Source: Psychromonas sp.
GTDB lineage: Bacteria; Pseudomonadota; Gammaproteobacteria; Enterobacterales; Psychromonadaceae
Direction of reading: 5' to 3'
Assembly (NCBI GenBank): GCA_028041985.1
Contig: JAOFNL010000001.1
Span: 1 to 56,363 of the forward strand
Length of the DNA stretch: 56,363 nucleotides
Translations under genes and position numbers: made by a program
The notes under the pieces: model-generated
What the model was told of the DNA's origin: nothing
The model's database searches: none
Seen by the model: only the letters and a program-made list of their open reading frames with translations
Shown: positions 1 to 56,363 of the stretch, piece by piece
How the letters are laid out: each line of letters opens with the position of its first letter
Numbering within the stretch: position 1 is the stretch's first letter

Positions 1-765
1 GGTTTACGTTTATTAGAACTCGCTGATCAAGTATTGCCTCAAATTAAAAGCGCGGAGCGAGACTTATCTCGTTTTGCTTCTGGAGATGCGGGGCGTCTTC
101 ATATGGCAATTGAATGCCACTCTTGTTTTCAATGGTTAATGCCTGCAATTGATAAATTTAGAGACAGTTGGCCAGAAGTTGAGTTAGATTTTTCCAGTGG
201 TTTTAGTTTTTTACCTTTGCCTGCTCTAAAAAGAGGAAATTTAGATTTAGTAGTGACTTCTGATCCTCAGGATATCGACGGTATTACCTACATTCCCCTT
301 TTTAGTTATCAATCAATGTTAGCTTTGAGTCGACATCACCGTTTGGCTAATAATACATATATTCAAGCTGAAGATTTAAGTGATGAAACGTTAATTACCT
401 ATCCTGTTGAGAAAGAGCGATTGGATATTTTCAATAAGTTTTTAACACCCGAAGGCATCGTTCCCGCTAAAATTCGGCATGCTGATATGACATTAATGAT
501 GTTGCAGTTGGTGGCGAGTGGACGTGGTGTCGCTGGGTTACCGAATTGGGCTCTTTTTGAATATTTGCAAAAAGACTATGTTGTCGCGCGGCGTTTAGGT
601 AAAGAAGGTGTATGGAATACACTTTATGCAGCTGTAAGAGAAGAACAAAAGTCTCTGGCTTTTATTGAAGATTTTATCACTACAGCTATTGAGAGTTGCT
701 TCGCAAATTTAAAAGGGATAAAAGTCGCTGATTTTTTACCACCAGAAAATGATAATAGTGACTAA
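1..765 (+). CDS. metR: LysR-family regulator MetR (5' truncated by window edge)
   Basis: Frame open from base 1 (GLRLLELADQVLPQ); diagnostic GRLHMAIECHSCFQWLMP substrate-binding domain. Confidence 0.92.
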   Translation, partial: GLRLLELADQVLPQIKSAERDLSRFASGDAGRLHMAIECHSCFQWLMPAIDKFRDSWPEVELDFSSGFSFLPLPALKRGNLDLVVTSDPQDIDGITYIPLFSYQSMLALSRHHRLANNTYIQAEDLSDETLITYPVEKERLDIFNKFLTPEGIVPAKIRHADMTLMMLQLVASGRGVAGLPNWALFEYLQKDYVVARRLGKEGVWNTLYAAVREEQKSLAFIEDFITTAIESCFANLKGIKVADFLPPENDNSD

Positions 766-914
766 AAATTAATCAGTTAGGTTCAATTTATGTATTTTCA
801 TTGATCTTATTGCTAATTATGGAGACTGTGCAATTGCACCGACCAAGAGAAAAAGACACAATAAAAAATGATCAATGAATTTTAAGCAATGAAAATTAGA
901 TAGGGTGAAAATAT

Positions 915-2165
915 ATGGGTTGTTGTGATGTTAATGGGTTGATGCCCTTATCTATTGCATTAGAAAAGATGCAAAGTTCATTATCTAATGTGTGCAATGC
1001 AATTACGTTACCTTTATCTGAAGCTTTAGGTTTTACACTTTCTGAAAATATTGTTTCAACTTTGAATGTTCCTGCATTTAATAATTCTGCGATGGATGGT
1101 TATGCGGTGAAAGCAAAAGATTTGATTGCTTGCTCTGACAGCAATCCAATCACTTTAAATATGGTTGGTAAATCATTCGCGGGTGCTCCTTATCATGGTG
1201 ATGAAATTGGCTCAGGATGCTGCATTCGAATAATGACGGGTGCTGTTGTACCTAACTCGTTAGATTGTGTTGTTATGCAGGAAAGAGTTGATGCAGAAGG
1301 TGATTTGATCACTTTCAAGCATGCCCCACAAGCTTATAATAATGTTCGTTTTGCTGGAGAAGATTTAAAAGTAGGCCAGCAAGTATTACTGCAAGGTCAT
1401 AAATTGACACCACGTGATATTCCTTTATTAGCATCATTAGGCATTGCTTCGGTCAATGTTTATCGAAAATTAAAGGTTGCTGTACTTTCATCTGGCGATG
1501 AATTACGAAACTTAGGTGAATCATTATCTGTAGGTGAAATATACGATACTAATCGTTATAGTATCATCGCATTGTTATCTCGATTAAATGTGGAAGTGAT
1601 TGATTTTGGGATTATCCGTGATGATTATTTATTGATCAAAGAAGCCATGAACAAAGCGGATCAACAAGCTGACGTGGTGATCACCAGCGGTGGTGTATCT
1701 GTTGGTGAAGCAGATTTTATTAAAGAAGTGTTAAATGAAATTGGTGAAATTGGGTTTTGGAAACTGGCAATTAAACCTGGTAAACCATTTGCTTTTGGTA
1801 AGTTACAAAACAGCGTTTTTTTTGGGTTGCCAGGAAATCCTGTTTCCGCTATCGTCACCCTATATCAATTAGCAGTGCCTGCAATGGCGAAAATGAGCGG
1901 TGAACTTGCTAAACCTGCATTACGTTTTAATGCAATAAGTAAAGATAAACTCTCAAAAAGTCCGGGCAGAACCGATTTTCAACGAGGCATCTACTCTGTA
2001 AATGAGCAAGGAGAACTCGTTGTTAGTACGACTGGTAATCAAGGCTCTGGTGTGTTCAGTTCGATGAGTTTATCAAATTGCTTCATTGTACTTGAAGAAG
2101 AACGCGGGCATATCAATGCAGGCGAAACAGTAATGATTGAACCATTTAGTCCATTGATGGATTAA
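915..2165 (+). CDS. moeA: Molybdopterin molybdotransferase MoeA
   Basis: NSAMDGYA, RIMTGA, SGGVSVG, IKPGKP and GLPGNPVS motifs. Confidence 0.95.
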   Translation: MGCCDVNGLMPLSIALEKMQSSLSNVCNAITLPLSEALGFTLSENIVSTLNVPAFNNSAMDGYAVKAKDLIACSDSNPITLNMVGKSFAGAPYHGDEIGSGCCIRIMTGAVVPNSLDCVVMQERVDAEGDLITFKHAPQAYNNVRFAGEDLKVGQQVLLQGHKLTPRDIPLLASLGIASVNVYRKLKVAVLSSGDELRNLGESLSVGEIYDTNRYSIIALLSRLNVEVIDFGIIRDDYLLIKEAMNKADQQADVVITSGGVSVGEADFIKEVLNEIGEIGFWKLAIKPGKPFAFGKLQNSVFFGLPGNPVSAIVTLYQLAVPAMAKMSGELAKPALRFNAISKDKLSKSPGRTDFQRGIYSVNEQGELVVSTTGNQGSGVFSSMSLSNCFIVLEEERGHINAGETVMIEPFSPLMD

Positions 2166-2218
2166 TATTTATCAATATGTTAGCGTTTTGCCTATGATAA
2201 AAATGAATTGTCACAAAA

Positions 2219-2289
2219 TTATACCAATTACATTCGATAAGTTATTTCAACAAGTAAAATAGATCAGTTAATTAACGTGATTGGTATTA
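2219..2289 (+). mobile_element. MITE-like palindromic repeat, 65-bp short form (copy 1) with TTA target duplication
   Basis: TTA|TACCAAT...ATTGGTA|TTA; element 2222-2286; near-identical to the reverse complement of the copy at 8704. Confidence 0.85.
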
Positions 2290-2357
2290 TTAACAAACGA
2301 ATTAAACAAATATATTTATAACTAACTATACGCACAAAGTGTGCCTTGGAAAATATT

Positions 2358-3407
2358 ATGATTAAAACAGATGACGTAAATATCACTGCAATTAAAGAAT
2401 TATTACCACCTATTGCATTATTAGAAAAATTCCCTGCAACTTCTGCAATAAGCCGTACTGTTGCTGGGTCTCGTAAAGCAATAAGTAAAATATTAAGTCA
2501 ACAAGATGACAGAGTATTAGTGATTATTGGACCTTGTTCAATTCATGATACTAAAGCTGCATTGGAATATGCGTCTAAATTAGCGCCGTTACGTGAAAAA
2601 TACAAAGATACATTAGAGATCGTAATGCGTGTTTATTTTGAAAAACCACGTACGACAGTAGGGTGGAAAGGGTTGATCAATGATCCTGAATTAAATGGGA
2701 CCTTCAATATTAATAAAGGGTTACGTACTGGTCGTAAATTATTATTAGATATTAATGCTATGGGACTACCTGCTGCTACTGAGTTCTTAGATATGATCAC
2801 GCCACAGTATGTTGCAGATTTAATGTCTTGGGGGGCAATAGGCGCACGTACGACCGAATCTCAAGTTCACCGCGAATTAGCTTCTGGCCTTTCATGCCCA
2901 GTTGGTTTTAAAAATGGTACTGACGGTACAATTAAAGTGGCAGTTGATGCAATTGGTGCAGCCAATGCTTCTCATCACTTTTTATCAGTGAATAAATTTG
3001 GACATAGTGCAATTGTTGAAACTGCAGGTAACCCTGATTGTCATATTATTCTGCGAGGTGGTAAAGCACCGAACTATAGTGCAGCTGATGTTGCTTCTAT
3101 TAAAGCAGACTTAAAAAAATCAGGCTTAACTGAAACGTTGATGATCGATTTCAGCCACGCGAACTCTGAGAAAAAATTCGAAAATCAAATGAAAGTTTGT
3201 ACTGATGTATCTACACAAATTGCTGCTGGCGATAAAGCGATTTCAGGGGTGATGGTTGAAAGTCATTTAATCGAAGGTCGTCAAGATCTATGTGATGGTG
3301 TTGCTGCAACTTATGGCCAAAGTATTACTGACGCTTGTATTGGTTGGGATGCAACGGAAAAATTGTTAGCACAACTATCTGAAGCAGTTTTGACTCGTCG
3401 TGGTTAA
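2358..3407 (+). CDS. aroG: DAHP synthase, class I, AroG-like
   Basis: IKELLPPIALLEKFP N-terminus; GPCSIHD, KPRT, IGARTTESQVHRE motifs; ATG at 2358 preferred to TTG at 2346. Confidence 0.9.
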   Translation: MIKTDDVNITAIKELLPPIALLEKFPATSAISRTVAGSRKAISKILSQQDDRVLVIIGPCSIHDTKAALEYASKLAPLREKYKDTLEIVMRVYFEKPRTTVGWKGLINDPELNGTFNINKGLRTGRKLLLDINAMGLPAATEFLDMITPQYVADLMSWGAIGARTTESQVHRELASGLSCPVGFKNGTDGTIKVAVDAIGAANASHHFLSVNKFGHSAIVETAGNPDCHIILRGGKAPNYSAADVASIKADLKKSGLTETLMIDFSHANSEKKFENQMKVCTDVSTQIAAGDKAISGVMVESHLIEGRQDLCDGVAATYGQSITDACIGWDATEKLLAQLSEAVLTRRG

Positions 3408-3441
3408 TCAATAAAGCTAACCAAGCGGTTAGTTTATGGCT

Positions 3442-3470
3442 AAGCACTGTTTAATACGGTGCTTTTTTTT
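3442..3470 (+). terminator. Intrinsic terminator after aroG
   Basis: AAGCACTGT-ttaat-ACGGTGCTT hairpin followed by a T run. Confidence 0.85.
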
Positions 3471-3537
3471 GTCTTTAAAAGCTGATGTAGAGTAGTACAA
3501 TCCATGTTTTTTTTAAATATTATAATAGGTAAATAAA

Positions 3538-4938
3538 ATGTCCGTTAAACTGAAACCTATTATGATATTGGGCTGTACAAGCGATGCAGGCAAATCGTTG
3601 ATCGTGACTGCTATTTGTCGATTATTAGCAAATAGAGGGGTGAATGTCGCTCCTTTTAAAGCACAAAATATGAGTAATAATGCAGCTATTACTGAAGATG
3701 GATTAGAAATCGGACGTGCTCAATATCTACAAGCTTTGGCTGCAAAAGCGACACCTTCTGTATTGATGAATCCTGTATTATTGAAACCGAGTGCTGATAC
3801 ATTTAGCCAAGTTATTATCAATGGCAAAGTTAATCATGATATTTCTAAACTACCCTGGATGGATAGAAAAGCCATAATTTGGCCAAAAGTCATAAGCGCG
3901 TTAAATTCATTACAAAATCAATATGACCAAGTGGTTATTGAAGGGGCAGGAAGCCCAGCAGAAATAAATTTACGCGCAGGTGATATTGTTAATATGAGTG
4001 TGGCATTAGCTTGCCAAGCAGATGTATATTTAGTGTCTGACATCGATAGAGGTGGTTCTTTTGCTCATTTATTAGGGACTTGGGCTTGTTTAGCTGAAGA
4101 AGAGCAAAAACTGATTAAAGGCTTTGTGCTTAATAAATTTCGTGGCGATCCTAAATTATTAGGTAATGCAATGGAATGGTTAGAAGAAAAAACGGGCATT
4201 CCTACGGTAGCGAACTTACCCTATTATCGTCATCAATTACCTGAAGAAGATAGTTTCAGATTAGGTACAACTTGGCAACGAGGTGCGATTAATGTTGCAC
4301 TTGTTTATTATCCTTATGCTTCTAATTTGGATGAGTTTGATGCCTTGATTTATCAAGATGATATAAATTTAGTTCCTGTTCATCAACAACAAGACTTGTC
4401 AATGTATGATGCAGTGATACTACCTGGTAGTAAAAATAGCGGTAAAAGCTTAGCCTTTTTACAGCAAAATAAATTACATGAAAGTATTATTGCCTTTAGC
4501 CAAACAGGTAAACTAGTGCTAGGAATTTGTGGAGGTTTACAAATATTAGGCGCTAAAATTAATGACCCATTTATGCTTGAAGATGGCAATAAATTAGGGC
4601 TTGGTCTTATACAATTAAGTACAACGTTAGCGAACAATAAAGCGACCTCGCAAAATAAGGTCGAATGGGAAAACCAATTATTAGATACCTATGAAATTCA
4701 TCATGGCGAAAGCTTTGCACTCGTTAACACTGTTAAACCATTTATTAAAGAAGGTATTGGCTGGCAACAAGGTAATATTTATACTTCATATTTACATGGG
4801 TTATTCGATAACGCTATTTTTTATAATTGGTTTATGAAAAAAATCGGTGCAGCACAAAATGGCATTAACTGGAAAAATCATGTTGACCAAGAATTAGATA
4901 AGTTGGCAGATATGTTTGAAAAATATGGGTGGCTGTAA
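3538..4938 (+). CDS. cobQ: Cobyric acid synthase CobQ/CbiP
   Basis: TSDAGKS, PFKAQNMSNN, EGAGSPAEINL, GICGGLQILG, YEIHHG and YLHGLF motifs. Confidence 0.93.
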   Translation: MSVKLKPIMILGCTSDAGKSLIVTAICRLLANRGVNVAPFKAQNMSNNAAITEDGLEIGRAQYLQALAAKATPSVLMNPVLLKPSADTFSQVIINGKVNHDISKLPWMDRKAIIWPKVISALNSLQNQYDQVVIEGAGSPAEINLRAGDIVNMSVALACQADVYLVSDIDRGGSFAHLLGTWACLAEEEQKLIKGFVLNKFRGDPKLLGNAMEWLEEKTGIPTVANLPYYRHQLPEEDSFRLGTTWQRGAINVALVYYPYASNLDEFDALIYQDDINLVPVHQQQDLSMYDAVILPGSKNSGKSLAFLQQNKLHESIIAFSQTGKLVLGICGGLQILGAKINDPFMLEDGNKLGLGLIQLSTTLANNKATSQNKVEWENQLLDTYEIHHGESFALVNTVKPFIKEGIGWQQGNIYTSYLHGLFDNAIFYNWFMKKIGAAQNGINWKNHVDQELDKLADMFEKYGWL

Positions 4939-5911
4939 ATTGTTTCACTTTAATTATCTCAAGGCTTTTGCTTCAATATTTTTTATGAATATCCTCTCTT
5001 TGCCTGTACATGCGGCAGGGGAAATTGTCGATAATACTATTGAAGAAGCTTTTGCTATTTCAACATTAATGTCTGATAGTGAGGCATTAACTTTTGGTTT
5101 TATGAATGTTGATTTAAAAGTAGATGACGAAGGTTTTGGTAATGAAGATACAATGAATTTTAAAAATAGTATAAATCTATTTGTACTTCCTTACACTTGG
5201 TATTTGGAACCTAAAAGCTCTGCTTGGGATCATGCCCTTACTGTTCGTGCTTTCTATCTCAATATAGAGCGTGATAATGAAATTGTTGAGGGGATAACAG
5301 ATAAGTTCGAAGAAAATACTGTGGGAATTTATGGCAGTTATTCTCAGTTTTATCATATTACTAAACATTGGTATGTTGAATCAGCTTTGGGGGCTTATTT
5401 ATCTTATTATAAAAATAAATACCGTTTCGGTTCAGGTGTTCCTGATGATATTAAAGATCAATTCAATGGACGTTCATTAAACATTAGCACGTTTGCTGCT
5501 ATTATTGAGCCTGAAGTGGGTATTGGTTATCAAAAAGCCCAAAAATGGGGATATTGGCGGGCTCATAATAACACCAGTTATATTTATGGACATGGTATCG
5601 CGGGCTCGATTGAAAACCCTGGTAAGATTAATCCTGAAGGGTGGTGGCTGACTAATGGTGTTGAATTTACAATTGATGTCCCTGAGTTATGGGGTGTTGA
5701 TGATTTTTTATCAATTGATTTCAAACGTATCGATGTACTTGGTGATATGCAACGTATGGCTGAAAAAGGCTATTATTATGAAACAAGTTTTGGTTGGGTG
5801 ATTGATACAAACAATAAAATTCCGTTGCTTGATAATATAGGAATGGGGCTTTCAATTAACTATGGTAGTTCTGTGAGTGGAGCAACATTAGTGCTTTATT
5901 ACAATGAATAA
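4916..5911 (+). CDS. Outer-membrane protein, probable solitary autotransporter beta-barrel (Omp_AT) family; start uncertain
   Basis: Signal peptide ending LPVHA; EEAFAIS..SDSEALTFGF N-terminus; aromatic-rich amphipathic strands. Confidence 0.6.
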   Translation: MKNMGGCKLFHFNYLKAFASIFFMNILSLPVHAAGEIVDNTIEEAFAISTLMSDSEALTFGFMNVDLKVDDEGFGNEDTMNFKNSINLFVLPYTWYLEPKSSAWDHALTVRAFYLNIERDNEIVEGITDKFEENTVGIYGSYSQFYHITKHWYVESALGAYLSYYKNKYRFGSGVPDDIKDQFNGRSLNISTFAAIIEPEVGIGYQKAQKWGYWRAHNNTSYIYGHGIAGSIENPGKINPEGWWLTNGVEFTIDVPELWGVDDFLSIDFKRIDVLGDMQRMAEKGYYYETSFGWVIDTNNKIPLLDNIGMGLSINYGSSVSGATLVLYYNE

Positions 5912-5933
5912 AGCACGTTACTAGTTTGATTAT

Positions 5934-6587
5934 TCAAGGATTCAAACGAGTATTAGTCCATTTAGTTCCTTCTTGGGTATATACAAAACGATCGTGTAAG
6001 CGATCTGCTTTACCTTGCCAGAACTCAATGGTGTCGGGGATAACACGGTAACCTCCCCAAAATTCTGGTAAAGGGACAGCTTTACCTGCAAACTTATCTT
6101 CATAATATTTTACGCTATCAACAAGTGTTTGTCGTTGATCTAAAATTTGGCTTTGTTTTGATGCCCAAGCTCCAATCTGGCTACCTCGGCCACGAGAGTG
6201 AAAGTAGGCTTCAGATTCTTCATGACTAATACGTTCAATCCTTCCTTCAACACGAACTTGGCGCTGTAATATATTCCAATGAAATAATAATGCAGCAAAG
6301 GGATTTGTCTCTAATTCAGTCGCTTTTCTACTGCCGTAGTTAGTGAAAAAAACAAAACCTTGCTGATCAACTTCTTTTAATAAAACCATGCGAGACGAAG
6401 GGCGTCCTTCTGCAGTACAAGTTGACACTGACATCGATTCAGGTAATACAATGCCTGTATTTTGTGCTTCTTTGAGCCAAGTATCAAAAAAGGCAATCGG
6501 ATCATCTGTTGTAGTAAGAGTTTTGTTTTCTATTAATACACCTTGACCTAAGGTGAAGGCGCAACGCAGTTTGCTTAACAATGACAT
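5934..6587 (-). CDS. pdxH: Pyridoxamine 5'-phosphate oxidase
   Basis: RMVLLK, FFTNYGSRK, SQIGAWAS and EFWQGKADRLHDR motifs. Confidence 0.95.
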   Translation of the reverse strand: MSLLSKLRCAFTLGQGVLIENKTLTTTDDPIAFFDTWLKEAQNTGIVLPESMSVSTCTAEGRPSSRMVLLKEVDQQGFVFFTNYGSRKATELETNPFAALLFHWNILQRQVRVEGRIERISHEESEAYFHSRGRGSQIGAWASKQSQILDQRQTLVDSVKYYEDKFAGKAVPLPEFWGGYRVIPDTIEFWQGKADRLHDRFVYTQEGTKWTNTRLNP

Positions 6588-6729
6588 GGTATATCTTTAT
6601 TAGTTAGATTGAACGGAGTGTGCAGTGTATAATTTGTGTTTATCCTTGTCGAACTTATTGTCATTAAGTTTGATAAACCAATATACAGTATTGCCAATTT
6701 AAAGTGTCAAAGCGAGATCTATTTACAAC

Positions 6730-7293
6730 ATGCGTCAACAAGCTAATGAGTTATTTTCTAGTCGAGATATCATCCAAATATTCAACAATGCATTTTACCT
6801 TTCATACAATACTAAATTAGTTTTAGGTGGAGATGAGCCATTGTATAAACCACTTGATCAAGAGTGCCCTTATCATCAAATAATTTTTGCTCATGGTTTT
6901 TTTTCAAGTGCATTACACGAAATTAGTCATTGGTTAGTGGCTGGCGAATCTAGGCGACTACAAGTTGATTATGGATATTGGTATGAGCCAGATGGACGTA
7001 ATCAACAACGGCAAGCTGAATTTGAAAAAGTGGAAGTGCTACCGCAAGCTATTGAATGGGCTTTATCTGTTAGTTGTGGTCTTGAGTTTGATGTAAGCAG
7101 TGATAATCTAAGTGGTATTGTCATCAATCGTTTAGCCTTTAAAAAAAAAGTATATCTTCAGGTATTATCTCTATTAAAAGAAGGATTTTCTCCACGCACC
7201 ACTATTTTGTTGGATGCGTGTAAAAAGGTATATCAAACTCCTGATTTAACAGCTGAAAGTTTTGAGTATCAAGGCATGTACCAATTAGTATAA
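6730..7293 (+). CDS. epmC: Elongation factor P hydroxylase (YfcM/EpmC)
   Basis: FAHGFFSSALHEISHW, DYGYWYEPDGR and FEKVEV.PQAIEW motifs. Confidence 0.88.
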   Translation: MRQQANELFSSRDIIQIFNNAFYLSYNTKLVLGGDEPLYKPLDQECPYHQIIFAHGFFSSALHEISHWLVAGESRRLQVDYGYWYEPDGRNQQRQAEFEKVEVLPQAIEWALSVSCGLEFDVSSDNLSGIVINRLAFKKKVYLQVLSLLKEGFSPRTTILLDACKKVYQTPDLTAESFEYQGMYQLV

Positions 7294-7320
7294 TCATCTC
7301 TCTATTTAAAAGGTTTTAAA

Positions 7321-7773
7321 ATGAAAAAAATATTAATCGTTTGTTTAGGTAATATCTGCCGTTCACCTACTGCAGAAGCTGTATTAAAAGCAAAGGCGAT
7401 AGAGCGTGGAATCAATATTGAAATTGATTCAGCAGGAACGATTAGTAATCATCGCGGTAAAAGCCCTGATAAAAGATCGCAAGCAGCAGGTGAACGTCGT
7501 GGTTACAGTTTTGAAGGCATTGTTTCACGACCAGTTAATACCAATGATTTTGAGTATTTTGATTATATTTTAGCTGCTGATCAACAAAATAAATCTGATT
7601 TACTCGTTCAATGTCCTCCGCAATATGCCCATAAAATTGCATTGTTTTTGGAGTTTTCTGGTGTTGAAGAAAGTGAAATTCCTGATCCTTATTACGGAGG
7701 AGAGCAAGGGTTCGAGCTAGTATTGAATTTGCTAGAGAAAGCGAGTGATCAATTATTAGATAAGATAGGCTAG
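7321..7773 (+). CDS. Low molecular weight protein-tyrosine phosphatase
   Basis: VCLGNICRSP P-loop, DSAGT, IPDPYYG. Confidence 0.93.
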   Translation: MKKILIVCLGNICRSPTAEAVLKAKAIERGINIEIDSAGTISNHRGKSPDKRSQAAGERRGYSFEGIVSRPVNTNDFEYFDYILAADQQNKSDLLVQCPPQYAHKIALFLEFSGVEESEIPDPYYGGEQGFELVLNLLEKASDQLLDKIG

Positions 7774-7779
7774 TTCAGA

Positions 7780-8193
7780 ATGAATGAAAAAATATACCAC
7801 CATCCAGTACAAATTTATTATGAAGATACTGATCATTCAGGGGTTGTTTATCATCCGAATTTCTTAAAATATTTTGAACGGGCTCGAGAGCATGTGATCG
7901 ATAGTCAGCGATTAAATAAGTTGTGGACTGAAAAAGGCATTGGTTTTGCTGTTTATAAAGCCAATATGACTTTTCAGGATGGTGTCGAATTTGCCGAAGT
8001 ATGCGACATTCGCACTAGTTTTGTGATTGATGGTAAATATAAAACTCTATGGCGACAAGAATTATGGCGACCTGATGCAAAACGACCGGCAGTGATAGGT
8101 GATATCGAAATGGTTTGTTTAGATAAAAATAAGCAGTTACAACCCTTGCCTGAAGAGATTTTAAATCTGTTATGTCAGAATAGTTGCGCATAA
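7780..8193 (+). CDS. Hot-dog acyl-thioesterase, resembling the PUFA-associated Orf6/PfaT
   Basis: YYEDTDHSGVVYHPNFLKYFERAREH motif of 4HBT/YbgC-type thioesterases; lies about 630 bp from pfaE. Confidence 0.8.
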   Translation: MNEKIYHHPVQIYYEDTDHSGVVYHPNFLKYFERAREHVIDSQRLNKLWTEKGIGFAVYKANMTFQDGVEFAEVCDIRTSFVIDGKYKTLWRQELWRPDAKRPAVIGDIEMVCLDKNKQLQPLPEEILNLLCQNSCA

Positions 8194-8393
8194 TTTTTGC
8201 TATTTAAACTTCTTTGAAATATGAATAATTGGCTTTTTTATTTATTACATTATTAAATGAAAAAGTGAATCGCTTTATTTCATCAATATGGCAATGTTAT
8301 GTTTATCTCAAACTGACAAAAATTAATCAATTTAGACTTGCGAAATTACATTTTATATCTCATTTTATAATGACATTCTTAATGGGACTTATT

Positions 8394-8687
8394 ATGTACT
8401 TTTCAAAAAACAATCAACGTTCGTTTCAACGCATGGAACTAAATTTACCTATCGTCATTTCAAAAGAAGCACAGGTCTATAATGGTACCTGTCTTGACCT
8501 TAGTAGTACCGGCATGCGAATTGAATTTACTACGCTTGAACTAAAAACAGGTGACATTATTTATATCCAGTTAGATACAAATGATGAACGTTTCCCACCA
8601 TTAGATGCAGAAGCAAAATTAATACGTGTAAATACTGATGAAGAAGGCAAGTTGACCGCAGCCGTTGAGTTTATTGCGTTAAAATAA
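8394..8687 (+). CDS. Stand-alone PilZ-domain (c-di-GMP-binding) protein
   Basis: QRSFQR (RxxxR) and DLSSTG (DxSxxG) motifs; start moved to ATG 8394 after GGGAC. Confidence 0.85.
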   Translation: MYFSKNNQRSFQRMELNLPIVISKEAQVYNGTCLDLSSTGMRIEFTTLELKTGDIIYIQLDTNDERFPPLDAEAKLIRVNTDEEGKLTAAVEFIALK

Positions 8688-8700
8688 ATGAGATGAATGC

Positions 8701-8771
8701 TTATACCAATCACGTTCATGAACTGATCTATTTTACTTGTTAAAATAACTTATTTGATGTGATTGGTATTA
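8701..8771 (-). mobile_element. MITE-like repeat, 65-bp short form (copy 2, inverted) with TTA duplication
   Basis: TTA|TACCAATCACG...GTGATTGGTA|TTA; element 8704-8768. Confidence 0.85.
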
Positions 8772-8823
8772 ATTTAATTGATAAAGTTAACCATTTTAGT
8801 AACTTCATTAATTGTACTGTGAT

Positions 8824-9606
8824 TTAGACGATTAATGTACTTGCATCTAATAAAGTTATATTTTGTTTTGCATTACTTGCACGACAAACGGCTACTATTT
8901 GATCATTTAAATGTCTTTGATGCAGTTGCCATTGAGTATTTTTGTTCAGAGGATAATTGTCATTAAAAAATAAGCTGACGTTATCACATGTAATGCTTGG
9001 TTGTATGTTGTCATTCGTGTTTTCATTTTGCTGGTCATTAAAGCTAAAATAAAAACTATCCAATCCAAGACTGATCCCAATACCCGTCGCTTTCACAAAC
9101 GCTTCTTTCAATGTCCAATATTCAAAAAAACGTTGTTGCTGTTTTAAACCAGATAATTGACAAAGTTTGTTATGTTCCTGTTTTGAAAAATAGCGGCGTG
9201 TTATTGGCTCAATACTGACTTTACGTAATGGATTTTCAATATCACATCCAATGTCGTCTTTTACGCATACTGCCATAATAATCAATTGATTATTATGGCT
9301 TAAGTTAAAACGGATCTTTAGTGGATTACTTTCTAACTCCGGTTTCCCATGTTGATTGCGAATAAAATGAATTTCAGAGGGAGGCAAGGAAACATATTGA
9401 GCTAACACTAAGCGACAAATAGAACGTGTAACTATCGCGGTATGTTGGGCTATTTTATTCTTAAATTGATGAATATTTTCACTTTCCGTCATGCTTAAAG
9501 TTGATTTGATCGTACTCATAGCTTTAAGGTCTAGTTTATTCGGATCAATAAACCATAAATCAATTTTATTATTTTTGAGAGCTTCTATCGAAGATGGGGG
9601 ACTCAC
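8824..9606 (-). CDS. pfaE: Sfp-type 4'-phosphopantetheinyl transferase, probable PfaE
   Basis: HGKP, FNLSH, IGCDIE and WTLKEAFVKATG motifs; the pfaA-D cluster in this window has no adjacent PPTase. Confidence 0.8.
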   Translation of the reverse strand: MSPPSSIEALKNNKIDLWFIDPNKLDLKAMSTIKSTLSMTESENIHQFKNKIAQHTAIVTRSICRLVLAQYVSLPPSEIHFIRNQHGKPELESNPLKIRFNLSHNNQLIIMAVCVKDDIGCDIENPLRKVSIEPITRRYFSKQEHNKLCQLSGLKQQQRFFEYWTLKEAFVKATGIGISLGLDSFYFSFNDQQNENTNDNIQPSITCDNVSLFFNDNYPLNKNTQWQLHQRHLNDQIVAVCRASNAKQNITLLDASTLIV

Positions 9607-9651
9607 TTATTTTACCTTTTTATTAGTAAATAAAAGCAAGTGATAATTTTG

Positions 9652-9972
9652 TCATTGTGACTCAGTATCTGTATTGGCCAATTCTGGTCTTCTAAATGAA
9701 TTAATTTTTTTGTTCACTTCTCGACGTTCTTTTGATAATTCAGCACCGATGATAATGTAATCATCAACACGATCTTCATAATCTGAGAGCATGTTTTTAA
9801 TGATATTAATAATATCGTCTGGTGTCATATTGGGTGTAATGTATTCAGTTAAGTTATTTAATAGATCGACACGTTTACGGTTATCACGAATTTTAGTGTC
9901 ATTATCAAGGATTTCTCGTTTTAATTTATTTTTACGACGAGTGTTTTTGACTAATTCAAGAACATTGTTCAT
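9652..9972 (-). CDS. tmaR: DUF496 family PTS-localisation regulator TmaR (YeeX)
   Basis: [26 protein letters not shown] and [11 protein letters not shown]. Confidence 0.85.
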
Positions 9973-10184
9973 TGTTCACACCTTTTATTGTTTAAACTTA
10001 TATGACAATTTAAAAAATAACGTAAATATAAAAATAGAGTTATTCGATAAATTAAATCGAGTTATGACGCTTTTCTTTATGAATTATACGCTTCACAGCT
10101 ATTTACGAAATAGGTTTTTTGAATTATTTTAATAGTAAGCGAATGACTTTAATCAACTTAATGAACAAAGCAATGGTATTCGCT

Positions 10185-10202
10185 TTGTCATAAAGTTGTA
10201 AT
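10185..10202 (+). promoter_or_regulatory. Pho box (PhoB site) upstream of phoH
   Basis: TTGTCATAAAGTTGTAAT: two 11-bp-periodic TGTCAT-like repeats, about 45 bp before the ATG. Confidence 0.7.
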
Positions 10203-10246
10203 AAGTTACTGCTTAGATAAAACTTCACACATCGAAGGAGTTATTC

Positions 10247-11627
10247 ATGACAGAAGCCGAACGAAAATATTACATACTTGATACCAACGTTTTATTACAT
10301 GAACCCCTCGCCCTTTATTCCTTTCAAGAACACAATGTCGTTATTCCGATGACAGTATTAGAAGAATTAGACCGAATTAAAGATAGACAAAAAGATGTTA
10401 GCCGTGACGCGCGTGCCGCAATTCGTAGTTTGGAAGCTATATTTCAGAATGCAACCCCAGAACAAATCAGTCAAGGAGTCGCAATAGATCATCAAGGGAT
10501 AGCGCTTGGTGGAGTGATGTCAATTTTTGCAGATCATCATAGCTCGTTTATTAAAGAAGCGTTTAGCGAAGATGAGCCAGATAATCGTATTATCAATACC
10601 GCTCTTTATTTACAAAAAAGCAAAGCGCCTTGTAAAGTGGTTTTAGTGACCAAAGATATTAATATGCGCCTAAAAGCCAAGGGAGCAGGTCTAAAATATG
10701 TTGAAGATTATAGAAAAGACCAATTAGTTGATGATGTTGATCTATTAAGTAAAGGTTATCAAGAAATACAAGGAAAGTTTTGGAATAATATAGAAGATTG
10801 TGAATCTTTTAACAGAGGTGACGAGACTTATCATCAACTTAAAACAGAAAAAATTAGTCACCCATATTCAAATCAATTTATATTTGATGAATCACATGAG
10901 TTTGTTGGTAAAGTGACAGACCATTTTAAAGAGGGGATCGAATTATTAGATATTGGCTATGATCGTTTGATGGGGCAACATGCATGGGGGGGTTGCACCT
11001 AAAAATATTTATCAAGGAATGGCGATTAATGCGTTATTAGATCCATCAGTTGATTTAGTCATTCTAACTGGGCCTGCAGGTTGTGGAAAAACATTACTTG
11101 CAGTCGCTGCGGCGCTTGAATTAGTGATTGAGCAAAAGCAATATGACAAAATCATTGTGACTCGTAATACACCTGATATTGCAGAAAATATTGGATTTTT
11201 GCCGGGTACTGAAGAAGAGAAAATGATGCCTTGGCTTGCTTCAGTGACTGACACATTAGAAGTGTTACATAAGAATGATAACTGTAGCGCTAGCTCTGTT
11301 AACTACATTATGGATAAAGCAAATATACAATTTAAATCAGTCAATTTTATGCGAGGAAGGAGTATTCAAAATAGTTTTGTTTTATTGGATGAATGTCAGA
11401 ATTTAACGGCTTCACAATTAAAAACAATTATTACGCGTTGCGGAGAGGGGACTAAAATTGTATGTTCAGGTAATTTAGCTCAAATCGATAGTAATTACCT
11501 GACACCTGTCACTTCGGGATTAACCTATATTGTTGAGCGATTTAAGGACTTTGAAGGTAGTGCCAATATTTATTTAAATGGTGTTATTAGAAGTCGTTTA
11601 GCAGAATTTGCCGAAGAACATTTATAG
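10247..11627 (+). pseudogene. phoH: PIN-PhoH family protein split by a +1 frameshift in a G7 run (10986-10992); may be a sequencing error
   Basis: N-terminal PIN domain (LDTNVLLH, EELD, DNRII, TKDINMR) and C-terminal PhoH ATPase (GPAGCGKT, MRGRS, DECQN); span 1381 = 3n+1; G6 restores HAWGVAPKN. Confidence 0.85.
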
Positions 11628-11640
11628 TAAATCAATAAGG

Positions 11641-11671
11641 CAAGCTATCAGGGGGTCATTCCGATAGCTTG
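11641..11671. terminator. Hairpin between convergent genes (probable bidirectional terminator)
   Basis: CAAGCTATC...GATAGCTTG inverted repeat. Confidence 0.65.
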
Positions 11672-11678
11672 TATTCGG

Positions 11679-12236
11679 TCAATTTTTCTCATTTTTATAT
11701 TTCAAAGATTTTACTTTTATTCTGTTATTTTTATCGCGGCTTTTTTTAATTAATTCATTATCTGGTTGGTGTTGTTGAGATTTTGCTAATCTGTCATAAA
11801 GAACAACATTAACTGAGGCCGCTAAGTTCATACATCCAATGGTTGGAATGTAAACCACCGCATCAGCCTGATTAATGACACTCTGTTTAATGGTATTGTC
11901 TTCAGGGCCAAATAAATACATCGCATTATCAGGGTGCTCAAAATTAGGAAGTGGGATTGCACCTTCGATTAAATCCACACAGACTAGCTTCATACCTGGT
12001 TCTAAGGCTGATAGTAAATCTTCATGGTGATCTAAGGGGACTATTTCGTGTACTTTTTGAGTGTCTGCTGCCAAGCGGACTGAACGATTAAAACGCTCAC
12101 CAGAATAAACTACTTTTTGAGCGTCATAGCAACCCGCTGCGCGCATTGCACCGCCCACATTTGTTGAGCTTTTAGGATTAGTAAGCGCGATAATAGTACG
12201 GGTTGTTGAAGCGGGATCTATTTTAATTTCTGACAT
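11679..12236 (-). CDS. SpoU/TrmH-family RNA methyltransferase
   Basis: NPKSSTNVGGAMRAAGC, FGPED and MNLAASVNVVLYDR SPOUT motifs. Confidence 0.88.
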   Translation of the reverse strand: MSEIKIDPASTTRTIIALTNPKSSTNVGGAMRAAGCYDAQKVVYSGERFNRSVRLAADTQKVHEIVPLDHHEDLLSALEPGMKLVCVDLIEGAIPLPNFEHPDNAMYLFGPEDNTIKQSVINQADAVVYIPTIGCMNLAASVNVVLYDRLAKSQQHQPDNELIKKSRDKNNRIKVKSLKYKNEKN

Positions 12237-12289
12237 AATTTTATATTTTTAGTAAGCGAGAGAAGGCAGAGTTCATTTGTCAATACATT

Positions 12290-12316
12290 GTACTTAGATG
12301 AACAGCATCTAAGTAC
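12290..12316 (-). terminator. Hairpin downstream of the DUF2750 gene
   Basis: GTACTTAGATG-aacag-CATCTAAGTAC perfect 11-bp stem. Confidence 0.6.
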
Positions 12317-12327
12317 TACATGAAAAA

Positions 12328-12687
12328 TTATAACGCTTCTATTTGACCAAGTGCTTCAGTAAATTCAGATAACCCTAATTCAATATCGTCTTCATCGCCT
12401 ACCCAGTTAATACCGACAATAACATCATCTTCCACTAAATCTTCAAGCCAGAATTCAAACCAGTCTGCTAAAGCAATAGATGCAGGAACATAGTCAGCCC
12501 ACTCTTCAATACAATGGGTTTTTGCAAGGGCTTCTGTAGACCACAAAGGCATAACTTCTGTTTCTTCATAATTCATTGAATCCATCACGACCCAATCGCC
12601 GCTTTCTTTGTCTTGTAATGCCCATAAAAGCTGACTTTCTTTAACTTCTTCCTGAAATTTTTCTAATGCAGCAATGTTTTGAGTCAT
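12328..12687 (-). CDS. DUF2750 family acidic protein
   Basis: LWAL, MPLWS..LA...C.EEW..Y, WLEDL..D...VGINW pattern. Confidence 0.75.
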   Translation of the reverse strand: MTQNIAALEKFQEEVKESQLLWALQDKESGDWVVMDSMNYEETEVMPLWSTEALAKTHCIEEWADYVPASIALADWFEFWLEDLVEDDVIVGINWVGDEDDIELGLSEFTEALGQIEAL

Positions 12688-12845
12688 GGTGATTCTCTCT
12701 TATATTGAAGTGGAAATACTAAAAACGTTAGTATACGGGTTAAGTTAATAATTGATAGAGTGAAATCGTGACGATTTGATGAAACGGGTCTTTAGGTAGA
12801 TTTTTGGAACTCTGGCATAATTGAGGCGACTTAAAAGGAAAGATT

Positions 12846-14009
12846 ATGGAATTATTACAATTACAACACTATGGTAAAACCTTACGACTTGAAGCCTCAA
12901 TGGCTGGCTGGCAACAACTCTATTGGGGAGAACAAATCGTTTCTCAAATCACGGCGAGCGAGTTTGCTCAAGGTAAAAAATCACATGAATTTGAAATGTT
13001 TCAACAGCAGCATTTACAGGATACAAGTTCAGAACATGAGGCAGTAAAAAAACCGCTTGAACACAATGTTGAACTTATTTATCAAACCACAAAATCTATT
13101 CATTGCAAATTAGATGTTGATCTAGTCTGGCAACCCTTTTTAGTAAAATATGCGCTCTATGTCGATAACCAATTAGTTCAAAAAGCTTCGCGTAACAGTA
13201 AAGATATTGAACAACAAACGCCTGCTAAAATAGTTGCTGAGCCTAAAAAGTTAAGTGTGTTAGGGTTGGGTTCACTCGCATTAAAATTATTCAAAAGTGC
13301 GAAAGTGATAAAGGTGGTATTAGCAGGGGCAAGTGTTGCAGCTTATAGTTGTTTTTTTTCTTTTCAGTTTGCCGCAGCGTTAATCGCATGTTTAGTGTTT
13401 CATGAGTATGGTCACATTCGAGCCATGAAATATTTTGGTATGAAAACAAAAGGGATCTATTTAATTCCTTTTGTGGGTGGTTTAGCCGTATCTGATGAAA
13501 AAATTAACACGCGATGGCAAGATGTTGTGATTTCAATTATGGGGCCCACATTTGGTTTGTTGATGTCACTCGTTTGTCTTATTATTTATTGGGTCACTGA
13601 GAGTCCTTTCTTTGCAGGATTAGCCGCTTTTAATGCATTATTAAATCTATTTAATATGCTACCTATTTTACCCTTGGATGGCGGACATATATTGAAAAGC
13701 ATTAGTTTTTCAATGAACAGTAAAGTGGGGCTATTTGCTTGTGTTCTCGGCGCAGGCGCAGGCGTGTTTATTAGTTATAGTCTAGGACTCGCATTATTAG
13801 GTTTCTTATTGCTAATTGGCAGTGTTGAGATAGTCCTTGAATGGCGAGCTCGTTTTAATAGTCATTTATTACCACTTGATCGTTATGGGCAACTTTTTTC
13901 AACGGTATGGTACTTATTCACCGTCGCTAGTTTAATTGGCGTTATTTTTTACTTTGCACAATCAGGAGACCAAATATTATCACTGCCATTGATGATTTTA
14001 GGTAGTTAA
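12846..14009 (+). CDS. Site-2 protease (M50) family intramembrane metalloprotease with soluble N-terminal domain
   Basis: HEYGH (HExxH), IPFVGG, GP, NMLPILPLDGG (NxxPxxxxDG); multiple TM segments. Confidence 0.88.
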   Translation: MELLQLQHYGKTLRLEASMAGWQQLYWGEQIVSQITASEFAQGKKSHEFEMFQQQHLQDTSSEHEAVKKPLEHNVELIYQTTKSIHCKLDVDLVWQPFLVKYALYVDNQLVQKASRNSKDIEQQTPAKIVAEPKKLSVLGLGSLALKLFKSAKVIKVVLAGASVAAYSCFFSFQFAAALIACLVFHEYGHIRAMKYFGMKTKGIYLIPFVGGLAVSDEKINTRWQDVVISIMGPTFGLLMSLVCLIIYWVTESPFFAGLAAFNALLNLFNMLPILPLDGGHILKSISFSMNSKVGLFACVLGAGAGVFISYSLGLALLGFLLLIGSVEIVLEWRARFNSHLLPLDRYGQLFSTVWYLFTVASLIGVIFYFAQSGDQILSLPLMILGS

Positions 14010-14096
14010 ACTGCTCGAGCCGAACCAAGAATAAATCATTAAACCGAGTATTTCATCTTATTGTTATTATTCGCTTTATGTTAAAAGGAAGAATTA

Positions 14097-14876
14097 ATGT
14101 GTAAATTTAAAAGCGTTTTCCTGTGTGCTGCAGTTTTCTCTCTGACAGCATGTCATTCGACTACGCCACCAACATCAGAAAAAGTATCTGGTACGGTAAC
14201 TTATAATGAACGCATTTTGTTAACTCAAAATGTTGTATTAACCGTTAAGTTAGAAGATACAGCAAAACAAGATGTTGCAGCTGAAGTAATTTCTAAACAG
14301 AGTATTGATGTCAATACGCCTCCACCTTGGTCTTTTGACTTAGCGTACGATCCTAAAGCAATCACTGCAAAAGGGGATTATACATTGAGAGCAACTGTCT
14401 CAGTTAATGGTGAACTCCGCTTTATCAATATAAGCAGGGTGCCTGCATTTGATAACAAAGAACCAATTAATATTGTGGTTTCACCAGTGAGTAAAAAACA
14501 GATCACTAAACAAGCGATGCTAGAAGCACACTCATGGACAATAATAGAACTTAATGCTGAAGCGGTTAATGTCGATAAAACTTTGAATAAAAAAGTCGGT
14601 ATTCATTTTAATGCTGAAAAGAAACAAAGTAGTGGTTTTGCAGGTTGTAATCAATTTTCTGGTGGTTATGAAGTGACTGAAACTACATTAGCTTTTGCAC
14701 AGATGATTTCCACACAAATGGCCTGTGAAAATAGTAATTTTGAATCTGAATTTTTACAAGTATTATCACAAGTACATACTTATACCATTGATGATAATCG
14801 ATTAATGCTGTTAGATGTTCAGAATAAAGGCGTGGCACAATTTGAAATTGACCGCGATAACTTAGACAACAATTAA
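14097..14876 (+). CDS. Lipoprotein with YbaY-like and META (HslJ-like) domains
   Basis: Lipobox LTAC; VSGTVTYNERI.L and DTAKQD (YbaY); GFAGCNQFSG and STQMAC (META). Confidence 0.8.
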   Translation: MCKFKSVFLCAAVFSLTACHSTTPPTSEKVSGTVTYNERILLTQNVVLTVKLEDTAKQDVAAEVISKQSIDVNTPPPWSFDLAYDPKAITAKGDYTLRATVSVNGELRFINISRVPAFDNKEPINIVVSPVSKKQITKQAMLEAHSWTIIELNAEAVNVDKTLNKKVGIHFNAEKKQSSGFAGCNQFSGGYEVTETTLAFAQMISTQMACENSNFESEFLQVLSQVHTYTIDDNRLMLLDVQNKGVAQFEIDRDNLDNN

Positions 14877-15211
14877 ATTAGCATTATTGTTTTTGATGCA
14901 ATAGTATGTTGCTCTTAACGGTCAATATGCCTCTTTAATCGTCATTAATATGGAGGCAGATTGTTTTAATATTCCATTAAACCTCTACTGCTTTATAGTC
15001 AATATTTATGAAATAAAACAATTAGAGACTTTAATTGGGTATTCTGTGAATTCAGTTCCTCTATAATGTTTTAACTTTCAACCGCTTATATTTATCACTC
15101 TCCTTATAACTATTTTCTATATACTATTTAAATTCGTTACTGCCTATTTATCTGATAACACTGCATAATACTTCCAAATTATATACACCTTGTGACTTTG
15201 TAAGGAAACAC

Positions 15212-16120
15212 ATGAATAATAAAAGACTAACTCACCTTAAAGCGCTTGAGGCTGAATCAATTCAAATTATGCGTGAAGTAGCTGCTGAATTTGAAAACCC
15301 AGTAATGCTCTATTCAATTGGTAAAGATTCATCTGTTTTGTTACACCTTGCGCGTAAAGCATTTTACCCAGGTAAAATACCGTTCCCATTATTACATGTT
15401 GATACTGATTGGAAATTTAAAGAAATGATCGAATTTCGCGATAACTTAGCGAAAAAATATGATTTCGAATTATTAGTCCATAAAAATCCTGAAGGTATTG
15501 CAATGGGCATGGGACCTTTTACACATGGTTCTGCAAAACATACAGATGTGATGAAAACGCAAGGTCTGAAACAAGCACTTGATCATTACGGATTTGATGC
15601 TGCATTTGGTGGCGCTCGTCGAGATGAAGAAAAATCGCGTGCAAAAGAACGTGTTTACTCATTCCGTGATAAAAAGCATCGCTGGGATCCAAAAAACCAA
15701 CGTCCTGAATTATGGAACATCTACAATTCAAAAGTAGACCGCGGTGAAAGTATTCGTGTATTCCCACTTTCAAATTGGACTGAACTTGATATTTGGCAAT
15801 ACATCTACCAAGAAAATATCGAAATGGTACCCCTGTATTTCTCTGCTCCACGTCCAGTTGTTGAACGTGATGGTTCATTAATCATGGTTGATGATGAGCG
15901 TATGCCATTGGAAGATGGCGAAGTACCTCAGATTAAAAATGTGCGTTTCCGTACTTTAGGTTGTTACCCATTAACCGGTGCGATTGAATCTGAAGCAAAA
16001 ACATTACCTGAAATTATTCAAGAGATGTTGTTAACGACAACGTCTGAGCGCCAAGGTCGTGTGATCGATAACGATTCAGCGGGTTCGATGGAAAAGAAAA
16101 AGATGGAAGGTTATTTTTAA
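15212..16120 (+). CDS. cysD: Sulfate adenylyltransferase subunit 2
   Basis: [22 protein letters not shown] and [13 protein letters not shown] motifs. Confidence 0.96.
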
Positions 16121-16167
16121 ACGAAAGTTTAAATCAACCCATTCCCATAAAGTATTAAGGATAAAAA

Positions 16168-17577
16168 ATGACAAATGATACAAATCTAATCGCATCGGAT
16201 ATCGAAGAATATTTACGCGTACACGAAAACAAAGACATGATGCGTTTTATCACTTGTGGTAGCGTAGATGATGGTAAATCAACGTTAATAGGACGTTTAT
16301 TATTTGATAGTAAGATGATTTTTGAAGATCATATGGCTGCTATTGAAAAAGACTCTAAAAAATTCAATACAACAGATGAATCTTTCGATTTAGCGTTATT
16401 GGTAGATGGCCTGCAATCTGAACGCGAACAAGGGATCACCATTGATGTTGCTTACCGTTATTTTGCCACTGAACAGCGTAAATTTATTATTGCTGATACG
16501 CCTGGACATGAGCAATATACTCGTAACATGGCAACAGGCGCTTCTACTTGTGATTTAGCTATTATCTTGATCGATGCTCGTCATGGTGTACAAGTACAAA
16601 CACGTCGTCATTCATACATCTGTTCTTTATTAGGCATTAAGCATGTTGTTATCGCTATCAATAAAATGGATGCAGTGGGTTACGACCAAGATGTATATAA
16701 GAAAATAAAAGCGGATTACCGTGAGTTTGCTGAACAGCTAAATATCGCAGATGTACGTTTTGTTCCTATTTCTGCACTGAAAGGTGATAACGTAGTTAAC
16801 CAAAGTGAAAATATGCCTTGGTACCCGGGATCTCCATTATTACGATTATTAAATACGGTACAAATTAGCAGCAATGCAAATGATAAATTCCGTTTAGGTG
16901 TACAGTACGTAAACCGTCCAAATTTAGATTTCCGTGGTTTCGCAGGAACAATTGCATCAGGTGAAATCAGAGTGGGAGATACTATTGCAGCGTTACCTTC
17001 TGGTAAACAAAGCAAAGTAAAAGAAATTGTTACGTTCGATGGCAACATTGATATCGCTTATCAAGGTATGGCCATTACTTTAACGCTGGAAGATGAGATT
17101 GATATTAGTCGTGGTGATATGATTGTTCGTCCACATGAGAAACCTCAATCGACTAAAAACTTTGAAGCAGATGTGGTTTGGATGGACGAAACACCATTGC
17201 AAGTTGATCGTGAATACATCATCAAAGTAGGTAGTAACTCAACGGTGGGTTGTGTAACAGAAGTTAACTATCAAACTGATGTTAATACCATCAAACAAAA
17301 GCCTGCTACACTTTTGGCGTTAAACGAAATTGGAAGCTGTCAATTTGAAGTGGCGAAAGCAGTTCAATTTGATGCTTATGCTGAAAATAGAGCGACAGGT
17401 GCTTTTATCATTATTGACCGTTTAACCAATGCAACGGTTGGTGCGGGTATGATAAAAAATGCTGTCGATGCTAAGGCTTCTGCAAAACCAGCTTATAGTG
17501 AATTTGAAGTTGAGTTTAATGCATTAGTTCGTAAGCATTTCCCACATTGGGAAGCGAAAGATATCCTAAAAGGGTAG
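16168..17577 (+). CDS. cysN: Sulfate adenylyltransferase subunit 1 (GTPase)
   Basis: [39 protein letters not shown]. Confidence 0.96.
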
Positions 17578-17594
17578 AGCATTCAGCCATAGTT

Positions 17595-17637
17595 ATTAAT
17601 TATTAGCTACTTTTTACAATGAGTAGCTAATATTAAT
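17595..17637 (+). other. Intra-operon hairpin between cysN and the permease
   Basis: ATTAATTATTAGCTACT...AGTAGCTAATATTAAT inverted repeat. Confidence 0.6.
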
Positions 17638-17660
17638 CGCTCACTACTATTCGAGTACCC

Positions 17661-19388
17661 ATGACTCTTCAATCCTATTTTGTACTTGCTGTTTTTATTT
17701 TAACTATTATTGGTTTGGTCAAATTTCAACAGCGACCAAGTTTAGTCTTTGGTATCGCATTATTGACGTTATTTTCCACTCAAATGGTCACTACCGAGCA
17801 AGTCATTAAAAGCCTATCCAACCAAGGTCTATTAACATTAATTTTATTAATGTTGTGTTCTATTGCGCTTGAGAAAACACGTCTATTACGACTGGTTGCG
17901 ATGAAGGTAATCAGGCCAACTTATACAGCAACGTGGACGAGATTATTCGGCTTCACTGTTATCTCATCTGCATTTCTAAATAATACAGCGGTTGTTTCGA
18001 CGATGTTGGCGCCAATTCGTAACAACCCAAATCATTCAGCGAGCAAACTGCTTATTCCATTATCCTACGCTGCAATTTTAGGTGGGACACTGACACTCGT
18101 AGGAACCTCGACTAACTTGATCGTAAACAGTTTAGTATTAGATGCTAATTTACCTTCGCTAGGCTTCTTCGATTTTACTGTAGTGGGCTTATGCTTAGTC
18201 ACAACTTGTGGTATTACACTTTATTTATGCCGTTCTATTTTACCAGATAGAAATATGAAAGATGGTATCGCTCAGTCTTATTTTATTGAAGCAAAGGTGA
18301 ACCCTGAATCAAGTTTAGTGGGAAAAAGTGTTGAACAAAATGGTTTACGACATTTACAGTCACTCTTTTTAGTTGAAATTATGCGCGGAGATTGTTTATT
18401 AAGTGCCATTTCTCCTAGCGAAGTGCTACAAGCAAATGACAAATTAATTTTCAGTGGCGATATATCTAAAGTGAGTCAATTACGTTTATTTGATGGATTA
18501 TCTATTTTTGCAGAGAATAGTGGACTGCTATTAGATAATTTACGCGAAGTTGTTGTACGTCCTGAAAGTATTTTAACTGGTAATACCCTCAAGTCTGTCG
18601 GTTTTAGATCGTTATTTGACGCCGCTGTTGTTGCGATTAAACGTGATGGTGAAAAAGTTTCTGGCAAAATTGGTAAATTAAAAATTAGACCGGGTGATTT
18701 TTTAGTGTTGGCCGTGGGTGAAGATTTTAAATCGCGTCGAAATATTCGTAAAAACTTTATTTTATTATCTGATATAGAGCTGGATTCTCGTTTGTCCGGC
18801 AAAAAAGAATGGCTCGCTATTGCTGGTTTTATTGCTGCCATTGCTTTATCTGCTGTTGGTGTTATTTCGTTGTTTAAAGCGGTTGTATTATTACTCGGCG
18901 TTTTATTATTAAGTGGCTGTTTAACCAGCAGTGAAGTGTTAAGACGTTTCCCTATCGATATTTGGGTGATTATCTCATCTGCTATTGTGCTGTCTTATGC
19001 ATTGTTAAATAGTGGTGTGATTGAAGTCTTCAACCAAATTGTGAGCAATAATTCATCGTTATTTAGCCCTTTAATTGCACTTATTACCGTTTATATCGTG
19101 ACGTTATTATTAACTGAACTAGTCACAAATAATGCAGCTGCAGCATTAGTGTTTCCTATTGCCTATGGTTTAGCTGTGAGTATTGGTGCGAATCCAATGG
19201 CATTTATTATGGTGGTTGCATTTGGCGCGAGTGCAAGTTTTATCAGTCCTTATGGTTATCAAACGAATTTGATGGTATTCAACGCAGGACAATACAAATT
19301 AAATGATTTTATTAAAATCGGTGTGCCAGTAAGCATTGTTTATAGCGTGACCGTTATTACTGCGATTGTGATGGTGTTCGGATTATAA
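17661..19388 (+). CDS. SLC13/DASS permease with two TrkA-C domains (probable sulfate transporter)
   Basis: SAFLNNT, GGTLTLVGTSTNL, TNNAAA, SPYGYQTNLMV; located within the cys operon. Confidence 0.85.
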   Translation: MTLQSYFVLAVFILTIIGLVKFQQRPSLVFGIALLTLFSTQMVTTEQVIKSLSNQGLLTLILLMLCSIALEKTRLLRLVAMKVIRPTYTATWTRLFGFTVISSAFLNNTAVVSTMLAPIRNNPNHSASKLLIPLSYAAILGGTLTLVGTSTNLIVNSLVLDANLPSLGFFDFTVVGLCLVTTCGITLYLCRSILPDRNMKDGIAQSYFIEAKVNPESSLVGKSVEQNGLRHLQSLFLVEIMRGDCLLSAISPSEVLQANDKLIFSGDISKVSQLRLFDGLSIFAENSGLLLDNLREVVVRPESILTGNTLKSVGFRSLFDAAVVAIKRDGEKVSGKIGKLKIRPGDFLVLAVGEDFKSRRNIRKNFILLSDIELDSRLSGKKEWLAIAGFIAAIALSAVGVISLFKAVVLLLGVLLLSGCLTSSEVLRRFPIDIWVIISSAIVLSYALLNSGVIEVFNQIVSNNSSLFSPLIALITVYIVTLLLTELVTNNAAAALVFPIAYGLAVSIGANPMAFIMVVAFGASASFISPYGYQTNLMVFNAGQYKLNDFIKIGVPVSIVYSVTVITAIVMVFGL

Positions 19389-19445
19389 CGTTAAGGGCTG
19401 ACGTAAACTATCAGCCTTATTGAATTGAATATAAGTTTAGGAAGA

Positions 19446-20081
19446 ATGATGAATAATCCATATATAGAAAAAGATGTTGATGGTGAAAAGTCTTCAGATG
19501 TTGTTTGGCATCAAGCAAGTGTTTCTCATGAGCAACATTGTGAATTAAATGGGCATAAAGCAGCGGTTTTATGGTTTACGGGATTAAGTGGATCAGGTAA
19601 ATCTACAGTAGCTAATGCCGTGGATTTAATGTTATTCCAACATCAAGCTAAAACCTATGTATTAGATGGCGATAATGTGAGACATGGTTTAAATGGGGAT
19701 TTAGGTTTTTCAGACAATGATCGCATTGAGAATATTCGCCGTGTAGGCGAAGTTTCAAAATTGTTTGCTGATGCAGGGTTATTAGTTTCAACGGCTTTCA
19801 TCTCACCATTTGTTGCTGATCGAGAAATGGTGCGTTCACAATTACCTAAAGGGCAATTTATTGAAGTGTTTATCGATACGCCTTTGTCTGTTTGTGAGTC
19901 TCGAGATCCAAAAGGGCTATATAAGAAAGCACGAGCAGGCGAAATTAAAAACTTTACTGGTATCGATAGTGCTTATGAAATGCCAGTTAACCCTGAAATA
20001 CATGTTAAAACTGCAGAGCAATCGATTGAAGAGTGCGCGATGCAAGTTGTAGATTATCTAAAAGAAAATGGGTATTTATAA
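19446..20081 (+). CDS. cysC: Adenylyl-sulfate kinase
   Basis: [41 protein letters not shown]; ATG 19446 after AGGAAG. Confidence 0.96.
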
Positions 20082-21040
20082 TGCATTATGATGTCTTTAA
20101 TGGAGATGCTGACGGAATAATTTCTCTGATTCAATTACGACTCAATCAACCATTAGCATCTCAATTGGTCACTGGGGTTAAACGAGACATCCAGTTATTG
20201 CAAAGTTTGCCTGTGAAGCCAGGTGATAGTCTAACTGTTTTAGATATCTCGATGGAAAAAAATAACGCTGCATTAACAGAAATATTAGATCAGGAAATCG
20301 AGGTCTTTTATGCCGATCATCATAGAGCCGGTGATATTCCTGTTCATAATCACTTAACAGCGTTAATTGATTTAGATGCAAACACCTGCACCGCGTTGAT
20401 TATTGATAAATATTTAGCTGGTAAATATCACGCGTGGGCAATTTGTGCTGCTTATGGTGACAATATGATTTCTACCGCAGAAAAATTATCAATTGAAGCA
20501 GGTTACAGCATAACTCAAAGGGAGCAGTTAAAAGAATTAGGCACGCTAATTAATTACAATGGTTATGGATCAACTATCAGTGACTTACACTATGAACCTG
20601 CAAATTTATATCGTCTTTTATTAGAGTATTCCTCACCTTTTGATGTGATTAAAGACAATAATTCACCTTATTTACAGCTGAAAACTGCATATGAGACAGA
20701 TTTAGCATTAGCGTTGGCTATTCCAACTCACTATCAATCTAGTTTGTTAAGTGTTTTTGAATTACCAGATAAACCTTGGTCACGTCGTATTAGTGGTGTT
20801 TACGGTAATTTATTAGCTAATCAAAATCCTGATAGTGCTTTTGCTGTGTTAACTAAAAACAAAGAACAAAATTATTTAGTGTCTTTACGTGCTCCGTTAA
20901 ATGATAAACAAGGTGCAGGCGATATTTGTAGTCAATTTGAAAGTGGAGGAGGGCGTGCGGCAGCCGCTGGTATTAATAACTTACCTGAATCATCATTATC
21001 AAAGTTCATTGAACTAGTAGAAGAAAAGTACGGCTCATAG
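20081..21040 (+). CDS. DHH/DHHA1-family phosphoesterase
   Basis: NGDADG, LDIS, ADHH and GGGRAAAAG motifs; TAATG overlap with the cysC stop. Confidence 0.8.
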   Translation: MHYDVFNGDADGIISLIQLRLNQPLASQLVTGVKRDIQLLQSLPVKPGDSLTVLDISMEKNNAALTEILDQEIEVFYADHHRAGDIPVHNHLTALIDLDANTCTALIIDKYLAGKYHAWAICAAYGDNMISTAEKLSIEAGYSITQREQLKELGTLINYNGYGSTISDLHYEPANLYRLLLEYSSPFDVIKDNNSPYLQLKTAYETDLALALAIPTHYQSSLLSVFELPDKPWSRRISGVYGNLLANQNPDSAFAVLTKNKEQNYLVSLRAPLNDKQGAGDICSQFESGGGRAAAAGINNLPESSLSKFIELVEEKYGS

Positions 21041-21158
21041 TTTTTTAAAAATATTAAGTTGCATTGAGTAGATTATTTAGTCGATGCAATAAAACTGATT
21101 TACTCATTATTAATAACTCAGTTAAATACGCTTATTAGTATCGGCAACTCAAGCCAGT

Positions 21159-21683
21159 TTAAACTGGCTTTTTGCAAACAATTTGTGCAATAGCTCGGTC
21201 AGGATCATGTTTGATCCCTTCAAAATAATAGATCTCTTGCCAGTCTTTAAAAATAGATTTTAATTCTCCGGTCTTTAATAAAAATTGCTCTCGATGTGGT
21301 CGACCAAATTGTTTATTTAGTTCGGTAAATGTTTCATAAATTAAAATACCGCCGGGTTTGATAGCTTGTTTAATATGTTCAAATAACGGCCTATGGAGAT
21401 ATCTAAATACAATCACACCTTGAAGCTGCATTGCAGATAACTTGATTGCATCTAGTTGTGATTCGGACTCAAAATCTGCACACCAAGTTTCAGTAGTAGC
21501 GCTATTTGGTAGTGCTGCCAAATTTGATAAGTGTTGTTGCTGGACATCTGCAAACATGACTGCTAAGTCATTATCTTTTAAATACAATCCATTCTGTCCA
21601 ACACCACAAGCTAAATCTAATATAGTGCCTTGTTCAGGCTTAAAGAGATGAAAGTGCTCCTGTAATAATTGAGCAACCGCCAT
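21159..21683 (-). CDS. Class I SAM-dependent methyltransferase (TehB-like)
   Basis: LDLACGVGQNG motif I, FRYLHRPL, KPGG.LIYETF. Confidence 0.8.
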   Translation of the reverse strand: MAVAQLLQEHFHLFKPEQGTILDLACGVGQNGLYLKDNDLAVMFADVQQQHLSNLAALPNSATTETWCADFESESQLDAIKLSAMQLQGVIVFRYLHRPLFEHIKQAIKPGGILIYETFTELNKQFGRPHREQFLLKTGELKSIFKDWQEIYYFEGIKHDPDRAIAQIVCKKPV

Positions 21684-23101
21684 TATTGCAATGCCTCTAT
21701 TAAATCTTTGATATTTTTAAGCGGTATAATGGTTTGGTCGCCTTTGACGAATTGCTGCATTGATGCATGATATGCAACGGTTGGAATATAAATTTGTTTC
21801 TTACCATGGCTCAAGGCTTCTCGTACTCTTGGCACAATTTGTGGAATTTGGCGTAACTCACCAGTTAAGGCTAATTCTCCAATAAACACTGCATCTAACG
21901 GTAATGGTTTTGAATTAATTGAACTGAGCAACGCAGCAGTCACTGCCATATCGGTTGAAGTTTCTGAATCTGCCATTTTTAATCCTCCCACTAAACTGAT
22001 GTTGATGTCATAGTAGGTAGGAATACCTCCGTGTTTTTTTAATACAGCAGTAATGAGAGATAAACGGCTGTAAGAAACACCAATACAGTTGCGAATTGAC
22101 TTTTCTCCTTCAACTTCAGTCGCGAGGGCCTGAATTTCTATTAATAAATTACGCGCTCCATCTTTAATCACTGAAATAGCAGAACCTTCAAAATGTTCTT
22201 CACTACCTGATAAAAATAAACGGCTTGGATTATCAACAGATCGCATTCCTTTTTCAGTCATTTGAAAAATGCCTACTTGCTCTGTATCACCAAATCGATT
22301 TTTATCTGCCCGAAGGATACGCACAGCGGCATCATTCACTTCAATGTGAATCGCTGTATCGATAATATGTTTGAGTGTTTGTGGGCCAGCCATTTGTGAG
22401 TTTTTATTCACTTGTCCTACTAAAATTAGCGTAATACCGTGTTGTTTACATAAACGGTTTAATATTTTTGCACAGGTTTTAACTTGAGTGACACCTCCTG
22501 CCGAGCCATCAACAGAATTTGATTCAAAGGCTTGAATAGAATCGGCAATAAGAAACTTAACTTGATTTTCAATACATTGATTCACTATCTCTTCAATACT
22601 ATCTGTATCTGATAATAGAAAATTGGCTTCGTTGAAGTTTAAATTTAATCGTTCAATACCTCGTTTAGCCCATTGACTTAAACTTTCTTCCGCAGTGACA
22701 TACAGTGTTGACATACTTTGGGACATCACTGAAGCTACTTTCGTGAGCAGGGTCGTTTTACCCGAACCAGGGTCGCCACTAATTAAGACTACGGAGCCTA
22801 AAGTTATACCGTCACCCAATACACGGTCTAATTCACTGAGCCCTGTAGAAACACGTTGTGCATGTTCGACTTGAACGGTTGAGATGCGTTGCACGCCATT
22901 ACTTGAAATACCTGCATAACCACCTTGTGTATTATTGTTTCGGTTGATGGCTGCATTCACTGATTTGCTGGTGCTAGATGCTTCACGGAATTCAGTAATG
23001 GTATTCCAAGCCTTACATTCCCCACATTGACCTTGCCATTTTGTGTAGTCAGCCCCGCAGTCACTGCAAACATATGAAATTTTAGTTTTTACCTTTGCCA
23101 T
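21683..23101 (-). CDS. radA: DNA repair protein RadA/Sms (divergent)
   Basis: CSDC...CGEC zinc finger, GDPGSGKT Walker A, KNRFG motif, Lon-like C-terminus (GELALTGELR). Confidence 0.9.
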   Translation of the reverse strand: MAKVKTKISYVCSDCGADYTKWQGQCGECKAWNTITEFREASSTSKSVNAAINRNNNTQGGYAGISSNGVQRISTVQVEHAQRVSTGLSELDRVLGDGITLGSVVLISGDPGSGKTTLLTKVASVMSQSMSTLYVTAEESLSQWAKRGIERLNLNFNEANFLLSDTDSIEEIVNQCIENQVKFLIADSIQAFESNSVDGSAGGVTQVKTCAKILNRLCKQHGITLILVGQVNKNSQMAGPQTLKHIIDTAIHIEVNDAAVRILRADKNRFGDTEQVGIFQMTEKGMRSVDNPSRLFLSGSEEHFEGSAISVIKDGARNLLIEIQALATEVEGEKSIRNCIGVSYSRLSLITAVLKKHGGIPTYYDINISLVGGLKMADSETSTDMAVTAALLSSINSKPLPLDAVFIGELALTGELRQIPQIVPRVREALSHGKKQIYIPTVAYHASMQQFVKGDQTIIPLKNIKDLIEALQ

Positions 23102-23159
23102 TATTTATTCCGTTTATCGATGTCATTTATTTGTTGCTTTAAAAATGAGTGTTGAATAT

Positions 23160-23822
23160 CTAATCTGTTGATTCGATATTTTTATTAAACAATCTAATTG
23201 CTTGATTTGATTTAGCGTAATCATAACCATGTGAGGTCAAATGCCGTAACGCTTTGTTTATCTGTTTTTGTTCTAGAATACACTCCATAAATTTATGAGT
23301 TAATAATTCACATGCATGATTAAGGTCATTAAAAATAGGAGTGGGATAATGCTCATTATGAGATTCTACGGCCAATGTAATAATATCGAAACTGTGTCCT
23401 TTCGCCTGTAAAAAAGCCATGGCTTTTTGTTTTAAGTAGGGCGTCACAATCGCTTCTTTAAATCTACTTTCTAGGAGCTGTTGCGCTGAATCGACATAAT
23501 TAAATTCGTTATTAAGTAAAACTTGTTTTATTAGTTTTTCATTAATCCCTTTCATCTTTAAATCTTGCTTTATGCGAGATTGGCCATGGCCTTTATTTTG
23601 CGCATTGCGTAAAAAAGATTCTGTAAAGCGTTGGTCATTTAAGTAATTAAAATCTAAACATTCATCTATTACCGTATTAATCCAATCAATATTATCTGTT
23701 TTTCGTTGTAATTTTTTTAATAATTCCAATTCACTATGGTCACGTCGTGACAAGTGCCAAAAAGCACTTCGCCTTACGCCTTCAATGTCTTTTGCAATTT
23801 TTATGGGTTTATTAGCAAACAT
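23160..23822 (-). CDS. recX: Regulatory protein RecX with an extra C-terminal repeat
   Basis: LSRRDHSELEL..KL, YLNDQRF, G..RIKQDL..KGI, FLQAKGHS three-helix repeats. Confidence 0.85.
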   Translation of the reverse strand: MFANKPIKIAKDIEGVRRSAFWHLSRRDHSELELLKKLQRKTDNIDWINTVIDECLDFNYLNDQRFTESFLRNAQNKGHGQSRIKQDLKMKGINEKLIKQVLLNNEFNYVDSAQQLLESRFKEAIVTPYLKQKAMAFLQAKGHSFDIITLAVESHNEHYPTPIFNDLNHACELLTHKFMECILEQKQINKALRHLTSHGYDYAKSNQAIRLFNKNIESTD

Positions 23823-23835
23823 GATAACTCACTGG

Positions 23836-23853
23836 GTGTGTTTTTATACAGTA
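23836..23853 (-). promoter_or_regulatory. Possible SOS (LexA) box upstream of recX-radA
   Basis: Minus strand TACTGTATAAAAACACAC = CTG-N10-CAC, one mismatch from CTG-N10-CAG. Confidence 0.45.
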
Positions 23854-23924
23854 TATATTGAAATGTAACAAATATGCAAAATGGCGGTAGTTTATCTTAA
23901 TAATTAATAGTTTCTTGAAAGCAA

Positions 23925-23952
23925 TTGAAATCTTTGCTTAGCAATCTATAAT
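23925..23952 (+). promoter_or_regulatory. Sigma-70 promoter for yhhQ
   Basis: TTGAAA-N16-TATAAT about 28 nt before the riboswitch. Confidence 0.6.
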
Positions 23953-23980
23953 ACGGCTTCCAATTTTGGAATTAAATTAA

Positions 23981-24017
23981 ACGGGTTCCCTCACCCCGTG
24001 TTTACAGTTAAAAAGGT
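23981..24017 (+). ncRNA. preQ1 class I riboswitch (gammaproteobacterial yhhQ type)
   Basis: ACGGG-TTCCCTCAC-CCCGT stem-loop followed by an AAAAAGGT tail overlapping the RBS of yhhQ. Confidence 0.88.
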
Positions 24018-24023
24018 CAAAAT

Positions 24024-24674
24024 ATGTTATCACTTTCAAACACGCAAATTCGCCGTGCTATTACGCTGTTGGTTGGATTTCACATCATCATTATTTGCGC
24101 GAGCAATTACTTAGTACAACTCCCTTTCACTATTTTTGGTTGGCATACTACTTGGGGAGCATTTAGTTTTCCATTTGTGTATTTAGCGACCGATTTGACC
24201 GTTAGGATATTTGGTCAAAAAAGTGCTCGAGTTATCATTTTTAAAGCAATGGTACCGGCTTTGATTATCTCTTATTTTGTTGGTGTCTTATTTCATCAAG
24301 GACTTTTTCAAGGTGCTAGTGCATTAGTTGAGTTCAATAGTTTCGTATTTCGAATTGCATTTGCTAGTTTTGCTGCTTACCTTTTAGGTCAATTATTAGA
24401 TATTAAAGTGTTTGCCAGGTTACGTAAAAATAAAAGCTGGTGGGTAGCACCAACTGCGTCAACAATATTTGGTAATTTGTTAGATACGTTGGTCTTTTTC
24501 TCTTTCGCTTTTTACGCCTCAACAGATAGCTTTATGGCTGCTAATTGGCCTGAAATTGCAGCTGTTGATTATGGTTTTAAATTATTAGTTAGCTTATTGC
24601 TATTTCTTCCGGCATACGGAGTGCTTTTAAGCATTTTAGAAAAACGAATTATTAGCATACCTACGCAAAAATAA
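24024..24674 (+). CDS. yhhQ: Queuosine precursor (preQ0/preQ1) transporter YhhQ
   Basis: SNYLVQLP, TWGAFSFPF.YLATDLTVRIFG, RIAFASF.AY..GQLLD; riboswitch upstream. Confidence 0.92.
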   Translation: MLSLSNTQIRRAITLLVGFHIIIICASNYLVQLPFTIFGWHTTWGAFSFPFVYLATDLTVRIFGQKSARVIIFKAMVPALIISYFVGVLFHQGLFQGASALVEFNSFVFRIAFASFAAYLLGQLLDIKVFARLRKNKSWWVAPTASTIFGNLLDTLVFFSFAFYASTDSFMAANWPEIAAVDYGFKLLVSLLLFLPAYGVLLSILEKRIISIPTQK

Positions 24675-24689
24675 TCCTTCACTACTTTT

Positions 24690-24718
24690 AGCATCAACAA
24701 ATAAATGTTGATGCTTTA
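24690..24718 (+). terminator. Intrinsic terminator after yhhQ
   Basis: AGCATCAACA-aataaa-TGTTGATGCT followed by TT. Confidence 0.7.
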
Positions 24719-24900
24719 TATTTCATTAACTAGAAAAAATGGCGCTTAAAAACAGTGATATTTACTAACGAGAGGAAATGTAAAGAATTGTAAAGAGAGT
24801 TAAATTTTATATTTCAGGCGTTATAATTATTTCATTGGAAGCAAAACATAAATGGATCTTAACTGTGGCAATTTTTCCATAATAGGTTGAGGTCATTTTT

Positions 24901-25136
24901 ATGCAATTAGAAAAGGTTATTTCCATTCAATCTAAATCTATATATTAGCTGAATTTTGCTATGTTCAAGAGCAACATAGATTGAAATTAGGCTCTTGTTT
25001 GTCTGAGAAATTCCCAGTTAATAGCAAAATAGAATGTCATAAAAGTATTTCTAGCTATCAAATGGTTGAAGTTATTCAAGTCGATCTGGTAGAAATGATT
25101 ACATCGAATGGTCATTCCTATTTATACAGTTATTAA
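24901..25136 (+). pseudogene. Probable small (~77 aa) hypothetical gene with a frameshift near 24940
   Basis: GAGGT RBS and ATG at 24901 (MQLEKVISIQSKSI..), then a second frame open 24936-25136 (LAEFCYVQEQ...YLYSY*); span 236 = 3n+2. Confidence 0.45.
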
Positions 25137-25843
25137 TTTTTATTTGAATAAATAGCTTGTAGTTGATCCCAGTGAAAATTTTGCCAACTATCTGGCTTAG
25201 GCCATGATGAAGGGGGAGCGGTTAATTGAAAATGAATTATGTTAGTAATGGCTTCACCATGAAAATTATTAGAAACAACAATTTTAGAGTGTGGGGCGAT
25301 ACATATAGTTAAAGCATTGGTGATAGATAACAATAAATCATCATCTGGTTTATCATTTTGGCTTTCATAGTCATACATCGCTCTTATTTTATGAGCTGAA
25401 TCGGTTTCAGATTTTAGTAATAGAAAATATAATAATCCGTTATGTTCTGGTTCTTTGAAACATTTTACTGCTAGTACTTGATAACACTCTGTCAGCGCTT
25501 TTTGTTGTTTAAGATCTGCTGTCACTAGGGCGTATTCGTTAGGGGATTCTGCTAGCCAACGTTTTGTGGAGTTAATAGCCAAAAACGCTGCTAATAGAAT
25601 TAATAACGGGAATAGGAATTTTGCGTATTCACTGCTTATGCCTATATCGACAGTAAATATGGCAGAAATAATTAAACTGCCGATAAACCAAGCAATACAA
25701 AAAGCGGTTAAAGAAAATATCCAAAAAACAGCAGTATTTAATGCAGCTTTAAGGTGCCGTTTACGTGGTACTGGCAATGAATTAAGTGCTTTTTGCAGGT
25801 ATTCTTGCTCTTGCTTGGTAAAATTACGAGAGTTGTCAAACAC
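25133..25843 (-). CDS. Hypothetical membrane protein (two TM helices plus soluble C-terminal domain)
   Basis: 236-aa ORF with two hydrophobic stretches; directly follows the DUF2960 gene. Confidence 0.7.
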   Translation of the reverse strand: MFDNSRNFTKQEQEYLQKALNSLPVPRKRHLKAALNTAVFWIFSLTAFCIAWFIGSLIISAIFTVDIGISSEYAKFLFPLLILLAAFLAINSTKRWLAESPNEYALVTADLKQQKALTECYQVLAVKCFKEPEHNGLLYFLLLKSETDSAHKIRAMYDYESQNDKPDDDLLLSITNALTICIAPHSKIVVSNNFHGEAITNIIHFQLTAPPSSWPKPDSWQNFHWDQLQAIYSNKN

Positions 25844-25863
25844 AAATGGACTTCCGGTGAAAA

Positions 25864-26130
25864 TTATTTTTTATTTTTACTATCTTTAGATTCATCTCGT
25901 ACAAACTTGATTTCAGAAAAACCCATGCGTTCGAACTCGTTTGCACGGTAATTTTTCATAATACCTTGGCCACGGCAACTCATTTCGATTTGTTTTTCCA
26001 TTGCCCAAAAAGAGGTTAAATCAACACCTTCAGCAGCTGCAACACCTTCGTAAATATCAAAGTGTTGGCTATATGAAAAAGTAATTGTTTTTTGGGTGCC
26101 CTTGTAAAAATAGGTAACTTCTCGTGCCAT
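25864..26130 (-). CDS. DUF2960 family protein
   Basis: MAR.V.Y.YKG..K.I.FSY, EGVAAAEGVDLT.F..ME.Q pattern; GGAT RBS. Confidence 0.7.
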   Translation of the reverse strand: MAREVTYFYKGTQKTITFSYSQHFDIYEGVAAAEGVDLTSFWAMEKQIEMSCRGQGIMKNYRANEFERMGFSEIKFVRDESKDSKNKK

Positions 26131-26237
26131 TGGTTTATCTCAATAATTAAAAATGGGATTTTATCACAGCTTCAGGCCTTGCTATAACAACCTTTTAAAA
26201 AGAATGAATAATGATTCTATACTAGGCTAATACAGTA

Positions 26238-26402
26238 TAATACTAATTACATTAAATAAGTTATCTAAATTTTACGCAGGAAAAATGGTTTAGTTTAAGG
26301 CGTAAGTTGAGGTAAATGGTGTTCCCTTTACGACACTGACAACCAAGAAATAAGTTATTTTAACAACTAAAATAGATCAGTTAAATAACGTGATTGGTAT
26401 AA
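26238..26402 (+). mobile_element. MITE-like repeat, 159-bp full-length form (copy 3) with TAA duplication
   Basis: TAA|TACTAAT...ATTGGTA|TAA; element 26241-26399; imperfect palindrome over its whole length. Confidence 0.85.
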
Positions 26403-26522
26403 GCATCATATTTTTAACAAATCGCTATGTCGAGATCGATGCGGCATATAAATATTAATTATTTAACCTCACTTGGACCTATTTTATCCTGAATTGAGGA
26501 AACTATAACCTAAAGGGTCTTT

Positions 26523-28247
26523 ATGTCGCTTAATCTTTCTCATAATAACTTGATGGCTTTAGCTGATCATTCATTTAAAACGTTTTCTTCAAATCTCCTT
26601 GTCACAAATGTTGGTGAAACAGGAATCACTTATCAACAGGCACAGCAAAAAGTAATTGAATTGCAGTCCATGTTTAAAGAATTAGGAGTAAAACAAGGAG
26701 ATAAAATTGCGATATGCAGTGAAAACATGCCAAATTGGGGGATCGTTTATCTAGCTATCACTGCTATGGGAGCTATTGCGGTTCCAATTTTGCCAGATTT
26801 TCATGGTAACGAAATTCATCATATTATTAAACATTCTGAAGCTAAAGCGTTGTTTGTTTCTGAAAAAATGTGTTTAAAACTCAACGAAGAGGATTTCAGC
26901 TCAAATTTATCTTATGTATTTTCCTTAGAAACATTAAATTTGATTGAAGATAAAACACAGCTGCATTCTGAGTTTATGATAAAAGGCGTTCAGACGATCA
27001 CACAAATGAAAGAAAAAGTGATTTCGTTTGCTAAACAAAAAAAGCTATTAAAAATTAGTGACTTTGATAAAAGATTAATTATAAACCCGCATGACATAGC
27101 TGTGATTATTTATACTTCAGGGACAACAGGTCAATCGAAAGGAGTAATGTTAAGTCATTACAATTTAACAGCTCAACTATACCAAGCAAACACATTAGCT
27201 GATATCAACGAAATGGATCGATTTTTATCGATTCTGCCACTTGCACATACTTTTGAGTGCTCAGTTGGTTTTCTCGTCCCTTTTGCAAATGGGGCTTCTA
27301 TTCATTATATAAATAAAGTGCCTTCTCCTAAAATTATACTGGCTGCCATGCAGAAAGTTAAACCGACTTGCATGTTAAGTGTCCCATTAGTCATTGAAAA
27401 AATTTATAAAAGTAAAATCTTGGTAGAATTTCATAAAAATAAAGTACTTAAGTATCTCTATGAAAATGTAAGCGTTGTACGAAAAAAATTAAACAAAATA
27501 GCGGGTAAAAAATTGATGCAAAGTTTCGGTGGAGAAATGAAATTTTTTGGTATCGGTGGTGCTAAATTATCTCGGTTTGTTGAACAATTTCTATTGGAAG
27601 CAAATTTCCCATATGCAATCGGGTATGGGTTGACTGAAACGGCTCCCATTATAGCAGGTGCAGTACCTGGTAAAACCCGGTTAGGTACAACTGGGGTATT
27701 TGCCCCTGAAATAGAATATCGATTTATAAAACAACATGAAAATGATCATGAAGGTGAGTTACACGTTCGAGGCCCTAATGTCATGGTTGGATATTATAAA
27801 GATAAGGAGCGAACTGCTGAAGTGTTAGATGCTGAAGGGTGGTTGAATACCGGCGATTTAGGTTATGTTGATGAGCAGGGTATATTAACAATAAGCGGGC
27901 GAAGTAAAAATGTCATTATTGGCTCAAGTGGAGAAAATATTTATCCTGAAGCTATTGAGTCAGTGATAGAGCAGCACCCTTTAGTGGTAGATTCTATGGT
28001 ATATGAATTAGATAAAAAATTAGTGGCTAAAATTCATATTGATTACGATTTATTTGATGAACAACATAACCTAAAAACCAGTAGTGACGCTGAATTGCAT
28101 GAGGATATTATTTCTTTATTGGAAAGTATTAAGAAGGAAACGAATCAACAGATATCTTCATTCTCACAAATCAGATCTGTGATAGAACAAACGGAACCTT
28201 TCATTAAAACACCGACTAAAAAAATTAAACGTTATCTTCATATGTAG
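26523..28247 (+). CDS. Long-chain fatty acid-CoA ligase (AMP-binding family)
   Basis: IYTSGTTGQSKG, GYGLTET, GPNVMVGYY, TGDLG, GRSKNVI motifs. Confidence 0.88.
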   Translation: MSLNLSHNNLMALADHSFKTFSSNLLVTNVGETGITYQQAQQKVIELQSMFKELGVKQGDKIAICSENMPNWGIVYLAITAMGAIAVPILPDFHGNEIHHIIKHSEAKALFVSEKMCLKLNEEDFSSNLSYVFSLETLNLIEDKTQLHSEFMIKGVQTITQMKEKVISFAKQKKLLKISDFDKRLIINPHDIAVIIYTSGTTGQSKGVMLSHYNLTAQLYQANTLADINEMDRFLSILPLAHTFECSVGFLVPFANGASIHYINKVPSPKIILAAMQKVKPTCMLSVPLVIEKIYKSKILVEFHKNKVLKYLYENVSVVRKKLNKIAGKKLMQSFGGEMKFFGIGGAKLSRFVEQFLLEANFPYAIGYGLTETAPIIAGAVPGKTRLGTTGVFAPEIEYRFIKQHENDHEGELHVRGPNVMVGYYKDKERTAEVLDAEGWLNTGDLGYVDEQGILTISGRSKNVIIGSSGENIYPEAIESVIEQHPLVVDSMVYELDKKLVAKIHIDYDLFDEQHNLKTSSDAELHEDIISLLESIKKETNQQISSFSQIRSVIEQTEPFIKTPTKKIKRYLHM

Positions 28248-28304
28248 GGTTCAGAATTCGATTAGCCATATTTTTATGAAAGGCAGTTAGCAAAGTAGAT
28301 AGGA

Positions 28305-28330
28305 AGGTATGTTAAATAGTTAACATACCT
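28305..28330 (+). terminator. Hairpin downstream of the acyl-CoA ligase
   Basis: AGGTATGTTAA-atag-TTAACATACCT perfect 11-bp stem; no T tail. Confidence 0.5.
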
Positions 28331-28360
28331 CACACTCGACTCCGTTTTTAAAGTATTGGT

Positions 28361-28402
28361 TTGATCCATATCAAAGGTAATTTTTACGTCTTTAACTACT
28401 GT
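28361..28402 (+). promoter_or_regulatory. FNR box with candidate class II -10 element
   Basis: TTGAT-CCAT-ATCAA perfect consensus (28361-28374); TACTGT at 28397-28402 places the box near -41.5. Confidence 0.7.
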
Positions 28403-28482
28403 TCATTTAACATGAATTATTTATAAATTTAACTATAAATAATTAACTGATTTTAAATGAACTAATTGTTAAGGAAGTGAAA

Positions 28483-28620
28483 ATGGACTTTATATCGATA
28501 CTATTTAGTGATCCTGTTGTTGCCTCCGCTGTTGCTGTAATTACAGCAACTTGCATCATTATGGGATATCTTAGTTATTATTTTTTGAAAAACATAATTA
28601 GAGCTGAGCCTCCTAAATAA
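28483..28620 (+). CDS. 45-aa single-TM small protein, DUF3149-like (below the ORF-track cutoff)
   Basis: AAGGAAG RBS; MDFISILFSDPVVASAVAVITATCIIMGYLSYYFLKNIIRAEPPK*. Confidence 0.75.
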   Translation: MDFISILFSDPVVASAVAVITATCIIMGYLSYYFLKNIIRAEPPK

Positions 28621-28651
28621 TTTATATTAATTAGCATCAGGTTGTTGCTGT

Positions 28652-28705
28652 AGAAATAAGTTATGTTAACAAGTAAAATAGATCAGTTAATTAACGTGAT
28701 TGGTA
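28652..28705 (+). mobile_element. MITE-like repeat, right arm only (copy 4)
   Basis: AGAAATAAGTTATGTTAACAAGTAAAATAGATCAGTTAATTAACGTGATTGGTA matches the 3' end of copies 1 and 3. Confidence 0.8.
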
Positions 28706-28873
28706 TTGAAGACCATTTTAATATTTTGGCCTTTAAGTTTGCTTTCATTCAACGATTGGCTGACTTAATCTTCGATTCCTTAAACATCACATTGTTCTTA
28801 AACTGATTCCTATGATAAATCTAGGTACAATATTGCATATCGGAATATCATAAGTAATCAGAGAAGAGGTAAC

Positions 28874-29153
28874 ATGGCTCAGACCGCAGCAGCACTTCAT
28901 ATTTTAGTGAAACATCAAGAAAAAGCAGAAGACATTATTGAACAGTTGAAAAAGGGCGCTAAATTTCAAACGCTTGCCAAAAAATATTCAACTTGCCCAT
29001 CAGGCAAAAAAGGGGGGGGATTTAGGTGAATTCAAAAAAGGGCAGATGGTGCCGGCCTTTGATAAAGTCTGTTTTAATGCTGAATTAATAACGCCACATT
29101 TAGTAAAAACTAAGTTCGGTTGGCATGTAATTAAAGTGCTATACAGAACTTAA
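28874..29153 (+). pseudogene. ppiC: Parvulin peptidyl-prolyl isomerase PpiC with a +1 frameshift in a G8 run (29012-29019); may be a sequencing error
   Basis: [13 protein letters not shown]...[15 protein letters not shown] | [19 protein letters not shown]...KTKFGWHVIKVLYRT*; span 280 = 3n+1. Confidence 0.88.
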
Positions 29154-29178
29154 AACTGATGAAATTAAAATAATCAAT

Positions 29179-29208
29179 ATTGCACGTTTTTGTGTAAAAA
29201 CGTGCAAT
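29179..29208. terminator. Bidirectional terminator between ppiC and the radical SAM gene
   Basis: ATTGCACGTTTTT-gtgt-AAAAACGTGCAAT perfect 13-bp stem. Confidence 0.75.
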
Positions 29209-29218
29209 CGATATTTAA

Positions 29219-30811
29219 TTATTGCATATGCTGTTTTTGACGTTGCAATAATTTACTTTGACTAGTGGATTGTTTTTTCTGCTCACCGGTTAGATTAAGG
29301 GTATTAAACATGCCTTTTAATCCGGAAGCGGTATAATCCAATTCAATTTTTGGTAATAGCATTTCATGTTTTTCTGGAAATAACGCGAGCACGGCTTGAG
29401 AGATGAGTTCAAACAATCGCTTTAGATTGATTTTGTGTGTTTGTCCTGTTTCATCAAATAACCAATTAGCGATCGCCAGAAACTGTTCAAATGGGTTATC
29501 GGCAATGATGTAACCTAAAGAATGTTTGAACCGACCTGAGTTACCTATCATATCCCAGTATCTCGCAAAACGATTCACCAGTTGCATAGTCGCAAAATCA
29601 ATCCGATCGTTACTCAAAATATTAAAAGGTGGCAAAGGATTAAATCGCAGATCAAAGGTATCAGTATGTCTAATGATTGGACTACCTTTAAGGCGTTTTA
29701 AAATACCCATTTGAATTTCGTGTGGTTTACATTCATAAAGTTGGTTGAAACTATCTTTAAAACTTTCGAATGTTTCACCTGGTAGACCAAAAATAAGGTC
29801 TGCATGAATATGTGCGGTGGTGTTTTCTTTTAACCAGATTAAGTTTTCTTTCGATTTGGGATTATTTTGTTTGCGGCTGATGTTTGTTTGTACTTCTTGG
29901 TTGAAGGTTTGAATACCTACTTCAAATTGTAAAGAGTTTTCAGGAAATTGAGATAGCATCTCTTTTAATTTTCTCGGAAGGTGGTCTGGCACCACTTCAA
30001 AATGCAGGTATAAATCATCGGTCATTCTGTCTAAGAAAAACTGCATGATTTGTAATGACGTTTTAATGTCTAAATTGAAGGTTCTATCTATAAACTTGAA
30101 GTTACGCGCTCCACGATTATAAAGTACTTCCATTTCTTGTAAGAACACGGTGAGCTCATAAGGATTTGATTTGGTGTCTAATGAGGATAAGCAAAATTCG
30201 CATTTAAAAGGGCAACCACGAGAGGCTTCAACATACAGTAAACGATTTTTTAGATCTTCATCACTATAGTACTGATAAGGCATGGTGAGATCTTTTAAAT
30301 CGACAGGTTTAGATTTTAAAATTTTACGATCAGGTTTGTTGTTATTGATGATGTCTTTACATAATTCGTAAAAACTTATATCAGCTTCACCTGTTAATAC
30401 GTAATCAGCCGTTTGCACAATCAATTGTTGTTCAGATTCGTAGCTCACCTCTGGTCCGCCTAACACCACAGTGACTTCTGGTGCGATCACTTTTAATAAG
30501 CTCACTACATTGGTTGTTTCAACTATATTCCAAATATAAACACCAAAACCGACGATGGTGGGTTTTGATGCTAAAATTTGTTCAACAATATCAATGGCCC
30601 ATGTTTGAATCACAAACTCTTTAATTTCACAGATTGGCTGTAGATCTTTTAAATTAGCATACAGATAACGTAACCCTAAACTTGCATGAATATATTTTGA
30701 ATTAAGCGTGGCAAGCACGATTTTAGGTGAAGATAAGTCATTGTTTAAAAATGGCTTATCTTCCGTTGTACGCGTTTGCATAATGGTTAAAGCGTTATCT
30801 AATTGCTGCAT
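29219..30811 (-). CDS. B12-binding-domain radical SAM protein (DUF4080-type); start uncertain
   Basis: N.KYIH.SLGL.YL, GFGVYIWN, LGGPEVSY, YVEASRGCPFKCEFC (CxxxCxxC), FIDRTFN. Confidence 0.85.
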   Translation of the reverse strand: MQQLDNALTIMQTRTTEDKPFLNNDLSSPKIVLATLNSKYIHASLGLRYLYANLKDLQPICEIKEFVIQTWAIDIVEQILASKPTIVGFGVYIWNIVETTNVVSLLKVIAPEVTVVLGGPEVSYESEQQLIVQTADYVLTGEADISFYELCKDIINNNKPDRKILKSKPVDLKDLTMPYQYYSDEDLKNRLLYVEASRGCPFKCEFCLSSLDTKSNPYELTVFLQEMEVLYNRGARNFKFIDRTFNLDIKTSLQIMQFFLDRMTDDLYLHFEVVPDHLPRKLKEMLSQFPENSLQFEVGIQTFNQEVQTNISRKQNNPKSKENLIWLKENTTAHIHADLIFGLPGETFESFKDSFNQLYECKPHEIQMGILKRLKGSPIIRHTDTFDLRFNPLPPFNILSNDRIDFATMQLVNRFARYWDMIGNSGRFKHSLGYIIADNPFEQFLAIANWLFDETGQTHKINLKRLFELISQAVLALFPEKHEMLLPKIELDYTASGLKGMFNTLNLTGEQKKQSTSQSKLLQRQKQHMQ

Positions 30812-31153
30812 AGTTATTGAGGTTCTTAAGTTTTAATAAATTAGGTGAAGAATAATACAGGAATAAAATGTGATATTCAGTCTCTGATTTGTGTGTTGGT
30901 ATTGCTTTTATCATAAATTTTTTCTGACAGTTGCTTTGCTGTAAGTAAGTATTGATAAATAACGTTTTGACCATTCATGAGTTTCATTATTTTAGTATCG
31001 CTAAAATGTGCTGAACATTTGATTTAATAGTAACTGTAATGAGTAAGTTTTATTAATCAAACAATTTAAAGTATCGGTAGATTGTATAGGGCGTGATACC
31101 TGTGTATATTGTCGAACTAACTTTCTGTTTTTATTTTGTGAATTGAATAACTT

Positions 31154-31975
31154 TTGACTGCCAAACAGCATAAGAATGCGACAACAACCCCTGAGATTCG
31201 AGCTTTTATTCGTGAATCCGAATTACCGACGGCGGTTTTAGCACGTCTATTAAAAATTTCTGAATCTACAGTGCGAAAATGGCGTCAACGCGATACTGTT
31301 CAAGATGCCTCACATACCCCTAAACGTTCCAACACAACATTAACGCTCCAACAACAATACGTTGTTGTGCAGTTACGTAACCGTTTGATGCTTTCTCTTG
31401 ATGATTTATTAAAAGTTTGTCGTCAATTTATCAATGAAAATACATCGCGAGCAGGGCTTCAACGTTGTTTAAAACGCCATGGCGTTTCTAAATTAGCGGA
31501 TATTGACCCAGCAGGTGAATTGGTGAAATTAGAGCAACAAGTGAGTGTTGCTATACAAGATAAATCGTCAGATAAAGTGACCAGTTCTGTTTTAAATCCA
31601 CAAGCTATGTTGGATGTGTTGAACCAATTGCGACTTGAAGACACCAACAATCAGCAAAGCAGTGAGTTAGCTGACCATGCTAAAACTGCAAAAACTCGTA
31701 GTTTAACCTGTGAAGATGTGGTGCAAGTCAGTGTGATCACTTTGCCTAATTTAGACAAAAAGTCAGATACAAAGATTAAACAACATCGTCTTTTGATAGC
31801 AAACGATCCAGATAGCCAATGGGTTTATGTTGATTTATATCAAGATGATGAAGCCGATGCGGCAAGACGATACATGAAACATGTATTAAAGCATGCACCA
31901 TTCCATATTCGCCGCTTATTAGCGGAAAATTATAATGAATTTTTGAGCCGATTTAGTTTATTGAATGAGCAATAA
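31154..31975 (+). CDS. pfaR: PfaR-type putative regulator of the PUFA synthase locus; IS481-transposase-like sequence
   Basis: HKNATTTPEIR...LARLLKISESTVRKWR HTH; immediately upstream of pfaA. Confidence 0.75.
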   Translation: MTAKQHKNATTTPEIRAFIRESELPTAVLARLLKISESTVRKWRQRDTVQDASHTPKRSNTTLTLQQQYVVVQLRNRLMLSLDDLLKVCRQFINENTSRAGLQRCLKRHGVSKLADIDPAGELVKLEQQVSVAIQDKSSDKVTSSVLNPQAMLDVLNQLRLEDTNNQQSSELADHAKTAKTRSLTCEDVVQVSVITLPNLDKKSDTKIKQHRLLIANDPDSQWVYVDLYQDDEADAARRYMKHVLKHAPFHIRRLLAENYNEFLSRFSLLNEQ

Positions 31976-32015
31976 TTGCTTAATAACTAAATATGTAATG
32001 CCATTGGAGAAAGTA

Positions 32016-35000
32016 ATGTCGAAAAATAAAACCACCAACACCGCATCAGATAAGCGTATCAACTCTCGCTTACAAGAAACGCCGATTGCAATTGTTGGTA
32101 TGGCCTCTGTTTTTGCTGAAAGTAAAAACTTAGGACAGTTTTGGGATACGATCGTTAACTCTGTTAATGGCATTCAAGATGTACCCGAAGATCGTTGGGC
32201 GATTGATGATTATTATTCAGCGGATAAAAAAGCAGCGGATAAAAGTTATTGTAAGCGTGGTGGATTTTTACCCGAAGTTGACTTCGACCCAATGGAATTT
32301 GGTTTACCACCAAATATTTTAGAATTAACTGATATTACGCAACTAATGGCGCTAGTTGTTGCTCGTGATGTGTTAGCTGATGCTGGCGTGAGTGATGAAT
32401 CTAGTTTCGATCGCGATAAAATAGGTATTACGCTTGGCGTAGGTGGCGGACAAAAACAAGGTGGACAATTAATGTCTCGCTTGCAAGGTCCGGTTTTAGA
32501 AAAAGTATTAAAAGCATCGGGTTTAAGTGATAACGATACCGATGTGATTGTTGATAAATTCAAAAAAGCGTATATCCCTTGGGAAGAGAACTCATTCCCT
32601 GGCATGCTAGGAAATGTAATTGCAGGGCGCATTGCAAATCGTTTTAATTTTGGTGGTACTAACTGTGTGGTTGATGCTGCGTGTGCAGGGTCTTTAGCTG
32701 CAATTAAAATGGCGGTATCTGATTTATTAGAATATCGCTCAGATATGATGCTGTCAGGTGGTATTTGTTGTGATAACTCACCATTTATGTACATGTCTTT
32801 CTCAAAAACACCCGCTTTCACCGATGGTGATTGCATTCGTCCATTTGATGAAAAATCTAATGGCATGATGATTGGTGAAGGTGTAGGCATGATTGCACTT
32901 AAACGTTTGGAAGATGCTGAGCGTGATGGAGACCGCATCTACTCAGTAATAAAAGGTATCGGTAGTTCGTCTGATGGTAAGTTTAAATCGATTTATGCAC
33001 CACGCCCTGAAGGTCAGTTAAAAGCATTAAAACGTGCCTATGATGATGCAGGGTTTGATCCTAAAACCTGTGGTTTGATTGAAGCACATGGCACTGGCAC
33101 TAAAGCAGGTGATGCTGCTGAGTTTAGAGGTTTAGAGTTATTATTTAGTGAGGACAATGATGAAAAGCAACATGTCGCACTTGGCTCTGTTAAATCACAA
33201 GTGGGCCACACTAAAGCAGCAGCTGGTACAGCAGGTCTTATTAAAGCAGCTTTAGCGCTACACCATAAAGTATTGCCTGCAACGATAAACGTTGATAAAC
33301 CCAATCAAAATTTAGAGATTGAAAATACACCTCTCTATATTAATACTGAAACAAGACCTTGGATGCAGCGTGCAGATGGAATTAAACGTCGTGCAGGTAT
33401 CAGTTCATTTGGTTTTGGTGGTACTAATTTCCACTTAGTTCTTGAAGAATATACACCTCGACAACATGGTGCTTACCGTCTGAATGATGTTGCTCAGTCA
33501 TTTTTATTCAGTGCCACTAACAAATCTAATTTAATTGATGAGCTAGTGAATAATTTGACTCTTTTAAAAGTAGATGTTGAATTACAACCTTATGCTTTTA
33601 ATCAGTTGATTCTTTCTTATCCTGTTAAAAAAATAGCCAAAACATACGCAAGGTGTGGTTTTGTTGCTAAAAATATTGAGCAAGCTATTCAATTTATAGA
33701 ACAAACTATTGAGCAATTAACTACCAATGAAAGTGATGCATGGTCTAAACCAAATGGCATACATTATCGCTCAAAAAGTATGGATACTCAGGGGAAAGTG
33801 GTTGCATTATTCTCAGGTCAAGGCTCGCAATATCTAAACATGGGCCGTGAACTGGTTTGTCACTTCCCAAGTATGATGGTTACACAAACAGCGATGGATC
33901 AACAATTCCATGAAGCAGGGAAACAGAGTCTTTCGAAGGTTGTTTATCCAATCCCTGTTTTTGATCAACAAGCAAGAGCTGAACAAGAATTAACACTCCG
34001 ATTGACACAACATGCACAACCTGCGATCGGTAGCTTCTCTGTTGGTTTATTTAATACTTTTAAACAAGCAGGATTTAAAGCAGATTTTTCTGCAGGACAT
34101 AGTTTTGGTGAGTTAACCGCATTGTGGGCTGCAGATGTGCTGTCAGAAGTGGATTACATGAAATTGACTATGGCTCGTGGTCAAGCGATGTCGGCACCTG
34201 AAGATCCTGAACTAGATAATGGGACTATGGTCGCTGTTATCGGTGATGTTGCAGAGATTGAATCTCGCATTGCTTCAATTAAAGGTGTGACGATTGCAAA
34301 TTATAATGCTCATAATCAAGCTGTAATAGCGGGTGAGAGTTCTGCGATTGAGAGTGCACGTACTGAATTGACTGCTAATGGTTTTAAAGTGATCACATTA
34401 CCGGTTTCTGCTGCTTTTCATACTCCATTGGTCGGGCATGCACAACAACCATTTGCGGAAGCTATCGATGCAGTGACATTTAAGAAACCTACTATCGCAG
34501 TTTATTCTAATGCAACGGGTGATATTTACAGCAATAATCCAGACGAAATAAAAGAAGAACTAAAAGATCATATCTTACAATCAGTACAGTTCAGTAAAGA
34601 GATTAAAAACTTATATGCAGCTGGTGGACGTATATTTGTAGAATTTGGTCCTAAAAATGTATTAAAGCGCTTAGTTGATAATATTTTAGAAGATAAAAAT
34701 GATGTCGTTACTATTGCTACAAATGGCAGTGCTAAAACATCTTCAGATTTACAAGTACGTTTAGCCGCAATACAATTAGCTGTTTTAGGACTTGAGTTAA
34801 ACACTATTGATCCATACTCCGCAGTCGCTCGTCCTACTGTTGCCCCTCAAAAATCGCCATTAGCGATGAAACTTTCTGGCGCTTCTTATGTTAGCCCAAA
34901 AACTAAAAAAGCATTTGCAGATACTTTAACTGACAACTGGAAAATCTCTAGTGATCATTCAACACAACCTGCAGTGAAGGAAGTGATAAAAGAAGTGGTT

Positions 35001-38000
35001 GTAGAGAAGATCGTTGAAAAATTAGTGTATGTTGATAGCACAGGTAAACCTATTGCAAATCAACCAATACAGACAGCAACTGCAGGTGCAAGTTCTGTTC
35101 TAGAAAGTGTCGAACAATTTATAAAGCATCAATCTCAACTGTTAGCTGTACATCAGTCATATTTGGATGGTCCGAATCGATATGTGGATACTTTTAAAGC
35201 AGTTTTAGCTGCACAAGCAGGACAACAAAAATTGCCTGAAGGCTTAGATAAAACATTAGCTATGTACCATGACTTCCAAACAGAAACGTTGCGAGTACAT
35301 GAAACTTATTTGAATAATCAAACAAATAATATGCAACAGATGTTAGATAATGTTTCAGGTGTTCAAGTGTCAACAGCGTCTTCACAAAGATTGCAAGTGC
35401 CGTCGGCTGTTAATCCAATCAATTTACAGCAGCAATTACAGGCAACTCACCAAACGGTTCAAAATGCAAAATCAGAGTCGGTTAACATAAGCAAAATTAC
35501 TGCAACCAATGACTTACAATTTATAGAAAATAAAATGTTATCTGTCGTCGCTGAAAAGACTGGTTATCCAATTGAAATGTTAGAGTTAAGCATGGATATG
35601 GAAGCAGACTTAGGTATTGATTCAATTAAACGAGTAGAAATATTAGGCGCAGTACAAGATGATATTTCTGACTTACCTGAATTAGATGCTGAACTGTTAT
35701 CACAAATGCGTACTCTAGCTCAAATCGTTGCCTATATGAATGAAGTCATGGATAAAGCAGGCGTCCATCCTCAGAATGTAATTTCAAGCCACACATCTGC
35801 AAATGCAACGATTCAATTCGATAGCGAAGCGATTGAAAAAGTGATGCTACAGGTGGTTGCTGATAAAACAGGTTACCCAACAGAAATGCTTGAATTGAGC
35901 ATGGATATGGAAGCTGACTTAGGAATTGATTCAATTAAACGTGTTGAGATCCTAGGTGCCGTTCAAGATGAAATTGATAACTTACCTGAGTTAGATGCAG
36001 AGCAACTATCGCAAATGCGTACGTTAGCTGAAATTGTCGATTATATGAATCACGTGATGAGTTCTGTTAATAGTAACGTTACGTCTAGCACAATGGCAGA
36101 ACCTTCATCAATTGACATTAAAGCAATTGAATCTGTGATGTTGAACGTGGTAGCGGATAAAACCGGTTACCCAACGGAAATGCTTGAACTAAGCATGGAT
36201 ATGGAAGCTGATTTAGGTATCGACTCTATTAAACGTGTAGAAATCTTAGGTGCAGTGCAAGATGAAATAACAAACTTGCCAGAGTTAGATGCCGAGCAGT
36301 TATCGCAAATGCGAACGCTTGCTGAAATCGTAACCTACATGAATGAAGTAGCCGCTACTGTTAGTTCGATTTCTTTAGCTGTAAACACAGTCGTTGAGAG
36401 CAAAGTTAACCAGAATACGGTTAGCCAAGACAATTTTATTTCAGCAACAAGTGTCATAGATACTCAATTAATAGAAAGCATTATGCTGGCCGTAGTTGCA
36501 GATAAAACGGGTTATCCAACAGAAATGCTCGAACTAAACATGGATATGGAAGCTGACTTAGGAATAGATTCTATTAAACGTGTAGAGATCTTAGGTGCTG
36601 TGCAAGATGAAATAAGCAATTTGCCAGAGTTAGATGCCGAGCAATTATCACAAATGCGTACATTGGCAGAAATTGTGGCGTATATGAATGAAGTTGCGGC
36701 TAACGAACCAACCACAACTCAAGGTTCAAAGGTTAACGAATCTATCAAAACTTTAGCTGATAATATCATTGATGTTGAATTGATTGAACGTACTATGTTG
36801 AGTGTCGTTGCTGAAAAAACAGGTTATCCAATTGAAATGCTTGAATTGAATATGGATATGGAAGCCGATTTAGGTATTGATTCTATTAAGCGTGTAGAGA
36901 TATTAGGTGCAGTTCAAGATGAAATAAACAATTTGCCAGAGTTAGATGCCGAACAATTATCACAAATGCGTACTTTGGCGGAAATAGTTGGTTATATGAA
37001 TGAAGTTGCGACTACAGAACCAACGGCAACTTTAGATCCAAACGTGAGTGAACCTGTCAATACTTCAGCCGATAATGCCATTGATGTTGAACTGATTGGA
37101 CGCACTATGTTGAGTGTCGTTTCAGATAAAACAGGTTATCCAACTGAAATGCTTGAATTGAATATGGATCTGGAAGCCGATTTAGGTATTGATTCTATCA
37201 AACGTGTGGAGATCTTAGGTGCAGTTCAAGATCATATAACCAACTTGCCAGAATTAGATGCAGAACAATTATCAAAAATGCGTACCTTAGCTGAAATTGT
37301 TAACTATATGAATGAGGTGCAAGGAACAAAAGCGAGTTCGAATATTCCTGTTTTTGTAGAACCTACAGTTTCTGAAATGAGTCCCGATATTGTTGAAGCT
37401 GAAAGCGTCGTTGAATTTAGTCCAGCTCCAAGTTCAATCGTTGAAATTAAACAACTTGCTGCAATCGAATGTATGGATTCACGTGTCACTAATAAAAATA
37501 TGTTACTAGTGAATGATGGTCAGGGAAGTTGCGTTTATATCGCCAATAATTTATCTCAATTAGGTTGGAATGTTGTTGTTATCACACCGAGTTGGATTGA
37601 GCGGGCGACAACGAAAATTTTCAATGATGGAATAATTAATATCAACTTATCTGATATTACTGAATCTGCGTTAAAGGATATTTTAATCACTAAGTCTGAA
37701 TGGCAGTCGGTTATCTATTTACATCCAAAATCGGAAGTATTTGGTATTCAGTTTGAGACTCAATATAAAAAAGGATTACAACTTGCCTTTTTATTAGCGA
37801 AGTTAAGCAAGCTTAATCAGAATAATAATGAAACCCGATCATCATTTTTGGTGTTAACTCGCCAAGGTGGTGATTTTGCAACCAACAATATCGAGAAGAA
37901 ATCTGATTTAGTACAAGGTGGTTTAGCCGGCTTAGTAAAAACACTTGACCATGAATGGGATAATGTTTTCTGCCGTATTATAGATATACCTTCTTTATAT

Positions 38001-39878
38001 GCTGCCGACAGAGTTGCTAACTTGGTTATTCGAGAGCTAAACGATAAAAAAATTAGGCCTGTTGAGGTTGGATTTAATACAAAAGGGCGTTTAACCTTAG
38101 TCACTAAAAGCACTGATAGTTATTCACTAGATGCAGGAAACTCCATTGATAAAGACTCTGTGTTTCTCGTCAGTGGTGGCGCTAAAGGTGTGACGGCACA
38201 TTGTGTAGTGGAGATTGCTAAACAATACCAATGTAAGTTTATTTTGTTGGGCCGCTCTGAGTATAAAGAAAATGAACAGAGTTGGGCTTCACCACATGAT
38301 TCAGAAGACGCTTTGAAAAAAGCGGCTATGCAGTTTTTATTAGACAACGGTGAAAAGCCTAATCCTAAATGGATTAAAAGATTAGTAAGTGAAGTACTTT
38401 CTAATCGAGAAATCAGTCAAACATTACAAAAAATCGAAGATGAAGGTGCTATTGCTGTTTATATTTGTGCAGATGTGTGTGATAAAACCGAGCTTACAGA
38501 AGCTATCAAACCGATTTGTGAGAGATGGGGAACGATAACGGGAGTAATACATGGTGCTGGCGTATTAGCTGACAAATATATTGAACAAAAGACATTGCTT
38601 GAATTTGAACAAGTTTATAATACTAAAGTGGATGGTTTAGATGCGCTATTAGCTTGTTGCGATTTAGAACGATTGGATCATTTGGTTCTATTTTCTTCTG
38701 CTGCTGGTTTTTATGGCAATCCAGGCCAATCTGATTATGCGATTGCAAACGAAATTTTAAATAAAACAGCCTATCGTTTTAAGTCTTTGTATCCGAAATG
38801 CCAAGTATTAAGTTTCAACTGGGGACCATGGAACGGTGGAATGGTTACTCCAGAATTAAAACGCATGTTTGATGAGCGTGGGGTTTATATCATCCCCGTT
38901 CAATCAGGTGCGACGCTATTAGTGCATGAATTAACTGCGAACAATAATCGTTGTGTTCAAATCGTAGTAGGTACGGATATGTCTGGTAATAACAATAGCG
39001 AAGAAACTATTGAGAACAGTAGCTCTAAGCCATTATCAAGTAGTGTCGTGAAAGTGTTTAATACCGACAAGAGCTCTTTACTTAAAGATCATAAAATTGA
39101 TGGTTTTCAAGTATTACCAACTGTCTGTGCTATTGCATGGATGCAAAATGTTTGTGAAGATCTTTATCCTGATTACAAATATCAAGGATTTGAAGAGTTC
39201 AAACTATTTAAAGGTATTGTTTTTGATGGTAGTCAGGCTAAAGAATTTTTAATTGACACTAAACTGGTTCAAGATTCTGAGGATTCATTGTGTGTAGAAG
39301 TACTAGTAAGTAGTGAAAAAGAGAAGGGCAAAACTTTCTTCCATTATCGCGCTTTAGTTAATTTATCAAATAAAAAACCTGAAATGTTAATTTATCAAGA
39401 ATCTTTACCATCATTGGTGAAAACGGTATCTCCTGAGGTTTTGTCGCTTTATCGTGATGGAAGTTTATTCCACGGTGAAAAATTTCAAGGCATTAAGCAC
39501 ATTCATCAAATTAATGAAGCAGGAATGCTACTAGAGTGTGTCATTGACCAATCAGTTTTAAAATCTCAAGGTGAATTTTTACTTGTTGAAAATAATGTAT
39601 TGGCTAATGATTTGGTTTATCAAGCATTGTTAACTTGGACTAGTAAATATATTGGTCAAAGTAGCTTACCGAGCAGTACAGATGCTTGGGAAGTATTTCG
39701 TGAAGTCAAAATAAATGAATATTTCTTTGTTAAGTTAACAATCTCTAAACAAGTTGGACAACGAGTTATTGGTGATTTGTTAATAATCGATAAAAATCAC
39801 AATATCATCAGTAAAGTGACTGCAGCAGAAGTTACATGCAGTCCAACACTAAAAGATATATTCAAGGCTAATGCATAA
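32016..39878 (+). CDS. pfaA: PUFA synthase PfaA (KS-MAT-ACPx6-KR-DH)
   Basis: DAACAGS, EAHGTGT (KS); GHSFGE (AT); six LGIDSIKRVE ACPs; SGGAKGVT and YAIAN (KR); likely start ATG 32016 after GGAGA (ORF opens at 31965). Confidence 0.96.
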   Translation: MSKNKTTNTASDKRINSRLQETPIAIVGMASVFAESKNLGQFWDTIVNSVNGIQDVPEDRWAIDDYYSADKKAADKSYCKRGGFLPEVDFDPMEFGLPPNILELTDITQLMALVVARDVLADAGVSDESSFDRDKIGITLGVGGGQKQGGQLMSRLQGPVLEKVLKASGLSDNDTDVIVDKFKKAYIPWEENSFPGMLGNVIAGRIANRFNFGGTNCVVDAACAGSLAAIKMAVSDLLEYRSDMMLSGGICCDNSPFMYMSFSKTPAFTDGDCIRPFDEKSNGMMIGEGVGMIALKRLEDAERDGDRIYSVIKGIGSSSDGKFKSIYAPRPEGQLKALKRAYDDAGFDPKTCGLIEAHGTGTKAGDAAEFRGLELLFSEDNDEKQHVALGSVKSQVGHTKAAAGTAGLIKAALALHHKVLPATINVDKPNQNLEIENTPLYINTETRPWMQRADGIKRRAGISSFGFGGTNFHLVLEEYTPRQHGAYRLNDVAQSFLFSATNKSNLIDELVNNLTLLKVDVELQPYAFNQLILSYPVKKIAKTYARCGFVAKNIEQAIQFIEQTIEQLTTNESDAWSKPNGIHYRSKSMDTQGKVVALFSGQGSQYLNMGRELVCHFPSMMVTQTAMDQQFHEAGKQSLSKVVYPIPVFDQQARAEQELTLRLTQHAQPAIGSFSVGLFNTFKQAGFKADFSAGHSFGELTALWAADVLSEVDYMKLTMARGQAMSAPEDPELDNGTMVAVIGDVAEIESRIASIKGVTIANYNAHNQAVIAGESSAIESARTELTANGFKVITLPVSAAFHTPLVGHAQQPFAEAIDAVTFKKPTIAVYSNATGDIYSNNPDEIKEELKDHILQSVQFSKEIKNLYAAGGRIFVEFGPKNVLKRLVDNILEDKNDVVTIATNGSAKTSSDLQVRLAAIQLAVLGLELNTIDPYSAVARPTVAPQKSPLAMKLSGASYVSPKTKKAFADTLTDNWKISSDHSTQPAVKEVIKEVVVEKIVEKLVYVDSTGKPIANQPIQTATAGASSVLESVEQFIKHQSQLLAVHQSYLDGPNRYVDTFKAVLAAQAGQQKLPEGLDKTLAMYHDFQTETLRVHETYLNNQTNNMQQMLDNVSGVQVSTASSQRLQVPSAVNPINLQQQLQATHQTVQNAKSESVNISKITATNDLQFIENKMLSVVAEKTGYPIEMLELSMDMEADLGIDSIKRVEILGAVQDDISDLPELDAELLSQMRTLAQIVAYMNEVMDKAGVHPQNVISSHTSANATIQFDSEAIEKVMLQVVADKTGYPTEMLELSMDMEADLGIDSIKRVEILGAVQDEIDNLPELDAEQLSQMRTLAEIVDYMNHVMSSVNSNVTSSTMAEPSSIDIKAIESVMLNVVADKTGYPTEMLELSMDMEADLGIDSIKRVEILGAVQDEITNLPELDAEQLSQMRTLAEIVTYMNEVAATVSSISLAVNTVVESKVNQNTVSQDNFISATSVIDTQLIESIMLAVVADKTGYPTEMLELNMDMEADLGIDSIKRVEILGAVQDEISNLPELDAEQLSQMRTLAEIVAYMNEVAANEPTTTQGSKVNESIKTLADNIIDVELIERTMLSVVAEKTGYPIEMLELNMDMEADLGIDSIKRVEILGAVQDEINNLPELDAEQLSQMRTLAEIVGYMNEVATTEPTATLDPNVSEPVNTSADNAIDVELIGRTMLSVVSDKTGYPTEMLELNMDLEADLGIDSIKRVEILGAVQDHITNLPELDAEQLSKMRTLAEIVNYMNEVQGTKASSNIPVFVEPTVSEMSPDIVEAESVVEFSPAPSSIVEIKQLAAIECMDSRVTNKNMLLVNDGQGSCVYIANNLSQLGWNVVVITPSWIERATTKIFNDGIININLSDITESALKDILITKSEWQSVIYLHPKSEVFGIQFETQYKKGLQLAFLLAKLSKLNQNNNETRSSFLVLTRQGGDFATNNIEKKSDLVQGGLAGLVKTLDHEWDNVFCRIIDIPSLYAADRVANLVIRELNDKKIRPVEVGFNTKGRLTLVTKSTDSYSLDAGNSIDKDSVFLVSGGAKGVTAHCVVEIAKQYQCKFILLGRSEYKENEQSWASPHDSEDALKKAAMQFLLDNGEKPNPKWIKRLVSEVLSNREISQTLQKIEDEGAIAVYICADVCDKTELTEAIKPICERWGTITGVIHGAGVLADKYIEQKTLLEFEQVYNTKVDGLDALLACCDLERLDHLVLFSSAAGFYGNPGQSDYAIANEILNKTAYRFKSLYPKCQVLSFNWGPWNGGMVTPELKRMFDERGVYIIPVQSGATLLVHELTANNNRCVQIVVGTDMSGNNNSEETIENSSSKPLSSSVVKVFNTDKSSLLKDHKIDGFQVLPTVCAIAWMQNVCEDLYPDYKYQGFEEFKLFKGIVFDGSQAKEFLIDTKLVQDSEDSLCVEVLVSSEKEKGKTFFHYRALVNLSNKKPEMLIYQESLPSLVKTVSPEVLSLYRDGSLFHGEKFQGIKHIHQINEAGMLLECVIDQSVLKSQGEFLLVENNVLANDLVYQALLTWTSKYIGQSSLPSSTDAWEVFREVKINEYFFVKLTISKQVGQRVIGDLLIIDKNHNIISKVTAAEVTCSPTLKDIFKANA
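35521..37315 (+). repeat. Six tandem ACP-domain repeats within pfaA
   Basis: Six copies of V(A/S)(E/D)KTGYP.EMLEL.MD.EADLGIDSIKRVEILGAVQD separated by variable linkers. Confidence 0.92.
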
Positions 39879-42528
39879 AATGTTATCGGTGATAGGTTTA
39901 GATGTCAGTTTTGATACGGTAAAGGATATCGATGCATTCGATTATCACCTTTACCGTAATAAACCTATCACGCTGACAACAGAAAATAATGATAAACAAG
40001 CAGTTGATAATACAATAAGTTTAATTAATCGTTTACTCAGAAATTTTTACCATCTTGATGACAATCATCACAGCGAGGTGTCACTAAGTGGTGTGGTTAT
40101 GTGCTCTGGTGTGGTTTCAAATATTGGTAAGCAAGAAAACGTTGAACCGGGTTCATATCAATCATTTAATCATACTCTGCAAGCACAGAGCCAAGACAAA
40201 CTGAGCGTCACTTTTAGGAATAGGGCTAGTGAACTTAATGATGCTTTAGAGCAAGCCTCTAGATTGAGTGTTGAATCTCATTTACCCGTTGTTGTTGTAT
40301 GCGAAAACCAACCCATTCTAGATGGAGTGGCTGCCTTATTGGTTTGTGATAAAGAGGTATTGAATGAAACTCAACTATCAACAAGTGTTCACTTTCATCA
40401 ATATGCTGAAATAAATGTGTGCTCGTCAATTCCTTTATTGGATATTAAACAAAACCAAAATGACGTAAGCAAACATATTCAACAATTGTTATTCGATAAT
40501 AAGTTAATCACTGAGCAGATTGAGTCTCTTTTCACTTATCAGCATGATAGATCCGCAATCTTTTCAAGAAGATTACATCACAATAGCTGTTTATCTGCTT
40601 ATCAGGAAATGACCACTTTAAACAACAATGTGGATCCACAAATTAAAAGCAATTCAGCAAAAGCTATCCCAAGTACTTTGTTGTCAGAAGTCGATATTAT
40701 TAAATTTGAATCTGAAAATTTTAATACCTTACTTTCATTGATCGCCGCGAGTTTATGTTTAGATCAACGTTATCGTTTAGGTTCGAAACAGGATCTTTTT
40801 AGTGAAGAAATAACGGCAGATATAGATAATATCGGCAAATCTAATTATTTTTATTGCTTATCTGACTCTACTAGTTATTTGCCTAATAAAGAGACATTAC
40901 CTCGAAACATTTTACTCAGCCATTATTTAACTGGCACGGAATGTTTACCTTCTGATAAAACAGAGATGATAAATGACTCTCATCAGTTATTTTTATTGTC
41001 TGAAGCTAAAGATCAAAGCACTGTTACCAATGGCTTTTTAAAGCAGCAGAAAACAAAACCAGTGATCTTTACCGCATCGAGTATTAGTCAATTACTTGTT
41101 TCGTTACGACATGGGCTCGATCAATCGTCCTTTGATACGAGTAATCGCGTAGACTTCATTACATTATGTGAACAGCAATATCAGCAATATCAAGATCAGA
41201 TAAAAGATAAAACCTTATTAGGGTTTTACTGTGTTGTGTTGGTGGCTTCTTGTTTAAACACCTTAGCCAATCAGATTCGGTCTGCAATTTCTGCAATTGA
41301 AAAAGAATGCGATGAAAGTGCAGATGTCGCAACTACGTCTGGTGTCATCAAGCCGTGGAAAACACCTGCAGGTAGTTATTTTAGTGGGCAATTGATAAAT
41401 AAAGCTGAAATGCAACTTCCTTTAAGTTTTATCTACCCAGGGGTAGGTGCTTTGTACGTGGGGATGGGAAAAGACTTATTACGTTTATTTCCTGAATGCT
41501 TTGAGCATTTATTAAGTATTTCTGATGATTTAAATCATAGCTTGCAAGATCACTTAATAACACCGCGTTTATTATCGAAACCGAATTTCAACATGCTAGC
41601 TAAAAAAGAAAAACAATTAAGAGCTGAATTAGCCAATATTGCCGAAGCAGGAGTCAGCTATGCTTGTTTGTTAACGGCCATATTTCAGCATCAATTTCAG
41701 TTAAAGGCGACCTCTGCTGCAGGTTACAGTATGGGTGAAGTCAGTATGTTTGCGGCATTAGGTTGTTGGGATGCACCGCATGTCATGAGTCAGCGGTTAC
41801 AAGAAAGTCCTATTTTCAAAGAACAGTTATCAGGTTCATTAAAGCGATTAGATAAAAACTGGAATGATGGTGAAACTGCACAATGGGAGTCGTATCACTT
41901 AAAAGCTGGGATAATGCAGGTTGAGCCATTACTTGCTCAGTTTCCAAAAGTTTATATCACTATCATCAATACACCAGAAAGTTTAGTGATTGCAGGAGAA
42001 CCATCTCAATGTCTTGCATTAGCTAAGTGTTTGTTGCTACGTGCCATTGCACTAAATGTTCCTAATATTATTCATTGTCCATTGGCTAAAAGTGAATATG
42101 AGAATATGTTACAACTTTATTCACTGCCAGTTAAAGATAAAATCAGTTGTCAGTTTTTTTCTAGTTCATGTTATTTACCCGTTCCTATTACCGAAAAAGC
42201 CATTGCGGTAAGTATTAGTAAATGCCTAACAGAACAAGTAGATTTCCCTCGATTAATAGAAAAACTTGCTTCAACAGGTGAACGAGTTTTCATTGAAATG
42301 GGAGCCGGGAAATCGCTAAGCACTTGGGTTGAAAGAATATTAAAAGACAATCCTATATCGATTACTAGTTTATCGGTGAATCAAAAAAATTTAGATGATT
42401 ACAGTGCTATTTTAAAAACCATTACACCACTAATCAGCCTTGGTTATCACATCAATTTACAGTCTTTTTTTAATGGTTCGCTTGTACGTCCCGTTAAACA
42501 AAGCACTGTTTCAGTCTTAGTATCATAG
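39871..42528 (+). CDS. pfaB: PUFA synthase PfaB (degenerate KS-like region plus acyltransferase)
   Basis: WKTPAGSYF, FIYPGVG, AGYSMGE, VDFPRLI, FIEMG; position between pfaA and pfaC. Confidence 0.9.
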   Translation: MHKMLSVIGLDVSFDTVKDIDAFDYHLYRNKPITLTTENNDKQAVDNTISLINRLLRNFYHLDDNHHSEVSLSGVVMCSGVVSNIGKQENVEPGSYQSFNHTLQAQSQDKLSVTFRNRASELNDALEQASRLSVESHLPVVVVCENQPILDGVAALLVCDKEVLNETQLSTSVHFHQYAEINVCSSIPLLDIKQNQNDVSKHIQQLLFDNKLITEQIESLFTYQHDRSAIFSRRLHHNSCLSAYQEMTTLNNNVDPQIKSNSAKAIPSTLLSEVDIIKFESENFNTLLSLIAASLCLDQRYRLGSKQDLFSEEITADIDNIGKSNYFYCLSDSTSYLPNKETLPRNILLSHYLTGTECLPSDKTEMINDSHQLFLLSEAKDQSTVTNGFLKQQKTKPVIFTASSISQLLVSLRHGLDQSSFDTSNRVDFITLCEQQYQQYQDQIKDKTLLGFYCVVLVASCLNTLANQIRSAISAIEKECDESADVATTSGVIKPWKTPAGSYFSGQLINKAEMQLPLSFIYPGVGALYVGMGKDLLRLFPECFEHLLSISDDLNHSLQDHLITPRLLSKPNFNMLAKKEKQLRAELANIAEAGVSYACLLTAIFQHQFQLKATSAAGYSMGEVSMFAALGCWDAPHVMSQRLQESPIFKEQLSGSLKRLDKNWNDGETAQWESYHLKAGIMQVEPLLAQFPKVYITIINTPESLVIAGEPSQCLALAKCLLLRAIALNVPNIIHCPLAKSEYENMLQLYSLPVKDKISCQFFSSSCYLPVPITEKAIAVSISKCLTEQVDFPRLIEKLASTGERVFIEMGAGKSLSTWVERILKDNPISITSLSVNQKNLDDYSAILKTITPLISLGYHINLQSFFNGSLVRPVKQSTVSVLVS

Positions 42529-42537
42529 AGAGTATTT

Positions 42538-45500
42538 ATGGAAAACATCGCCATTGTTGGTATCGCTAATTTATTTCCTGGTTCTAATGCTCCAGAAGCA
42601 TTCTGGGAGCAATTATTACAACAAAAAGATAATAGAACCCAAATTACTGATCTCGAGTTAGGTGTGGATCCTACTGAATATTTAGGTAAAAAAGGTGAAA
42701 GTGACAAATATTATTGCCTTTATGGCGGTTATATTCGAGACTTTAGCTTTGATGCCTCTGAATATTTCACTGATGCTACGGCAAGCCATCTCTCTGTAAA
42801 TGATTTAAATAAATTGGATGACTTGCATCAATGGTCTCTATATGTAACGAAATGTGCTTTACAGGATGCAGGATATTGGCAAAGTGAAAAACTACAAGAT
42901 TGTGGATTAATCTTAGGTAATTTGTCTTTTCCCACTAAACAATCAAACCATCTTTTTTTAGATACCTATCGACATGTTGTTGAACTTGCCTTACAGCAAA
43001 CTTTGCATAATGAATTAACTATTAATGCTTTTGCGGACCAGTTAAACGTTTCACCTGAAAATGCACTAGTAGCAGGTTATCCTGCAGCATTATTAGCTCA
43101 GGTGAATGGTCTAGGTGGGAGTTACTTTGCATTAGATGCTGCCTGTGCCTCATCCTGTTACAGCGTGAAATTAGCCTGTGATTATTTGCAAACAGGCAAA
43201 GCCAATATGATGTTAGCAGGTGCTGTTTCGGCTGCTGACTCTTTATTTGTTAATATGGGTTTTTCTATTTTTCAAGCCTTTCCTGAGAATAATCGTCATG
43301 CACCGTTTGATATAGATTCACAAGGACTTTTCGCTGCACAAGGTGCTGGGATGATGGTTCTAAAGCGACATAGTGATGCCATTAAAGACGGAGACCATGT
43401 TTATGCGGTTATTAAAGGTGGTGCTTTAACCAATGACGGTAAAGGTGAATTTGTTTTAAGCCCTAATAGTAAAGGGCAAGTTCTGGCTTATGAACAAGCT
43501 TATAAAAATGCACAGGTTGACCCGAAGTTTATCGATTATATCGAATGTCACGCAACAGGTACTCCAAAAGGTGATAAAGTTGAATTTAGCTCAATGGAGC
43601 AGTTTTTTAGTCAATATGAACACAAACCTTTATTAGGATCTGCTAAATCTAACCTTGGACATTTGTTAACCGCCGCGGGTATGCCTGCGATGACAAAAGC
43701 TATTTTTGCTTTAAATGAAAAAATCATTCCAGCAACAATTAATGTTGATAACGCAATTGTTACTGCACAAGGTTATTTCTCTGGCGATCAAATCCCTACT
43801 AGCAATGTGCAATGGCCTGAACATGATCATCAAGCGACTGCTGGGGTAAGTGTATTTGGTTTTGGTGGTAGTAACGCTCATATTGTATTGCAAGCAGGAG
43901 ACACACCTTTCATTGAAAATGATCTGCAAGTAAATGACGTGCAAGGTTTATCGATAGTGGGCATGGACTGCCATTTTGGTTCAATTGATAATGTGACTGA
44001 CTTTCAACAATTTTTAAACAACCGTGATATAGCCGAAAAAAATTGTTTTATGGACTTACCAGAACAGCGTTGGCAAGGTATTGACCAACAGAATTCTGTT
44101 TTGAACAAAGCTGGATTAAATAAAGCACCTAAAGGTAATTATATTAGTGAATTTGATATCGATTTTTTACGCTTTAAAATCCCACCCAATGATCAAGATA
44201 GTTTAATTCCACAACAATTGTTGATGATGAAAGTCGCCGATAATGCGGCTAAAGATGCAAAGTTAAGTGAAGGCTCGAATGTTGCTGTTTTAGTCGCAAT
44301 GGGACTAGAGTTGGACTTGCACCAATATCGTGGCCGTGTAAATTTATTTTCCCAAATTAAACAAAGCTTTATCGACCAAGGTATTGAACTATCAGCAGAT
44401 CAATTAACAGAACTGACTGAAATTAGTAAACAAAGTATTAATGAGCCAGCTCAATTGAATCAATATACAAGCTTTATTGGTAATATTATGGCTTCTAGAA
44501 TATCTGCTTTATGGGACTTTAACGGACCCGCTTTTACCGTTTCTAGTGAAGAAAACTCAGTCTATCGTTGTGTTGATATTGCTGATAATCTGTTTAAAAC
44601 CAGTGATGTTGAAGCAGTCATCATTGCCAGTGTTGATCTTGCTGGTAGTTTTGAGAACATTTCACTTAGACAGCGTTTTAATCCCGTGAGTGAAAATGCA
44701 GAAGTTCAAACTACACCTGATCAGCAATCACATTGGTTAGTTGGAGAAGGTGCTGGTGCGATAGTGTTAAAACCTAGAAATCATAAACAAATGGTTTCAG
44801 ATGCTGCTGTATATGGTCAAATCGAATCTTGTGTGTTTTCACCTAATAGAGGGCAGCAAAGTAACGAACAAATTGCGAATCGTGCATTACAGCAAGCAGG
44901 TTTAAAAGTAGAACAGATATCTCAAGTTGAGTCTTTTGCTGCGGGTGATGAATTGCAATTAGCAACAGAGCAGCAGGCCTTATCAACCGTTTATGAAAAT
45001 GCTCAGTTTGTATCATCCAAACAGCTAGTCGGACATCTATATAATGCTTCTGGAATGGTGAGCCTTATTGCAAGTGTATTAGCAACTAAACAATCAATCA
45101 CTAAAGCAGGTGATGCGCCACGTTATGTTGCGATCAATGGTCTAGGTTTGGATAACAGTATTGCGCATTTAATAGTCTCCAATGTGAATGCGACTAAACA
45201 AGTCGGGTCTTTGGCTAGCAGTGATACATCGGTGGTTAAAAAGTTAAGTTTGATTAAAACGGTTAAATTAGGTGGAAAATCCATTTATGATTCAATTTGT
45301 TCTGAACGTAATAATCCAAATTTTCTTCAAGTGAAAGCACTGCTTAATAATAAATTTAATCCTGTCGAGATTCTAACCACTAGTGAAGCTAAGTCACTCG
45401 CTGTGCAAAGTAATGGTTTATTTGATAGTGTGAGCCGAGAAATCACTCAGCTCAATGAAACGCATCAAGCATTTTTACGTGCGAGATTTATTGCAGAGCA

Positions 45501-48318
45501 ACAAATTGCAACGTTAATAAAATTACAGGCGCAAACTTCGATTGATAGTGATCTAAATGCAACTAATAACATTCATTTGCCACTAAGTGGTGTCGCTGTA
45601 TCTTCAAATGTTGTTTCAATTCCTATCTACGGGCAAACGGGTTACATCTATCCTGATTTACGACTCACTGAGCAGTTCAATCAACCATCTAAGGTGATAT
45701 TTGATACGCAAGCTTTGGTTGAATTTGCAGAAGGGGATATTGCTAAAGTGTTTGGGGATGAATATAAAATAATTGATAGTTACTCTCGTCGCGTTCGTTT
45801 ACCAACCACTGATTATTTGTTAGTAAGTCGAGTCACAGAGCTTAATGCTAAAACGCATAAATTCACAAAAGCGTCGATGTTTACTGAATATGATATTCCA
45901 TTAGATGCTCCATTTTTAATTGATGGGCAAATCCCTTGGTCAGTCTCTGTTGAATCTGGTCAATGTGATTTAATGTTAATCTCTTATATTGGTATCGATT
46001 TCCAAAACAAAGGAGAGCGGGTTTATCGTTTATTAGATTGTGAATTAACTTTCCTTGAAGAGATGGCGTTTGGTGGCGAAACATTACGTTATGAAATCCA
46101 TATCGATTCTTATGCTAAAAATGGTGAGCAACTATTATTCTTCTTCCATTACGATTGTTTTGTTGGTGATAAAAAAGTACTGATCATGCGGAACGGTTGT
46201 GCAGGTTTCTTTACTGATGAAGAACTTGCAGACGGAAAAGGGGTGATTGCAACATCTACTGATAAAGCACAATTTGATGCAGCAGTTAAATCAACTTTCA
46301 CACCATTAATTTTCAATGATAAGACACAATATAATTATCAAGATATGTTGAAATTAGTACATGGTGATATCAAAGGTTGTTTTGGTGATAATTATGATCA
46401 ACAAGGTCGTAACCCCTCGTTAAAATTTTCATCTGAAAAATTCTTGATGATTGAACGAATTACCAACATTGATAAAAATGGCGGTCATTGGGGACTAGGT
46501 CTTTTAGAAGGACAAAAAGATCTTGCTCCTGAACATTGGTATTTCCCATGTCATTTTAAAGATGATCAAGTAATGGCTGGTTCATTAATGTCTGAAGGTT
46601 GTGGCCAGATGGCGATGTTCTTTATGCTTTGGTTGGGCATGAACGGACAGACCAATAATGCTCGTTTTCAACCCATGGCTGGCGAAGCACAAACAGTCCG
46701 TTGTCGAGGTCAAGTAACTCCACAACACAATACTTTAACTTATCGCATGGAAGTGACAGATATCGGTATGTTACCAAGGCCTTTCATCAAAGCGAATATT
46801 GATATTATTCTTGATGGTAAAGTGGTGGTTGATTTTAAAAACTTATGTATGGAAATTAAAGAACAAGATCAAGCTAGCCCATACCCTGTTACCTTACCGA
46901 ATAACGTTGTTTTGATTGATGATGTTAATAAGAACACTCAAACAATAGATAATAATATTGCAGAGCAATTATCACAGGTTGAAGTCATCAATGAGACTCC
47001 TCTTGCTTCAGAAGAAGAGCTTCAAGTTATTGATGAACGTGGTATTAGACCATTTATGCATTCTGAAAGACCTTTAATGCGTGTTGAGTCAGATTTTACA
47101 GCACCAACAAATAAAGGCGTGATACCTATTCAGCACTTTGTGGCACCTATGATTAAAGGTCAAAATAGAATACCAGATACAGTACCTTTTACTCCTTGGC
47201 ACTTATTTGAATTTGCAACGGGTGATATTAGCAATTGTTTTGGTAATGACTTTGATGTTTATAAGGGCAGAACGCCCCCTAGAACGCCTTGTGGTGATTT
47301 GCAGGTCGTAACGCGTGTGGTAGACGTTAAAGGCCAGCGTATGGACTTTAAATCACCTTCTAGTTGTATTGCAGAATATGTTGTTCCAGAAGATGCATGG
47401 TATTTTACTAAAAACAGTAGCGAAGACTGGATGCCATATTCTTTGTTAATGGAAATTGCATTACAGCCAAATGGTTTCATTTCAGCCTATATGGGAACGA
47501 CTTTAAAATATCCTGATAAAGATCTTTATTTCCGTAATTTAGATGGGCATGGAGAATTAATTAAGAATATAGATTTACGTGGTAAAACCATTGTTAATAA
47601 ATCAGTTTTATTATCGACAAGTATGGCGGGTGGGGCGATTATACAAACCTTTAGTTTTGACTTAAGTGTTGATGGTGAAACTATCTATCATGGTGGCGCT
47701 GTGTTTGGTTATTTCAGTGCCGAATCGTTAACTAATCAATTAGGTATCGATAATGGGCAAGTGACTCAACCTTGGTTCGTTAATAATGATACTTCTTATG
47801 AAAATATTAAGATTATTGATTTAGGAGATACCGCTTTATCATTCTATGAGCAACAACCTGAGAAACCGGGATATCGATTGGCTGGTGGGCAATTAAATTT
47901 TGTCGATAAAGTTTGCATTGTAGAAGGTGGCGGTGACCATGGCGTTGCTTATATCTATGGAGAACGCACCATTGACCCAAGTGATTGGTTCTTCAGATAC
48001 CATTTCCACCAAGATCCTGTTATGCCAGGTTCATTAGGTGTCGAAGCGATCATTGAATTATTACAATGTTATGCATTAAGTAACGATTTAGGTAAGCAAT
48101 TTATTAATCCTCGATTCGTTGCTTCAACAACAAAAGTATTGTGGAAATATCGTGGTCAAATTACGCCGTTGAATGAGCAAATGAGTTTAGATGTGCATCT
48201 GACAAACATTATTATTACTGACTCTGAAGTTCGGTTAGTAGGGGATGCTAACCTATCTAAAGATGGTTTACGTATTTATCAAGTAAAAGATATTGTACTC
48301 AGTATTGTTGAAGCTTAA
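42538..48318 (+). CDS. pfaC: PUFA synthase PfaC (KS-CLF-FabA-type DH domains)
   Basis: DAACASS, ECHATGT; second KS-like domain with SSEENS in place of Cys; FPCHFKDDQVMAGSL and FRYHFHQDPVMPGSL. Confidence 0.95.
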   Translation: MENIAIVGIANLFPGSNAPEAFWEQLLQQKDNRTQITDLELGVDPTEYLGKKGESDKYYCLYGGYIRDFSFDASEYFTDATASHLSVNDLNKLDDLHQWSLYVTKCALQDAGYWQSEKLQDCGLILGNLSFPTKQSNHLFLDTYRHVVELALQQTLHNELTINAFADQLNVSPENALVAGYPAALLAQVNGLGGSYFALDAACASSCYSVKLACDYLQTGKANMMLAGAVSAADSLFVNMGFSIFQAFPENNRHAPFDIDSQGLFAAQGAGMMVLKRHSDAIKDGDHVYAVIKGGALTNDGKGEFVLSPNSKGQVLAYEQAYKNAQVDPKFIDYIECHATGTPKGDKVEFSSMEQFFSQYEHKPLLGSAKSNLGHLLTAAGMPAMTKAIFALNEKIIPATINVDNAIVTAQGYFSGDQIPTSNVQWPEHDHQATAGVSVFGFGGSNAHIVLQAGDTPFIENDLQVNDVQGLSIVGMDCHFGSIDNVTDFQQFLNNRDIAEKNCFMDLPEQRWQGIDQQNSVLNKAGLNKAPKGNYISEFDIDFLRFKIPPNDQDSLIPQQLLMMKVADNAAKDAKLSEGSNVAVLVAMGLELDLHQYRGRVNLFSQIKQSFIDQGIELSADQLTELTEISKQSINEPAQLNQYTSFIGNIMASRISALWDFNGPAFTVSSEENSVYRCVDIADNLFKTSDVEAVIIASVDLAGSFENISLRQRFNPVSENAEVQTTPDQQSHWLVGEGAGAIVLKPRNHKQMVSDAAVYGQIESCVFSPNRGQQSNEQIANRALQQAGLKVEQISQVESFAAGDELQLATEQQALSTVYENAQFVSSKQLVGHLYNASGMVSLIASVLATKQSITKAGDAPRYVAINGLGLDNSIAHLIVSNVNATKQVGSLASSDTSVVKKLSLIKTVKLGGKSIYDSICSERNNPNFLQVKALLNNKFNPVEILTTSEAKSLAVQSNGLFDSVSREITQLNETHQAFLRARFIAEQQIATLIKLQAQTSIDSDLNATNNIHLPLSGVAVSSNVVSIPIYGQTGYIYPDLRLTEQFNQPSKVIFDTQALVEFAEGDIAKVFGDEYKIIDSYSRRVRLPTTDYLLVSRVTELNAKTHKFTKASMFTEYDIPLDAPFLIDGQIPWSVSVESGQCDLMLISYIGIDFQNKGERVYRLLDCELTFLEEMAFGGETLRYEIHIDSYAKNGEQLLFFFHYDCFVGDKKVLIMRNGCAGFFTDEELADGKGVIATSTDKAQFDAAVKSTFTPLIFNDKTQYNYQDMLKLVHGDIKGCFGDNYDQQGRNPSLKFSSEKFLMIERITNIDKNGGHWGLGLLEGQKDLAPEHWYFPCHFKDDQVMAGSLMSEGCGQMAMFFMLWLGMNGQTNNARFQPMAGEAQTVRCRGQVTPQHNTLTYRMEVTDIGMLPRPFIKANIDIILDGKVVVDFKNLCMEIKEQDQASPYPVTLPNNVVLIDDVNKNTQTIDNNIAEQLSQVEVINETPLASEEELQVIDERGIRPFMHSERPLMRVESDFTAPTNKGVIPIQHFVAPMIKGQNRIPDTVPFTPWHLFEFATGDISNCFGNDFDVYKGRTPPRTPCGDLQVVTRVVDVKGQRMDFKSPSSCIAEYVVPEDAWYFTKNSSEDWMPYSLLMEIALQPNGFISAYMGTTLKYPDKDLYFRNLDGHGELIKNIDLRGKTIVNKSVLLSTSMAGGAIIQTFSFDLSVDGETIYHGGAVFGYFSAESLTNQLGIDNGQVTQPWFVNNDTSYENIKIIDLGDTALSFYEQQPEKPGYRLAGGQLNFVDKVCIVEGGGDHGVAYIYGERTIDPSDWFFRYHFHQDPVMPGSLGVEAIIELLQCYALSNDLGKQFINPRFVASTTKVLWKYRGQITPLNEQMSLDVHLTNIIITDSEVRLVGDANLSKDGLRIYQVKDIVLSIVEA

Positions 48319-48329
48319 AGAGAATTCCA

Positions 48330-49964
48330 ATGACAAAACACATAAATAAAACACTTATTGAAATCAACAAAGCCAATATTGATTGGAGTTGGCAAGTCGA
48401 AGTTCCTGAATTAAAAAACGATGAACAAAGTATTAAACAAGCATTATTGTCGATAGATAAACCTCTTTATCTTGCCGATAAAGACGGGCATTTAAGTGTT
48501 TGTCATCAATTAGCAACGACCAAAGCAGAAGAATTAACATCTGTGCTTGGTTTTGCACAAGCAATTAAAGCAGAAGATCTCGGCTGCGATGAATTTAAAA
48601 AAGCTCATGGTGTTAAATATGCCTATCACGGCGGTGCAATGGCTAATGCAATCGCCTCAGTTGAATTAGTGATTGCATTAGGGCAAGCAGGTTTTTTATG
48701 CTCATTTGGCGCTGCAGGATTAATTCCTGATGTTATTGAAGATTCTATTAAACGTATTCAAAGGGCATTACCTAATGGGCCTTTTGCTGTTAATTTGATT
48801 CATGCCCCAAGTGAAGAAGCATTAGAGTCAGGTGCAGTAGAGCGGTTTTTGAAACTCGGTGTGCGTACAGTTGAAGCCTCTGCATTTTTGGGCTTAACTG
48901 AGCATATTGTCTATTATCGGGTGGCAGGATTGTCACAGAATGCTGACGGCTCGATTAATATTCAAAATAAGGTGATTGCAAAAATTTCACGCACGGAAGT
49001 CGCTGAAAAGTTCATGTCACCAGCCCCACAAAAAATCCTAGATAAGCTGCTCGCGGCAGGAAAAATAAGTGCACTTCAGGCAGAACTTGCCTTACAAGTA
49101 CCTATGGCAGATGATATTACCGCCGAAGCTGATTCTGGTGGACATACAGATAACCGTCCATTTTTAACCTTGTTGCCTACTATTATTCAACTGCGAGACC
49201 AAATTCAATCTAAATATAACTATGTGGTACCGCTTCGTGTTGGTGCGGGTGGCGGTATTGGAACACCAGAATCGACTCTGGCTGCATTTAATATGGGTGC
49301 GGCGTATATTGTATTAGGTTCTGTAAATCAAGCATGTATTGAAGCAGGAGCATCAGAACATACAAGAAAATTGTTAGCTAATGTTGAAATGGCAGACGTT
49401 ACCATGGCTCCTGCTGCAGATATGTTTGAAATGGGGGTAAAACTACAAGTAGTAAAACGTGGTTCGATGTTTGCTATGCGTGCTAACAAACTTTATGAGT
49501 TATATAGCAGTTACCCCAGTATTGAAGCTATTCCAGTTATGGAGCGCGAAAAAGTTGAGAAACAAATATTTCGTCAAAACTTAGATCAAGTATGGGAAAC
49601 CACGATGGCTTTTTTCCATGAGCGGGATCCTGAAATGTTAGCAAGAGTTAAAGATGATCCGAAACGTAAAATGGCTTTAATATTCCGTTGGTATTTAGGT
49701 CTTTCTTCCCGTTGGTCAAATATAGGTGAAAAAGGACGTGAAATGGATTATCAAATTTGGGCCGGCCCTAGTTTAGGTGCATTTAATAGTTGGGTTAAAA
49801 ACAGCTATTTAGCTGATTTTGATCAACGCAAAGCGGTAGATGTAGCGTTACACCTTTTAACTGGAGCGGCTTATTTAGTGCGTGTTAACCAACTTAAATA
49901 CCAAGGTGTTTCAATAGATAGTGGTTTATTAAGTTATCGACCTGAAAAAAGATTGTACAGTTGA
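48330..49964 (+). CDS. pfaD: PUFA synthase enoyl reductase PfaD
   Basis: GAMANAIAS, EADSGGHTDNRP, MAPAADMFEMGV, DYQIWAGP. Confidence 0.96.
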   Translation: MTKHINKTLIEINKANIDWSWQVEVPELKNDEQSIKQALLSIDKPLYLADKDGHLSVCHQLATTKAEELTSVLGFAQAIKAEDLGCDEFKKAHGVKYAYHGGAMANAIASVELVIALGQAGFLCSFGAAGLIPDVIEDSIKRIQRALPNGPFAVNLIHAPSEEALESGAVERFLKLGVRTVEASAFLGLTEHIVYYRVAGLSQNADGSINIQNKVIAKISRTEVAEKFMSPAPQKILDKLLAAGKISALQAELALQVPMADDITAEADSGGHTDNRPFLTLLPTIIQLRDQIQSKYNYVVPLRVGAGGGIGTPESTLAAFNMGAAYIVLGSVNQACIEAGASEHTRKLLANVEMADVTMAPAADMFEMGVKLQVVKRGSMFAMRANKLYELYSSYPSIEAIPVMEREKVEKQIFRQNLDQVWETTMAFFHERDPEMLARVKDDPKRKMALIFRWYLGLSSRWSNIGEKGREMDYQIWAGPSLGAFNSWVKNSYLADFDQRKAVDVALHLLTGAAYLVRVNQLKYQGVSIDSGLLSYRPEKRLYS

Positions 49965-50012
49965 ATAATGATAAAAAGAAGATATTTGCCGTAATTAACG
50001 GCTTTATTAAGT

Positions 50013-50459
50013 ATGAGTAATGATAAGGTAAAAATGACTGTTAAAAAACAGAATAATCCATTATATGGTTTGAAACTTGAAGTGTTATTGACTGAAATTT
50101 CTGAGCACTATACATGGCCTGGGTTGAGTGAAGCTCTACGTATTGATCGCTTTGATTTTCACACCGGTATGAAATCTACCTGTAAGTTTTTACGCAATAA
50201 TCAATGGGCGCGTGAGAAAGTAGAAACATTTTATTTACACGAATTTAAAGCTTATCCTTATCCAGAACCTAAATTACTTGCTAAACCTCCTCGTGATCGA
50301 CACATTCCAGAAGGTCAAATGGAAGGGGAACCTGCGAATATTACTGAAGCTTTGATTAATAGGGTTGATATTGCATGTAAATATCGGGTTTATGAAAAAC
50401 TGGATGTGATTAAAAATGAGCCTGCTTATGACCCGTCTAATCCTTGGGGAATTAAATAA
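50013..50459 (+). CDS. VF530/DUF2132 family protein, paralogue 1
   Basis: QNNPLYGLKLE.LLTE...HY.W..L, S..KFLR...WAREKVE.FYL. Confidence 0.8.
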   Translation: MSNDKVKMTVKKQNNPLYGLKLEVLLTEISEHYTWPGLSEALRIDRFDFHTGMKSTCKFLRNNQWAREKVETFYLHEFKAYPYPEPKLLAKPPRDRHIPEGQMEGEPANITEALINRVDIACKYRVYEKLDVIKNEPAYDPSNPWGIK

Positions 50460-50485
50460 GAATTAGAATTCCTAAGGAATAAAAA

Positions 50486-50983
50486 ATGTTTTTAACGTTG
50501 AATGTTAATTTTTTTGCTGAGCTATCTGTTTCTCGTTTGTACGAAATACTCAAGCTTCGTCAAGATGTGTTTTTATTAGAACAATCTTGCTTATATGCTG
50601 ATTTGGATGATCTTGATCAGAAGGCTTTACATATCTTATTGATATCAGAAGAAGATGATAACCTGTTAGCTTATTGTAGAATATTACCAGCGGGAACGAA
50701 ATTTTCAGATGTCTCAATTGGTCGACTTGCTGTGAGTGACAATGAACGAAAAAAAGGTTACGCAAAACAAGTAATGCAAAAAGCTATCGACTTTATAGCG
50801 GAAGAGATGCAGGCAAGTAAGGTTAAAATATCAGCTCAATATTATCTGTACTCATTTTATGAATCATTTGGCTTTAAGGCTGTTTCTGAACCTTTTGATG
50901 AAGATGGCATTAAGCACATAGAAATGGAGCTAACCAATATGGATGCAATAAGTTATAACAGCCATCATGAAAGTGGCTTATGA
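50486..50983 (+). CDS. ElaA-like GNAT acetyltransferase
   Basis: LYEILKLRQDVF.LEQ.C.Y.DLD..D, SIGRL, ISAQ.YL..FYESFGF, EDGI.HI.M. Confidence 0.88.
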   Translation: MFLTLNVNFFAELSVSRLYEILKLRQDVFLLEQSCLYADLDDLDQKALHILLISEEDDNLLAYCRILPAGTKFSDVSIGRLAVSDNERKKGYAKQVMQKAIDFIAEEMQASKVKISAQYYLYSFYESFGFKAVSEPFDEDGIKHIEMELTNMDAISYNSHHESGL

Positions 50984-51048
50984 TTACTTTAATTAACTAT
51001 TATAATCTAGTTGATATAAACGATTGATTTACTTTTAGGAATAATAAA

Positions 51049-51561
51049 ATGTCTGTTGAATTGCAACGTAATAACCCACTTCATGGATTAAAAACTGAAA
51101 CGCTGTTAACTGAATTAGTAGAACATTATGGTTGGAAAATATTATACGCAGCAACACGTTTTAAGTGTTTTGATATAAATCCAAGTATTAAAGGAAGTCT
51201 TAAGTTTTTGCAAAAAACAGAATGGGCACGTTTAAAATTAGAGAGCTTTTATTTATATCGTTTTAAGCGTATGCCCAAGCCAAATGAGGCTGAATTTAAT
51301 TTAGCACCTAGAGAACGTGGTTTTGAAAATGGTATTGTTCCTTTATCGCCAATGAAATTAACCATAGAATCGATTGAATTATCTCAAGCTAAAGCAGCTT
51401 CAGCATTCCAAGAGCGGCAAAGTGAGCAACGACATAGGAATCATTCTAGGCAGCGAAATGAAAATGCGACTAAGCATCCAATGAGAGAAAACAAAAAGGC
51501 TGCTTCAAGTTCAAGTAAAGAAGAACCTAAATATGATCCAAACAATCCTTGGAATATTTAA
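51049..51561 (+). CDS. VF530/DUF2132 family protein, paralogue 2
   Basis: QRNNPLHGLKTETLLTELVEHYGW, NPSIKGSLKFL.KTEWAR.K.E.FYL. Confidence 0.85.
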   Translation: MSVELQRNNPLHGLKTETLLTELVEHYGWKILYAATRFKCFDINPSIKGSLKFLQKTEWARLKLESFYLYRFKRMPKPNEAEFNLAPRERGFENGIVPLSPMKLTIESIELSQAKAASAFQERQSEQRHRNHSRQRNENATKHPMRENKKAASSSSKEEPKYDPNNPWNI

Positions 51562-51656
51562 ACTTTTTCGAACAGTACGAATTACAAAAAGATTAAGCAT
51601 GTGATTTCAATTTTTAGTAGAAAAAGTATGCATAAAAAAGGTTATCAGTTTCAAAC

Positions 51657-51823
51657 TAATACCAATTGTAGTAAGTATGTGATCTAAATTTTTGCACAGA
51701 AAAAACAATTCAATTCGAGGCGTAAATTGACGTAAATGGTTATTCCCTTTACGAAATTTACAACGAAGCAGTGAGTTGTTTTAGCCAGTTAAATAGATCC
51801 GCTATTTACTTCGATTGGTATAA
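51657..51823 (+). mobile_element. MITE-like repeat, 161-bp full-length form of a second subfamily (copy 5) with TAA duplication
   Basis: TAA|TACCAATTGTAGTAAGT...ATTTACTTCGATTGGTA|TAA; element 51660-51820; colinear with copy 3. Confidence 0.85.
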
Positions 51824-51841
51824 TAACCATTTTTATTTAGT

Positions 51842-53014
51842 TTACCAAACTAACCCTGTTCTCAATTCATAGCGGCGGTCACTTTGGTCTTTATATTCAG
51901 GTCCAAGTTGTTCTTCAAAGGTAGAAAAACCAATTTGAATGATGCTAGCGGTAACGGTAAAGCCCGCTGTATAAGCTCCTTGATAGAGACCAGCGGCTAA
52001 TTCTAGCGATGACCATGTGTTATCATAAATCAATGCTGATGCACCGAAACGAATTCTTTTAACAAAGTCCGTATCGTCGATATCTGTATAAGAGACACTA
52101 TCACCGTTATCTAATGTATAAGTTCGAGTTTGATTTGCATTAAATAAATCAACATAGTCCAGAGCAATGACGGTTTTCTTGATGAAATTAATTTTAGGTT
52201 GTATTGCTGTTCCTAAGTTGACAGTCATTGGTTGATAGCCATAATGTTTATCGAAGTTTAGTCCGCCAATATTTAGGATACTAATACCAATAGAAGGATT
52301 TAAGTAAGACTTGAATTGATAAATTGCACCTAAATCGGCACCAAGAGCAGTGCCATTACTCTCCATTTTATCGCGAATATTATCACCAAGGTTGTTATAA
52401 TCCACTAATTCACTAGGAGTGATAGTTCCTTCATAAGACTGTTGTGAAATAAGTTTTAAGCCCAAACCTAAGGACAGATCTCCTACTTGGTTTGGTTCAA
52501 AAGTATAACTAAATGCAGTTGTCAAACCACCATAGGCTCTCGCTTGAACTTCTAGAAATTCAAAACTATTTGGATGAGGTGTAATATTAGCATCTACAGC
52601 ACTTAACAAACCTACAGACCAAGCGAATTTACCATGGTTATTAGTTAATGATGAGTAATTGGACAAATCAAAATGAACAGTTTGACCTGCATAATTTTCA
52701 ATGACAGCTACGATTTCTTCTTCGTCCTCGCTTTCTATAGCATCATTTAAATCACTGAATAAAGATTCGCTGTCGCTGCTAATACCTGTTTGGATACCTA
52801 ATAATTCAACCACCATTCCGTGTTCATTGCTAACTTGAGAGATACCTGCGGGGTTAGCAAATAATGAAGTACTATAACCTCCTGCTGCAACATTAGCCCC
52901 ACCCATTGCCATAATTCTTTGATCTTTATATAGATAACTCATCTCAGTTGCTTGTGTCGTGCTAATCGAGAATGCAGTTATTCCAGTAATGGCTACCATC
53001 TTTAGTGTGTTCAT
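51842..53014 (-). CDS. Outer-membrane beta-barrel, TraF_2/FadL/PorV-like
   Basis: Signal peptide; R.MAMGGANVA....S.F.NPAG N-terminal motif; G.DLG..Y; C-terminal aromatic residue (YELRTGLVW). Confidence 0.7.
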   Translation of the reverse strand: MNTLKMVAITGITAFSISTTQATEMSYLYKDQRIMAMGGANVAAGGYSTSLFANPAGISQVSNEHGMVVELLGIQTGISSDSESLFSDLNDAIESEDEEEIVAVIENYAGQTVHFDLSNYSSLTNNHGKFAWSVGLLSAVDANITPHPNSFEFLEVQARAYGGLTTAFSYTFEPNQVGDLSLGLGLKLISQQSYEGTITPSELVDYNNLGDNIRDKMESNGTALGADLGAIYQFKSYLNPSIGISILNIGGLNFDKHYGYQPMTVNLGTAIQPKINFIKKTVIALDYVDLFNANQTRTYTLDNGDSVSYTDIDDTDFVKRIRFGASALIYDNTWSSLELAAGLYQGAYTAGFTVTASIIQIGFSTFEEQLGPEYKDQSDRRYELRTGLVW

Positions 53015-53036
53015 GTTAATTCCTTTTTATTCTCGA

Positions 53037-54110
53037 CTAGTTATTGTTGTTAAGGTAACTAATAATGTCATCCATAGTAAAGCATGGTTCTTCTGAGTCT
53101 GTATCACACCCATCAGCATTTATTTCTGTTTTAAAATCGTTAATAGCCTGTTGTATATCACTATCATTAGTACCATCTTCAATAAAAATCTGCTCGATGT
53201 TACTAAAACCATCATTCAACGCATCTAACACAAATTCATTAACAGAAAGGTCATCTTCATTTTCGCTAGGGCATACATAACAGGTGCTTTCACTAACGTC
53301 ATCACAGGATGTGAAATCAGTCGTGCAGTAATTTTGGGTGAAAACAATATTGCTGGTATTTGTACCTGTGTCAGTATCGGCAGTAATTGCCTGTAAAAAA
53401 TATTCAGTGCCTGTTGGACTAGTCACTGTTAAGTTTTCGTATATTTTGTTTATACCTGATGAATTACTAAATGTGACTGATTCTGAAGAGTCGACTGAAA
53501 CAGAATCATCGCAAGCGAAAACAGGAGCAGTGCTATTATCTACTGTGTAAGCCACAGTATATTGCAAAGCACAAGTAGAACGTTGCATGGCTTCTGAGTC
53601 CCCATTTTCCCACTCTTCTCCATCACTCAAATAATCTACCGCAAGTGCTGCTCTGGTGATATCTACCATCCCTATGATTAAACATATACCTGTCTCAGTT
53701 GTTGTTTTATCATCAATATTCACGCATGAATCACCTAAGAATTCATCAAAATATTGTAGTGTTGTTTTTAGAGTGTAGAAGCTATCGTCATTTTTAATGG
53801 CTCCAATTTGGGTTGTAAATTCATCAAAACCATCATCCCCATCAGAGTTTTCTAGTAAAACATTGATCATATCTGGTATTGAGTAACCAGATTTACCTAA
53901 ATAAGCAGTAGCTAAATCTACTAAATATTCATTATTAGAGTAACTATCTTGACAAGCTTGGGTATTAAGTTTGCTGATTGCGGTATCAAAGTTTTCATTA
54001 TCTAAATCTTGTTGGACGTAATAACTACAATTATCAGTTTTGGTTGTATCTTGACAACCTGATATTAATGTAAGGCTTGTAATGAGTGTTAAAAGTATAG
54101 AGGGGCGCAT
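53037..54110 (-). CDS. Acidic, cysteine-rich hypothetical lipoprotein
   Basis: Lipobox ISGC; 12 further Cys; very D/E/T/S-rich; co-oriented 22 bp upstream of the barrel gene. Confidence 0.8.
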   Translation of the reverse strand: MRPSILLTLITSLTLISGCQDTTKTDNCSYYVQQDLDNENFDTAISKLNTQACQDSYSNNEYLVDLATAYLGKSGYSIPDMINVLLENSDGDDGFDEFTTQIGAIKNDDSFYTLKTTLQYFDEFLGDSCVNIDDKTTTETGICLIIGMVDITRAALAVDYLSDGEEWENGDSEAMQRSTCALQYTVAYTVDNSTAPVFACDDSVSVDSSESVTFSNSSGINKIYENLTVTSPTGTEYFLQAITADTDTGTNTSNIVFTQNYCTTDFTSCDDVSESTCYVCPSENEDDLSVNEFVLDALNDGFSNIEQIFIEDGTNDSDIQQAINDFKTEINADGCDTDSEEPCFTMDDIISYLNNNN

Positions 54111-54284
54111 GTGATAATCCTTTTCCGATTTGACTAGCAGTCTGTTGCTAGTAGGTAATTCATTTAATTGTAGAATAAAAAAAAATATTTATTCTTAAAT
54201 ATCATCCCAATGATGTTTATTTGTTTTATCTTAGTTGTGCCATGATTTATTTGTTTGAATATCTTGGCATGAAATAGAAATTGT

Positions 54285-54881
54285 CTACGTTAATTTACGT
54301 TTGAGATTTAAAATTTGCTTGATCAGTTGGGATTTCTCTAATTTTGCTAATTCAGTGATTTGTAAACTATCACTTAGGATCGATTCAGCTTGGGATTCAT
54401 CACTCTCTGTCGTCATTAACATAGTTGTTTTTGAGAGTTGTTGTTGCAGTGTAATATTTTCTTCTTTCAAATCGTTTACTTGTTGTTGAAGCTTTTCAAT
54501 TGTTTTGAAACTGCTTCCTGCATTAAATATTATTAGCTCTAAGGTTTTATTAATTGGTGCATGTTGTGCGATTTGCTTTAATTGATCACCGGCTTTAATA
54601 GAAAGATTGAAAGTATATAACTTTTTACCGTTATCGCTGTCTCGTGATTTTTTACTTCTCCAAGCTTTAAACATTTTATTTCGTAATTCACGACCCTCAG
54701 CTGTTGTTTCTAATATCTGACAAAGTTGCTTAAATTGAGTTTCATCTAAATGTTCAAGATCTAAATCACTACCATTAGTTAATTCTGTAAATAACTCAGC
54801 TTTTGGCATTAAATAATTTTTTACCCAATTAAAGTTTGAATCATTGCATTCAAAACTGGCTGGGATATCAACTGTGATCAT
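54285..54881 (-). CDS. Hypothetical protein with putative ribbon-helix-helix and coiled coil (MatP-like layout)
   Basis: Start moved to ATG 54881 after AAGGAG; RNKMFKAWRSKKSR..KKLYTFNLS..A...L..IA...INKTLELII followed by heptad repeats. Confidence 0.6.
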   Translation of the reverse strand: MITVDIPASFECNDSNFNWVKNYLMPKAELFTELTNGSDLDLEHLDETQFKQLCQILETTAEGRELRNKMFKAWRSKKSRDSDNGKKLYTFNLSIKAGDQLKQIAQHAPINKTLELIIFNAGSSFKTIEKLQQQVNDLKEENITLQQQLSKTTMLMTTESDESQAESILSDSLQITELAKLEKSQLIKQILNLKRKLT

Positions 54882-54976
54882 TAAAGACTCCTTTCTCTCA
54901 ATTAGACACGCATGTAAATTTTTAATATATAACACAAGCTCGATGATATTGATGTTACTGTTATGGCCATTAAATT

Positions 54977-55537
54977 TTATTTTGTTTCGTTTTCTATCAA
55001 CCACATCTTAAATTGCTTTTTCTCCTCCGTTGTGGCGCGTTGATAGTGAGCAATTAATGATGTTGTTGAAGAGGGAGTATCTTCTTTAGTGATAACGTTT
55101 TGTTTATTATATTCTTCAATTAATTTTTCGATGTCACTAAATGGCATGATTCCATTTCCAATCAATTGAGATGATTGATTAACCTTATATTCACCTTCAT
55201 TATTGATAATAAACCAAGAAAGTCCATTTGCAATTTGTTCATCTGCTTGCCTTTCATTGGTTATTTTATTAGTACTAATTGTTGTATTTCCACTTACATT
55301 AACGTTGAAAATGTAAGGGGCGCTATCTATAAAATCTTGGTTACCGAAAGAGTTAATATATTTTGCGACAATTTGATGTTCTCCATCTTCTACTTCAATT
55401 TTATTTTTTCCAAAAAAAGATGTTTTAATTTTAACACCATTAACAGCTAAAATCGTAACATCGTCATTTGGTATAAGCTCACTCGACATAGTAAATGGAG
55501 ATACAGTTAACGCTAAAATTAATATCGTAAATTTCAT
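54977..55537 (-). CDS. DUF2057 (YccT-like) exported protein
   Basis: Signal peptide, ILAVNG, G.HQIV.KY, C-terminal L..HYQRAT.EEKKQFK.W. Confidence 0.7.
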   Translation of the reverse strand: MKFTILILALTVSPFTMSSELIPNDDVTILAVNGVKIKTSFFGKNKIEVEDGEHQIVAKYINSFGNQDFIDSAPYIFNVNVSGNTTISTNKITNERQADEQIANGLSWFIINNEGEYKVNQSSQLIGNGIMPFSDIEKLIEEYNKQNVITKEDTPSSTTSLIAHYQRATTEEKKQFKMWLIENETK

Positions 55538-55916
55538 GATTGATCCAAATTAATAGGTGATATGTTTACTTAAGAATAATATGACAGAACATTGAGTCCA
55601 TTGATATTAAGATCTGTGATCTATGGTTTATTTTTTAAAGTTGATGTTTCAAGTGTACAAAAACGAGTCATTTTTTCATGCCGTGTTTGATAAGAAAGGA
55701 ATTACAACATATTGTATTTATGATGTTTAGAACGACAGAGATAACGACTTAATTGAGTCCCATCTACTATGAGTTAATTTATAAAGGTATATTTTCAAAA
55801 GTGTATTGAGTCGTTACAATTTTTTCATACTATTTATAGCGACAAATAATGCATTAATATTAAATGATATTTGCTATTAAACTGCAAATATCATTGCAAA
55901 ATTTAGAGTTAGTAGA

Positions 55917-55970
55917 TTATACCAATTGTAGTAAGTAAAATAGATCAGCTATTTACTTCGATTGCTATTA
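55917..55970 (+). mobile_element. MITE-like repeat, 48-bp deletion derivative of subfamily 2 (copy 6) with TTA duplication
   Basis: TTA|TACCAATTGTAGTAAGTAAAATAGATCAGCTATTTACTTCGATTGCTA|TTA. Confidence 0.8.
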
Positions 55971-55972
55971 AT

Positions 55973-55999
55973 TAAAGTTTCTTTTTTTGTTGCCGATAA
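55973..55999 (+). promoter_or_regulatory. Sigma-28 (FliA) promoter
   Basis: TAAAGTTT-N11-GCCGATAA, exact extended consensus, 33 nt before the ATG at 56033. Confidence 0.85.
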
Positions 56000-56032
56000 T
56001 CTTTAATAATCATCTAATCAGGGAGAATTAAT

Positions 56033-56218
56033 ATGGATATGAATGTTGTAGGCAGTGTGCTAACTGAGCAAACAAAAATTAATACACTTGAAAAAGTAAA
56101 TGTGAGTTTATTAAAGGAAAGCAACAAGCAAGCAGAGCAGAAGGCAGCTCAATTAATAGACTCAATTCCACCTATGCCAGAAGGTAATAAAGGAAAAAAT
56201 ATTGATACGCATGTTTAA
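56033..56218 (+). CDS. 61-aa YjfB-like putative motility protein
   Basis: GGGAGA RBS; V.VSLLKE...QAEQ.AAQLIDSIP....GN.GKNID..V pattern; sigma-28 promoter. Confidence 0.7.
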   Translation: MDMNVVGSVLTEQTKINTLEKVNVSLLKESNKQAEQKAAQLIDSIPPMPEGNKGKNIDTHV

Positions 56219-56363
56219 AATTCGTCGCACTCATCATTAGTCCCGTTATTGTTCAAGGTGTTTTGTTCAGTCCTTAGCTTGGATTACAAATTAAGGCCTA
56301 ACATGGGGACAATGGCTAGTCTTTATTGAAGGTTGCAGCAGCATTGGTTTTCAGCTAACTACT

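Follow-up and report, generated by a model that had tools for sequence, protein, structure and literature searches.

PfaR at the head of the pfa operon: a truncated IS481-type transposase descendant and a candidate operator that matches a transposon end

INTRODUCTION

What kind of protein heads the pfa operon, and where might the site through which it acts have come from? The operon is used for EPA/DHA production, and the knockout reports on its first gene, pfaR, conflict: the title of Wei et al. 2023 (PMC10132093) names PfaR a positive regulator, whereas a passage of 10.1101/2020.01.28.924217 has EPA reportedly unchanged after deletion of pfaR in S. piezotolerans WP3 (data not shown there). 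The latter, where it discusses PfaR, matches the protein to no regulator class. In its passages on PfaR, Wan 2016 (PMC4744452) models the protein on the Mu transpososome (with MuA as the template), notes that the DDE residues are not conserved, and treats it as a regulator, not an active transposase. A dead-transposase origin and a regulatory role of PfaR are already in print, and Wei et al. 2023 may also mention the transposase link.

Here, we follow up a sequence-only reading of a 56,363-nt stretch of Psychromonas sp. DNA (the window; contig JAOFNL010000001.1 of GCA_028041985.1, a source assembly that is 51% complete), which took the first gene of the operon for a domesticated, catalytically dead IS481-family transposase. 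What our analysis adds is the IS481-subgroup donor, the half-core anatomy, a selection test, and a candidate operator matching a transposon end. Our literature search found no paper joining IS481 with PfaR or pfaA; the sections of PMC4744452 and 10.1101/2020.01.28.924217 that concern PfaR contain 0 occurrences of an IS481 donor and describe no truncation, selection test, or binding site for it, and PfaR is not discussed in the main text of a paper on Shewanella regulons (PMC3223726).

RESULTS AND DISCUSSION

The pfa locus

The ORF in question is pfaR, which heads the pfa operon directly before pfaA (Table 1). Between the pfaR stop and the likely pfaA ATG lie 40 nt, in which a scanner found no terminator-like site. 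The nearest named relatives of the window's PfaR are Psychromonas proteins (76 to 87% identity); identity is 59 to 63% to the Colwellia-named P0071 and P0112 and 44% to P0123, from a Shewanella cluster. The Shewanella and Colwellia PfaR is the same gene as that of the window, likewise situated directly upstream of pfaA and likewise bearing an N-terminal helix-turn-helix (HTH). At some other loci (L029, L030, L035, L041, L050, and L053), pfaE is the divergent neighbor of pfaR.

TABLE 1 Features of the pfaR region and the pfa genes in the window
Feature	Position	Strand	Remarks
pfaE-like phosphopantetheinyl transferase	8824-9606	-	21 kb away from the pfa cluster
PfaR box AGTATCGGTAGATTGT, predicted PfaR operator	31070-31085	+	16 bp; matches terminal inverted repeat (TIR) positions 6-21, without the terminal TG
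Putative weak sigma-70 -35 hexamer (3/6)	31082-31087	+	Overlapped by the box; below scanner threshold
Inverted half-copy of the box's first half	31094-31100	-	In the -35/-10 spacer
Putative -10 hexamer (5/6)	31105-31110	+	17 nt after the -35; below scanner threshold
pfaR ORF	31154-31975	+	273 aa, TTG start
Two-HTH DNA-binding region, PfaR residues 1-116	31154-31501	+	dN/dS 0.042
Linker plus net 56-aa insert, residues 117-187	31502-31714	+	Predicted hairpin/helices, low confidence; dN/dS 0.125
Truncated integrase-core remnant, residues 188-273	31715-31975	+	Three strands, one helix, dead second-Asp region; dN/dS 0.088
pfaA	32016-39878	+	Longest ORF from 31965; likely ATG at 32016 after GGAG; TIGR02813 over cut-off
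pfaB	39871-42528	+	Passes NCBIfam cut-off
pfaC	42538-48318	+	Called from position and size only
pfaD	48330-49964	+	Passes NCBIfam cut-off

IS481 ancestry and truncation of PfaR

The best NCBIfam match of PfaR is the IS481 transposase model NF033577 (E = 4.2e-24), which aligns residues 18 to 267 with profile positions 8 to 207 of 284 at a score of 85.6 bits, below the 224-bit cut-off of that model. The closest transposases belong to one subgroup, the donor subgroup hereafter, which we define as IS481-family (NF033577) transposases with an N-terminal HxNAxTTP motif (e.g., L043/L074 and P0176). Against the intact DDE transposase of locus L074, residues 1 to 267 of PfaR show 33% identity (BLASTP, E = 1e-36). 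The motifs quoted in the sequence-only reading are all found in the translation of the ORF, and its view that the N terminus follows the IS481 DNA-binding region is upheld: the N-terminal half alone matches L074 at an E value of 2.3e-40, and residues 3 to 120 are 46% identical to a subgroup transposase.

The C-terminal half, which had been read as an integrase-core remnant, requires a family profile to be linked to transposases, a Pfam scan of this half alone having returned no rve match. Run against 3191 ORFs, a profile built only from the C-terminal half (residues 186 to 268) recovers L074 (E = 8.8e-19) and a further transposase (E = 5.9e-7), with the best unrelated own-genome ORF at 1.3. 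An hhalign comparison of PfaR with an IS set, itself picked by similarity to the query, gives a probability of 100 over 215 columns. In structural comparisons, the top matches of the C-terminal model (pLDDT 61) are retroviral integrase cores (residues ~52 to 130), all of them weak (Z ≤5.1; the best with Z 5.1, rmsd 3.3, and 76 aligned residues); Foldseek gives an E value of 0.12. With the full PfaR model, Foldseek returned no match at E ≤0.001 (its top ranks are the Mos1, IstA, TnsB, and MuA transposases), and generic HTH matches dominate the VIA-align output. From the sequence and profile matches, we regard descent of both halves of PfaR from one IS481 subgroup as almost certain.

Relative to L074, PfaR differs in three respects. 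First, it carries an insert; the ~75 aa originally assigned to it prove too many, as the net insertion is only 56 aa and the ~72-aa spacer takes in the ancestral linker. Second, the alignment stops at about residue 220 of 324, leaving PfaR ~100 residues shorter and without the region of the catalytic Glu, in agreement with the earlier claim that the protein ends before this residue. Third, Ser193 (codon at 31730) and Glu258 (codon at 31925) occupy the positions of the first and second catalytic Asp, as had been proposed from the letters alone. These two residues are peculiar to the lineage of the window's PfaR: both columns vary freely among 126 homologues (K39/N34/S29/Y18/D3 plus 3 others in the first; G62/A33/K14/R9/D3/E2 plus one V and two gaps in the second), with Asp in only three sequences at each. 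By these alignments, PfaR is a C-terminally truncated and, as predicted from its residues, catalytically dead descendant of an IS481-subgroup transposase. The AlphaFold model of the core remnant comprises three strands, a helix, and then another helix. What PfaR keeps is probably one half, the first, of the RNase H fold, so that the sequence-only reading was right about a remnant but not about a whole inactive core. Among 39 sequences, the C-terminal alignment contains 18 invariant columns, many of them aromatic.

In common with the donor subgroup, PfaR has the two-HTH N terminus and the initial half of the integrase core. The spacing is similar too, as an end-like box precedes pfaR by roughly the distance that separates the subgroup's IS end from its gene (see below). 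Unlike the subgroup, it lacks D/D/E, is ~100 residues shorter, and has the 56-aa insert, while its locus has no TG tip, no right end, and one fixed position. Compared with an active IS481 element, PfaR scores below the model cut-off and is without DDE. Active elements have inverted repeats with TG...CA tips at both ends (IS481-type end features as given in the relevant section of PMC10045372) and vary in position or occur in several copies, whereas the pfaR locus retains the inner part of one end only and is a single fixed one.

Distribution, selection, and phylogeny

Among 301 genomes of the order, 56 matched the PfaR search, of which seven do not contain pfaR (G018, with two intact IS copies; G151, with one dead copy; and five genomes of family f20). 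In the remaining 49 genomes, which span six family codes, pfaR occurs at one locus directly before pfaA (49/49), always as an open frame without stops (42 loci confirmed on DNA and 7 from coordinates; the G165 assembly splits the locus over two contigs). The genes upstream of pfaR differ between genomes. Conversely, pfaA is present in 64 of the 301 genomes, 17 of which are without pfaR. One locus in the same genus (L146; G256:C1:3363800-3367500) has neither pfaR nor the box, and its pfaA is in two open frames.

Across 12 close loci, dN/dS of pfaR is 0.075 with dS above 1 (Nei-Gojobori; 56 of 66 pairs unsaturated). Values for families f26 and f6 are 0.047 and 0.19, from few pairs, and intact IS copies also have a low dN/dS (0.094, one pair). 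pfaR is under purifying selection, which is strongest on the HTH region, followed by the core and the insert (Table 1). The sequence-only reading had allowed for two outcomes against it, namely, a C-terminal half without similarity to rve/RNase H and a strain-specific ORF free of purifying selection; neither is what we find, and profile, tree, synteny, and dN/dS results support its claims of IS481 origin, catalytic death, and domestication.

In a careful tree of 40 rows, which left out long dead-DDE rows, PfaR groups with two basal PfaR-like proteins (100/99), and this clade falls among 29 rows (87/89) to which 6 of 20 intact transposases do not belong, a nesting with moderate support; in a quick tree of 88 rows, the position of PfaR is an open fork. 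The two basal proteins, P0126 and P0125, share the truncation and have little or no insert, and the insert-less P0126 looks like an intermediate between the IS and PfaR.

A conserved box upstream of pfaR matches the transposon end

An alignment of 12 pfaR upstream regions contains one near-invariant block of ~40 nt. A blind Gibbs search of 24 upstream regions from six family codes recovered a 16-bp motif, AGTATCGGGTGATTGT, in 23 of them, and in the 24th the box is present further upstream. This motif matches the consensus of the donor subgroup's TIRs at positions 6 to 21, GGTCCCGGATGATTGT (32 terminal repeats from 17 elements). When the blind motif is run over whole elements, 7 of 16 have the top match at an end, exactly at offset 5, and in the other 9 it lies elsewhere; column-shuffled motifs reach this register 0.35 times on average, and 0 of 300 reached 7. 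An end ranks among the top 3 of ~2100 positions in 13/16 elements.

In the reverse direction, a matrix trained only on the 32 IS ends matches the box at p < 0.05 in 36 of 44 pfaR loci and is not significant in 8; its score for the window's own copy is low (8.7 bits, rank 245 among sites of the genome). Compared at the same offset, ends of other IS481-family elements (mean -24, n = 24) are on a par with random sequence (-28), versus -1 and +2 for the left and right ends of the subgroup. All of these counts overstate independence, since the loci, like the IS copies, are related to one another. The distance from the box to the codon of a conserved His is 88 to 121 nt in close relatives, and that from the IS end is 99 to 126 nt. 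On this evidence, it is very probable that the box is derived from, or equivalent to, an IS end.

The terminal TG is absent beside the box in 23 of 23 loci. The sequence-only reading, which overlooked this left-end-like box, had seen no right end, and we likewise found none between 31700 and 32300, where the best site (7.2 bits) lies within pfaA.

The box is present at 36/36 pfaR loci (23 of them scored leave-one-out) and was found within 600 nt of pfaA at none of 16 pfaR-less loci (from 16 of the 17 such genomes; 12 of the 16 belong to one family). Since the pfaR promoter itself includes the box, finding the box together with pfaR is no proof of binding. A second copy in direct orientation is present at most f6 loci, and at L035 and L036 an exact copy in inverted orientation faces the divergent pfaE; these additional copies are not accompanied by the -10. 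Upstream of the window's pfaE-like gene, there is no convincing box. In the window's genome, the box is the top-scoring site, and the six next-best box sites that we checked are all coding. A search of 31 genomes of the genus gave 53 matches, of which 30 were examined; the 11 non-pfaR sites among these all lie in long ORFs. As the examined matches away from pfaR lie in coding sequence, no wider regulon is supported.

The box overlaps a predicted promoter

Relative to a predicted sigma-70 promoter, the box extends from about -48 to -33 and is centered near -41, which is the position of a class II activator. A TAnnnT element follows the in-box -35-like hexamer by 17 nt in 23/23 training loci versus 0/17 IS left ends. 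Conservation across families includes the 12 bases of the box that precede the -35, and the inverted half-copy in the spacer is conserved in Psychromonas and variable elsewhere. Wei et al. 2023 reportedly mapped a conserved promoter of the sigma-70 type ahead of pfaR; the -35 and -10 elements described here may therefore be published already. Two loci (L038 and L039) have a separate palindrome just upstream of the box, which we take to resemble a FabR-type site.

A proposed origin of the regulator and its site

Together with the general layout of DDE elements, in which cleavage takes place at the repeat tip and the HTH domains of the transposase bind the repeat interior, these features suggest the following scenario. 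An IS would have landed ahead of an ancestral pfaA and then lost its right part (the catalytic Glu and the right end) together with the cleavable tip of its left end, with both HTHs of PfaR still able to read the interior of the repeat. The promoter would have been created by a -10 hexamer 17 nt behind the weak in-box -35, given that the examined IS left ends have none there. PfaR at the box, centered near -41, could then help RNA polymerase at the weak -35, resulting in positive autoregulation of pfaR-pfaABCD, and the half core plus insert may serve as a structural or signal-receiving module.

Because the HTHs and the repeat interior are kept, the site is in a class II position, and the -35 is poor, we infer that PfaR binds and activates. 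Direct binding to the box is, as predicted from sequence, probable, and, given binding, activation instead of repression is highly probable. The combined proposal, that PfaR binds a 16-bp transposon-end remnant at the box and mainly activates the pfa operon, we consider reasonably likely. We lean slightly toward the broader view that, in marine Gammaproteobacteria, a bacterial DDE transposase was domesticated jointly with its end sequence, the two forming an activator and operator that control omega-3 synthesis, and that the IS481 subgroup has repeatedly seeded regulators in this way.

PfaR could also be domesticated yet act elsewhere or indirectly, the box being an inherited promoter element or the site of another regulator. 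We judge this unlikely. The box does overlap the predicted -35 and always travels with the pfaR promoter, and other regulators of pfa promoters exist (PfaF), but the 12 bases preceding the -35 are conserved in different families, additional copies of the box in either orientation lack a -10, constraint is highest in the part of the protein predicted to contact the end (HTH, 0.042), and the published PfaF footprint is, by eye, unlike the box.

Somewhat less likely again is that PfaR binds the box and represses, in negative feedback of the kind that transposases can exert at their own left end. Overlap with the -35 and an inverted half-site within the spacer would suit a repressor; a weak -35 with a site centered near -41 fits activation, as does the term positive regulator in the title of Wei et al. 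2023 (PMC10132093).

The C-terminal remnant might instead be the main retained function (sensing of a ligand, acyl carrier, or temperature, or oligomerization), with DNA binding secondary; the sequence-only reading had pointed in this direction with its possible roles in dimerization or ligand sensing. Purifying selection on the core remnant (0.088) and the invariant, often aromatic columns of the C-terminal alignment speak for some such role, but half of the RNase H fold is absent, the HTH region is twice as constrained, and pfa transcription is unchanged under cerulenin according to the relevant passage of Wan 2016 (PMC4744452), which together make this reading improbable.

Finally, the idea that the ORF is a strain-specific decaying IS without host function retains practically no probability: it scores against the IS481 model, and the intact IS pair has a similarly low dN/dS, but it has no DDE, and its fixed, open locus in 49/49 genomes of six family codes, together with purifying selection (dS above 1), refutes it.

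Comparable systems

If PfaR binds the box, the pfa locus would be a clean example, from bacteria, of a transposase and its end giving rise in a single step to a regulator and the site it reads, and the box would be both a precise candidate operator and an evolutionary reason for that operator. Three sets of known proteins invite comparison.

(i) CSB-PGBD3 (PMC3459987) and the PIF/Harbinger-derived proteins (PMC11893794) are domesticated transposases of eukaryotes that bind what is left of the elements they came from. They share with PfaR the reuse of a transposase DNA-binding domain for host regulation (predicted in the case of PfaR), whereas PfaR is bacterial and tied to one operon, with its site inside a predicted sigma-70 promoter.

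(ii) TldR (10.1101/2023.11.30.569447), a nuclease-dead TnpB, is like PfaR a bacterial transposon protein turned transcription factor after catalytic loss. It is an RNA-guided repressor, whereas PfaR comes from a DDE transposase and is predicted to read DNA through its HTHs.

(iii) PfaF of Photobacterium profundum SS9 (10.1101/2020.01.28.924217) is a positive regulator at a pfa promoter, as we propose for PfaR, but belongs to the TetR family, responds to acyl-CoA, is unlinked, and is unrelated in sequence.

Other DDE-less members of the subgroup

The match between box and transposon end suggests a route to predicting the operators of other dead IS481-type proteins, several of which appear in our data. 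In f20, 5 of 19 genomes (L045:4247-5071 and L046 to L049) carry, at a fixed position divergent from genes for a PTS EIIC, asparaginase-2, and an M17 peptidase, a second DDE-less protein derived from the donor IS481 subgroup. Its dN/dS is 0.23 (0.12 for the N terminus), a conserved AATCTCAnnnGATT site lies ~50 nt upstream, and it is likely another domesticated regulator. One box-like site in f20 was discounted, as it is coding sequence of the divergent gene. This derivative has no DNA match in an E. coli collection. The f20 family and PfaR are apart in the quick tree, and the careful one unites them (80/59) along a long branch.

Two further observations concern single proteins and clusters. At L044 (G151:C5 near 46100-46414), a DDE-less subgroup protein directly follows a Ser/Thr kinase gene and is also near a gene that is FHA-like by eye. 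P0185 (459 aa), P0134, P0135, P0164, P0168, and P0172 are full-length, DDE-degenerate subgroup members, among which P0185 has an added C-terminal part; one member of the P0185 cluster is named a MarR regulator.
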